A DNA stretch of 61,806 nt, the filler included, from Rhabdomonas costata (lineage: Eukaryota), in assembly GCA_019059605.1 (NCBI GenBank). It is 25 parts of 25 records of this genome, joined end to end, with 100 filler letters (N's around TTAATTAATTAA, not from the genome) between each part and the next. Parts side by side here need not be neighbours in the genome. Positions count along the whole stretch, not along the records: positions 4,959 to 7,337 come from JAHMHO010003712.1; 24 more parts are not named here. One strand, given 5' to 3'. The notes under the pieces are model-generated. The model had not been told where the DNA came from. It saw only the letters and a program-made list of their open reading frames with translations, and searched no databases. Position 1 is the stretch's first letter, and each line of letters opens with the position of its first letter. Both the position numbers and the translations under genes were made by a program. Shown here piece after piece: positions 1 through 61,806 of this stretch.

Positions 1-2379
1 TTGTTGTGGTATATGTGTTGGTGTGATTGATGACCGCCAGCGCGGGGGGGCCGCCATACAGTCGCTTCCCATGCAGGCGAGTTCGCTGTGGTTTCTCGAC
101 ATGAGTGGAGCTGCTGTGGACTCCTGCGAACTTTCCGAGGTTCGGTCTTTCCCTTTACACTTTGTTGCCTTTGTTGCCAGTATTTGGTGGAATGGAATGC
201 GCGGGGAGGTACTTTTTCCGCAGGTGCGTGCGATTGTGGACATCCTGCACCTTCACCGGTTTTCACACGATGCGCGGTCTAATTTGACGGTGCTGACAGC
301 ATCCGAGAAGACTGCCCATTTGTGTTGGTGTGCTCCCCATCCCCGGTGCCTTTTCGACACCGGAACCTCATAGTTTCTCTCACGTTCCGCCTGCAAAACT
401 TACGGTTGGTTGGATGGGGATATGCACCATTGATTTGCTCCTGAAATTCGTCCCGTCCGTATATGTCCGTTAAAGCGAACGCCACGGCCAAGGCTTGAGA
501 TCCAGACGCAATCACCCCGAGGTCGAAACTAGGTTACAGCGGCAGCCATTGTTTTTCAGTAGTATCAGTATCAGTCCGGCATTGTGTTTTGCGGTTGCGA
601 TGGGGAGCTGATGTTGAGATGAGCAGCCATAACATTTTCACTGCGAAGGAAGGAAGGGTTTTCCACAGCGGTCGTAGTGGCCAGAATGCAACGCGTTACG
701 CTCCAACATCATGTACTGATTTGCTTTTGAATGAGTTGCTTGCTTTCCTCAGGAAAGCAGCCGAGCGCTTCTCGCTCGTTCCAGTGAATATCCGCCCTGT
801 GGGGATGGCAGATGTCAATGGGGATCTCGGTGGTGTTCTGGTACTGGCATGCTTATCCGGTGTGCTTCACCTGCGCCTGTGGCTTTTTATCTGCTCCTGC
901 CTGTCTTTGCCTGTCTTTGAATCCCACTGTCCAGTTGTCCAGAAGTCAGAACTGCGCATTGTGATTAGCAGTGCCAGCCAATTTAAGGATTCCTGTTTCC
1001 TGTTCCGTGACTTTTAAACTGCAGCTGAGTTGGTGCTTACCTTAAGCCGTCCGCTACTCTGAGTGTGGGTGACGACTTGTGGGGGCAGCTCAGGATGCAA
1101 TGGATTCGCTACCATTGGGGTTATGCAGCCAGGAGGAGAGGGCCAGGTCTCGGAGTTGACTGGACTGGACATCGACGACCTGGTAGACTATAGGGGCCCC
1201 ACTCCCAGCCAGCATTACCGTAGCCCATTAATTGGTGCTTGGTTCGCTGCTTGCTCCGTGTTTATCAGTTTATGGTTGGGTTTGCAGTGAGTACCAGTTG
1301 CGCCCGTGCATTAAGCTGCTTGCTGGACAACTTGCCTCACCGCCATCTGCTTTCCGTTGTTCTGGGGACCCCTCAAGCCTGCTATGCTGCAGCCGACATC
1401 ATGGAAGTTGCCAGGTTGAGGTATTTATTCTTTAGTTTTAGGATAAAAGATCATCAAGAGGGCTATGTTGAAGCAGGCTTGGGGTATGGATGAGATGAAG
1501 AGCAGTGCAGTTTTCCTTGTGTTCACATCGGTGCCCCCAAAACGCGCATATCGCGCAAACATTCCACTGCCGGTTTGGACTGTGGCAGAGCTTGCAGATT
1601 CATCACAGCACCAGCACGGAGTCCAACGCGAAGCAATTCGCGTGGAAGCAACAAGACGATGAAGAGTGACACCCGAACACCAGAGCAGTGCCAGTTCAAC
1701 CAAGCAACGACACTCGAGGCATAATCTAGAGACATAGCACCCCGCTGCACCTCTGTGACAGCCCGAACTAGCCAGCACACGTGGTGACACATCCACAACT
1801 CGAAGTGTAAAAGGCAACGACCGCGAACTGACCGCATCTGCCAGTGCACTGCGCGCCCAACACACATCACACACACAAACACACACACACTGAGCTGGGT
1901 GTGAAGGGAGAACATTGGTAAGGATACTGTCAGGCACCGAGGTCGGCTGGAATCCATATCATGGTCTAACACGCTGGTCTCGATTAGGAGTTAGGATGAA
2001 GGCTATTCTGGCCCCCATGTTCCACGGGGCTGTGGAACAAGGGGGTCAGCAGGTGCCTGGTTGGGACATAAGTTGCCTGGAGATGACGGCGTCTCGAGCA
2101 GTCGCGAGTCTTAGGACTTAAGATGATGACTGAGAAAGGTCTGTCTCTCTCAGACACACACACGCACATGTACATGCACACACATCAACAGTACCCGCAG
2201 AAGGTAGGAGATTCAGCGGAAGAGGGAAGGGCCCACAATGCAACATAGAGTGATGTGCACAGTGGTCACAAGTCAATCTGGCTACAGCCAACGCGCTGTG
2301 CGCTTAACACACAAACACACACACTCTCTTTCACTTCTGTGAGAAATGTGCAATTTCCCTGCGCGTCCCCCCCCACAAC

Positions 2380-2479
2380 NNNNNNNNNNNNNNNNNNNNN
2401 NNNNNNNNNNNNNNNNNNNNNNNTTAATTAATTAANNNNNNNNNNNNNNNNNNNNNNNNNNNNNNNNNNNNNNNNNNNN
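2380..2479. other. Artificial contig-joining spacer (first of 24): 44 N + TTAATTAATTAA (stops in all six frames) + 44 N
   Basis: The identical 100-nt spacer starts at 2380, 4859, 7338, 9817, 12296, 14774, 17252, 19731, 22205, 24683, 27161, 29639, 32115, 34591, 37064, 39540, 42015, 44490, 46966, 49440, 51912, 54385, 56859 and 59332. The intervening contigs are all about 2.37-2.38 kb, consistent with a length-sorted concatenation. Confidence 0.99.
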
Positions 2480-3982
2480 TGATGGATGAAAAAAATACCC
2501 CCCAATTCTTTACAACTTTTGGAATTTAAGCCGTTGATATCTGGTGTAAAGAAAGTGTTGATGGGGGTATGAATGAAGGCCTAGTGAGATAAAATCAGAA
2601 AAATGCAAAAAGTTGGAAGAAGAAGAAAATGCAACTTCATAAAAAAAATCCCGATTCTGTATCATGCTTTCATAATTTGTGATGGTGTTTTTTGGGGCCC
2701 CGAGAATCGTCACCCACTTCGTTCGTTCCTCAGTTTGCTAAGCTCGCATACCTTCGCTACCCGCTCGGTATGCTCACCAGCGCGAAACAGCCAATACCCT
2801 ACGCTACGGTGCCCAATCCCTCCGTATGTAGTGATTCGAAGAGGAGGTGGTCGAGACCGACAATATACATTATCTTCTACGGGAGCGAAGCGACCCAGAT
2901 GAAGCTGCTACGGCATTACCTCGCGCGCGCTTCGACATGCCCTCCGTGAGCACGATGCCGATAAAGATCCCACTAGATGAGACAGAAATGCAGAATATCC
3001 GGAGGGAAACTGATGTTGAATACCAATATCCTGTTGTAATCCTCCTACCCCACTCATGCGCATTCTTGGGGCCCCTCTTAACGCTTCTTCGTCGCTACGC
3101 TCCTCCTTGCTAAGTTTACCAGGTCGTCCATGTCGCTACGCTCCATCTCCTAAAGCAGTTTCTGTATAAAAATGCGAGGGCGTGGAATGGGAAAAATTGG
3201 GGTAAATTGGGCGAAGGAAGGCATAAGGTCACTGGGGCCAAGATTTTCTAACCTTGGCCGCTGCTGCCTCCACAACCGCAGCTCGGGGCCGCTCTCGGCT
3301 CTCCGAGTACTACAGCACCATGAGCCATACAAAAATTCCGCCTTCTGCTGAAACTGGAAATACACAAATAGTTGGAATTGCCAATGTCCATCTTAGGAGG
3401 AGGTCAGTCAAACTGGCAGTCGCCACAACCACCAAGAAACCACCAAGAAAACTGGTAACTACTTTGTGCCTTCCTTCACCCAATTTACCCCATTCCACGC
3501 CCTCGCATTTTTACACACAAACTGCTTTAGGAGGAGATGGAGCGTAGCGACATGGACGACCTGGTAAACTTAGCGAGGAGGAGCGTAGCGACGAAGAAGC
3601 GTTAAGAGGGACCCCAAGAATGCGCAAGAGTGGGGTAGTAGTGAGTAGGGTATTGGCTGTTTTGCGCTGGTGAGCATACCGAGCGGGTAGCGAAGGTATG
3701 CGAGCCTAGCAAACTGAGGAACGAACGAAGTGGGTGACGATTCTCGGGCGCCCCCAAAACACCATCACAAATAATGACGTTTTGAAAGCATGATACAGAA
3801 TCGGGATTTTTTTATGAAGTTGCATTTTCTTCTTCTTCCAACTTTTTGCATTTTTCTGATTTTATCTCACTAGGCCTTCATTCATACCCCTATCAACACT
3901 ATCTTTACACCAAATATCAACGGCTTAAATTCCAAAAGTTGTAAAGAATTGGGGGGTATTTTTTGTGTTTTTTCATCCATCA
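2480..3982. repeat. Large imperfect inverted repeat (fold-back structure)
   Basis: 2480-2802 is the reverse complement of 3645-3982, and 3045-3229 is the reverse complement of 3461-3638, both with scattered substitutions and indels. About 240 bp (2803-3044) is present only in the left arm. The central spacer is about 230 bp. Confidence 0.92.
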
Positions 3983-5109
3983 CCAAAACAATGTTACACT
4001 CTTTTTTTACTCTCTCTTTTTACTATTTCTCTTTTTACTATCTATTAACATGCGCATTTTATGACACGGGTGGTTTAAATCTGGTGTAGAGGTAGGAGGT
4101 GGTGACCGTTGTCCTTTTACACACAGCTTAGGAGTTCCGTAGCGTCCGTAGCGTCAGAATACACACGTTGGGGTTTTTTCTGGCGTAGGGGTATTTCTTA
4201 ATATGAATTTTTCATTAAGAGGGCAAAAACGTGGATAGTGTTCAATATCGACATTTTTCTGGCATCTCACATTAGACGCTCCATAACCTTTGACACGGGA
4301 TCAAAGCACAACAATACCGAGAAATTTGCCTTGGTTAAAACACTTACCCATGCTGTATTAGCACGTTGGATATTGGGCATCCTGGACCACCAAAAACTGA
4401 CCATCAGTGTGGGGTGGCAAAGGTCATAACCCTGGTGCAGCTTGGCACCTTCCCCGAGCAACTCGCTCATCGGGGACGCTGGTTATCCACCCAAACCCCA
4501 ATCCCTCCGTTTTGACAACCAGCTCCAATTCCTACCCGCCCTCCGCGCTTCCAGCTCTACAGTCACCCCAGCCCATTCCAGCCCTCGTCGCCACTGGATC
4601 TGATTGCTTCCCTTTCTCACCGCAAGCAACGGTGGTGCAAAATTATTCAGACAGTGTCTTGTCCCGGCTTCTCCCTCGGGTGCTCGCCGAGTTCCCACTT
4701 CCCGCTGACCGGTGGGTAGGTCTCGGGCTGACTTGACCCTGCCCACCACCCAAACGCCGCCGCTTCCTCCCGAAGCCAACATGATGTTGCACACGCTGGC
4801 TGCCAACGGGCTCTTCCCGCGCCTCCAGTTTTCCTCGCCGCTGAGACCCCCGGAGAAGNNNNNNNNNNNNNNNNNNNNNNNNNNNNNNNNNNNNNNNNNN
4901 NNTTAATTAATTAANNNNNNNNNNNNNNNNNNNNNNNNNNNNNNNNNNNNNNNNNNNNGGTGTTGGGTCTATCCAATCCTTTAAATTCTAAGCGTGCAAA
5001 TTCTCACAGTTCACATTTTGGGTTTTGGGGACACAGGATTACGTTGTCTTCGTCCCTTATGAGGGACGCGAGATTTCACGCAAAAAAAAATAACAAAGGG
5101 GGCGCAGAC

Positions 5110-7306
5110 CAGTCGTCCACCAACGGGCGGCAGGCGCGGCCCATCATCTGAAGCATGTCAGTGATGTGATAGTCTGCGTGGCGGTGCTCCCGGCCGTCGT
5201 AGTACTGGGTCCCCATGATGATCACACAGTGCGCAGTGGGCTCCACACCTGTGAAGGGGACACATACGGTCGTATCATAAAAACCTGGACTTTTTTTTTT
5301 CGGTATCATGAACCTGAACATTTTAATAATCTTCATATCTTTGAGATTTCAGGGGGGAGGGCTTCAGAATTACTCAAAGCCAATGTGCGGTGTCACCCGA
5401 GTCACCCGTGTCACACGAGAACCGCACATCAGTAAAGCAACGGAACCTTTCACAAGTCTTTGGACATCACGACTGACATTCGCTGCATCTGCGACAATTA
5501 CAGGAGTTAGCATAAGCAGGACATGCTCAACTGCAGGAAGCAAGATGGGAAGGGTCGCATGCCCCAGCAATGCTTGTAGCTGGTGATGAACACGTTCACC
5601 GCACTGCTCTCGAAGAGCTTGGAGGCGATGGTCTTCTCGCGGTCCGACAGACCCTCGTGGTAGAAAGCAATGCCGTGTTGCAGGGACCTCAGCAAAGCCT
5701 GCGTGATTTGATACCCACAAAGCGTAGGGTGCGGCAAGAGAATGCTCGCACTCGCATCACTGCTCCGACCACTTCAACTTTCCGCGACCACCCGCCAAAG
5801 TTCACGTTCCGACGAGGTGCAAGTCCTTCTGGAGGTCTTCTCCAAAACTAATTTCAAGCTCAAGCGGTCTACAGCTCGTAACACCCACCCCCAACAGTCC
5901 AACACTGACCATGAGAAAAAAAAAGGTCCCAAAAATAAATGGGAAGGAGAGAATGCCTCGTCTTTGATGTACGAAAGGTGCTCCTTGATTTCCGCCAGGG
6001 GCACCCTCAGGAACATCCGCCGGTTCTCTGCAGCTGTCAGGTGACCCACCAGCTCCACGGCCACGTCGTAGATGTACCGCTTCTCGGGCACAAAGATCAT
6101 CACGGGCTTGTCCGCGCTGTGCGCGCGGATAGCCATGAAGGCGGGCTTGTACATCGCCACCATCCGAGAGGTGAACCCGGGGTTGTCAAAACCCTAACCC
6201 CAACCCAGCAAAGCCATGAGTAATTGTGAGCCATTGTGAGACACAACCTTTTTCCGCGGGAACGGCGAAGAATAGACCACAATGGAAAAGGATCCAGTTG
6301 TTTTACGGGGCTTCAAATCAACACCGATACTTTCTGAACACATCCAAGTCGAACTCGAATCATGGAAGAGCTTCACTTTTTCTGTTTTGGTTGGAAAATG
6401 ATACTGAACACGGAAAAGCACCGGAATTGTTAGCAGAGGCATTGCTACGAAACGATCAATTCCGCGCTCATCTGCGGTCATTCATTGTCAGACGACGTCG
6501 ACATCCGCCACGGTAACATCAGATCTATTATGTGGCACAAAAGGCATTATGAAAAGCAAGGCTTTTATAGCGGAGCAAAAAAGCCGTTGCCAAAACCTGA
6601 ATGTGAATCTCCAACGGCACTGGCCTCACCGTGGGGTGGAAGTTGAAGATCGAGGTGTGAGAGGCTCCCACCCACTCTCCAAGATCCTTTGCATTGGCCA
6701 AGGAGCTGCTGGCCGCGACAAGACGGATCCTTGTCCCAAAGCGCTCGACCATCTGCGAGCTGATGTACCTCATCCGGGACACGATCACCTCCACCACAGG
6801 CCCCCGTGGGCCCACGATGAGATGCAGCTCGTCTACAACGAAGAGCTTCACACTCGTGACGTTCTTTCGCTGCTTCCACCTGCGGGATTGTGGTGGGTGC
6901 ATGTCCCTGCTAAAGGACGTCCTTTGACCACAGGGACCTGCGCTCAGTTTCCAGCTCCCTTGATCTACGAGGTTACTAAACACAGGCAGAGCACACAGTT
7001 AAAAAAAAAAGCTGGATAAATAGGTCGAAAACGAAAGGTGCGATTCCAAGAACCGCTACCATTTTCAACCATTACCGGAGCTCACCGTTATCTCCCCTCC
7101 ATGCAGAGTTGGCTTGAGCCAAACCCAAAGCGGCTTTGCCAGTTGAGGGGTAACGATACCGTCTGGAGATGACATCCCAGTGCTCAGGGGTGCTGATAAT
7201 AATCTCGCCCTTTTCCAGCAGCTTGAGGTCCGCGCTGGTCTCACCAGTGAGCTGCACCACGGTTCGGCCAAGGCGGTCATCAAACTTGCTCTTCCACTCG
7301 CGGTAC
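5110..7306 (-). CDS. BRR2: U5 snRNP 200-kDa RNA helicase Brr2, C-terminal helicase cassette (partial, 5 exons)
   Basis: Exons 7306-7160, 6879-6597, 6193-5957, 5698-5563 and 5248-5110 splice in frame. Peptides include [112 protein letters not shown] and [34 protein letters not shown], all typical of Brr2/SNRNP200. Two introns are GT-AG and two are GC-AG. Confidence 0.96.
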
Positions 7307-7444
7307 CTACCGCAGACATGAGGACAACCAAAACCCCNNNNNNNNNNNNNNNNNNNNNNNNNNNNNNNNNNNNNNNNNNNNTTAATTAATTAANNNNNNN
7401 NNNNNNNNNNNNNNNNNNNNNNNNNNNNNNNNNNNNNGTTTTTG

Positions 7445-7587
7445 GTGAAACAGGACAGTGGTCATAACTAGAATACATCCTGCAGTTTCCGGACTTCGTA
7501 ACTTGTTTCACATGTACCCTGTAAAACAAGTTACGAAGTCCGGAAACTGCAGGATGTATTCTAGTTATGACCACTGTCCTGTTTCAC
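7445..7587. repeat. Perfect 64-bp inverted repeat with a 15-nt loop at a contig start
   Basis: 7445-7508 is the exact reverse complement of 7524-7587. Confidence 0.95.
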
Positions 7588-9916
7588 AGAAAAACCACTG
7601 CGGACATTCCCATTTAAACAGCTGGGGCAAGACGCCATGTCAGCGACCGCGGCGTTGTCCTGGGTTTGGATCTCCATGGGCAAAAACGTGGCTTACTCAG
7701 CTTTACGCGGATTGGCAGGCGACGCCCTGCACTGGAAAAGAGAGAAAAGCGCACGCACATCAACCGGGAAGGGCGTAAATTGCAACGCTTTAGTCTGCTA
7801 CCAGGTGTGAAGGATTAGGACCTCAGCGGGTGAACGGCACACCGCCTCAGAGGATATGTGGGAGATGTGACCCAAAGAAAGATTAGCAATCAAAATATAA
7901 TTCGGTTTCAAAACAAATCAACCCAGACACACACCATTTATAGCGCACAATAAGTACAAAAGAAAACCCAAGTTTCTTGGGTCTTTTCCACGTGGTTTTC
8001 CTTCTATCTAGCTTATTTGTGCCCGAAATGGCCTTGGAAAAGACGCAGTCGAAGGCAACAAACGGGGTGACCATCAACACGGTGCACAGCGTACCACAGA
8101 GCACAAAGGCAATCAACATCACAGCCAACGATTAACAGGGAACCGCTTTGACGTTGAAATTACCACGCCGGTCCCACCACACCCCTTGGGCCGGAACCCT
8201 TTGCCACAAGGGGCTTGACATTCCATACCTAAGACACCTTGTGCCCGACTGGCTTGTTGCGGCCCCTTTTTCTCCCTGCTTTTTGCTCCTTGTCGGTTGC
8301 AGTGATTTCGTAAATGCTGTTGTACCTGTGTGTGAGCGTGTGCGTGTGTATTCGTGGTGGACATATTACTTGTGGTGCCAAGTACTTTTTTGTTTGTTTG
8401 GGTGTGCTGGATACATTATGAATTAGTGCGCAGAGTTATGGCGGATGTATGTATGTATTATGGTTTACTGGTGCTGTAGTAGGACCAGATCTGTGATGTG
8501 TTGGTGGTGGGTTCAAATTCGGAAGAGTGGTTGTGGTTGTGAGTGGTTGTGAGTTACTCCATACACGGACTGGGTCGCCGACAATCTCTGCAGATTTCCT
8601 GCGCCAGATGGTGTGTAAGCTAAACGAAATCTGGGTACTGATCGAGGTGCACGCAAAGACACAAAACATCCGAAAGCTGTTTTTGTCAATGAATTCTGTC
8701 TATATCCGATGTAAAAAGGTTGTTAGCTCCATTGAGCTAATAGTTTTCGACTCACCAACGCCAAGAATATGGATGGAGTGGGTATGTATCCTTATTTGCA
8801 TTAGATCAAACGTCTGTAACAGGTTACCAAAGTAGGCTCTTGATACATATGACATACGAGGTGTAAAACCACGTTTTGTGCATCTCTGAGTTAGATAAAT
8901 TAAAAACAGAAATTTCAAAACTTCTGACCCCACGAGCAGAGACTCCTGGTCCAGCCGTTACTGTGACAACTGTACCAGGCCATTGTATACATTTTTGAAG
9001 TTCAGCTAAATTGATTAAACTGAAAATATGTGCACCCCACTGCCATATACATTGGCGTTGTCACATATTCAAAGAAAAGAGATATAGTGCAAAATTCAAA
9101 ATCACGTTTTTTGATTATGTATCGAAAGAGATGGAGAGGTCAAATTTTGGTACCCCAACTCTATGTTTTCTTTGGGTCCCATGAGCAAACAAAATCCATA
9201 AATGAGCTTTTGGACACCACAAGTTTACACTTCTTGGTAACAAACGGCGTTGCAGATTTTTCTGAATCTTTTTGTTTCGAGTTTTTTGCCTGGCGAGGTG
9301 TTTAAACACAGTAAGTGCCGTGCGCTTACCCTCTCAAAACTTCCCACAAGACTGAGAATGTTATAGCTAGAGATGATATGCTTTAATTAAGTTAGATCTT
9401 GAAAACAAAAGTAAACTTTATTTGAATTCCGCCACTGTTGAAACTTTTCTCGATATTATTTGGTTTTCCTTACTTTTACTAACTTCAAATGCAACTCTCT
9501 TGTGCAAAATTTGACGTTTTCCCGATTCACGTTCCTTCTTATCAAGTTCGCAGACATTCTCTTTTATTTGAAGGCCCACTTCTTTCCTTTGTTCCTCACT
9601 TTCAGTCCCTAAACCAATAAAATTAAAATTTTAGGAAGCTGGACCTTCATCTATGCCTCAAGTGTCACCGGGAACAAATACAGGCCGTGCCGCCCATATA
9701 AGTGTAAAGTCTTTGCACGTCCAGTCGGTGATCATTAGCCCTCAGGCCACATCTCTCTCAAACACATCTGTCATTAACATCTATACCATCACATTGGATG
9801 CTTCCCCCACCAACCCNNNNNNNNNNNNNNNNNNNNNNNNNNNNNNNNNNNNNNNNNNNNTTAATTAATTAANNNNNNNNNNNNNNNNNNNNNNNNNNNN
9901 NNNNNNNNNNNNNNNN

Positions 9917-10778
9917 GGTGGGGGGGTGGCGACCGGGCTGGAGGGTTTTTCGCTCCTGGTTTCTCCACATGGCGGCAGGGCCGCGGGACTCGGTGGACAA
10001 CTGTCTGGCTATTCCACAGCGTTGGATTTCTCAACTTCTTTTTCCTCCCAGCAACCTTTACAGCCAGCCGAGCACGAGCAAAAGCCTGCACCACAACCGC
10101 GGCCCAGCCCAGCGGTGCCTTCCACTCCTCCAACCGCCGAGTTCGGAGTTGCCGCTCTATTTGGCGGCGGCATAGGAAACCCCGGACGACAGCCTGAATC
10201 GCCGCGCAACAGGTGCGTCGCCGAGGAAGGTCCACTGTGCGGACCAGGAGTCCACGCCACCACGCCTGCAGCCGAACGGCTGCGTGGGTGCGCTTTCTTT
10301 TCCGCTGCGCCCGCAGCAGCGCCTGCTGCCGTGCTTCAGCCAGCCTCTGAGCCTCCTCGGCTTCCTGCTGTGCTCGCGCGTGCCTCTTCTCAAGCATCAG
10401 CTTGCGCTCGCGGAGATAAAGCTTGGCCGCAACCTCTTTGTGGAACTCATTCCGCTGCTGCAAAGCAGCTCGACGGATTAGCTTGTGCTGCACCCTTTGC
10501 CTTGTGCTCAGTAAATCACCCTCGACCTCATCCCACGCTGAGTGCACCACTGCGGATTGAGGGCGGTGTCGGACTGGCCCCGTGGATGGGGGACGAGGGC
10601 TGAGGCCTGCTTCTGGCGTGGAGGACTGAGGCCCAGAACTGTAAAATTCCCGGGAAAAGGCTCCCTTGCGGGCCAATGAAGGGGGAGGAACAGGAGTTGC
10701 GGGAAAACTTGCTGCCGCTACAGGCAAAGGAAGTGCTGTGCTCGGTAGCGTTGCCTGCGTACTACCAATACGATTCAT
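9917..10778 (-). CDS. IQ (calmodulin-binding) motif protein with coiled coil; long single exon, 3' end cut by the contig
   Basis: Open frame from ATG 10778 (MNRIGSTQ...) to the contig edge. It has a Pro/Ser-rich N-terminus, a charged coiled coil and three IQ-like motifs: AAVRLQAWWRGLLVR, CAAIQAVVRGFLCRR and AAVVVQAFARARLAVK. Confidence 0.8.
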
Positions 10779-12997
10779 TGTGAAACATGGAAACACAGAG
10801 TGCAGGTTGCATCTGTAAATCCTCGTTGTGGAGGCAAATGCGTCTTTCTGATCCGGGGTCCGGGAAGTGTCAGCGAAGCCCGTGCCTAAAAAGCAAACGA
10901 GTACAATGGGCACCAACAGGGAAAGTGATCAAATAGGGTCTTCACGTTCCAAATCGAAACATATCAAAACGTCGTCAAGTAGAAGTCCAAAGCAATGCAC
11001 CACACCTTCTCGCGCTGCTCGTGTCGTGGAGGGGGCAATGGCTGACGCAGACCACGGGCGGGGAGTTGCCCCAGCTAGCCTCGCGGCCGTCTGAAAAAAC
11101 TCCGCAGCAGAGTCCGCATCCCCTGAGCAGGTACAGGCCCCTTACTCGCAACTTACTCGCACCTCCCAACACACAGGCTATTAGCCTCGGGAGGGGAAGA
11201 CCTTCTCAGTCTCTATTCACTCACCTTTACATCTGGTCTGGGGGGAAGCGTGATGGGCTTAAATATGGTAATTTAAGAGTTTTGTTACATTCTAATTCCT
11301 GTACAAGAACCGGGGCGTTTTTTGCAGCTTGCAAATAAAACAATTTATGGTTCAAACCTTGCCGCGGACACCGTTTCTTGTGGTAAAATACATGAAAGGC
11401 CAGCAAGCTAGGTCAAGGAAAACCCATAAACGGGGGCAACCTACGAACACCCATGAACCCACAAACATAAGGCTAGCTCCACCGGGAAACTGAGAGATAA
11501 ATCTGAAACTTTCGGAACAGAAAATCTTTTTACCGTATTTTTATGCCGCTGGTCTCAAAATTGCACTGTACGTGGAGATGAGCAAACAACATAGTTGATG
11601 GTTCGGCCTCGAGGCAAAATGCGGCAAGTGTGGTTTGAAGTAAACCTCCGGTCCATTCAGACTTTTAGGTGCACAGTAAAAAAGCAAAGTTCGGGCGTAA
11701 TGAACAGTGTTTTCGAAGGTGACATAAGTGTGTTTCAGGTGCACGGGGAGTTCCTTCAACCCCAAACATCAGGCAACACAGTGACTTACCTGATTTTGGA
11801 CCGCTCAGCCATAGAACGCATCCTCCAACTGCTCTGACAAAAGTCTCAGTTTATGGTGGAGCCTCCTATGCTTATATTGCTTATGAACTTTATGAACCAC
11901 GCAACACACATGCCCACTAGTTCAGATGCGCAGAAATTGTTGTGGAAACGGAAGGAGACCTTGAACTCCCTCCAAGCACCCCAAGGCATTCATGATCGAC
12001 ACGCGGAGCGAATTCCTGCGAGGGGTTCCCAGGCACGATGGCATCCGAAGAGTCTCCAGAACCGCGAGAGTCTGCGGAGAGGACGTCGTTCGGAGCGATA
12101 ACTGTGCAGAAGGGAAAGGTAAGCTGAAATCAGCGGAAATAAAGCAACAGAAAAGATGCAATAGCCATCAAATGCAACTGTCATTTGGACGACCAGCCTG
12201 TTACACACGAGTGTATCTTCGAGTGTATCTCATTTCTTTGCGAGAAAAATAGAGCATCGCACCCCCCTTTCAGACGCGCGCCCTTACAAAAAAACNNNNN
12301 NNNNNNNNNNNNNNNNNNNNNNNNNNNNNNNNNNNNNNNTTAATTAATTAANNNNNNNNNNNNNNNNNNNNNNNNNNNNNNNNNNNNNNNNNNNNTGTTG
12401 TTGGTGCTCGTGTTTAAGCCCATGTTCCTGAACTCGTTGCATCGCTACCCATCTGGGCAACTGCAGATCTTGCCACGGGAATTTTGGACAATCACACACA
12501 TGGGAATTGACATGAACATGGGCTTAAACACGAGCACCAACAAGTGAGTGCTCAAACCTTTGCGGGAGGCAGCTTTCACTACCCCGAATTCTGCGCCCGC
12601 TTCTTGCCCGAATGCACAACGTAAGTAGACGGCAGACAAAGGGAAACCGCTCGGAAAACAAGCACATGTACAAAATGCTGGACGTCAGATGTGATGAGGC
12701 GCTAACTTCGTCAGCGTTTGAGCACTTTTTTTTGGGAAGGAAGTTTTGAAGCACTCAGCCTCCTTAAATTCGGAGATGATCCCACAGTCTTATGCCCATC
12801 TTCTGCACCAGGCACGGGTTCAGTACTTGCGGAAGAAGTCTGAACGTTTGAAATTTCATGACGGCCACCTGGGCTTTCACAGCGATTCCGCTTCAACCTG
12901 CCCAGGGGCCCCTTTGCCGGAGCACATCCACTCTTCTTGTAGTGGACAAAAAGGACAGTAGGCCTCCCACGAGACTTGTTTCCCGCTTGACAAAAGG

Positions 12998-14106
12998 TCA
13001 GTATCCCTGGCAGAGCAGGTCATAGTGGGGCACGCGTGAGGAGTCGAAGGGGCACCGCGCCATGGGCTTGCCTCGCAGGGCCGCACGGTAGATCACCTCC
13101 ACGAGGTCTGTCACCCACCCGGCCACGCATGACTGCATATCAGGTGCAAAGAGTGAGAGATACAAGGCATCAGAGCACACTATGGAGCTGTAAGCTCCGC
13201 AGACAGGCACAACACAGAGAGTTCAAACTTATGTGCTTATGATTTGTATATAAACAAAAAACATGTACGCTGTCCAAATTACCCAAAACAAAAGAACAAC
13301 AGAAGAGAGGACTCATAACAACGCACCATGCCCTCTGCCCAACCTCTACTCATGCTTCAGTCCTTGACAAGAAAACAACCTCATCAAGGCAAGGGAATGG
13401 AATGAAAGAAAGGGTGTATGTGCAGTATAGCAAAGGACGGTGGCGAAATGGAAGAGGGGAGCAGGCAGAGCGAGTGAATTGGCACGGATGGGAGAAGCTC
13501 TACAGGCGATGTCAGTAGAAAAAGAAAAGCCCACCGATAAAGTCCTGCTTCCTCACAAAGCACCCCACCCATTTGGTGTGGTCCAGGGTGCCATAGTCCA
13601 CCTTCATGTGCACAGTGTTGAAGAAGAATACAATGCAGGGAACCAAGGTAATCCCGAAGTAGCGTACGTACGTTGGAACTTCCGAGCACTCCACGATATA
13701 AACCCGGCCAAGCTTCGAGACCAGGTGCTGTGTCTTGGCCAGGACCTTGTCTGTGGTGAGAAGTGAGTGAGAAGTGAATGAGCAGTGAGGGCGGGGGGCA
13801 GCAAAGTTCACGGCAGAAGGTCACCTTCACGAGAAGGTGAAACCCCAAAAGTCAAAAATCCACCACCAACCCCTCTCTCCTTTTCCCGAGCTTCGGAAAC
13901 CTGCACGGAGAAGCCTTTTCGAACCCACCCAAAAGCCAAACCATGCACTCACCACCCAAAGACTCACACATACCCAGGGCCATCGTCTCAGGGTGGTCTT
14001 CGGAACCAAACCGCAGCGCTACTACCAGATCATCATTGTTTTGCAGTGCGTCATCCACCTCGGCCTTGGTGCGCAGTCGATGCAGGTCGGGGTAAAGAGA
14101 GGTCAT
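12998..14106 (-). CDS. TXNL4B: Thioredoxin-like protein 4B (DIM2), complete, 3 exons
   Basis: Exons 14106-13974, 13750-13535 and 13107-12998 (both introns GT-AG) give MTSLYPDLHRLRTKAEVDDALQ...VVALRFG...[67 protein letters not shown]. The HMKVDYG/DHTK/KQDFID/PxYDLL motifs are DIM2-type, not DIM1-type (HIMIDLGTGNNNKINW). Confidence 0.93.
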
Positions 14107-16666
14107 TGCCAAAAGCCCAAGCGTAGGCCCACCCCGCGAGCCACACGGCAGCACCGAGTTGCCGGCTCAAATAGGTTACAAGGGCAAAAGTGGCACCAAA
14201 ATGATATACTGATAACTTCCACAAAAAAGAATAAGGGCAACAATCGAGCAACTTCTTTCCTGGGGATGAGATCTTACCTGTGCAGAAGGTTCGCGATTGA
14301 TTGTATAAGAGCAGATCATCGGGCGCGATTCTGAAAAGTGTGATTTAGCTGCAAGTCCTCAAGGGTGCGGCACACCCTTAGGTGAGTGTGAGCTGACGAG
14401 ATAGGTCGTAGTTGAGTCGTCAACTCATTGCCCGAATCCCAGTTGTTGCTTCTGGTGGGCCATCGATCTCCTCCGATTCCCAATTAATCTTTCGCACGGA
14501 AGCAGCAGCCACCATGACAAACGTTTACAAACGTTCGCGCAAAGGCCACTCGAAATACATTACAGTAACATTGCTATTACGTATTTCCCGCCACCCAGCG
14601 CATGTAGCTTGTGACCCTTTGCAACCAAACGCTTATAAAAATTTCTTACCAAAAACGTCAGGTGGCTCACAAGCATCCGAGAGCGGCGACCATGCCATCC
14701 TACAGTTTTACCATCAGCAGTGCGTTGACCACACGGGCGCGGCAACAACAAACCCCTAAACACACCTAACACANNNNNNNNNNNNNNNNNNNNNNNNNNN
14801 NNNNNNNNNNNNNNNNNTTAATTAATTAANNNNNNNNNNNNNNNNNNNNNNNNNNNNNNNNNNNNNNNNNNNNTCCGCCTCCCCAACCTCTTCATCCCTT
14901 TGTGTGGTCCAAGAAGGGAAGGACAGAAAGGGGATGTTTTCTCCAGTGTACTATGGCTCGTGATTCTGTTCCTGCTGGCGGTGCGTCGTATGTCTGGAAT
15001 CAGAATGCACTGCCTTACATACTCTTCCATCTTTCTTGCCAACGTAGAATTTCCATCGCTTGTCCTGTCCCTCACGCAGCTCTCACATAATCGGAGTGCC
15101 TTGTCACTCTCTCTTTGTGTGTGCTGGCGGCGGACTGTTGACTCACCGCTGCTATGGGCTTGTTTGGGTTCTGGGTGGGAGAAAGATACGTTACATCCCA
15201 CCCCACCTCCGTCCAACTGCATGCTCTGCCGCTTTCGGATGATTTGTTTATTGAACCACATGGGCCACTTCGTATGAACATATTGTGTCACTCACTCACT
15301 CCGCCTGCAATCTGGCTGGAGTTTTGTGGCATTCTGTCCTCCTTCTGTAAGACTTTCTTTATATTGTCTATTGTCTACTGTTTTGTTTTTTGCACACCTT
15401 CTCTATTTTGTCTTCACATGTGTGGATGCGTTTGCGATGTTCATTGCGTATGTGTTTCCATTTGTTTCGATTTTAGGGGATTTTAATCTCAGCTTCACCG
15501 CGTGTGGTATTCTTCCTTTTTTGATATCGCATCCATTTAGTGCCTTCATGTTTGTATGCTTTCATCAGCAAAAAAAAAACGAGTCCAATTAGGGGTGCCT
15601 GAATCCGGTTCCTGTTCACCCCCATTGCATACCCGCATACCCGCATACATTACACAGTCGACAGTACACACCATCGGGAACCATGGTAAGCAGCGTTCAG
15701 CTTCTGGACGAAGGGAGAGAGTGTGTGGGAGGGAGGGAGATTGGAGCTGAACCAAAAGCACCGTGTGGATTCTGTGTTGTCACTCCACTCAGTACTGTGT
15801 TGCCCATTTGCGCCCATAGTGTGTTCCTATTTCCGTCCCCGACTTGTTGGCGCTGCTATGTTTTGACACTCTTTTCTGCGTTCTTGTTTCCCTCGTGTTC
15901 TTTTCTGTATTGCTATGAGGGGGTACGCAACCATTCTGAAATTCATTGGCTGGGGGAAGAATATTCAAAAGGAAAGATTGTGTGTTGGTGTTTGTGCGAC
16001 CCTTGTCCACCACTCAGTTGCCTACACTTTTCTCACCACCGCTAACTTCTCGCTTCCGATCTCTCCAACTGTGGTTGATTATTGCTGCTGCCACTCTGCG
16101 AATATTTTTGTGTCATCGTGGCAACCTCTAGCTCTTGCGATGGGGGAAACGGAGAGTGCTAATAAAGTCTGGAAGTTGTGCGTTTTTACCACGACGCAAT
16201 AACAAACAAAACCGACTGTGAAAAACAGCATTTTCCATCCAAAAGGCCATATGGTGGAGTACCACCGCGCTTCATACGGTGAGCCCACTTTCATTGGTTG
16301 GTAAATATTGTTGTCTATAACGTTAGAAATGAAAATATGTCATCAATAAATCCTCCACTTCAACATACAGAGGATTAAGGATTGATAAAAGTTTTGGCAT
16401 CATGTCTACTTCTTCGGCATTCGAAGCTCCTTGGTAGATCGTGCTTTTTCTGCGATATACCCGAGTTCCAGATATGCGAGTGACCTCAGTACCAGTAGTA
16501 TGCTAGTGACCTTGTAGTTTTTTGCGTGTATTTTTTGATATGCCATGGATCATCTCTTGTACCCTCATTCTAATCAGCGAGGACTTGGTGTGACAATGAC
16601 GTGACAATAGCCGGATGCATCACTTGTGCGTGGGGTCAACTCGTCCTCTCTCAATTGTGTCTGCAG

Positions 16667-17131
16667 AACTCTCTCCTTCACGGTTTGGCTGGTGCGTTGA
16701 CTGAAATGGAAATGAGAAGTGTCCGAGACCCGTACTCAATGGAAGGTGCTTTTCCACGACTCTTTTCCTTCTTTTCTGGCTTGCCTTTCCAGGACAGGGT
16801 GACGTTTAGGATGTCCAAAAGTCGCCGGAGTGAGGTGGCCCGCTTCGCATTAAAAGTGAGGATTTCAGAAATACAACGAAAAAAAACAAGGGAAACGTGG
16901 GGGAAAAGGCTCATTTCAATTTATTTTTCATTTTCGACCCTTTTTTCGCCATTTAGTCTGAAGTGCTCTTATTTATTGGACATTTCTCCTTTTTGAAGTG
17001 AAGAAAACAATATTGGGTGCTTTTTCTTCTTGGCGCCTTCTTATTTCTTTTGGGCGGGAGGGATGATTCCTTTGCAGGGTACCGCTTTGTGATGTGCAGA
17101 GCTTCCAGCCCCCGGTGTGTGCTTTGTAGAG
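16667..17131 (+). CDS. Hypothetical protein, two candidate internal exons
   Basis: AG/GT-bounded, phase-compatible segments 16667-16745 (NSLLHGLAGALTEMEMRSVRDPYSME) and 17078-17131 (GYRFVMCRASSPRCVLCR). No recognisable domain. Confidence 0.3.
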
Positions 17132-18016
17132 GTGGGGGAGTTCAGAGGGTACCCGTTCCCACCGTCTTTGAAATGATTCAATGATGGCATCACTCTATGA
17201 GCTATGAGGTCCATCTTCCATACAGTCACCACCGGCACGATACCCACAAACNNNNNNNNNNNNNNNNNNNNNNNNNNNNNNNNNNNNNNNNNNNNTTAAT
17301 TAATTAANNNNNNNNNNNNNNNNNNNNNNNNNNNNNNNNNNNNNNNNNNNNCTGGAGCCGACTGGGGCGGAACGTGACCTGAGGAGCCTTGAATGACTCT
17401 TTAATGTATTGCCTAAAAAATTGTACACTACTGGTAACCGTTACCAGTTGTCACTGTTTCCAGGTAATTGCACCCCCGCATCGCTCTAACTTTTTGTAAC
17501 TTTTGCGAAAGACACCCACGACTCATCCGACTGTTTGCGGAGGTTCCGGGCGAGCAACGTTGAGCTCCACAACCCAACGATGGCTGGTGTTCTCCCTTCT
17601 GAGGAGGGAGGGAGAGAGATAGAGAGATAGCTCCTGGAGGCATGCCCACCTTCAACTGAGATTGCGACGGAGGAAAATGCATACCCGAAAGCTCTCGGTG
17701 ATCAAACAAAGCTGCGCACTTCCCCCAGCTCCCCGGGGGACCACACAGTCTGTACAAGCCGAGGATGGGACCCCCTTCACCTTAATTCAGTTATATCAGC
17801 AACAATCCGGAGACAGGGGACCTAACCTCCTACGTCTCTACTCATTTTCACAGTCCTCACCCCAAGGGAGAAAGAATGTGTAAGGGTGTGTTTTAACTTT
17901 TACCTCCCTGGCTTTGGGCAGTTACGAAGACACCCGCGAGCAGGTGCCTACGATATTTTCGGTTGGGCATTCACGCACATCTGTGGAACGACCCTTACGT
18001 TCCCCGTGATCCTCAG

Positions 18017-18563
18017 GCAGCCATTGTTCGGGTGATGAAGGCCCGCAAGACTTTGCCTCACCAGCAGCTCATTTCCGAGGTGATTTCCCAGCTGCAGCGG
18101 AACTTCAAGCCCACCGTCCAGGTCCTGTTGACCCCTCACCCTCCCATTGATTCGCGGTTTGATTTCGCGTGCTTTGTCTTTCTGTGGGTGATTTGTTTTA
18201 GAGGACTTAAACGGAAAGCGGAAAGCACTACCACTCGAAAAAGAAAAAAAGAACGGAAGACGTTGCGCGTTCTGTTGTTGGTTAAGCAGCTTTGCTGTGG
18301 CTACAAAAAATTCACAGGAGGTTTCAGGAGTGCTGAAAGTTGCTAGCATTTTCGTGGAGTGCAACTGAATCGTTAGATGGGCTGGGCGGGCCCTTTGCAA
18401 CCCCATCCGATGTCCAGAGGGTTGGTACTTTGTGCAAACCAACATCTCATCCTCCGCACGTGCATTCACTCAGGACATCAAGAAGAACATCGATAACCTC
18501 ATTGAGAAGGAGTATATGGAGCGCGACGAGCAGGCCACCAACACCTACAACTACGTTGCGTAG
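18017..18563 (+). CDS. Cullin, C-terminal neddylation (winged-helix) domain; last two exons
   Basis: Exons 18017-18121 ([35 protein letters not shown]) and 18474-18563 ([29 protein letters not shown]), GT-AG intron. Contains the cullin IVRxMKxR neddylation motif and the terminal YxYxA. Confidence 0.95.
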
Positions 18564-19989
18564 TTCTCTGAGTGGCTCGGACAAACGCCATGGTGTTGCC
18601 GCTGTGGTGTTTGTGGGTCAGATGGCCTGTGAACGTATCACTGTGCAGATGCGGAAGACACCTTGTGAAATTGAGAAGGGACGGCTGCAGGGGTAGCCCC
18701 GTGCAACCAACCCAAACCTTCTTTGCCCCTCTCTACAACCCGTCTCGATCATCCTGCGTCCATCAACATCACTGCAGGGGCGCGTGTCAAGAGCTCCTTT
18801 GCGTTTTTGGAGCGTGGACAGTGTGCACTTCTCCTTGGCACCCTCTCCTTCTCTCTTTCACCCTTTTGTATACCTCTCGCTGTACCACTCTATTGCGAGT
18901 GCCCTGTGCTGCTAGTGCTGCTAGTGCTACTGCGTTTTCTTGCCTTATCGTGTGATGACTGGACTGCGTACAGTTGGTTTCTCTGTATTTCCTTTCAACT
19001 TCAGCCAAAATATGGTCAGAAGCATCCTCGAATGGCTCTTCTGTACAAGAAAGTGCGAATGCGAGCGCGATGCCATTCCAAGGGTATGAGCAGATGCACC
19101 TCTTCGGGTTGCGCAGCTTTCGGGGACGTTGACCTACGATATCGTGCCGTGAGGTAGAGCTGGAGCCGCATGCACATGTCACCGACTCAACTGCGGATGG
19201 ATTTGCCATAATTTCCTCGCGAGCCAAAGGTGATAAACCAAAAGAATCCAAACTTTTCATTTTGCTTCCGTTTTCAAGGAGTCTCCGACCAACACTTGGA
19301 CGTGTCGTGCCGTGGCGCGTCTCTGAACAACTGTCAAAAGTCAGTTTCCGGCCCCACCCGCGGGAACATGCTGCGAATGCGACACACAATGCCCGGGAGA
19401 GGAGCGTTACGGATCCAACGAAGAAAAAAAGGATAGACAGGGACCCGCCACCATTGGAAACGGGGAGGCAGGCTTGGCACCCCAAGCACAGTCATTTTAA
19501 GCGCCCGTAAATCGCAACATTGCCAACAAACGCCAAAACAATCTGAACCCGGTCAAATTGCGCTAGACACGCAAACCCCGACCCCGGGACACAACGGCCT
19601 CGCCCACGGCGTGGCGGAGGATTGCTGGGGGGGGGATTACGGAACACGACCGGCTTATTATCCACCCGTTCCCACTTCCCAAAAAAAAACAATGGGCCTG
19701 ATACCCTACATTGACTACACCCCACCCCACNNNNNNNNNNNNNNNNNNNNNNNNNNNNNNNNNNNNNNNNNNNNTTAATTAATTAANNNNNNNNNNNNNN
19801 NNNNNNNNNNNNNNNNNNNNNNNNNNNNNNGAGATGATTGTAACTGCCCAGGAATGCAAGTCACCGATGCCTGGGAGATCTTCCCAGGGTTCTAGGAGGG
19901 CAAAGGTGGACCAGCTAGCAAGCACTGATAACATCAACAGCTTCCCTGGTCTGCTTCTGGGTCGATTCGATTGGTCTCTTCTCTCTCCT

Positions 19990-21780
19990 CTATCGGTAAT
20001 GTGCAGGACGGAAGCCTCTCCTTGGACGGCTTCCATGTTGCAGCTCCCTCTGGTGCTCGTCCCGCCCATCCTTCACCATCACTTCTTTGGAATGCCCCAC
20101 GCACACCCCCACAGGATAAAATAGCAGCCGCAGGGCAAGCTGTAGGGCTTTGCGGGCGCGGTACTTCCGCACGGAGGAGGAATGCTGCATCCCCGCGCAC
20201 ACCCCACGGGCGAAGTGGTCAGACACGGAGGGGCACAGCCCACCGCACATCCAGCACCACTGCGTGCTGCACCGGCTGCACCACGGCGAGGGCAACGAAA
20301 AAAGTAAGTGATGTGAAGTTAATATTTTTTGCTGGCGTTTGTGTTTTCACGCGGAGTGACTCTTTCTTTTCACCCCCTGCCCTCCCTCTTTGGTCGGGAC
20401 CTGAGAGCTAACATGACTGCTCCAAAAGGTGGAGGTAGTCTGGGATGAATGGAGTGACGGGTTGAGCGAAGTGCATGCGGGCTGCCGGACTTCAGTTCTA
20501 ACTCGCTAATGTCAAAAATCACAAAGAACTGAGCGAAGCCTCCCCCAACATACAGGGAGATCAGCGATATGCAGAATACGCTTGCAATGTCAGAGTACAC
20601 AAACAACAAATGGGGAGGAAGGTGTTATGCGGGTAATAACGCTTCAGCTAATAGTTAACGGGTGGTACTGAGCGGCGGAGCTTCGCTTGAGCTTCGTAAT
20701 CTCCAATATGTCATCCTGTCTGGGAAGTGTCACCACTAACTTGATGTGTATCTGCATTCAGCATCGTTGGGGTTTTAAATGCTAGATTACTGTGAGACCG
20801 GGGGCGGGCAGCAGACCTGCAAGACATGTGGTTGCACCCGGAGTGCTTAAACGTTGGGGCGTGACACCCCGGGCAGGGCTTGGAGGTCTTGCTCACCACG
20901 GTCAAGGACAGTCCGTCCAAATGCTTCACCTGAAGCAAAGGGACAAGATTAGGAAGAAGATATTCCGAGACAACCCAAAGGATCCAAAGATGCGTGCTTG
21001 AAAATGGAGGTGCATGATTTGAAGTCCCAGTTGCATCGGGAAATGGCCCCAAGTAATTTTGCTCAATTCAGAAATGCATGAGCATACATTTCTGGAATCG
21101 CAAATGCCGGGTGATGCATTTCTGCTTAAATCAGAAATGAAAAATGAAAGCACGCTCGACATTTTTGTTGAATTCCCCCTCCCTTAATGCTCTGAAGCGA
21201 AACTAGCATCAACCATACAACGCTGATAGCTTCCGCCTGGTGAATTTGAAAAGAGAAGGCAAAAAAGGTCGGGATAAAAACCTATCTGCTTTTAAAAAGC
21301 ATCTACACGCATCCGCAGATACACACTTTCTCTAAATCCGAATGAATCCTGAGGCCGCCATCTCAACAGCCAACAGAAGTTTTCCTTAACCCACTGCCAC
21401 TCATATTCATTTTGAAACGTGCATAATAATCGGAAAGGGTGACGTGGAGCCTAGTGCACGTTGTGCCCCCCAGCATAGCAGAAACCCTGCGCTCGTAGGC
21501 AGAGCAGCTCTCCCTGGGCCCGTGGGCGTTGCTGTGGCGGAAACAAAACGCCCGCCGGCACCCCGGACACGCCATCGCCGGGGCCTTTGCGCAGCCCCGC
21601 TGCGGCAGCTCACAGAACGGGCACTCCACCAGGTTGGGGTCCCCCTCCAGGTTGCGCAGCCGCACGTACCGCTGCGCCATGCGGACATCCAGGTACTTCT
21701 CGACCTACACGTGGTTGGTGGGACTCACAGTGGCAACGGCACCTACACCCATACCTTACCTCGACAACATCTCCGACAAC
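19990..21780 (-). CDS. RBR (RING-between-RING) E3 ubiquitin ligase, IBR + RING2 + C-terminus (partial)
   Basis: Exon 21704-21486 encodes the IBR (ECPFCE...ACPGCRRAFCFRHSNAHGPRESC). Exon 20929-20817 encodes KPCPGCHAPTFKHSGCNHMSC. Exon 20275-19990 encodes SRCSTQWCWMC...*. GCNHM is the RING2 catalytic motif. There is a possible 21-nt upstream microexon at 21780-21760. Confidence 0.9.
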
Positions 21781-22125
21781 CTGACGAACGCATAATTTTG
21801 CCCGCGCCAACTTATAAGCGAGAGTTTTGAGATGCGTTATTGCCTTACGGTTAAATAGAAAAATCACGCAACCTTTCTTTGGAAAGGTTACTCTCCATTT
21901 CGCCATAGCAAAGCCAAGGGAAAGGACTTTGGTAACAGCAGTACCACAGCTGTGTCCATCGCGATCCCTTCTAATTTTACTAACCGATATTTTCGACCTT
22001 TTTCAGTTCAGGTACAAAAGGCCTCTGTGTGTCTCATAATGCCGACAACAATACTGTTTCTTCTGCAATGCTTGACCATACTGCCTTCTCCCTCCCTCCC
22101 AGCAAATCACCAGTGCGGAGTCCAA

Positions 22126-22203
22126 CAATACAATACAATACAATACAATACAATACAATACAATACAATACAATACAATACAATACAATACAATACAACA
22201 CAA
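22126..22203 (+). repeat. (CAATA)n pentanucleotide microsatellite
   Basis: About 15 tandem CAATA units running to the contig end. Confidence 0.97.
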
Positions 22204-22677
22204 ANNNNNNNNNNNNNNNNNNNNNNNNNNNNNNNNNNNNNNNNNNNNTTAATTAATTAANNNNNNNNNNNNNNNNNNNNNNNNNNNNNNNNNNNNNNNN
22301 NNNNGGTGGTTGGGGTAATGCCACACACTATATTCTCAGTGTCGGGGTGTTGCTTGGCTTGAATCTTTCTAACGGGTTCAGGGGTTGAAAATGGACGACC
22401 CCGACAAAAATAGACCTGTCCGAAAAGGTCAAATCTGCAAAAACGGGCTTTCATCAGCATAAAAAGTCAATTTTCAGCCGAAAAAGACACGAATTCCGCT
22501 CTTTTCTTTGAGGGGGAGTCTCTCATACTACTTTACGCAAACCATTTTACCTTCAGAAACCACGCAAAATACACTGACACTTGAAAATAAAAATCGGTAC
22601 GCTGCCAGCAGTGTGAATTACGTGAAGGCCTGTCGAATGGCGGTGGGGGAGGAGCTTTCGAAGGGCGAGGGCGACTG

Positions 22678-24427
22678 TTAGCGTTCCTGAAACATCAGGA
22701 GGCGGGAGAAGGTGGGGATATTCCAGAGGTCGCCCAGCATCATGGGCAGCCGAACCGCCTTGCGCCGCAGCCGCTCAATGTTGCGGCTGTCATCGTCAAA
22801 CGTGACGAAGGTGTTCTCGGAGTGGCCCACCTGTAGGGCGGCCGCAAGAAGGGAGCGGAGGTGCGGGGGAATATGCGTGATTCATCCGGCCATTCGGTGC
22901 GGCGGAGTGAGAGGATGAGTTGCTTTGAAATACGTTGTCGGGTGCTATCGCAAACGCTCCTGCTCCGCATCGCCAGCATGGCGCATGCTTTGATGACTGG
23001 TCAGCGTCGGCTTGGCTCTCATCTGTGAGTCTGAGTGAGTCTGCTTCGGCTCCCTCCCCCCCCATACTCTGTATTTTCGTGTGGGTCCAGGGCTCCTTTT
23101 CACCAGCAGAAGGACCAGTTACCTTCCCATCTTACTTTTCGCACCTAACGTTACTTCCCCTTCCCCTCCCTTTTCGTCTTTGTGTTCCGGACCTTTGATC
23201 TAGCTTCGTGTGCAAAACACCCAGCCTGCTGGTGTAAACCAAAACTCTTTTGTTCTTCCCTCCGAAATTGGTCTTGCGTGGAATGTCTGTGGCACCCATT
23301 GAGGCAAAAGGGAGACGAAAGAGCCGCCAAGCGACACCACAACCCGCCGGAAGTGAAAGGTCAGAAAACCCCTGACCCCAAGGACCGACCGATCGACCAC
23401 GCAAAATTTCGGGAGGCCTTCTGCACATACCCGAGAGACTACCCTGCTTCGGCCAAGCCCTCCGTATATAAAAAGCCGCTGTGATCTATTGCTTCGTAAT
23501 TCCGGTCGCACACTTCTTATTCCTGAACTTGGCGAGCCACATTTTTATTGGGAATCCCTTAGCACCAATGGTTACACTCCGGCAAACCTCTTGAAGGCCG
23601 TGGGCAAAGTGCATGCAGGACTGCCAGCGCTTGCCCACAATATCCACGCATGTGGCCCCAGCGAACATCCCCGCTGCCCAGATCACCTGTAGTGTGGTGT
23701 GGGGTGGTGTGTTGTGATGTGACAATGTCAAGGCGGACAGCGGGGAAAATATGCACAGCAAAATTATAAGTGGGAGGGAAAACGCAGCGGTTTGAAACTT
23801 GGTATGGGCCACTCAGCCTGAAACGATAGTACGATGTGATGAGTTGTCAGTAATGCATCGAATTTCACAATGAAAGAAAAATATTGTTCACAAAAAGCCT
23901 GTTCAACGAGCAATGCACAAGTGGGACCCTAGAGTGGAAAAATGGCCTTTTGAAGACAAAACATAATTACCAAAAAGAATCTGACTGGCATGTTTCCCGG
24001 AAAAGAAAGTCAAGTCATGCACAGCTTTTCGATGCCGTAGTGTTCACCAGCGTAAGTGAGTGATAGGATAATAAGGGTGAACAAATACGAATACAAATCT
24101 ACGAATACCCCGAATGATCCCCTTCTACCGGAGTAACGCCACTTTCTCAGGCATCACTTTCTCCACAAACCCCCCTCCCTCATGCCTTGGTGGTGCGGCG
24201 CACAAGCTTCACCCAGGTGTGGAGCAAAGCGCAGTAGTACATCACTGTGAAGCCGTCACCCAGCAGCACGGTGTTGCCGTGGACCATATCGAAGGGCGCA
24301 CGTTCGTGGGTGCGTTCTCGCAGGGCATAGATCTTCCATGCCGTCAGCAGGGCCCTGTGCAATGTGTGGCGCATGTGCATCTCAGCGCGTCCTCGGGCCC
24401 ACAGTCCTTCTGGCTTGTAGGCCGTTT
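22678..24427 (-). CDS. Hypothetical protein C-terminus (3 exons), with weak Sfi1-like Trp repeats
   Basis: Phase-compatible exons 24427-24186 (GC donor), 23686-23588 and 22830-22678 (stop TAA), with GC3-rich coding-like codons. AEMHMRHTLHRALLTAWK fits A-x7-L-x4-L-x2-WK. Confidence 0.65.
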
Positions 24428-27400
24428 CTGCACAGTCAGCCACAATAAAAAAGCAAAGAAAAATAACAAAAAATGGAGAATACCGAAAAGGCATAAAGCT
24501 GAACGAGCTTCGGAATGCAAAATACGTACGCATTAGAAAACCCACAAGAACTCACACCCAAGTCAAGAAAGGGGGACTCACTAGAGAGCGTTTCGGGAGG
24601 ACAATTGTACATAAAATTGGCAGAAGAAAGAAGACCCCTCCCCCCTAATCCCTGCACCGGCTTCGCCCATCATCATCGCTGTNNNNNNNNNNNNNNNNNN
24701 NNNNNNNNNNNNNNNNNNNNNNNNNNTTAATTAATTAANNNNNNNNNNNNNNNNNNNNNNNNNNNNNNNNNNNNNNNNNNNNGTGTGGGTGTACGCGACA
24801 TTGTGGTACGCCACACACACCACACCTGTAAGTACTGCAGCTATTTGGCAGGAGGTGGAGTACGCGGGTGGGGTACGCCACAAAGGTGCGACACACCTGT
24901 TAGTACGTAACCTCTCCCGTTGTTGTTGTGCACCGGAGAGTTCACATCACACCGCTGTCTGCACCAGAAGTATGGAAGACGTCCTGGCCACCAGCAGTGG
25001 GGATTCGCATTGGAAGTCACTGGATCCCTTGCCAAACCTTGGGTTCGGGACGAAAGTGGGGGGTCTTCCGCGTGTTGTCTCGCTCGAGGAGCTTGAAACG
25101 GACTCTGTTTAAATCCGCCTGCTTGGACTGTGTAGGGGCCAAGTTTTCTGGAATGTACCATCAGTTTCCTCTGCAATCCAGAGGTGGCAAAAGAAAAATG
25201 TGTACTGGGATTTGAACCCACAACTGTGTAGCACCGCACACCCCACGCTCGCCACTGAACCATTGCTTCCTGTAATAACTGTCCTCCGAAGCCCCACACT
25301 GTGTATACACGCTTGTATTGAAAGCTTTTTGGAATTGAACACAAGACGTTGGCAACATTTGGGATTTCCGCTCCTTGGCTTCACAATGTAGCGAGCGGGA
25401 TGAAACCCACAACCTTCTTCACCTGGCTGATGTAGACCTCGGCAAGGCTACAGGGAGGGGGGACTTTCACAAACATGTGTGGCGGGATGAGGGCGGGATG
25501 TTGGGAGGAGTGGGGGGTACGAGAACAATTTTGGGTAACTGTGGACTAAGTGACTAAGGCCTGCGTTGTGCGCCGTTTGTGCGGGCATACTTTTTTCCGA
25601 TTTCCGGGAGATAGATTTTTGGTGGTTCACTAATATTTTATTTGTGATTCGTCCCCCTTTTGCAGACAACTTTTAGCAGACACGTTTGGTGCCAAACATG
25701 GCCTCTTTGGCACAAAAGGTAGCAATTTATTCAAACGTGCAGCGTGTCACCATTGGCGAGGGAGGTAGACATCGGCAGGGCGATGTGGAGGCGGCTGCCA
25801 TCAGTCGTCATTAATAGAAGCTGACACATGCTTTTGAAGTGAGTTACTATAAGTGGAACGCCAAAAATACGGTGGGGGACTTTCACGAACATTTGAAGCG
25901 GGATGAGGTCGCGTGGGGGCCTCCTTGGCACAAAAGGTAGCAGCTTGTTCGACGAGACAGGACCAGACAGGAAAGAAACAAGTGTGGAAAACATTCTTTT
26001 GATATGGCGTAGGGATGCATCGAAAGCGATCAGCACTGCTGCGCATAAGGAGACTTTAACACCAAAAAACAAATGCACACACTGGAGGGAATCCGAATGA
26101 CAGGTTGAGACCAAAGATAAAAGATAATAAACTGACTGCAGAACTGATTTCACACCACCAAGCCAATGTTCAAGCAAACCGAAAATATCACAGCAAGAAT
26201 AGACACACATACACACACGAACACAGAAATAGTGGTCCTCACCCGAAAAGTCCCCAGGTTTTATTATATTTTTAAGGTTTTATTTTATTTTATTAAGGTT
26301 TTATTTACCGCATATAATAATAACGCTTATCAATAACGCTTATCGTCGTAAAAATAACGTTTATCACATATTATAATATAATAACTTCCGGGCTAATCCG
26401 AAACATGTTTAGGTTCTTTAGTAGCCTCCAGAAACGCTGTGTGATAACTATGGTTAACATAACAAAAATTAAATAATTGTTACAATTGGAATTAAAATTT
26501 CTTAATTAAATTATACACAATCGAATGCAATAACAATATATGATATCATCATATGCCTTCTTGATCCTGTCAAAGCCACGCACGATTGTTGAACCACCCA
26601 GTTTTTGAAGTTAAGCATAAACGGCTAACGGAATTTTGGGTACAAATGTTTTGTGGATGAGCTTTGCGAAAGCAGAAAATCTGATTTTGAGTGCACTGCA
26701 ATGAAGATTGTGCTTTTATATCTAGTTACAATACCCATCACCACATCAGTGATTAATAGCAATACAAACAACCAAGAGGGCGAGACATTTTAATGCAATT
26801 TTATGTCATGTAGACTGTGTGGTCTGTGTAGTTTTTTGTTTACATTACATTCAAATCTAATAATGGATTGGCTGTGAATTAATTATTATTAATTCATTAA
26901 TGCATTGTGAGACAGTGTTGAAACATGTCGTATCATATCATGCCGATGATTGTAATTTCCCCTTTGGGTATCCCCTTATTATCATGCCTTATCGGCTTAC
27001 CGTCTCCATGTGTTTCAGGCACTCTGACAAACTCATAAGTAAGTTCTACTTACTCCATTGGAAAGCAGTTTGAATGAAATCAAGTGTTCAGAGATATCAA
27101 TTGGGGCTCAGAATTAAGTGTTACATATGGATAATAACAGGAAGAGATTACAACACAAACNNNNNNNNNNNNNNNNNNNNNNNNNNNNNNNNNNNNNNNN
27201 NNNNTTAATTAATTAANNNNNNNNNNNNNNNNNNNNNNNNNNNNNNNNNNNNNNNNNNNNTGTGTGGTGTACTGCCACGCCAATCTTGCGTCTCTCCGCA
27301 ATGTGCTTTTGCGGGTTTGTGCTGCCTTCCTGCCTTCAGTGCCGCTCCAAATTCCACTCACCGGCCTCCTACGTCGTTTGTTTACAGGAGAATGAGTTGG

Positions 27401-28063
27401 GCTCCGATCGCTGTACTGTCGGCATTCTCAGCTATCTGAAGACTTTGCGGCAGATTATGTAGGGCACCCTTTGGTTAAAGTTTGGCTCCTAGTAGAAGTT
27501 CAATGGACCGCACGATTGTTGAGCGTTGGCAGCTCCCTGCAGGGGTCGTGGTCTCTCACATTGTTGTTGTTGTCGTTGTGCAGGTCAGCGGGCCGCAGAC
27601 CACCGTTTTTCTGGCTTATGATGCGAGGGGTGACGACGATTGGAGCTTCTTCAGAGACATCCAGCGCAGCTTTGCGGTGAAACTTCTTGGACAGGGTTCA
27701 GAGTCTGCCGCGGAAGAGTCTTCAGGGGAGTTTGTTCTGTACCAACTGCAGCTTCGGCAATAACTGTGAACATCTTTCTTGCAACATCAGTTTCTCTGCG
27801 AATACTTGTTGTGGGGATGTCACCCTGCCCTGCTGCCCTCTGGAGTGCTGCGCGAAACGAGGCCTTGCCTTTCTTTCACTCTCGTAATTGTCTAGTCCTA
27901 GCTGCTTAAGATTCCGCCTCTGGAGGATGACGCTGATGCCTCCTACTTCTTATCTCTTTCCTCCTCCTCCTCGTTGATGCCTGTCTTCACAACCTGCTTC
28001 TGCCTGGGGCTGACCGCTTGGCGTTGTTGTTTGTACGCTTTGGGAACTGTGCATATATACATA

Positions 28064-28308
28064 CGGCATAGGTCTACTTGACCGGCCAAAGGCAAAGGCA
28101 GCAAGGGGGCACCAAGTCACTGGAAGCAGCCTCTAGCTTCTCATCACCACACAAAGTTTCCAAGTCAAATAAAGAAAACATGGCTGCAGGATGAAGAAAA
28201 CAACACCCCCTAACACGAGGTAAGTTGCCCGGGGGGCTCCGCATGGCTTCCTAACCCCACATGATAAAAATACTTGAATTCCTTGGCCGGTCAAGTAGAC
28301 CGCTGCCA
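28064..28308. mobile_element. MITE-like non-autonomous DNA transposon with TA flanks
   Basis: Perfect 19-bp TIR core GGTCTACTTGACCGGCCAA (28071-28089) / TTGGCCGGTCAAGTAGACC (28283-28301), extending imperfectly to CGGCA...TGCCA and flanked by TA on both sides. No coding capacity. Confidence 0.7.
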
Positions 28309-28575
28309 TACATACATACTGTATATATATACTATACATAAGTTATACTATACTATACATAAGTTATTATATATACTATAGTATAGTATATATAAGTGTG
28401 TGTATATATTATATACATACTGTGTATATATACTGTGTAGGGAACTGTGCATATGAAAGGATTCGTTCTTTAACTGAACTTTCACCCCCTCATCATTTTT
28501 TGTTTTTCTTCATTTCGCAGCACCTCCCTTTCTTGCTTTTGTTTCCCACTGAGTCTGCTTTAGGCGCCAAAAACT

Positions 28576-29621
28576 ATGGGGTTTCCCTTCCAAGGAAAGG
28601 TGGGGATGTGGACGGGGCTTCTCTTGGTTGTTTTGGCCGCCCTGCTTCTGTGTGCGCTGGGGGGCGGCTCCCCCACCAGCCTGCTGGAGCCCCCTATCAC
28701 GCTTCTTCTGGTGAGTGACTCCCACCGGGACTTTGGTAGCCTTGCCAGGATAAAACGTTGGCTGGCCCACCGGCAGGTTACAGTGGACCACGTCCTCTTT
28801 GCAGGTGGGGCAAGTGGTGGGGACCCTCCCCCCTCCCTTCAGAACTCTCCCATTTTTATTGGACCCAGTATTTGTTAGCGACCCCTCATTTTGCGCACCA
28901 GACCCGTACCACAATTATGATCCGTGAGAGATGTTCTGACACAAGGTTGTGAGTGGTTTTTTGTGCTCTCGTTTTTATGTTGTGCAGCCATAGGTTTAGC
29001 GCGTTGGTGACTTCTTTTTAGGGCAAGGGTGTTCTGAAGCAGTTTTACTGTTGACGGGTTACCCTCGGTACGTCTGTGCGGAATCTCTCCGATAATTCGA
29101 ATGACCAAATATTGGTGCCCATCAAAAGCCGTCAAAAAAGGCCATCGCCAGAGGGCGTTTTCTCCGCCTTTTCGCCTCATCCTGGACGCTCCAAAAACTT
29201 GATGCTGTTTAGCCACCAAAGATCGCCACCCTCTTTCTTTTGATAGATGCCGGAAAGGAGAAAAGCGAGTGTCGGTAATAATCCGTCCCATGGCTTTTGA
29301 TATCAAAGCAAAGCTGTGGAGCGAGGAAGGTGGGCGACGGATGTTTCGATTTCTGCTCGACCGCAGGGGATTTCACCAATCTCGGAGCTGAGGACCAGTC
29401 CAACCCTGCCGCGGTGCAGGAGAGCGAGGGTTGCGTGGCAAGGCAGCTGGCCATCCTCTCTTCCATCGCCCCCAGTGGGGCGTTTGTTCCAGGAAACCAT
29501 GACCCTGCGCCGATGTTCAACCGCAGCGGTGCCGTGGGCGAGAGCGCGCCTGGGACGGACGTGGCGCGGGGCACTCCCTCGTTCATTTCGGCGCAGGGTC
29601 GTGTGGTGAGGCTCCGTGAAG
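28576..29621 (+). CDS. Secreted or membrane-anchored calcineurin-like metallophosphoesterase (N-terminal part)
   Basis: Exon 28576 (or ATG 28606)-28804 encodes a signal peptide (MWTGLLLVVLAALLLCALGG) and LLLVSDSH (DxH). Exon 29367-29621 completes LFAG|DFTN (GD) and FVPGNHD (GNHD). The intron is GT-AG. Confidence 0.88.
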
Positions 29622-30195
29622 GTAACTGGAGTGAACTTNNNNNNNNNNNNNNNNNNNNNNNNNNNNNNNNNNNNNNNNNNNNTTAATTAATTAANNNNNN
29701 NNNNNNNNNNNNNNNNNNNNNNNNNNNNNNNNNNNNNNGGGTGTACGAGCGCGGAGGGTTGGGCGCCCGTGAAGATTACTCCAAACGCGCCAGTCGGGGA
29801 TTCCAAGGCACCGCGTTGAGGCCAGCGAGGCGAGAATGGGGTGAGGCCGATGGGCCCATGCTGGGGGGAAGAGAAACGCGAGTCATCCCCAGAAAAAAGT
29901 CGTTTTGGCCAGGTGCACAAAGTGTGTGTTTGTCTGTGTTTGTGTGAGTATGTGTCTGTGCCTGTCCTTAGGCCAGGCGTGTGTGCATGTGTGGGCTACC
30001 CAGGCGAAAGGGGAATGGGGAATGGAGCGAACGGAAATTGGAAGATTTTTTGTTGCCACTTGCCCCAAGACCACGTGCCGCTCATATTCGTCGCGTGTTG
30101 CGTTGCGCACCCCTGCTTCACAGTTTCAAGTGCAGTTCTTTCGCTGGCCATTGTGCAGTGTGTGTTTGCAAATTTCTCGGTTAACTGTTCTGGAG

Positions 30196-30920
30196 TTAGG
30201 GTTCCAGGTGATTCTCTCTTGTCTCTTCAGTCAGCCTCCAAACCCTCACTGGTCGTTGTAGACTGAAAGGGGGCAGGGTTAGTTGCTTTGGCTGCAATGT
30301 GTCGCCGTACTCACTCCCTGTCCGACTGGAAACCAAACGCAGAACTCGAGGAAGAGTGACTTTTTGGTGGTATGGTACTTCTGAGGTGATTAGTCGGCAT
30401 CGAACTCCTCTATGCCAAGATTTGACCCCTTCCAGATCCGCTTTTGCCCTTTTGGACATATCCTGCGGCATCGTGATCACGTAGTAGACAGAGGGCTCCG
30501 GAAACCCGTTGAATCGCGTCGTCAGGGACATAGTGTAGGCCCCAAACATACGGTGGTATACCCAGTCGTTGACATGGAGCTCTGGAGTCCAGACTCCCGT
30601 GTTAATTGTATCGAGGCTATGAGCACAGACAAGCAAACACCGGCACTCACACGCCGTGCGTGGGAACCCGCCCGTGAGTCTGATACATCAAACGCCTTCC
30701 CCGCAACTCCGGTGAAAACAAGAGACGTCAGGTTCGCACCAAAAATTGATTGCAGATATGCAGCACCGTGTTCTATTAAACTGCCATGATCATTGACCGG
30801 TACACATAAGTTGTGGGGAGAAAGTGCGATGAACATATACCTGTCGCACGTTGGGCCAAAAAAAGTGCTGGGTAGCCACTTGGACGTGTCCGCCAGGTCC
30901 GGATTGGCAGAAAAAAGAAC
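30196..30920 (-). CDS. Ornithine/diaminopimelate decarboxylase family (group IV PLP enzyme) C-terminal domain, ODC-like
   Basis: Exons 30920-30841 and 30616-30196 give STFFGPTCDSLDTI...PELHVNDWVYHRMFGAYTMSLTTRFNGF, matching the ODC GPTCDxxD and DW...GAYT...FNGF motifs. A long C-terminal tail follows. Confidence 0.9.
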
Positions 30921-32214
30921 CTTTGCACATGAAAGGGTGCACCACAAGGTCCCATACAGGCAGACGGGATTCAAGCCTAAAACTATTGGTCGAAGAAAAA
31001 CGAGGCACGGAAGTATCCTTCAAACCCCCGAGCTGACGAGCTGCTTTCATTCTGATTTTTCTTGGGTTGTGTGAAAGCTGTCTAAGAAAAAGGAAACCCG
31101 CTCTCAATTTGAGGGGAAATAAAATTGAACAGAAATATTTCGTCACAGCTTAAAAAATGCAGCACACCGCGGGGGCACAGCCAAGTTATGTTTCTTACTT
31201 TTTTTTTGTTGAATTCATGTCGCCCAACAACTCTCACGTCTTTCTTTTTCATTGAGTTCCCCTACCCAGACGATGTGAAGAATCGTTGCTAAGGAAGCCA
31301 ACAAGCGTCGAAATGGCACAACGGAAGGAAAAGCTTGAGTTGCATTTTGGTTTATGAAAAAATTATCCGCCAACAGTCATATGGAAGTTGGTGTGGGTGG
31401 ATTTATCGCATGGAGAAGGGGTGAGCCTATAAAGGCAGAAAAAAGCCTGTTACATCTGAAGCAATGGATGTTGGGTGATACTAAAAGATGGGCCACACCG
31501 CAGGAATCCGCATTGTCCCCAGTGCAATTGTCGCTTTTCTCCGGTTTGCATATTTTCGGAGGGTTTGCATGCAGGATTTGCCGCCTGAATAGATCCATGG
31601 ATATCTTGATCGCCATCCTGGATCCCACATCGGGTCAGTAAAGTGCCTTATTTCCGCTTTTGCAGTTTCTTTGCGTTTTTGTTGTTGTTCTTCCTGATGC
31701 CGTTCGTGGTGGCTCCGTTTCGTTCTCCTTATCGTCCCCAGTTGTCGGCAAGGACTTGCTTGGGCCCACCATTGAGGTGGTGAGTCACCTACGGGTGTTT
31801 TGCAGCACCTTGCTCAACCTTGGTCAATTTTTGAGTTCACCAAAATAAGTATTCAAAACCGCGGCACTGGTACGTTTTTTTTTGGGATTTGAGAACCAAT
31901 GCTGTTTGAAAACTTGAATAGGGCTGGGCCATCTGCAGCGCTTGCCAAAAAGGGGGGGGGGCAACAAAGCTTTGTCAAAACCCATTCTTACCAAAACTCG
32001 CAGAATCTGACAATATCGATTGCTTCCGGAAAATTTCGAGAATTTCAAAAGAAAAATTCGAAGAAAAAATTCCATTTATTTGAAAAAAAACTGAAAATAA
32101 TCCAGATTTGAAAANNNNNNNNNNNNNNNNNNNNNNNNNNNNNNNNNNNNNNNNNNNNTTAATTAATTAANNNNNNNNNNNNNNNNNNNNNNNNNNNNNN
32201 NNNNNNNNNNNNNN

Positions 32215-33668
32215 GGGGGTTGTGCGCAGGCCGTTGGGCTCGATGGTGATCCGAGCAGCCTTGTTGTGAATGTACAGCAGCTGTGCGGCGGGGTGCCGAC
32301 GGGCGTAGTTGTGAAGGGCGCGAAGGGTGAGGTGCTCCCAGTTTGTTAGCGAGCCCTGGGCCACCACGGTATGTGGCGGGAGGATCGAGGAGAGGTTGCC
32401 CGCGCCGGCGTAGCCCACAAACAACCGCGCAATCTGAAAGCGCGATGAGGGTTTTCTCGTGCAAATGTCGAACCGAGCGACGGAAGCCATCCCAAACCAA
32501 AGCGCCTGGAATTGTTAACCCATGCATGCAGAAGACCCCGAGATCGACGTGACTGCGGGCATTGTTTACCTCTCTTGACCGTCAGGCGGGGGTGTCGAGT
32601 CGGCAGGAAAGACAAAGGGGTTCAAATATTCTTAAAGAATTTATACTTCAAAAAAGAGAAGAAGGGGCAAGGGGGCGGAGGATGTAAGCCAGCGCGTAAG
32701 ACTTTATGACAGTGACAAAGAAGGGGATTCTTTTTTCTTCGACCAGGTTTGTGCGTTCATCCCCCTCTCCAGTCAAGAGTTCGGGGGGAGGGGATGACTC
32801 GGTGCAACACCTTCAAAAATCATCAAAATTTGCACCCCACATTAAAGAAACGATCATCCAAGCTCACCTAGAACACCCTCGAGAGCCACAGAGCCATGAT
32901 TCAGCTCAACACGCACACCACATCCACCCACACATACAGACACAAACCTTTAGAATTCCCGAGTTCCGCAAGGCATTCACGATCTCCTGAGTAACCTCAA
33001 TGTACCGTCCAATTATCCCAATATGCATGAAGATGGCGACCTCCACTCCCGGGGGCGTCGGCAGTGCACCTCCAGCCTCTGGGCCATCACCCACCCACTC
33101 ATATTGCCGCAAGCACTCCACACACCCGTAGCAGCTGAAGAAGTTCCTCACAATCGCCCGCATCACAATAGTATTGCACGACCTTTGGTTGGAAACAGAA
33201 GAACCTGCCCAGACATCTTGCCCCGCACGATTTCTACCTCAATTGCGTTCTGCAGGGCTTCAGTTTGACTGCACAGATAAACAGACAAACAGATCAATCC
33301 AACCAAATATACATAGCAAACCACCCGCCTCCCAGAAAGCTGTGTTGACGCGGGACCCTTCACCCTCGGCCCGTGTGCCTGAACAAAAAAACACGAATTG
33401 TATTAAAACGATGTCATCACCATCGCAGCAGTTCGCCCAGTAATGGGGAGCTGCAGTGAGGATGTACGGGGCTCTCGGAAGGCACTTGACCTTTTGCTTG
33501 CGATTGTGCTTGCGTGTGCACTGGTGAAGCTGGTGGAGCTGAGGGGAGGGAAGACGGCGAGGGGATGGTCGAAAGAGGAATGTGGGGCCGCCTGCCAAGG
33601 TGAAGACCCGCCGCAAATACCAAGACCAAAAGCAGGATGACAAGGGAGGGAGGCAGCGTCAGTGCCAT
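32215..33668 (-). CDS. Type II membrane protein with a glycosyltransferase-like 'LYIHxK' domain (partial)
   Basis: Exon 33668-33421 encodes a signal anchor (SLVILLLVLVFAAGLHL) and a Pro/Ser stem. Exon 33182-32948 encodes VAIFMHIGIIGRYIEVTQEIVNALRNSGILK. Exon 32433-contig edge encodes IARLFVG...WEHLTLRALHNYARRHPAAQLLYIHNKA. Introns are GT-AG and phases are consistent. Confidence 0.75.
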
Positions 33669-35042
33669 CGGTCAGAAACTAAAAAAGCAGACAGTCCAGT
33701 CGCACAGGAAAAGTGCAGACGGTACCCCTGTTGAGAAAACAGTTGAACTATTGATTGGATCGGGTCGGCAATAAAAAACGCCCACAAAAGTCTCGGCTGA
33801 GATCTTGCCAAATCCATTTTCTTACGAGGAGCGCGCTTAGCGCAATACGCAGTATTCATTTCCCCAAAACGATACAGAACTTTCGTGTTCCACCCCTCTT
33901 CGCAATCGACCCCAATCTATTCCGCACAGACCTGAAGGTCCTAACAATTGAGGTTATTCCGATGTATTTCAGATGCCGACCAGCAACATGATTCGCAGAA
34001 CGCGAGAAATATCATGGCCCAAACGGTCCCGCCACCGTAACCACCCACAGAACCGTGCTCGAGAGCGAGCGCAACCGAGCAGGACGTGTAGCGTTTGTTG
34101 TGAGTTAAATGCAGTTTGGGGGATGTACACGAATGAGTGACGAAACAGGAAAAAAGGCCCTGACTTGCAATCAACTCAAACCACTTTTGAAACTGGGCCA
34201 GACGGTCCAGAAGAAGAAGAAGATTATGTGAAAGGAGGAGAGGGGGCAAGCAAATGCTCTATCTGGCCCGATCCTACCCTTCTCCCCTCCAAAAAAGAAA
34301 GCAGAAATGCGTGCCTTCTTGGGACGTAAGCCACACTTCTGAGACAGCTGATCACGAGGCGGCACTTAACCACAAATGCAGTAGCTTTCTCGCGGCCCAG
34401 AGACAGACATCCCAGAGGAGCCAGACACCGTGAACAGCAAGCGATGCAAAAAAAAAACAGGGCGAGGAGAAGCGTGCTCGGGTCTGCAGGCACGCAACAG
34501 GCGCGAACCCCCGAAAGGTCCTTCCAAACTACCCCACACAAGCGAGCGCACATGCCCTTCGCACACATCCACAGCGCTTACACACCCACCNNNNNNNNNN
34601 NNNNNNNNNNNNNNNNNNNNNNNNNNNNNNNNNNTTAATTAATTAANNNNNNNNNNNNNNNNNNNNNNNNNNNNNNNNNNNNNNNNNNNNGTTGGGTTGG
34701 AAGGCACTACTCAACGAAGTGAATGTTTGAAGAGCTGTGCAAAGGCAGCGAGTAGGACTTGGGTTCTCGCTTACAGTCCTTCTTCGCTTCTTCACTTTTC
34801 TGTGCATTCACTTACACATAGTGCCCGCTGAAAAGGGTTGTGTGCCCCCTTCTGTGAGAGCCCACAGACGTCGGAGGTGTCCCGGTCCATATAGCACCAA
34901 AACGGTCCCTTCTCTGCATTGTATGCCCTGCAGCTTCGCTCTGCTCCTCAATGTGGCGTACAGCGCATCAATGGGCGTTTTGTATTTTGATTGGGGGGAT
35001 ATGCAGTTCGGTTTGTGTTAGTTTTTCTGCTCATTGCGGTAG

Positions 35043-37063
35043 GTCCGGAACATCGTGAACCTGCTGCTCCGGGGCCGGTTCAAGCCGGAGCACAGCATGT
35101 GTCACCCAAGGTCTCTTCCCGTATTCCAGCACCCCAATCACTTATTGTAGAACGGTGGAGAGCTACGGTCCGTGTGCCCACTGCAAGCCACAGGCTGACT
35201 GCCTTTCCTTTCCCGTGGTCGAGGAGATTTGGGTCATATAATGTCATCAATGTCAACGACCACTAACGGTTACCATTTCTAGCAGTTACTACTGCTAACG
35301 GTCACCATTGCTAACGATGACCATTGCTAACGTTTACGTCTGCTTGAGGTTACCAATGCTAACTACAACTGCTAACCGTCACCACTGCCAACGGTTTCCC
35401 CTGCTAACGGTTACAATTGCTAACGGTTATGACCCACACCCACCCACCCGGCGTCAATTGGGCCCCGGCCCCACTAACTGGATGATCTGTGGATGGGTAT
35501 CCTTGATTGGGAGGGGGGGGGTCTCAGCTGGAGGGACTGCACGTTGTTCCCGGACGAGTGCCTGAAGATTGACGTGGCAGTGTTCGTGTACGCCTACGGC
35601 AGCGTGTTTCCGCACCGCCTGGCGACCGCTCTGGCCGAGGAGTGCTCCCGCCGCGCGGTGAGCGTGCTGCCCGTGATCACGTTCTACGACCAAGTCCGTC
35701 ATGACGACCAGGCAACCGCCCCCAATCAATCTGTCCCTCATTCAGTTCCCTCAACTCAAATTCGGTGCCCCTTTGCAACCTGTGCAATTGCTTCGATGTG
35801 GCCTTTGCTCTCGAGTTTCCTCTCAAACGCGTGCGCGGTTATGTGGTGGCACCCTCTGTATCACGGAACAAGGTAGTACTCTTCAGGCTTTCTGTGACAA
35901 AAGAGCAAACTGATTGCAACTCGAAAACTATATATAAAAACCTTCATGGCTCTATGGTGGTGGTGGGGAATCGGGTGCCCTGGGGGATGGGGTTCTTCGG
36001 TTTGGATGCCAGTGCAACTCTGAGAATGGACGTAGTGCAGGATGTCTCAGAGTGCGATGGATGGGGATGCATGGTTGCAATGCCCGTGCCGCCTGATAAA
36101 GGAGAGTTGGAAAAGTGGTACCAAAAAGCCACCATTCGGACTTCGGACTGGAGGTTTGGGGTTTGGGGTTTGGGGATAGGAAAAAATGTTTATCATCCAA
36201 AACCATGTCAGCATAGTTGCTTCTTTTGGATTCAAAATAAAAAAACATCTTTAGCTGACCTTTTTCTGCAATGAACCGATGATTTCTAGAGTTGCTGGAG
36301 ACTTTAGCTTTATTTTATTGTTTCTCACTGGGCAATGGCCATATCAGGATGCCATTGTTCTCTCACCCTTCACTACCGCACTCTTCCATCGACTCCAAGC
36401 CAAGCCAAGCTCCATCTGAATTGGGGCTTTCGCTTGAATGATCTGGAATCCTCCTCACCCACTCAGCTGAATGTGCACCTGGACTGCTGCGCGAGGATCT
36501 TCAACACCCACCCGATCTTCCTGACCAACCTCTGCGCGCTACCCCCCGCCGCGGAGGAATCTCCGCAGCAGCAGTCCGCCGTGGGGAAATCCAAAAAGGT
36601 GTGACACACCCACCCCCACCCCCACTCCCACCACCACAAGCACCTCCTGCGCACGCAAAAAAAATCAGCTGTTGACACGCTTCCGATACGGTCCGGCTGT
36701 GGATGTGGTTCCGGTACGGCGCATCTCGGAAGGTTAAGACTTGAGGGTCAGTGGTACTGCCGGGTTGACCCTTCACTGTTGATGTTCAAGGCCAGAGGCC
36801 TGCATTAATAGATGAGTGCTGCTGAAAGTTCTCCCAGAGCGACAAAAGATGAGCTCATTTTAACAGTAAAAGCCTGTCTGAATGCCCCTCGTGAATCTTA
36901 ACCTACTAGTGTGTTCAGGTGTCTGTTATTTCTGACGGTCTGCGGATGGGCGGCTAGTTTTTCAGCACTTCCACTCGCACAGGCGGTGCTGGACTTGGCC
37001 TCGCAACTGATGCTGTACGGGCAGCAGCACCACCGCTACCGCAAAGTCGACACCACCCCCCCC
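35043..37063 (+). CDS. IFI44-like P-loop GTPase-fold protein, C-terminal half (4 exons)
   Basis: Exons 35043-35110, 35528-35711, 36467-36598 and 36983-edge give VRNIVNLLLRGRFKPEHSMCHPSWRDCTLFPDECLKIDVAVFVY...AEECSRRAVSVLPVITFYDQV...LDCCARIFNTHPIFLTNL...AVLDLASQLMLYGQQH. The motif order resembles the IFI44 GTPase domain C-terminal half (recalled, not searched). Confidence 0.6.
35263..35430 (+). repeat. Degenerate minisatellite with a ~16-bp unit (GCTAACGGTTACCATT-like), inside an intron
   Basis: About 10 diverged copies, e.g. ctaacggttaccatt, gctaacggtcaccatt, gctaacgatgaccatt, gctaacggttacaatt. Confidence 0.85.
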
Positions 37064-38997
37064 NNNNNNNNNNNNNNNNNNNNNNNNNNNNNNNNNNNNN
37101 NNNNNNNTTAATTAATTAANNNNNNNNNNNNNNNNNNNNNNNNNNNNNNNNNNNNNNNNNNNNTGTTGTTTGTGAGAACGCCTTCGGTGTCAAGTGATAA
37201 CGCGCGTTGAACTGTGAACCAGGTCCAGGGTAAAATTCCATATTTCATATCCACGAGGTACCAGTTCTTATCCCCGTTAGCCTCTTATGCATAAAGTTGT
37301 GGTGGGTCCCGCCCATTGCCCGAAAGCCGCGGTCTACCTCCAAGGCTGCAGTTTTTAACAAGGAATTCCCTGTCTGCCACTAGATGGGGCATAAGAAACG
37401 TTACCTCAGTTTGTTGGTAACACTTAGTTCAATGGAGCGGTGACGTCCGAGGTCCTGCGTTTGGGGTAGATGCTGATTGTGGTGCTTGGGTACAAAAGAA
37501 GTGTAATAAGTAGCGTTAAGTATTCGATAAGAGAAGTGGTAATGGTGAAGTAAAATGGAATAAGGAATAATGTACGGCAAAAACAACGAGATGGGAAGGC
37601 ATCCAGGAAAGGAAGACGAAAGTTTCAAATTGAAAGCATCCGTCATGAGGGAATGTAGAATATAGGGAGTGCGATAGGCGCAAAACTGTACCGTCCGAGT
37701 GGCTATTTCTAATTTAGTCATTCGATAGTGTGATTGATGTTATGAGAGGAGCTGGTGAAGAGGGGTGGTAGGTTGTATTGGGGTAACGTTCAGGTATGGA
37801 GTGGGTAGTGGTAAAATCGGTGGCTCCTGCTTTATAGGTTGATTAGGTATTCGTGCAAGCGGCACGGTTTGGACATGTGCAATTGTTGTGGCAAATGCGC
37901 CATCATTTTTCTGATGGGTAGATTTGGCGGAATGAAGCACCCAGCGGAGCATCTCATTAGGAGAAATTTTGTGGATAGTAGTGTAATCCAGTTCCCTCCA
38001 ATGGTGGTGAAAGAAATTCCAAAAGAGGACAAACTTGGTGGAAGTGTTCACGTGATTCATGAATGATGAGTTTGCCTTCAAGAGATGGTGGAGGCGAGTG
38101 TTCTGAGAGTTTTTTTTGGATTTAGAGGTTTCATGCCTGCTCTACCCAAAAAAAAACACCGCAAGTCCCCAGGGACGACCATCCAAAATGGAAAAAATGG
38201 AGAAAAGTTTGTCGAGTAGGGCGCGGCGACGCAGAACCAAAGGCACGGAAGATGATCTTAATGATTTATGCGCAGCAAACGCAGGCCGAAGATGTGTGTT
38301 GTGAAGTTCCAAGCCTCGATTCCCTTGCGGTTCCAGTGCGGATGTCCAATTGTGCGCACAATGCCCTTCTGATCCCACGAGTGGTTTTGGTTTAGTATGC
38401 ACCATCTCCTTTTGAGGCTGTGAAAGAAGAGTTATCGTGCAATCGTTCGCTCGTTCGTTCGGGACTCACAAAATGCTCCGTGGCAGACCCACAGGGGGGG
38501 GGGTGCGCTATGGCAAAAGGTGGGCCAACCACACACACGCACAAACGAGCGGAGACGAAAGGCAACAAGGCAACCCGAGGAGGCTGCAAAGAGTGACAGA
38601 TAAGAGCAGAGTGGAGGGGTTGGAGGTTTATTGGAGTAAGAGAGTGACGTGGTACCAACAGTTCTGCTGCCCATGCTCAAAACGCTTGCCCTGCTCAACA
38701 CAGACGGAAGAGGGGCGCTGGTGAGGCCGGCGGTGCACCTGCCTTCCCCACCCCCGCCCAACATCGATCTACAGAGGGGAGAGAGAAAGGGAAGCACTGA
38801 AGTGCGGCCCGCAAATAGACCAGGGGGTGCGGGGTGTGCGTCGGTGTGCCACGTTCATTGGCTCATTACACGGGAAAGCCGGAAGTGGAAAGCGATAGAC
38901 AGACCGCAGAAGGACAGAAGGAGCAGATGGCAGAGAGAGGGAGAGCGACTCAAGGTGTGCCACGTTAGTTGGCTCACACAAAGAAGAGCACTACAAG

Positions 38998-39514
38998 CAG
39001 GGCAGGACTTTTCCTACAAAAACACATCACCTTTTTCTGCGATTTTCTTATTCGCACACTTTTAAGCAAAGACAAGGACAACAGCAGCGCAACCACCAGA
39101 GTTCTCTTGCCCCGAGTAAATGGCAATGCAAATAAATTACACTCATTTCTTTTTCGATTTTTACCGACCATCGATACCAGGACGACCCCAACAGCGGAAA
39201 GCTTGACCACCGCTTTGACCGCTGCCAAATGGAAAGACCAAAGGTGACCTGTGTTTGTACAGTTCTTGCCCGTGGACAGGGGACAGAAACCGACTGTTCA
39301 CGACACGATTTGCTGTTAACATGTGCAGTTCCCTTGCGACTGAGGACGTCTCCTTTTGCTCCCTGGTTTTCGCTTGCGCGCGCGTTTGAGTGGAAGCACC
39401 ACTCTAAAAAATACTTTCACGAGATTATCAGATTTTAACGACTTGACAATTTTTTGCAGCTTTCTGAAGTATACCTTTACCATATTTTTCAGTTGTAAAA
39501 AAAGACCGGCCCTG
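38998..39514. mobile_element. Candidate non-autonomous TIR element (CAGGG...CCCTG termini)
   Basis: Left end CAGGGCAGGACTTTTCCTACAA; reverse complement of the right end CAGGGCCGGTCTTTTTTTACAA. Flanked by near-duplicate 7-mers CTACAAG (38991-38997) and CGACAAG (39515-39521). Confidence 0.45.
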
Positions 39515-40255
39515 CGACAAGACAAGGCCACACCCCCACNNNNNNNNNNNNNNNNNNNNNNNNNNNNNNNNNNNNNNNNNNNNTTAATTAATTAANNNNN
39601 NNNNNNNNNNNNNNNNNNNNNNNNNNNNNNNNNNNNNNNCGCATTGATCAGGGGTGGGCAAAACAGCCCACTAAGGCCAGTCTTTAGCATAAGATATCTG
39701 ATGTTGACCCGCCAGCAGAAAAGAAATTCCCATGCCATCCCCAAGCTAACTTTCAAAGACTAAAAAAGGCCGGAAAAAAGCAAAAAAAAAAAAGCGTAAG
39801 AAAAAAAAGCGAAGAAAAAAAAGGGAAAATATGCACGAGGGAACACAGGCCGAGCTTCCCACTGGCAAACCAAAAAAAGCAAATCCAGGAGTCAAAGGGT
39901 TAAGGGAAGTCCATGACCGCCCATGTCGTCACCACAGAAGAGGAACCTGAAAACTCCTTGTCTAAACAGGAGTCATAACACAGAATCACATTTCTCTCCG
40001 GGGGCCCAATGAGAACACGCATGAGGCTGCAGGCATTGCATCACCTGATTGGCGGCCGGAAACATCGCTTCGGAGGCCCCGCAGGTGGAGCGACGAAGAC
40101 TCTGAGGAGCCTGCTGGAAGCACCGCTCGGGCAGAAGCTGCGTACAAGACGTTCGACTAGGCTGAACACCATCTACTCGTCAGAAGGAACCATTTCAATT
40201 CAGACATAGAAAAACGCAGAGAGCACGTCTAATCCTCGGATTATAAACTCTCCAA

Positions 40256-41607
40256 TCACGAAAGTCCAAACCAACATAGCATAAGTCGCACAAGGCAAGC
40301 ATAAGGTGGCAACCACACCACAATACCGGCAGCGACAACCCTGCCGCAATAGCTGGAGGGGCAGCCCTTGGCCTGGCACCACGTCTCGTTCACCACAGCA
40401 GAGGTTGCGACGCACTGCCCTGGGCTCCGGCCCGAGCACTTGGCGGTGGCGGCCTGCCAGCCGCCGTTCAGCGCGGCCTCGCACCACGCCTTGGCCCCGG
40501 CGTTGAGTGAGGTGTATTGTGGGAACACCGCCGGGTCAAAGGCCGGGATCACCCCTGCACAGCAGCCACAAACACAGCTTGCAGGACTTTGCCTTCAGTC
40601 GTGAGTGTAAGTACACATTGTTGCCGAGACATGAGTGTGTTTGAAGACTGACTGACTGATCGATCGGAAGTTGAAGACAAAAAACACGGCACTGCGGCAC
40701 GAGCTTTAGAGCAAACAAGCTTGGACCCAATATAGAACACACAACAGAATCAAAGATGTGTGCACTGCCTTCCCAGACAAAGGGAGAGGGAGAGAGGGAG
40801 GGACAAAGGGAGAGGAAGAAGATGAGATAAGTGAAGGAAAGGATGCAGAAAGGGAAAAGTTGGGTTCGGAAATTCGCCTTGAAGTGTCGTCTCCGGTTAC
40901 TTTGCTGGTACAGCAGGAGCTACCAGCTGCCACTGAAGCCACTTCCCGTTCGTGTCCTCTTGGTGTTATGAGACAAAAAATGCCTCCCCTTCCTGCCCAT
41001 CCTCACCAGCAAGTAGGGATAAAGAGAAGTCGCCAAGAATATTGGAAGGAAGAACCCACACCGCTGTAGGTCGCCATGGCGCACTGACAGGGACCACCCT
41101 GCCACGTGGTGCTCCAGTCCGCGTCCCAAGAGAGGTACTGGTTGGGCACCTTGAGCTCGGACATGCCCTTGCAGCTCAGGTTGTCTCCCGTGGGGACGCC
41201 GAAGTACCCGCAAAACCTGAACATCACACACAGCTGCACGACCGCATGGACATGGCGGCAAAACAAGGGCAAAGCACCAAAATCTCAACAGGTCGAGATT
41301 CTCTTCTCAACAGGCAGAGTAGTTTGTTTTCAGTTGGGCGTACAACTTCGAACACAAAAGACGGTGGGTAGGCTGCCACAGCATCAGCACGGCAGCTCAC
41401 AGGCGCGGGAGTGGAGGAAGGCAATGACGAATGTGTTTCTGGCGGTTTCCGGATGACCCTGCTACTCACAGAACCCACAGACACATAGAACTGCACACCA
41501 GCGGAAGGCCTTGATGCGGCGGTTCTCCCCACCACCTCCGGGTACAGCGGCATCCTCGCCGTTGCACTCGTTGTTGATGATCAGGCTGGTAGGGCCAAAG
41601 ATGGGCC
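40256..41607 (-). CDS. Glycoside hydrolase family 19 (chitinase-like) C-terminal region plus a small Cys-rich module
   Basis: Exon 41607-41499 encodes GPIFGPTSLIINNECNGEDAAVPGGGGENRRIKAFRW. Exon 41216-41062 encodes FCGYFGVPTGDNLSCKGM...WDADWSTTWQGGPCQCAMATYS. Exon 40554-~40340 encodes GVIPAFDP...QCVATSAVVNETWCQAKGCPSSYC. FGxTxxIIN.EC...RI..F..FC..FGV..G.NLSC is the GH19 C-terminal signature. The exact 3' end is uncertain. Confidence 0.82.
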
Positions 41608-43333
41608 CTAAGCAGGAGGAGTGATTCACCCCTCAGATTCTACCTTACGCCTGGATTCATCTTTGCGTTCGAAGGATCCAGGGGACACTGACACAAACCA
41701 TATCCTGAGGTCTGTTCAGCCAAGCGGGCAGGAATGGGAAAAAAACGCGGGGGAAGGGGAAGGGGGAGAAAAAGGTTAGGAATAGAAGGAGGTCTCAGAG
41801 TGAAACCCAAAGGCTCAGAGATTCAAGCAATTTGACCGTTGATCGGGGGTAACCAGAGTTACTAACCCACTACAAAGGCTGACAAGAATTTACACGCGTT
41901 GATTGGGAAAGCAGAACCACGTAGATTTGAGCCGACGAAGCGTGCATTGCTGTCACGCTGGCGGAAGCTCACACCTTGTGATCGAATACTTGGGCAAAGC
42001 AATCCAAACCCCCCNNNNNNNNNNNNNNNNNNNNNNNNNNNNNNNNNNNNNNNNNNNNTTAATTAATTAANNNNNNNNNNNNNNNNNNNNNNNNNNNNNN
42101 NNNNNNNNNNNNNNGTTGTTCTAAAATGCATAGGTTGCAGCCACCTGACTACTGCGCTCCGCGGTACACGGGCACCAGCAATGACTGGAAGATAAAACCA
42201 AATGAATGCCCCTCCACAGGATGGACAAGGTCCCGCCCGCGCGTATTCCTTCCGCAAAGCCGCACAGGAAAGGGCAGAGCTGCACTCTGCAATTTGAGAG
42301 CGAAAATGATGAGGAGCAGACGTTGAGGTTGTTTCATGCGCATGGTCTCCCCTCCCGCCGTCCACTTACCGAAAGGCACGAAAACAAGAGCACGTACCAG
42401 CGGGAGAGTCCGGCAAGACCTTTGGGACGCCCACACTGTTGCCGTGACGGGAGACGAGGTGGTCCAGGTCCTGCTCCGACTTTTTTGACCTGCAACCAGC
42501 AAAACAGTGGGTTTACGTAATGTTGTCAGCATCACTGTACTCCCTCTCTTCCTGGACATGGGCACACACTGATTAATGTGAATGGATTTGCATCCTTTCG
42601 CGGAGTTGAGGGATGTTCTTATCTAATGATCTAGCGTAATATAGCAGGCTACACCGTAAACCGAGAGTTTTTAATCACGGCACACGGCTAAAAAGACTTC
42701 TGTTCGAAATGTCACATTCCAAATTCTCATTTTCGGGGTGTTACTAGCCTTATAACGCAGGTGACGGCGTGCGTGGCCCCGCTACAATTTAACAATTTAA
42801 CAACACACACACGCCGTGTTTCGGTTCCACGGAAAAAAAACGCGACGTCCCTCAGCTACCCTTTCACGATCGAGTTTTGAACCTCACACTTCAATACCAC
42901 GTGCCAATGGGGCTTTCTGTGTTTTGCAAACATACATATGTGTGAATGTGCTGAGACCTTCCCAGGAAGTCTTCGCTGGTAGGAAACGAGGAGACCGATG
43001 CCCCTGTGAGAGAACAACAGGGGCTCAGGCACGGTGAGCGCATGGCGAGGGCGTGCGCAATCTGGAGTCAGAGCCTGTTGCACAATCCTTCACTACCACC
43101 AAAACACACTAAGCGTGCTAGCTGTACAGTGCAAAAAAAAATGTAACAAAGCAAAGCAAAGCGACAAAAATTAATAGACGGGGCTTCCTCCAACAGCGAG
43201 CAGAAAGACAAGAGACTTTGTATGTGAGGGTGAAACGGGGTGATCTTTGAGCAGAGCAGAGCAGCTGACAGAACTCGTCCGTTTCTACAAGGATGGGTTT
43301 CGACTTTCGAGGCGAGGTGTGGTTGGGTCATCA

Positions 43334-44489
43334 TCAGCAAGGCCATCTCCGCCAGCCTGGGACGCTCTTCATTGAGTTCTTGATACTGTGGGGACTTGAC
43401 ATCGACTTTTCGGGTTCTACGGGTGAGATGTGTGCGAGGCGCAGGGTGACGAGGTGATGGGTGAATAGGGGGGGAATTGTGAAGGAGGGGATGAGGGAGA
43501 GCAAAGCAGAGATGCCTGAGCAGGATCGACGGATGTGGAGGACGTCTGAGCCGCTTGGGCTCTTCCCAAACAGCTCTGTTGCAATACACACATGAGCAAC
43601 ACAGAACAACGATTCAATGAGAGAGACGGGCGAGACACGGGAGGGAGAGTGACGAGCGCGCACATCCACTTCTCAATCAAACAATGCAAGCACTTTTCGC
43701 TTCCGTGTCATTTGAGTTTTGGGGGGGTCTCCATCCCGTGCGTTGTGTCATAGGTATTCCTTTGATGCATTTTCACATGGCCCCCTGCACGCATCATTGC
43801 GTGCATTCTTTCACTTCTTGGGTTGAGTTGCTTACCTCAGGCAGTATACAGTATAGCCTCCACCAGAATCTCGTGCACGCGGTGTGTTCAGATGTGGGTG
43901 GACTTGGTCCCAACAGCTGTGGTGCTACGAACGCTGCTGCAAGGAGTTCTGCGAATCGTTTCGGTTATGATCACGACTACTGTGGCTTGTATCCATGCCT
44001 CCAAGTCTGATGAATGGCAATACAATCACAAACTGTATTCCTCCGCCTCACATCCCTCCTGTTTACATCATAGATATATCCTTCCCAGGGGTAGCGAGAA
44101 GGCATTCACAAAATGGCCGCTGTTATGGCAGCCGTTTGTTTTATAATTAGTGGAAGAATCGCCGATGGCTTGCAATCCCTTGAAGTCCCGCCGAGGCGAA
44201 GTAAAAATAACAAATGTGCCCGGTGCTCCCTTTGTCCCGCCAAGTTTGTCCCTTGGTTTAAGCGATATGTCGTAACAAGTCCGACACTCGACCAGTGGAT
44301 CAGAAGTTGAGTTAATGTCTCCTCGCGTCAACCGCCACCGGAGAGCGCACACGTACACACCCATGGGGTGCTGACCCCCTCCGCCTCCCCCGGTGGTAGC
44401 CGTAGTGGCGGTGTGGGTGTTGAAGTACGGCGAGAATTGCCGCAGGAACGCCGCGGAGTCCGCGCACCAGCACACCACCCCCAACACCC
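43334..44489 (-). CDS. Hypothetical protein C-terminus (3 exons)
   Basis: Phase-1-compatible exons edge-44361, 43575-43516 (GC donor) and 43416-43334 give ...ADSAAFLRQFSPYFNTHTATTATTGGGGGGQHPMELFGKSPSGSDVLHIRRSCSEPEKSMSSPHSIKNSMKSVPGWRRWPC*. Confidence 0.5.
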
Positions 44490-44589
44490 NNNNNNNNNNN
44501 NNNNNNNNNNNNNNNNNNNNNNNNNNNNNNNNNTTAATTAATTAANNNNNNNNNNNNNNNNNNNNNNNNNNNNNNNNNNNNNNNNNNNN

Positions 44590-45085
44590 GGTTTTGAGGG
44601 TTTTTTGACGCCAAAAAGCCCCCTTTTCAAAAATCCGTCCCCAGAGCCTCAAAAAACCCTCAAATCCGCATAAAAACGCGTTTTTCGGCACCCCCGACCT
44701 CAGATACATCATGTTGGGTCGATTTTCGGAGGGTCGATTTTTTCCCTCCGGACACCCCATTTTCGCCACCAAGGCAGGCCTCGAAAATGTCCTAAATTCG
44801 GCCAAAAATCGGCGTTTTCAGCGTCAGGATGGTCGAATCGAAGCACCAAACCGTGTTTTTCGTGTTCTACGACCCCAAATATGGGGGGATACGTCACCTT
44901 TTCCGGGCTGGACTCGAAGACTACTTCGTCCTGAAGTCCAAAAACGCGATTTTTGGCGTTTTTGGAGAAAAAATTCGGCGATGTCCGCGCCCAAAAATTG
45001 AAATTTTTCATGAGGGGGTATTAGGTTCGGGAAATCAAAATCGTCGAATTTTTGCCCCGGAATTTTGAATTTTTCCATCGAATAG
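44590..45085. repeat. Probable interspersed repeat rich in A/T tracts and CG (AAAATCG/CGATTTT motifs)
   Basis: Dense recurring A4-6/T4-6 tracts alternate with TCG/CGA, and there are short internal inverted repeats. The composition is non-coding, and the segment lies in the intron after the cyclase exon. Confidence 0.45.
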
Positions 45086-45358
45086 CCCACCCCCACAAAC
45101 CTGGGGCTTGAAGGTCCGTAAACGCCGACTACTTCGCGCAAAAAAAAAAAGAGCGCAAAAAAGTCTACACACAGACATACACATTTTCCCGTTTTTCTCG
45201 CATCTAAACCCTACACTACACTACGTTTCGTTACGGGAACAATCCGTAACCTGTGTGTGTATGTGTGCAATCTACTGGAGACTTTACGCGTGGGTGACAA
45301 GGGTAATATTAAGGGTGTTAAGGGCAAAATACGGGGGGACGTGATTTTGCTAGCATAC

Positions 45359-46965
45359 CCCCCGGTGCATGCCAGGCGGACGCTCAGACCAAGCTTCTGC
45401 GTGGCCTGCAGCAGCTCCTGCGCCGCAGTGACGCACCTCATGGCGTGGTCCGAGCGGGTGTTACGAACGTTCCAGAAGGCCAGCACCTTGTCCCCGGCGA
45501 AGGGCATGGAGAGCCCCCCGTTGGTATGAATAACCTGTGGAGCAGCGCCAAAACAGGCAGGCTGATGCTGACGATGGGCAGGGCTTGCACATTAACCGTA
45601 AACAAAACAACATACCATAAAAAAAGGCAAGCAAAAAAAAGTCAAACTGAGCCTCTTATCTTATCCTGCAAACCAAAGGCAAAATTGAAGCCAGAGGCAC
45701 AGGTCCAGCCCCCAGACAACTCACCAAAATGGTTTTTGTTTGAGCTTGGAGCTCACAAATCCACCCACCAAAACAGGTCAATCAAAGCTGCCTTCGCCAC
45801 CACTACCTAAGGATCGCTCTTTGGATATAGAAAAAGATGAGATAAGACATACGACATAAGCAGAGCCTCTTACGTGAAGGTATTAATGATGGATCAATCT
45901 TCCTGGGTATCCGATTTCCGTCAAATTTTTTGTGCTTCGGTTTGTTCGTGCTGTCGCGTTGCTGTCTTTGGAACCGTGTGGACCTATGTTGCAGCAGCAG
46001 CAGTGACGTGATGTTTTGCTTTGAAAAAAAATTGATGTTCAATGGATCCATTGTTTGATAATCCATTTTTCCCTTCTTCCAATGACGGAAGGGACTGGAC
46101 TGGAGAAGCCTCTCCTTGATTCATATTTGGCTGGCCCATTATTTTTCTTCACCAAAAAATCCGTTGTTATCTATCATTAATCCAATCCATTATTAATACC
46201 TTTACGGTATCTAACGGTACCTGGATGGTTGTCTGAATTACCGCAGAGTGAGTGGAGATCAGAGTGGCCTCGTCCTGAAAAAGGTTGTGGAAGCCCGAGA
46301 TGTCCATCTGCAGCGCAGACACTATGCGGTGGGTCAGAATCCCGACCTGTCGAAGGACGGTTGAGCCCCTGCGCCCAGAAAGAAGGTATGCCACCTTCGG
46401 CGAAGGGCACTCATCGCCCACGCCATGGCTGCGGTGAGTGCGACGTGCCGTGAAGTCCAGGCCGGAACCCACCGAGTCACGGCTAGAGCCCAGTGCGGGC
46501 GCCACACGGGTGCGGTTGCTGCACGGGCTGCCCCTCGGGCTGCTCGGTGGGTCAGGCTCAGGCCTCTCCTCAGTGGAGCCCAGCACTGCCTCGGGGAGGT
46601 AGGCTCGGAATTCCTTTGGATTGGGCACGTGTGGGCAACCACAACGAAAACGGCAAAGGGGGAGGAAGTGTTTGTTTGGCTGATCATAGCGCCGAAAGCC
46701 CAGCTAATAGCATGGGAGGGTCTATTGGCCACTGCCTGTGATAGAGGGTATCACCATTACGGCTGGCTCCAAAACTCCATCTGGGTCCTGCAAGGGTTCA
46801 TTTGAAATGCCAAATTGTCATGACCACAAATACAGCCGAAAACAGTTTGGACACTTCCACTACTACCATTGCCTGAGAGGGAAAAGCAGATGAATACCAT
46901 AAGCTTGTCCACCATCGTCCCAAAGAAGGCCTGAATGTCCGCGATCGCCGGGAAGGGGCGGCGCC
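45359..46965 (-). CDS. Class III adenylate/guanylate cyclase-like protein (HAMP-linker-cyclase type), partial
   Basis: Exon edge-46898 encodes IADIQAFFGTMVDKLM. Exon 46613-46221 encodes EFRAYLPEAVL...VSALQMDISGF. Exon 45534-45359 encodes NGGLSMPFAGDKVLAFWN...DHAMRCVTAA...VRLACTGG. The two metal-binding Asp motifs, DISGF and GD, are present. Confidence 0.85.
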
Positions 46966-47297
46966 NNNNNNNNNNNNNNNNNNNNNNNNNNNNNNNNNNN
47001 NNNNNNNNNTTAATTAATTAANNNNNNNNNNNNNNNNNNNNNNNNNNNNNNNNNNNNNNNNNNNNTTTGTTTGGGTGCATTCGCCCTTTTTCCTTTGTTT
47101 TGTTGCCTTCATGAGGACTTTGTGTCCAAGAATTCTCGCAGGCGTATACTGAAGCCTGTCCCGGCCCCACCCTTTCCTGTCTGAAGGAGACAAGTTGCTC
47201 GCAGGCGCCTGTGTGTATGTTGCCACATGTTCCGCTGCTGCTGCCCCATTGTCGGAGAAATGCGCCTGTGTGCTCCATCCAATTGCTCACTGGTGAG

Positions 47298-49439
47298 GGA
47301 AGTACGTCATTTACGGGGGGTGTCAGCTCGACGTCATCGACGCAAGCGTGCCGCAGTCCCACAAGACGGTGGGCTCCAACTGGGAGATGACGCTGCGGGG
47401 TGGCGCTGCAGGTGCGTAAGGGGCCTGTAACAAGAAAAAGTAGCATTCTCCAACATTAACTGTGTTGTATGAGCTTAATGAGGTACATTTCAATTGTTGT
47501 TTCGTCTTTCTGTGCCGCGGCCTGCCATTGTCTTCATCTTCTCTCACTCTCACTCTCAGGCTCGGGGGGAATCCGCTACGTGCGCGTTGGGGGCACGTAC
47601 CCGTACCCGCTGTACTGCCCCATCCGTGACAGGTACCCTCTCCTCTCTCCTCCTCGTATGACCACCTCCAATGACCACCATACTGATTTGAGGATTCGAA
47701 ATTTATGACTCACGAGTTTTCGCGTTGCCCCCTCCCCCCTACTCTTCTTTATTTGTAATTAATCAGAGGATCGTAAAAGAGGTGGCTGGATTTTAACCGG
47801 CTTGTTCCCCCTTGCCCGAATACCAGAGGACAGCAGTGGCGCACGGGTGTCAAGTTTCATTCCTGTCCATGTCCACGGTGTGAGTGGGGCATTTATACGT
47901 GCGCAGGGACCTGCAGCCCCCGGAGGCCAACCAGTTCATGCGAATGGTCACTGAGGCCTCCGCGCTGCACTCCACGCAGTCCATGAAGCCCGCGTCCACC
48001 CTCACGGAGTCCGAGTACTACCGCACCAGAGAGAAACGTACCGCTCTTCCTCCACCTCTCCTGGGTTTATTGTCTCCTACGACAGGGGATCACCCACCTA
48101 CGCAGCACTACTTCCACATCCCATGTGGGTTCATGTCCACCACTGGAGGTCACAACACCGTGGCCAACCTGTGGCTTGATGCCATATTCGATATATTGAG
48201 TAGGGAACGCGGCCGGTCGTCGCTTGTTCTCCGGCCCGTGGCATAAAACTTGAGAGCGGCGGAAACCGCCGATTTCGCCGTCGATACATAATTTGCATAT
48301 CGTTAGAGCAGCAGATTGTCCCCACGCCCTTTTTTGTCACTACCCACGGAACCCTCGCGACCTGCAGAGTTTCACAAGTTCATCGCGGCGAAGTTCCCTC
48401 ACCGGGTTGGGGGCACCTGCGAGGCCTTCCGATTGGAGGGCCAGCCCCCTCCCGTGACCGATCTCCCTGAAGAGCCCCTCTCGGATGACGAGGCGATGGT
48501 AGGGGTGCACTTCAGGGCATGTCCACCACCCATCATCCGCCCCGCCCCCCTCTCGTCGTCGTTTCGGTGAGGTGGGGAAGAAGCAATTGGCGAGAAGAGC
48601 TCTGACATAAGTAACAGCAGCGACCCTCGTACCTCTGGACGTCAGTGCGGTGACATGACCTTTGATAAAGAGCGCCTGCTTGGGGCTGGAGCTTGGAGCC
48701 CCAGGTTTAAGGTGAAAGGACCGCCATACAGCGCTTCAGCAGGCCTTTTTAAAAGGCCACAGGCAGCTTCGGTTTTCCAGACGGACCTGTGTGTGGGTAT
48801 GTATGTGGGTGCGATTAGCACAGAGACGGCGTTGGCGGTGTCTGGAGGGGTTCTGTGCTTTTCGGGTTTCCGTGCGTTGGTGGGTTCTGGGGGGTTGGCA
48901 TATGGATAAGCATACCTGTCAGGGTTTTTTTCCTGCGCCCTGCATTCCCTGGGTATCCTTTCGCTTTTTATCCCCTGGATAAGCAGGCGAATAACAGAGG
49001 TCAGCCCCTCAGTGGAAAAGGTCATGGGCATGCTAGTCACTAGAGATTGCGGAGAGAGACAGGTGAGACGCAGACACACACACATCACACACGCATGCAC
49101 CCTCTCCCCGCAGAAGCCCCTCGAAGTTCGACGAAGCGTGAGCGCATTCGGGGTGTGCCTCTTTTCTGCCTTTCCTTCCTTTCCTTTCCTTTTCTGCGAT
49201 GCGTGTGATCGCTGTGTTTGGGGTCGGGTTGGTTTCAAACCGTCTGTGGTGCTGGTGTGCTCTGGACGCCGCTGGTTTTCGGGGGATTGACGATCAACTA
49301 ACGGGAGGGGGGGGATTCTGCAGGCGTTCAAGGGGACCGCTGGCCCAACAAAGGCCCAGGCCCAGGGGGCCGAAGCCGAACCCGCGGCTGCCCCCGCAGA
49401 GGCGGCGACCAGCAGTTGCACATCAGTCTACACAAACAC
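47298..49439 (+). CDS. Hypothetical protein, 5 phase-compatible exons
   Basis: Exons 47298-47411, 47560-47632, 47907-48037, 48368-48498 and 49324-edge give KYVIYGGCQLDVIDASVPQSHKTVGSNWEMTLRGGAAGSGGIRYVRVGGTYPYPLYCPIRDRDLQPPEANQFMRMVTEASALHST...YYRTREKQFHKFIAAKFPHRVGG. Strong GC3 bias. Confidence 0.75.
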
Positions 49440-50184
49440 NNNNNNNNNNNNNNNNNNNNNNNNNNNNNNNNNNNNNNNNNNNNTTAATTAATTAANNNNN
49501 NNNNNNNNNNNNNNNNNNNNNNNNNNNNNNNNNNNNNNNGGGTGGGGGGATTCAGGCAGGCGACCCTGTCGACAGAGCCCGCCTCGCTGGTCTCGGGGGT
49601 GCCATCACTGAGCCCCAGCGAGCACGGGGTGTGTGCCCCGCCGCCACTCCCTCCGACCTCTGCCGGGACCTCAGGCGCGGTGGTGGCCGTGGGGAAGGGC
49701 GGGGGAACAGAAGAGGACACCGCAATGGGAGAGACTCCCCTGTTTTTGAATGGAATAAAGTGGCAGAAGCCGATCTGTGTTGACCACCAAGCTCTACAGA
49801 AGAAACGCAGTATTGCAATACAGATACAAATGTACTTACCGCAAACATTGGGTCAGCTTAGTGTCCAGGAAGGCGCATCCATGGAGGGATTTAGGTCATA
49901 TTGTGCCCGACTCCGTAGATAGCGACGGAAGGCAAATAAATGTTCAGCGTCAATTGAGGAATCAGCCCCTAAAGTCACATGGGAGGCTGGGAGGGGGGGC
50001 GACCTAGAATCAATTCGGGTTGATTTGTCGTAATACAATGGATGGAGAGTGATCGATAGAATTCCACCCGTTCCCAAAACCAAACAAATATAGCTCAATC
50101 ATTTGAAACGGGCTAATTTTGGTTGCGGCGGGAAGAGGTGGAAGAGAAATAGAGAGAGGGAGAGAGGGAACGGAGGGGGGATAA

Positions 50185-50676
50185 CCGGCTCTCCGAGCCA
50201 ACCAGGGCAGCGCTGCCCAACGTCTGCCTCAGCCTGTGCTGCAGGTTGCGCATTAAAGGGTTCTCTGCAGGGGCGGCCGTGAACTGGGCAAGGGTGTCGA
50301 AGTCCTGCGGGTAACACCCAACTCAGATAAATGTGAAAGCACAGGAATTATCAAACGCCAATGCCCAGCGTATGGCACAAAGCAGCAGCTTAATTTCAAG
50401 CACAGTGATGAAATCAAAGGAAGTGTAGTAGGCCCAAGAGAGTAGTAAAAGGAGAGGAAGAGGAGCAAAACACGGCGAGAAACCCAGACCTGAATCCGAG
50501 AAGAAATCTCAACCCGCTCGCCAGCCCACCCCTACACCTGTGCAGTGGCCGCCCTTCGGATCTCCTCCCCAGAGGCACATAAGCTGTTGATGGGCTGCAG
50601 CGGGGACGGGTTGGAAAGGTCCCCACAGCTCCGGGGTACCCCAGCGAGGGACATCCGTCCCGGCACCAGACAGTGT
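50185..50676 (-). CDS. Hypothetical protein, two candidate exons
   Basis: AG/GT-bounded exons at about 50676-50538 (HCLVPGRMSLAG...EEIRRAATAQ) and about 50304-50186 (DFDTLAQFTAAPAENPLMRNLQHRLRQTLG...) join in phase 0. No domain recognised. Confidence 0.4.
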
Positions 50677-52017
50677 CTACACAACACAGCCACCTTCGTT
50701 CCTGACCTTGCTTCAACGGCAAGATCGGTAACGCGCCGTGAAGACTTCAAAACTCCGAAAAGTTTCCGGGGACACAAGACGCAAAGCTATGAAAAAAAGC
50801 ACACGCACAGACCGCCCATGAAATTTTGACATAACGTGAAACAGCACACTGGGAAGGTGCTATCAGCGTACCATACCCAACCGTGGAAGCGCATGCCCAT
50901 CGCGACCTGCTAAAGTTGGGTTGTCTTTGTGCGTTGCGGTGACTTTCACCCGTTCACAACATAAAAAGTATGCATGCAGTTCGGTGAAATCCCATGTCCG
51001 TATGACTGTGGCCGGCGACCGAACACCTACCTTCTCTGGGCTATTATCCACCTCCAGTTCGCCCCACACACTTTACAATGTCTTGCCATCCCCTCCAATT
51101 CATTGGTTTGAAGATCTCCCTTTACTGCACCTTTGTATCCTCAAAAGTATTGTTCCATCTGTTAACAGTACCATTTCCAACCACTGTGCGACTCGAGTTT
51201 TGCCCCAACCTCAGATTGGACATGAAGGATTGTGTCTCCGAAGAATTGGATGTAGTATCGGAGTTCAACTGATGGCACCGGCCCAACCGCGTTCATCTCG
51301 CTTCGTGCCTCCCCCACAGCAAAGCAAGCAAAGCCAACGCTGTATCACCCACACACATACCTCGGGAAAGGATTCGGTTTGTGGTCGGGAGAAATAATGC
51401 AAAGCGAATACAAGGAAGAAACAAAGGGGCTTTGTCGCATCCTCGCATTTCTTGGAAAAGGGGGCACGAAAACGGAGAGCGGCTCCCACAGATACAACGC
51501 ATCCACGATTAGAGAAAAACACCCCAAGCGGTATGGTTCACGCAAAAGCGAAGAACCGAAACCGCACACGACTACTCTCACGGTAAGCTCTCAAAAGCAC
51601 TCCCCCCACCCACTGGATCAGCCATTATCCTTCACAATGTCGAAGGTGTATGACAGGGAAGGGCAACACGCGCCCTGATCATCGATAAACTCGATGTTCT
51701 GCAAAGGGAAGGAGAGAGCTTTTTTCAGGGGATGAAGCACTGCAGAAAAAATCTGCTTTGATGCGTATCGTTGATATGCATCTTTGTTATCTGGTGCGGA
51801 AACGTTTGAAGCACCACGTCAGAAGCAAGCTTTTTAGCCCTCTCTTTGCAGAAGATCTGCTTTCCATTTTTCGCTAGGGATGAGAGAAAACGGAGAGAGA
51901 AAAACAACACCNNNNNNNNNNNNNNNNNNNNNNNNNNNNNNNNNNNNNNNNNNNNTTAATTAATTAANNNNNNNNNNNNNNNNNNNNNNNNNNNNNNNNN
52001 NNNNNNNNNNNGGGGGT

Positions 52018-52513
52018 GTGGCAGCCCTCCTGGGAGGACGGAGGTGACTTTTTTTTTGGTGGTCCGCCGTATGGTTCAAGGCCAAGTTACGATATAGTAT
52101 GCAGCAGAACGATGACAGATGGATGTCGCAATTTCGGGTTTTATCGCTTGAAAGGCTACACAGCGTGCTTCGTCCACTACCCCATCCGGGCAGGGGAGCC
52201 TTCCCTGCAATCCCATCTCCCAAGTTTGGTGGGATAGCAACTGAAATTTAAAGGGTTTATCAGATACATAACCCCCCAAAAAAAATCTGACAGAAAGTGT
52301 ATCGCCGAACGCGCACAAAAACAGAAGTTACGGAGCTAAACCAAGCTCAGCAGCTCAGTAGCTATCGCAACCCTTATTTCCCTCTCGCTCGTCTGCCCTG
52401 ATGCACAGCTCCCCTTTTTTCGCAAAGTTGCCGTCTTTCGAGCTTGAAAGTCAACTTCGTCAGACCTTCCTCCTCCGATATAGCTTCTTCCTTCCCACCA
52501 GGAGGGCTGCCAC
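52018..52513. mobile_element. Candidate intronic MITE with 16-bp perfect terminal inverted repeats
   Basis: GTGGCAGCCCTCCTGG (52018-52033) is the reverse complement of CCAGGAGGGCTGCCAC (52498-52513), with degenerate inward extension. It begins about 15 nt inside the DSP intron. Confidence 0.45.
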
Positions 52514-52528
52514 TCCACTCACTCTCAC

Positions 52529-53809
52529 GCCTTATCGATGAACTCGTGGGCCCTTGCGAAGAACGCCGAGATGTTCACCTCGGTGAGGTCGTCCAGCTCC
52601 AGCACCAGGTGCTCAGTGGTGGGCGCCAAGGTGACCTGCGAGAAGGCAGGGGCAATAAACCAGAGAACGAAAGAGCGGACTTCGTGGCGTTCACTAAACG
52701 ACGACCTGCTCTAAGAAGTCTCTGTAAAAGCGGGTAAAGTGGCCACAGACATAGAATGGACTGAGACGACGAAGATTTCGATGGGGTGATTTCACATTTA
52801 TTTTTATTTTTTATTTTTCGTTATTGCTTGTAAACCAACCACAAAACGCCATTATGGAATGAATGATTGTGCTAACCACTTGCATATGGCATATGCAAGC
52901 CCCCTTTGCCCTCTTTGCGCAGAGAAGGGTGGGAGAGATACATCCAAGTTGCGGCCGCAGGTCAGCACATGGGTTACTCCAAGCTCCTCCAGGATGGCGG
53001 GGGTCTGAGCAGTCTTCAGTGAACCCTGTAGGGGAAAAATGATGAGGATGCACGGTGAAAACGCACACCGTTTGCGCAAAATTCGCCTCCATCGCGGCTC
53101 TCATTGCCTCTCTTCCTGTTAGTTGCCTTTTTTGACCGTCATTGCGAGAAGGCACACTAGCCGGGGGAAAAGCATGAATGCGATATGCCAGCGCGGAGAG
53201 ATGAACTTCACAACACCTTACAAGATCTCTCAAACATATGAAGCATACGTTCACACGTTCATGGGATTTGCACTGCTGCCGAGCACATCTGCGGTACATA
53301 GCAGCCACCCGCACCCATGGCACGTCCAATGCAGGCCACGGGGCTCAAGCAGAACCAAGTCAGGTCCGTCACCAAATGCTCGCGCGCTTGCGGTTTTGAA
53401 GTTCCGGTCAATTTTGATCGGTTGGTTGGTTGTATGGTTATTTCATCAGCATATTGCTTACTTATTCATACGTTGTTCAGTTTAAGAGCTTTCTTGGACG
53501 CTGGAAAGATGACCAGGGACAAGTCTCTGTTGTTTCTCCGTTGTTTACCGCCGTTGCTCGCTGGCGTTCCCCTCCACAAATATGTCACTGTGAGCATCCA
53601 CGAGGATGCTCAACCATCACAACCAACACGCACGCACGCACGCTCGCACGCAAGCACACACACACGCACACACAGTCACGCGGACAGACCAGGAAGAGGT
53701 AATCCATGATGGGGTCGGGGTAGACCTTGTTCCAGCTCACCGTCAGCCCAGGCAGCGCGGGGGCGCCTTGCACGAGAGCCGGAAGATTGTCCAGGGCAAT
53801 CTCCAGCTT
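52529..53809 (-). CDS. Dual-specificity protein phosphatase, kinetoplastid-type; N-terminal part of the catalytic domain
   Basis: Exon 53809-53690 ends in WNKVYPDPIMDYLFL. Exon 53025-52942 encodes GSLKTAQTPAILEELGVTHVLTCGRNLD. Exon 52635-52529 encodes VTLAPTTEHLVLELDDLTEVNISAFFARAHEFIDKA. All are in frame; the CX5R exon is outside the contig. Confidence 0.9.
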
Positions 53810-55731
53810 CTGTTGAAAACAAGAAGTGTCGACAAGGAATTACGAAATACGAATTGCGTGCGAGGAAGGCATCTCGACGAGCATTTCATTTCGTTGACGA
53901 AATGGTTTTCCAAGAACGTTGTGTGAAAGGGTTTGTTGTTGAAGATTTTAGGACCATCAACACAAGCCAGCAACAAAAGAAAAAAGCAGATAAACAGAGT
54001 ATGAGTCACGTTGGGGACGGTATTGTGAGGAATTCGGTAGTGTGCACGTTATGATTCAATTCATCATGGAATCCAAAATATACAGCAGCAAGTTGCAAAA
54101 CTCGTGATAATATACAGGTGTCAGGTTGTCCTTTCTCGGGTGGAACCGAGAAAACGGAAGAACAGACTGACAAAACACTTCGGGCATAAAACGTGACTGA
54201 TGAATCCCAAATAACATCTGCATGTCACTTTTTTGTGGGGTTTTCCGCAAGGGCTCAAGGCAAGGCCACACAACGAGAAAGCAAAAGGGAAACGTCGACA
54301 GCAACAGAAATCGAAAAAGTATGCCAAAAAGCACAAGAACATAAAATCCCCCACCAAAAAAGTGTGAGACTACTCCCCACAAAANNNNNNNNNNNNNNNN
54401 NNNNNNNNNNNNNNNNNNNNNNNNNNNNTTAATTAATTAANNNNNNNNNNNNNNNNNNNNNNNNNNNNNNNNNNNNNNNNNNNNTTTGGGGTTTGTTTGC
54501 TCTGATCCGTTACATAGAATGTACTTCATACCATATTGTGCTTAGTATTCACCACCAAACATGGTATGAAGTACATTCTATGTAACGGATCAGAGCAAAT
54601 AAATAATGAACATTATTGCTTACTTCTGCACACATTGGTAAAAATAATGAATTTGTGATTTGTAATTTGCACAACATTCAAGCGTTCAAAATCTAGAACA
54701 AGAGTCAACAACAGCCTCCGGAATGGGAGTGAGCGTAAGTGTGGATCTGTGAGTGGATGTTGGAGTGCAGATGTGTCAGTGAACGGCATATTTCAGTGGT
54801 TTGAAACAAACGGTTTGCCGTGATTGCAATTAATCAACAGATTTTACGACCTGAAGTGGTGGTCATTGAAGAGCATATTTACAGACATGAATAGGACAGT
54901 GTGAGCAATTTCACTAAAAAGCTATATTAATCCACAAAAAGACCTTCGACAGCCGTCTTTTTGTGCCATTGTTGTCCAAAAGCAACGGCTGAATCCAATA
55001 CTGCCGATCAAATGTTGATATTTGGTACCATTCTGGACAAACTGAGTGATCAGCAGCACTCAACTATTTTCAGCCAAACGTTTGGCAAATACCTGATAAA
55101 GAAATTATAATGGTTGATTGGAGCAGAGGACATGTTTTGAAGCCTGGCCTAACGCTGTAGCTAATGATTCTGTCTGATGGCAAAAATATCCACATGAGTA
55201 ACAAAAGCAACGTTATGGAAAATAGCCAAGAGAACTGTGTGGCACAGTTTACTTTCTGATTGATGTTGTAGTTATGGAGAGTTTATTCAGGCTCCCCCAC
55301 TTAAAGTGGACTGCACGTTCGTGCCAACGGACACAGTCGTACAAAAGGACAATTACCATGCACTGCTGCCCTACTGAAAGTGGACTTTAATCTTCCTGTT
55401 GGCAAGGGGAAAGTTGCATAACAGTTAACTCGCGGTCGAACTTAACCACAATGTCAGAGATATTCTTCCTGTTTTGCAACCGCTCCGTGATGCACTGAAA
55501 CGTGTGAACAAAAGTGGTCATCAGCCTTCAGGTCATGGAGGTCCCACTGGAGACCTTTCTGCTGAAAGTTTTGATCCAAATACTGTCAAAAGCATAATGA
55601 CAGGCGTGCAATTGAAAGTAATTATCCACTGCTTGCTTCTGGTGATCCTGGGCATATGAGACATTAAAAGGGAAAACTCCTGCTTTAGCTCGATCTGTTT
55701 TTTGTGTTGAAGCTCTGTATTATAAGCATTC

Positions 55732-56735
55732 TTATCCGGTGTTAACTGGCCAACGGGGTCCAGCTTTCAGCGTTTTGAATGTGATAAGACTGCTGGAATG
55801 GAAAACTGCCCGCACCTTTTTAGTTACATGGGCATGGATGTAGATCTTGAAGACGTTCTGCGTGATATGCCTCTTTATCTTGTAAGTACCAACGGCCTTC
55901 TGTTCCAAGGGTACAACGTGAACAGCTGTTTTCAATGGTGATTCCTCGGATTAATCACAATGTCATGCAATACCACAAATTGGTATTTGGACAGCTGGCT
56001 GTTGACGAACTCATCTGCCATTGCAAACTCACAGTAAAGATACATGTACACAAAGTCCACGTCGGAGCTCATCTTTGCAAGCCACTCCTTGATGATGAAC
56101 GTGTTCTCACCCCGTGGATAATCTCCTCTTCAAAGTTGGGCACATCAAAGAAAAAGCTCTGATGGTAGCAAATATTCAATAAATAAGGGACTATCTCTGT
56201 TCCACCGAGTTTGGCGTTTTTGTTGGTGATATTTACTAAATCAAGCAGGCAAATCCAGTTGGTAACGGTCATATTACTGACTTCCTTACTCTTTGCCAAC
56301 ACGCTGGTTCTGATAAACCGCTTCATTGTCTGCTTGGTACTCCACAAACCTCCATTCTCCAGAGGATATAATGGGGACGTCATTATGCTACACAGTGCCT
56401 TCTAAAAGGCACTAGTAAATTTCGTATCCATTTTTGAGATTCTGCTCAAAGGTAATCCGGTATGACGAAAAACATCGCGGAGAAACATATTTCACTTGTG
56501 GTGCTTCGATCTATTCAGAACTTGCTTCGAGAAACGGTCAGTAACAGTGAGATCCTGGTTGAAACTATGACACTGTGGCGTTGTCATTTTGGGCATACTG
56601 GTCCAATTCATGGAACTTCAATGAGACTTCCTCATGAGAATCTTCAACTAAACGTTTGGGACTAATGCCAACCTCTGAATCATCCGTGTGCAACGGAAAA
56701 GGCCTTTCCATATCCGGTTGAGCAGGTACTTGATC
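55732..56735 (-). pseudogene. Degraded Ty3/Gypsy LTR-retrotransposon pol remnant (RNase H start, integrase core, GPY/F module)
   Basis: Minus-strand fragments are PAQPDMERPFPLHTDDSEVGI (RNase H 'PF.LxTDAS'), LTVTDRFSK, FLRDVFRHTGLP...DTKFTSAF, TSPLYPLENG...QTMKRFIR...NWICLL and VGTYKIKRHI...VFKI...KVRAVFHSSSL. They are interrupted by stops, frameshifts and an internal deletion. Confidence 0.85.
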
Positions 56736-57904
56736 CTGCATGCGAGAGTGCAGTGACTCAAAATCCTGCTGCTCTCAGCCCTTCTACATCAAGTCCTTCG
56801 GATGTTCCGCAACTGTGGCCTAATCAGCGTCGAAGCTATTTTAGAAGACCCACAAACCNNNNNNNNNNNNNNNNNNNNNNNNNNNNNNNNNNNNNNNNNN
56901 NNTTAATTAATTAANNNNNNNNNNNNNNNNNNNNNNNNNNNNNNNNNNNNNNNNNNNNTGTGTTTTTCGAGGCCTGTGCTTAGCTACGGGCCTCGAAAAC
57001 GACGACAACGGCAGAAACAAGCCTGTTTTGAACTGAGTGGCTTCATGAGATGTTTACGTGCTTTCCCCTCCTTCTGCCTGCCCCTTCTAGGCTGGACCAG
57101 CAGTTCAGCTTAACGCCCCCACGGAGCGCTCCCCACTGCTCGTGTAGTTTCGCCCCAGCGGCAGCCGCTGGCGGGGGTATGAGCAGGTGAAAGGTGGAAC
57201 GGGGGGGGGGATGCTGTGAAAAGTTTCCGGGCGCTGGTATTTTGGCAGCGCTTTTTCTACTTCATCGTTGACTTCGAGTTCGCCTCATCGAGTCTTTGCT
57301 GGCTCCCGTCGAGTCCTTTCGACCTAGTTCACCTGGATACGGGGATACTCTCTGGCTGTTGTATAACATGGGGTGAGGGGGCTGTTTTCTGGTACAGGGC
57401 TGGAGAGAGTGACGCTGTTCAATTCGACAGTTATTGCCATTGTGGTTGGTGGTCGTTGTTACTATCGTTGGTGAGCATCGGGATAGAATGGGATCTCGCC
57501 ACGAGGGTTTACACGAGGATTTGCTGGGAGATTGGTATGCCACAACCCGCCATGAGAGTGGATGGGCAAGCTGCTCAGCTTTCAAGTGCGAAGCTTAGGA
57601 CCTTAGGACCTGTGCATTTGGATGGCCTGCTGCGCAGTGATTCTTACCGCAATTTTTGACCGGCCGAGGGCCGTTGACGAAAAGCAAGCCACTCGCGCCG
57701 CCGCTGCTGTTAAATCTATTTCTCCCGGTTTGGGTATTCCATCGTGTATCGTTCTTGACAATGGCTCTCTTTGACAATGCAGTGCTCTGTGTCTTTACCT
57801 CGCGTCGTCTCATTAAGTGACATAAGCCCGTGTCTCTCGCGCCCTCTTTCTGCGCCCCGTCTGTTCGCCGTGCCAGCATCATGGAGATGGGAACGACTCA
57901 TCCA

Positions 57905-58788
57905 ATGTCGTCATCCTCCAGCTCCTCTTCCAGCAGCAGCAGCTCCTCTGGCCTTGCCGACGAGCTTCCCTCGGTTTTTCTTCGGTGCGCGCTTTCCATC
58001 GGACATCTGATATGAAACTCACCTGTGAATTCCCCTGAGGAGACACTTACAAGCACCATTTCCTCCCAGCGGCTCTTGTGTTTGAGGACTTATCCGTTTT
58101 GTTCTCCAAAAAGAGGGGCGCCCACCCAGCGCAAGTCCCGATTCAGGCGCTTCTTCTTCGGGTGCGTCGAGCTGGCCTCCGCTGCTCGCCCGTCAGCCAG
58201 CGGCCAGCATTGGCAGTCCCAATCGTCCAAGCATTTCCTTTCCGTTCTCTTGTTTGCTTTTTTTTTCACCTCACCTCACCTCAACTCACCTCAGCTCACC
58301 TCAGCTCACCTCACTGAATCCTTTGCATCTAACCGGTCCGAAAGCCTCTCGAACCGTTTGGGGGTTGATAAGTGGCCCCAGAAGACAAAAGCAAGAGCCC
58401 ATATTCCGTGGCGTTTCCGTGCGTTTTGGGAGGCCTGCAGTAGATGAAAGGTCCCAAGGCCTGCTTCGGCTTCGCCCTTGATGTTCCCTTTTTCAAAACG
58501 CACCTCCCTCCCCCTCTTTCTCTCTCTCACTGAGCACCATCACCTCTTCTTGGGTTAAAAGGAGGATGTCGGATGGGCTTCTGGGGATCTTGAGGATAGT
58601 CGTGAGCAGCAAGAAGAAAAGATTTGGAAGGTTCGCTGGCTCGCAACTTGCACATATTTTCCCTTCTCCTTACAGCTTCCAGACGGTGGGCCAGCCTTCA
58701 GTGGGTGTGGAGCTCGCGGTGAGCCCTGAGGACACCGTGGAGTCGATGAAGCTGGAGGCTGCGGAGCACCTCGGGTTGATTCCCACTG
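57905..58788 (+). CDS. Protein with a poly-Ser N-terminus and a ubiquitin-like domain (N-terminal exons)
   Basis: Exons 57905-57984 (MSSSSSSSSSSSSSSGLADELPSVFLR) and 58676-58788 (FQTVGQPSVGVELAVSPEDTVESMKLEAAEHLGLIPT) are in phase and resemble ubiquitin 'LEVEPSDTIENVK...GIP'. A possible next exon starts at 59206 (ELHVLSAG). Confidence 0.7.
58266..58313 (+). repeat. (CTCAC/CTCAG)n pentanucleotide microsatellite in an intron
   Basis: tcacctcacctcacctcaactcacctcagctcacctcagctcacctcac. Confidence 0.85.
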
Positions 58789-59846
58789 GTGAGTTTTGCA
58801 TGTCTGTGTGTGTTGCCGTGAGGCCCCGGGAAAAGGCATCGAGGGAAGAGACGGTGAGATGCTACCCATTGGGAATCCAACCCATTCAAAAAGAACAGCT
58901 TCCGTCGCACGCCACTTCACTCTCTTGCTGAAGTGAGTCGGGGAGGGGAATCTGCGGTGCCGCCCAGCTTTTCCACCCTCTAACCCGTCACCGCCCGCAA
59001 AATCATTCACTAACTCCCTGTAACATCCTTTGTTCTTCACAGGAGGAGCCCAGCCCCGCACTTCCATCCCTTACCTGGGTTGTTGTCCAGCATTTCCTGT
59101 GCCCCACCGCACTGTGTGATAAAGTAAAGAGGTCCACCATGGAAACCACTCCACTGGCGTGAAGGATCGGAATGGCACCTCTAGTGATTGGCTCTTTTCT
59201 TGCAGAGCTGCATGTACTCAGTGCAGGCTTACATCCCCCTCAGTGCTCAATGGCGTCCCCTCCACCTCACTGCTACCCGTCCATTCCGCTATGTTTTCTC
59301 ACATTTTGGCAGTACTCGGACGCAGATGCGANNNNNNNNNNNNNNNNNNNNNNNNNNNNNNNNNNNNNNNNNNNNTTAATTAATTAANNNNNNNNNNNNN
59401 NNNNNNNNNNNNNNNNNNNNNNNNNNNNNNNGTGGGTTGGGCTCTGGGAAACACTGGGAAAAAGGCCTTTCACCCCCACCACTCCACCTTAGCAAGCTAC
59501 CCTGGTTAAGCGGGATGACGAACACATCATCCACATCATCCACATCATCCCCCAACTTGCGTTTACACATATGGATTGACCTTAGTCCGACAGAGAGCTG
59601 ACTTCAAATCTTCACTTTCTTTGTTGCCAACTAGTCATCTGCGCAAAGCGATGCACTCTTTCAAATTTAGCGAAAAACAGAGAAAAAAGTAAAACTTTTA
59701 AAGAAATGGGACATCTGTTCCTGCTTTCCTTCGGTGCGTAGTCTCACATGCTTCCTGATTAGATGTCAAAAGTCTCACTGCTGATGTGAAGCGGACCATA
59801 TTCCATATTAACAGCAAAGGTACAAAAAAAAGGGTGTGGGAATCAC

Positions 59847-61114
59847 GACTGAACCAGGCCTTCAGGCAGTGTTTGTGGAAGATGTGCCCACAGGAGAGCT
59901 TCTTGGCACTGTCGGTCATCTCGTCATAGCAGATGATGCACTTCGGGTCACGACGTATTTCTTCGGCGGTCGCATCAGGATATCTACACGTGAAACACAG
60001 GAATCTCCCACCTTTCCTTAAAAGGAAATTAAGCATATCACCATCTGCCTCAGAGAGAGCTTCGTCCCCCCTCCCTCCCATTTAGTATTCCTTGTTCACC
60101 TTTCGTCAAGGAAGGCCGTGAGCTTCCTGTACCTCAGGAAGTCACGCACCGCTTTGTGGAAGGATTTGACCGTGAGATACAACTCCCTCATCAGGTGCAG
60201 TGGAAACCCGTACAGCGACATTAGAATCCCGAAAAATCCCATATACAGCAGGCACTGCACAAGGTCCGTGGCAATTTCCAGGTAAAATCGGTACTTTCCT
60301 AGAAGAAACAGAGAAACCAGCACCCCAAAGTGTGCATTCACAATTTCCCTCGCACAAACTCCCAACACCCAAACAAAACCTTAAAACAATGGGAAGGAAA
60401 GGGAACGGGAAGGGAACGGGAAGGGAAGTGCACTAATTGTACTAAGATCCCATGGATGTAAAACTGACCAAGAAAAACAACTGAGGAGTAAATTCTTGAG
60501 TCACATGAAGTGCACTGAAGTGCACTGAAGTGCACTACAAAAAGAAAAGAAGGACGAGTAAAACGACAACCCTTGTTTTCCCAGCGGTGATGGCTTCGGG
60601 CATCAACCAAGTGCAACACGAACCTTGCTGTGGTAGTGGAAGACGTCACGGTCATAATGGGAAACTGAAGCGAGGGGGACACAGCATCGACAAAGGACAA
60701 GAGAGACCCACACGTACATTGTGCATTCCTGCCGAACTCGCACCTCGAGAGCCAAGAGAAGCCGCACGGAACTTCCGAAGGTAAGAAGATGAGCAATGTA
60801 CGTGGCAGACATCCACAGGTCGATGCAAAGAAGCAGAAGACAGAATAGAAAGAGTCTGGTTCCACTTGTCGCCATGTCTTGCTCCAGCTGAGAAGTGGGA
60901 AGGAGATGACCAACAACAACCTGCCGCTGAAATCAACACTTCGCAAAAATGCGCCCCATACATATTCTTCTCGACTCTGAGCAAGCCAGTGGAAAATCTT
61001 CACAAACAGGCAGATCACAAACATCGCCACAATAGTGGTGGTGATGTGCTCCCGGAAGATGGTGAGGGCGAGACACGTGGTGGCTACAAAGTAGAACGCG
61101 TTCTCGTGAAGCTT
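59847..61114 (-). CDS. HRD1: ERAD E3 ubiquitin ligase Hrd1/synoviolin (transmembrane region + RING-H2), partial
   Basis: Exons: 61114-60962 (TCLALTIFRE...LFVKIFHWLAQSREEY), 60887-60744, 60664-60571 (RWENK), 60298-60100 (GKYRFYLEIATD...GFPLHLMRELYLTVKSF...DFLRYRK) and 59983-~59847 (YPDATAEEI...CIICYDEM...AKKLSCGHIFHKHCLKAWF). All resolved introns are GT-AG. Confidence 0.95.
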
Positions 61115-61806
61115 CTATGGAAAATTACACAATTTAAAGGTATGTTCAAATTTCATGCAGATCTTAAAAAGAAGGTTTGGGTTGCTAGGTCAGCATTTCC
61201 TTCTTTTCGGTGAGGCCGACATGCGATCAACAGAAAGAAATTTAAAACTTTACAAAATTCATTCAGCAGATACACGTAGTTGTACGATCGGAATACATAG
61301 TATACTTATGTCCGCGATGTTCACCTCCTGCATTCTGACCTCAAATCAATAGGACAATCGAAAGACCCAAGAACCAGTCCAAACCTGCGAAAAGCCCCTG
61401 CTCACCTACCCCCACGACCTGGCAGTCCGTGAATGTCTTTTGAGCATGCAATAAACCGAAAAAAACTTCCTGTCAACTCCAATGCCTATCGCAACAACTG
61501 GATTCCGCCTCATTTTTCTTGTTTCCTTGTGGTTCCTTTCAGCTCGATTTACACCCACCAATCCCAATCAACCAGGAACAAACCCGCCAAACACGCTTGC
61601 GCTAGCATGAAAAAAGCTGCAAGCGTCAAAGTACGGACAGGCGTATGCGTATCAGCGGAAGTGGGGGGAGGGGAGGGGAAGAACTTTGCACCAGGCACAA
61701 TAACGAGTCGTGTCCCGTCGTCAAACAACCACCAGCCCTTGCGGTTGAAACTTGCTCCCAAAAACAAAGACTGGCCGACCACCTGGAAACCAAACTACCT
61801 CGGTCC

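Follow-up and report, generated by a model that had tools for sequence, protein, structure and literature searches.

An abundance of GC donors has been described before in dinoflagellates and in Emiliania huxleyi. In Symbiodinium, GC and GA donors are reported beside GT, and the AG acceptor is often followed by G (PMC4083563). Table 1 of PMC7789003 lists the share of introns with GC or GA donors and AG acceptors as 25.3%, 51.8% and 74.0% for three members of the Symbiodiniaceae and as 0.7% for Perkinsus, and Amphidinium is described as having mostly GT donors with some GC and GA (PMC12584245). For Emiliania huxleyi, Feldmesser et al. (2014, PMC4028052) report 56-65% GC donors, of which nine were verified by RT-PCR. 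In animals and plants, GC-AG introns are reported to make up for the C by a donor that otherwise lies closer to the consensus (PMC2490688).

The window analysed here, the whole stretch of 61,806 nucleotides, consists of 25 short contigs of about 2.4 kb each from an intron-rich eukaryote. The third contig (4959-7337, JAHMHO010003712.1) carries BRR2, the gene of a spliceosome helicase, on its minus strand, where four complete introns split the second helicase cassette (Table 1). Judged from the genomic sequence, two of these, introns 3 and 4, are very likely to be genuine GC-AG introns of the major (U2-type) spliceosome. The GC and AG ends lie at 5956-5955 and 5700-5699 in intron 3, and at 5562-5561 and 5250-5249 in intron 4. 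The exons align with P0152, a 712-aa protein from a relative and not from the same species, which is 84% identical and colinear across the four BRR2 junctions in the residue ranges of Table 1. The coding sequence of P0152 is essentially uninterrupted, since its 712 residues are encoded on a contig of 2694 nt. A library-wide search with the 94-aa BRR2 exon returned 1887 proteins at E<=0.001, the closest being 73% identical among fragments and 54% at full length. The homologue search with the 79-aa exon, which covers proteins of 140-2000 aa and so lies below the length of full BRR2, gave no match. Scanning metagenomes with P0152 found 36 loci, all distant and at 33-58% identity with the exception of L034, a GC-rich and itself distant genomic fragment that reaches 69% in its best segment.

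Table 1. Features of the BRR2 contig and further candidate GC donors, in positions of the window. A slash marks an exon-intron boundary.
Feature	Position	Strand	Details
BRR2 exon	7160..7337	-	Ends ...AGACG; runs off contig end; open frame when joined to next exon
BRR2 intron 1, GT-AG, 280 nt	6880..7159	-	ACG/GTATCG ... CCGCAG/G; spliced frame open
BRR2 exon, 94 full codons	6597..6879	-	tblastn of P0152 residues 5-97, 83.9% identity
BRR2 intron 2, GT-AG, 403 nt	6194..6596	-	CAG/GTTTTG ... GTTAG/G; P0152 residue 97 runs to 6597 and residue 98 begins at 6193
BRR2 exon A, 79 codons	5957..6193	-	Ends ...IKDE; P0152 residues 98-176; GC3 0.85
BRR2 intron 3, GC-AG, 258 nt	5699..5956	-	GACGAG/GCATTC ... 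CACGCAG/GCTTTG; first flagged intron
BRR2 exon B, 45 codons + 1 base	5563..5698	-	6qv3_A residues 1192-1236; P0152 residues 177-221, 84% identity
BRR2 intron 4, GC-AG, 314 nt	5249..5562	-	TGGG/GCATGC ... TCACAG/GTGTGG; second flagged intron
BRR2 exon C	5110..5248	-	PDB matches, E 1e-17 to 5e-19; P0152 residues 222-267, 87%
BRR2 donor after exon C	5109-5108	-	CTG/GTCTGC; remainder of intron reaches contig end
Candidate GC donor	35712..35713	+	CAG/GCAACC; plausible; coding score +47.2 (78 codons upstream), -26.6 (54 open codons downstream)
Candidate GC donor	24184..24185	-	AAG/GCATGA; ambiguous; coding signal reaches site
Candidate GC donor	43514..43515	-	TCAG/GCATCT; upstream exon without coding signal, score -10.4

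The exons flanking the two GC introns were searched separately against solved structures. Residues 4-79 of exon A aligned to residues 1116-1191 of Chaetomium Brr2 (6qv3_A), residues 1-45 of exon B to the range given in Table 1, and residues 3-44 of exon C to residues 1240-1281, the matched residues being consecutive. The junction of intron 3 falls without a gap between 1191 and 1192, and that of intron 4 runs through W1236, G1237 and V1238, with the split glycine codon at 1237. Human BRR2 (4f91_B) keeps the same register without a gap at both GC junctions, and three solved BRR2 structures align gap-free over both. Shifting a boundary by one base would give GG..CA or CA..GG, and therefore only the GC-AG reading has an AG acceptor. 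The original prediction had held that introns 5956-5699 and 5562-5249 need GC donors, and we arrive at the same coordinates from the gap-free alignments to the structures and P0152 and from the best scores in the trial of boundaries described below. The donors of the two introns, GCATTCTC and GCATGCGA, are unlike the U12-type consensus RTATCCTY (PMC5032977). As a separate observation, the donor of intron 1, GTATCGTT, resembles this consensus; inspection by eye found nothing like a branch site close to the 3′ end of the intron, and its assignment to the U12 type was rejected.

Donor frequency was taken only from conserved genes anchored by homology, namely BRR2, a DIM1-like gene, a cullin, an RBR ligase and HRD1, which together provide 14 complete introns plus one more donor. 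The DIM1-like gene model is backed by P0151, a 152-aa protein of the same species that is 100% identical, and in the cullin and HRD1 the exons join without a break in the coordinates of the Pfam profiles. These five genes hold 13 GT, 2 GC and 0 GA donors (n=15), and all 14 complete introns end in AG. A candidate GT...TG intron in the DIM1-like gene was ruled out, as P0151 places that gene's third exon at a more downstream position, behind a normal AG. The GC share is 2/15 (13%), with a 95% interval of roughly 2-40%, and the probability of finding at least two at a rate of 1% is 0.0096. The frequency of GC-AG introns thus looks raised, but modest, against the ~1% of animals and plants, bearing out the earlier expectation that they are commoner here. 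That expectation rested on about 5 GC donors among some 40; our share agrees with the resulting figure of roughly 12%, on small numbers, but the count of ~40 donors was not reproduced.

The splice sites resemble in part the Symbiodiniaceae type, G/G(T/C/A) ... AG/G. GC donors stand well above 1% with a weak consensus beyond G/G, the last exon base (position -1) is G in 14 of the 15 donors, the acceptors are AG, and G follows all four BRR2 acceptors. The genes are also intron-rich with short exons, and the GC content of the window is ~0.5. It departs from that type in having no GA among the 15 donors, and a GC share of 13% that is lower than the published 25-74% for GC and GA together; the tally of 2/15 is compatible with a true share of 25% (P = 0.23) but unlikely at 52% or 74% (P = 0.0025 and 1.5e-6). 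Across all genes, G follows the acceptor AG in only 8 of the 14 introns, and a proportion near one half is usual in other eukaryotes too. Our 13:2:0 tally comes nearest to the description of Amphidinium carterae in PMC12584245, where it is the wording that is compared and not percentages. No match to the dinoflagellate spliced leader was found in the window with up to 3 mismatches allowed, and a Pfam scan of the 450 longest of the 565 window ORFs of at least 60 aa, the 115 shortest being of 60-66 aa, revealed no lineage marker. A dinoflagellate is the leading guess for the lineage, at less than even odds, judged from the style of the splice sites and the character of the assembly only.

With Emiliania huxleyi, as portrayed in the published account, the locus shares GC donors paired with canonical AG acceptors and what would be their routine use by a presumably ordinary spliceosome. 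In that species GC donors are the majority and the genome is 65% GC, whereas GT donors are the majority here and the window is ~50% GC. A GC majority of the haptophyte type fits poorly with two or fewer GC donors in 15, for which the probability at 60% is 0.0003, and contig GC ranges from 0.42 to 0.57. The two introns also differ from the introner-like or hairpin-bounded introns of Amoebophrya and euglenids. They share no sequence beyond their first four bases, no intron-to-intron match is better than E = 0.18, and both are single-copy within the window, so that no repeated intron family is seen; their end-to-end pairing is unremarkable at -8.3 and -9.2 kcal/mol (range -1.5 to -16.7), and the acceptors are AG throughout.

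The BRR2 introns also appear to resemble the U2-type GC-AG introns of animals and plants, which make up less than 1% of introns there, in their dinucleotides, the A at +3, the G at exon -1 and their exact in-frame excision. They differ from them in a frequency that looks about tenfold higher and in the strength of the donor. Over seven flanking positions the GC donors match the U1-complementary consensus at 3/7 and 3/7, no better than the 13 GT donors with a mean of 3.46/7, which argues against compensation of the mammalian style. All donors here are weak beyond G/G, with little information at positions +3 to +6; the commonest letters among the 15 are A at +3 (5/15) and T at +4 (9/15). The original prediction of a dedicated or compensated G/GCA(T) rule finds no support in these flanking scores; the G at exon -1 is general, and the A and T at +3 and +4 are the commonest letters overall.

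Such a rule would make the GC donors a class of their own, exon-G/GCA(T), read by a variant U1 (or U6 or U5) snRNA or by a protein factor, which we consider improbable. Both verified GC donors do read G/GCAT, and two unverified candidates read G/GCAT and G/GCAA. Among the 13 GT donors A is found at +3 in 3 and T at +4 in 7, giving two GCAT donors in a row a chance of ~0.015, but the test is post hoc and concerns 2 verified donors only. An A at +3 is described as general in GC donors and as part of the universal consensus (PMC2490688), and the T at +4 is the commonest letter in the donors here generally. An Rfam search of the window gave 0 matches, with no snRNA gene found, and thus nothing points to a variant U1.

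The further sites cited for such a rule were compared using a coding-score model trained on the five census genes (995 codons), on which our verdicts for other contigs rest; verdicts on BRR2 are circular, because the model was trained on the same genes. At 35712 the coding signal collapses at the site although the frame remains open past it, and the nearest GT donors carry A or T at exon -1. Two codons beyond 24185 there is an in-frame TGA that could be the genuine stop, and GT donors are present upstream of the site, at distances of 18 and 24 nt. The upstream exon proposed for 43515 has a GC3 of 0.56 against a GC2 of 0.52, without a third-position GC excess, and Pfam gave no match there. Of the three additional GC donors originally proposed, the coding signal thus favours that at 35712, whereas 24185 is ambiguous and 43515 lacks coding support, which also weakens the case for a separate donor class. 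All five sites had been said to read exon-G/GCA, and four of them GCAT; only 2 of the 5 are verified.

We favour a simpler reading, a weak overall 5′ splice-site consensus that tolerates C at +2, a state known from published work on dinoflagellates (PMC4083563, PMC7789003) and on Emiliania huxleyi (PMC4028052). The GC-AG introns of BRR2 are very likely real, and probably ordinary for the lineage. Under this model the 5′ splice sites would be weakly defined in general, with the exon-final and intron-initial G near-invariant and position +2 occupied by T in most introns and by C in roughly one in eight. A single spliceosome would remove GC and GT introns alike, tolerating the C, and recognition would probably lean on the contrast in composition between exons and introns, on the polypyrimidine/AG end and on exon-bound factors. 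In BRR2 and the DIM1-like gene, third-position GC is 0.64-0.87 over 8 exons, compared with 0.45-0.53 for the overall GC of their six introns. The GC donors then probably reflect a lineage-wide relaxed-donor state, as in dinoflagellates and Emiliania huxleyi, and not a gene-specific device. There is only a slim chance of a more elaborate scenario, in which the organism belongs outside both dinoflagellates and haptophytes, position +2 has loosened independently, the GC donors carry their own +3A/+4T signature through altered U1/U6 pairing, and the adjacent GC introns of BRR2 serve as a sensor of splicing capacity.

Alternatively, nearby GT donors or other boundaries might be used, in which case the protein would have lineage-specific insertions and the GC-AG introns would be an artefact of a forced gap-free match. 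This we regard as very unlikely. Alternatives do exist, as an in-frame, stop-free GT-AG intron 3 can be built from the donor TCA/GTGTTG at 5905 with the acceptor at 5699 (+17 aa), and for intron 4 donors at 5531 or 5522 can be joined to an acceptor at 5290 (+24 to +27 aa). In an exhaustive trial of GT, GC, GA and AT donors with AG (or AC) acceptors, scored against P0152, GC-AG was the best of 140 in-frame stop-free combinations for intron 3, with a score of 520 against 493 for the best GT-AG (+17 aa), and the best of 85 combinations for intron 4, with 448 against 414 (+24 aa). The GT readings therefore fall 27 and 34 units below, and insert residues that are absent at that place in three solved BRR2 structures, ASCC3 and P0152. 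The stretch that the best GT alternative would add at intron 3 has a third-position GC of 0.29, which no verified exon matches (0.64-0.87), and the alternative donors carry A or T at exon -1, where verified donors almost always have G. For intron 3 the arguments against the GT reading are those of homology and composition only.

Still less likely is an origin of the C at position +2 (5955 and 5561) from misassembly, wrong base calls or minor alleles, with GT as the true donors. Contigs of ~2.37 kb do mark a highly fragmented assembly, but two independent T-to-C errors would be needed exactly at +2 of consecutive introns, in some 2.4 kb where the coding sequence is clean elsewhere; all five BRR2 exons are without a frameshift and 72-87% identical to P0152, and one more plausible GC donor lies on another contig. 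Least likely of all is a regulatory device, in which two consecutive weak GC donors would lead to intron retention or poison splicing and tune BRR2 output to splicing capacity: GC donors in animals are reported to be linked to regulated or alternative splicing (PMC2490688) and both verified donors lie side by side in one gene, but with 2 GC among 15 donors neighbouring introns of the same gene are expected by chance in ~10 of 105 cases, so that the adjacency calls for no special explanation. Reading on into either intron meets stop codons, just as in ordinary introns, and no close genomic relative that might share the GC state was found among the 36 metagenome loci.

For annotation, GC donors in routine use, as in Emiliania huxleyi, mean that GT-only predictors mis-model genes, and a gene finder restricted to GT would break or pad conserved genes of this genome, BRR2 among them. 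Gene models here should allow GC donors, with a check for GA donors as well. If confirmed, relaxed donors bear on the recognition of weak donors by U1 and U6. Should the pattern be true genome-wide, with a share of ~10% or more, this would be one more genome in which the 5′ splice site is little more than G/G, and the finding would have a higher value if the organism lies outside the two lineages with documented relaxed donors.

The minus strand of contig 3 (4959-7337) encodes a portion of BRR2's second helicase cassette, for which reading the DNA and joining by coordinates gave five exons, four complete introns and the donor of a fifth. Introns 3 and 4 begin with GC and lie at exactly the coordinates of the original prediction. 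The exons that flank them were each searched singly against the Protein Data Bank, placing residues 4-79 of exon A (5957-6193), 1-45 of exon B (5563-5698) and 3-44 of exon C (5110-5248) on residues 1116-1191, 1192-1236 and 1240-1281 of the Chaetomium Brr2 structure 6qv3_A, with residue 1237 left over for the glycine codon split between exons B and C. The register across the human BRR2 structure, 4f91_B, is likewise without gaps. When the middle exon (45 residues) served as query, the search recovered P0152, a protein of 712 amino acids that is 84% identical and named by its source as pre-mRNA-splicing helicase BRR2. As its coding contig is only 2694 bases long, the coding sequence must be essentially uninterrupted, and in tblastn residues 5-97, 98-176, 177-221 and 222-267 fell on four BRR2 exons, in order and gap-free.

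We then ran an exhaustive splice trial, pairing all GT, GC, GA or AT donors from -45 to +200 bases around each junction with all AG (or AC) acceptors from -200 to +45 bases. For intron 3 the GC-AG pair came top of 140 in-frame, stop-free combinations with a score of 520; the best GT-AG alternative scored 493 and added 17 residues, a read-through with a third-position GC of 0.29, compared to 0.64-0.87 in verified exons. For intron 4, GC-AG headed 85 combinations at 448, the best GT-AG pair reaching 414 with 24 extra residues. Judged from the window sequence and protein comparisons, on which all our results are based, the two GC-AG introns can be regarded as established, and GC donors do appear to be needed in BRR2, as was claimed.

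Splice sites and other features located in the window
Feature	Contig	Position	Strand	Details
BRR2 intron 1	3	7159-6880	-	ACG|GTATCG...GCAG|G
BRR2 intron 2	3	6596-6194	-	CAG|GTTTTG...TTAG|G
BRR2 intron 3	3	5956-5699	-	GAG|GCATTC...GCAG|G; predicted GC-AG
BRR2 intron 4	3	5562-5249	-	GGG|GCATGC...ACAG|G; predicted GC-AG
BRR2 fifth intron, donor only	3	5109-	-	CTG|GTCTGC
BRR2	3		-	Anchor: solved structures and P0152
DIM1-like	6	12998-14106	-	Anchor: P0151, 152 aa, 100% identity on three exons
Cullin C-terminus	8			Anchor: Pfam profile positions 8-42 on exon 2, 43-62 on exon 3
RBR ligase	9			Anchor: open, sensible spliced translation
HRD1	25			Anchor: profile position 205 ends exon 3, 208 starts exon 4
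HRD1 intron 3 short tandem direct repeats	25	60400-60545	-	10-base unit x3; C/T-rich 11-base unit ~x3
Pentanucleotide microsatellite	9	22125-22203		Unit ACAAT on + strand; 15.8 copies, 98% matches
Tf2-1-like SH3 domain (Ty3-type retrotransposons), weak match	23	55735-55950	-	E = 3.3e-4, below Pfam cut-off
Open frame with IQ calmodulin-binding motif	5	9918-10928	-	337 codons uninterrupted, E = 3.7e-7

The window contains 25 contigs of 2372-2379 bases each with N-spacers between them (61,806 bases in total), and GC per contig ranges from 0.42 to 0.57. Of its 565 open frames that reach 60 residues or more, 450 (at least 67 amino acids) were scanned against Pfam, giving matches in 11 frames at seven loci; five of these are genes with an anchorable exon structure, and the spliced translation of each is open and sensible. 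The HRD1 profile gap corresponds to a split codon plus one residue. Among the 15 donors of these genes, a count without one further HRD1 donor near 59850 that could be either of two GT sites, 13 are GT, two GC and none GA, and all 14 acceptors are AG. G occupies exon position -1 in 14/15 donors and follows the acceptor AG in 8/14; the median intron is 276 bases. Two GC donors in 15 would be improbable at a 1% rate (P = 0.0096) and fit a 25% share (P = 0.23), but are not compatible with 52%, 60% or 74% (P = 0.0025, 0.0003 and 1.5e-6, respectively). The predicted raised share was roughly right, although its denominator of about 40 donors was not reproduced. On the remaining contigs an ordinary G|GT lies near most of the other predicted exon ends.

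Three further GC donors had been proposed, which we assessed using a codon log-odds score built from 995 codons and 14 introns of the anchored genes, circular for those genes and usable elsewhere. At 35712 (+) the 78 upstream codons score +47.2, with a third-position GC of 0.83, and the 54 downstream codons, still in open frame, score -26.6, which places an exon end there; as the closest GT sites are preceded by A or T at exon -1, CAG|GCAACC makes a plausible donor. The site at 24185 (-) is ambiguous: coding signal reaches AAG|GCATGA, there are GT donors 18 and 24 bases further upstream, and the in-frame TGA may simply be a stop codon. The exon proposed at 43515 (-) scores -10.4, without codon-position bias, and this candidate is not supported.

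A dedicated rule recognising G|GCA(T), as originally suggested, finds no support in the donors themselves. Over the seven flanking positions of (A/C)AG|GT(A/G)AGT (PMC2490688) both GC donors match at 3/7 and the 13 GT donors at 2-5, with a mean of 3.46. Animal GC-AG introns are described as marked by compensation in the rest of the donor (PMC2490688); since the BRR2 GC donors match the consensus no better than the GT donors, such compensation is absent here. Donors are weak throughout, no letter at +3 to +6 exceeding 9/15, and over the whole set +3 is most often A (5/15) and +4 most often T (9/15). We also considered introner-like elements, and dropped them because introns 3 and 4 resemble each other no more than chance would allow (best E = 0.18), lack further copies within the window and pair end to end no better than GT introns. 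A U12-type origin fails at the donors, which do not fit the RTATCCTY consensus given in PMC5032977. The donor of BRR2 intron 1, GTATCGTT at 7154-7159 (-), is one base off this consensus; no branch-site-like element was seen near the intron's 3' end, so it is probably U2-type.

Most likely the two GC-AG introns belong to the ordinary major-spliceosome class, the genome being one in which C at +2 is tolerated. Such tolerance would arise because the 5' splice site is little more than G|G, with the remaining definition probably carried by the composition contrast between exon and intron and by the 3' end. Relaxed donors of this kind are a known phenomenon. In Symbiodinium GC and GA donors are reported besides GT, GC being almost as frequent as GT, and G often follows the acceptor AG (PMC4083563). 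The combined GC|GA-AG share is listed as 25.3% in Fugacium, 51.8% in Breviolum, 74.0% in Symbiodinium microadriaticum and 0.7% in Perkinsus (PMC7789003, Table 1). Amphidinium is described with canonical GT in the majority and some GC/GA (PMC12584245), and Emiliania huxleyi with GC at 56-65% of donors, including nine confirmed by RT-PCR (PMC4028052). Splice-site style, short exons, intron length, the scarcity of recognisable domains and the highly fragmented assembly would fit a dinoflagellate; having no GA donors among 15 and a modest GC share does not secure that assignment. The dinoflagellate spliced-leader pattern and an Rfam search gave no matches in the window, and a metagenome scan returned 36 loci, all distant; neither these nor the Atlas and protein-library searches yielded a taxon.

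Several other features were observed. Many Pfam-negative frames are strongly biased towards GC at third positions (among them 35478-35720 +, 24186-24425 - and 46221-46616 -), and the few Pfam matches despite this suggest that lineage-specific proteins make up a large share. The IQ-motif frame also contains a charged, coiled-coil-like stretch where the coding signal is strong, and as an exon the frame stands out by its great length in such an intron-rich genome. The microsatellite sits at the end of its contig, upstream of the RBR ligase gene. The SH3-like frame, whose contig is AT-richer (GC 0.42), probably represents a retroelement fragment in decay. In HRD1 the donor after the RING-finger exon (59841-59850, -) has two candidate GT sites three bases apart, and the exon for the last two RING zinc ligands was not found on contig 25. 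The DIM1-like gene, of the thioredoxin-like U5 snRNP family, is complete, with two GT-AG introns.

P0151, the protein identical to the DIM1-like product, comes from a public protist proteome collection (source label eukprot); the identity implies that a same-species protein set exists, which could anchor all genes of the assembly. GC donors matter when genes are predicted in this genome; their wider interest would rise only with an organism placed outside the lineages with documented relaxed donors.
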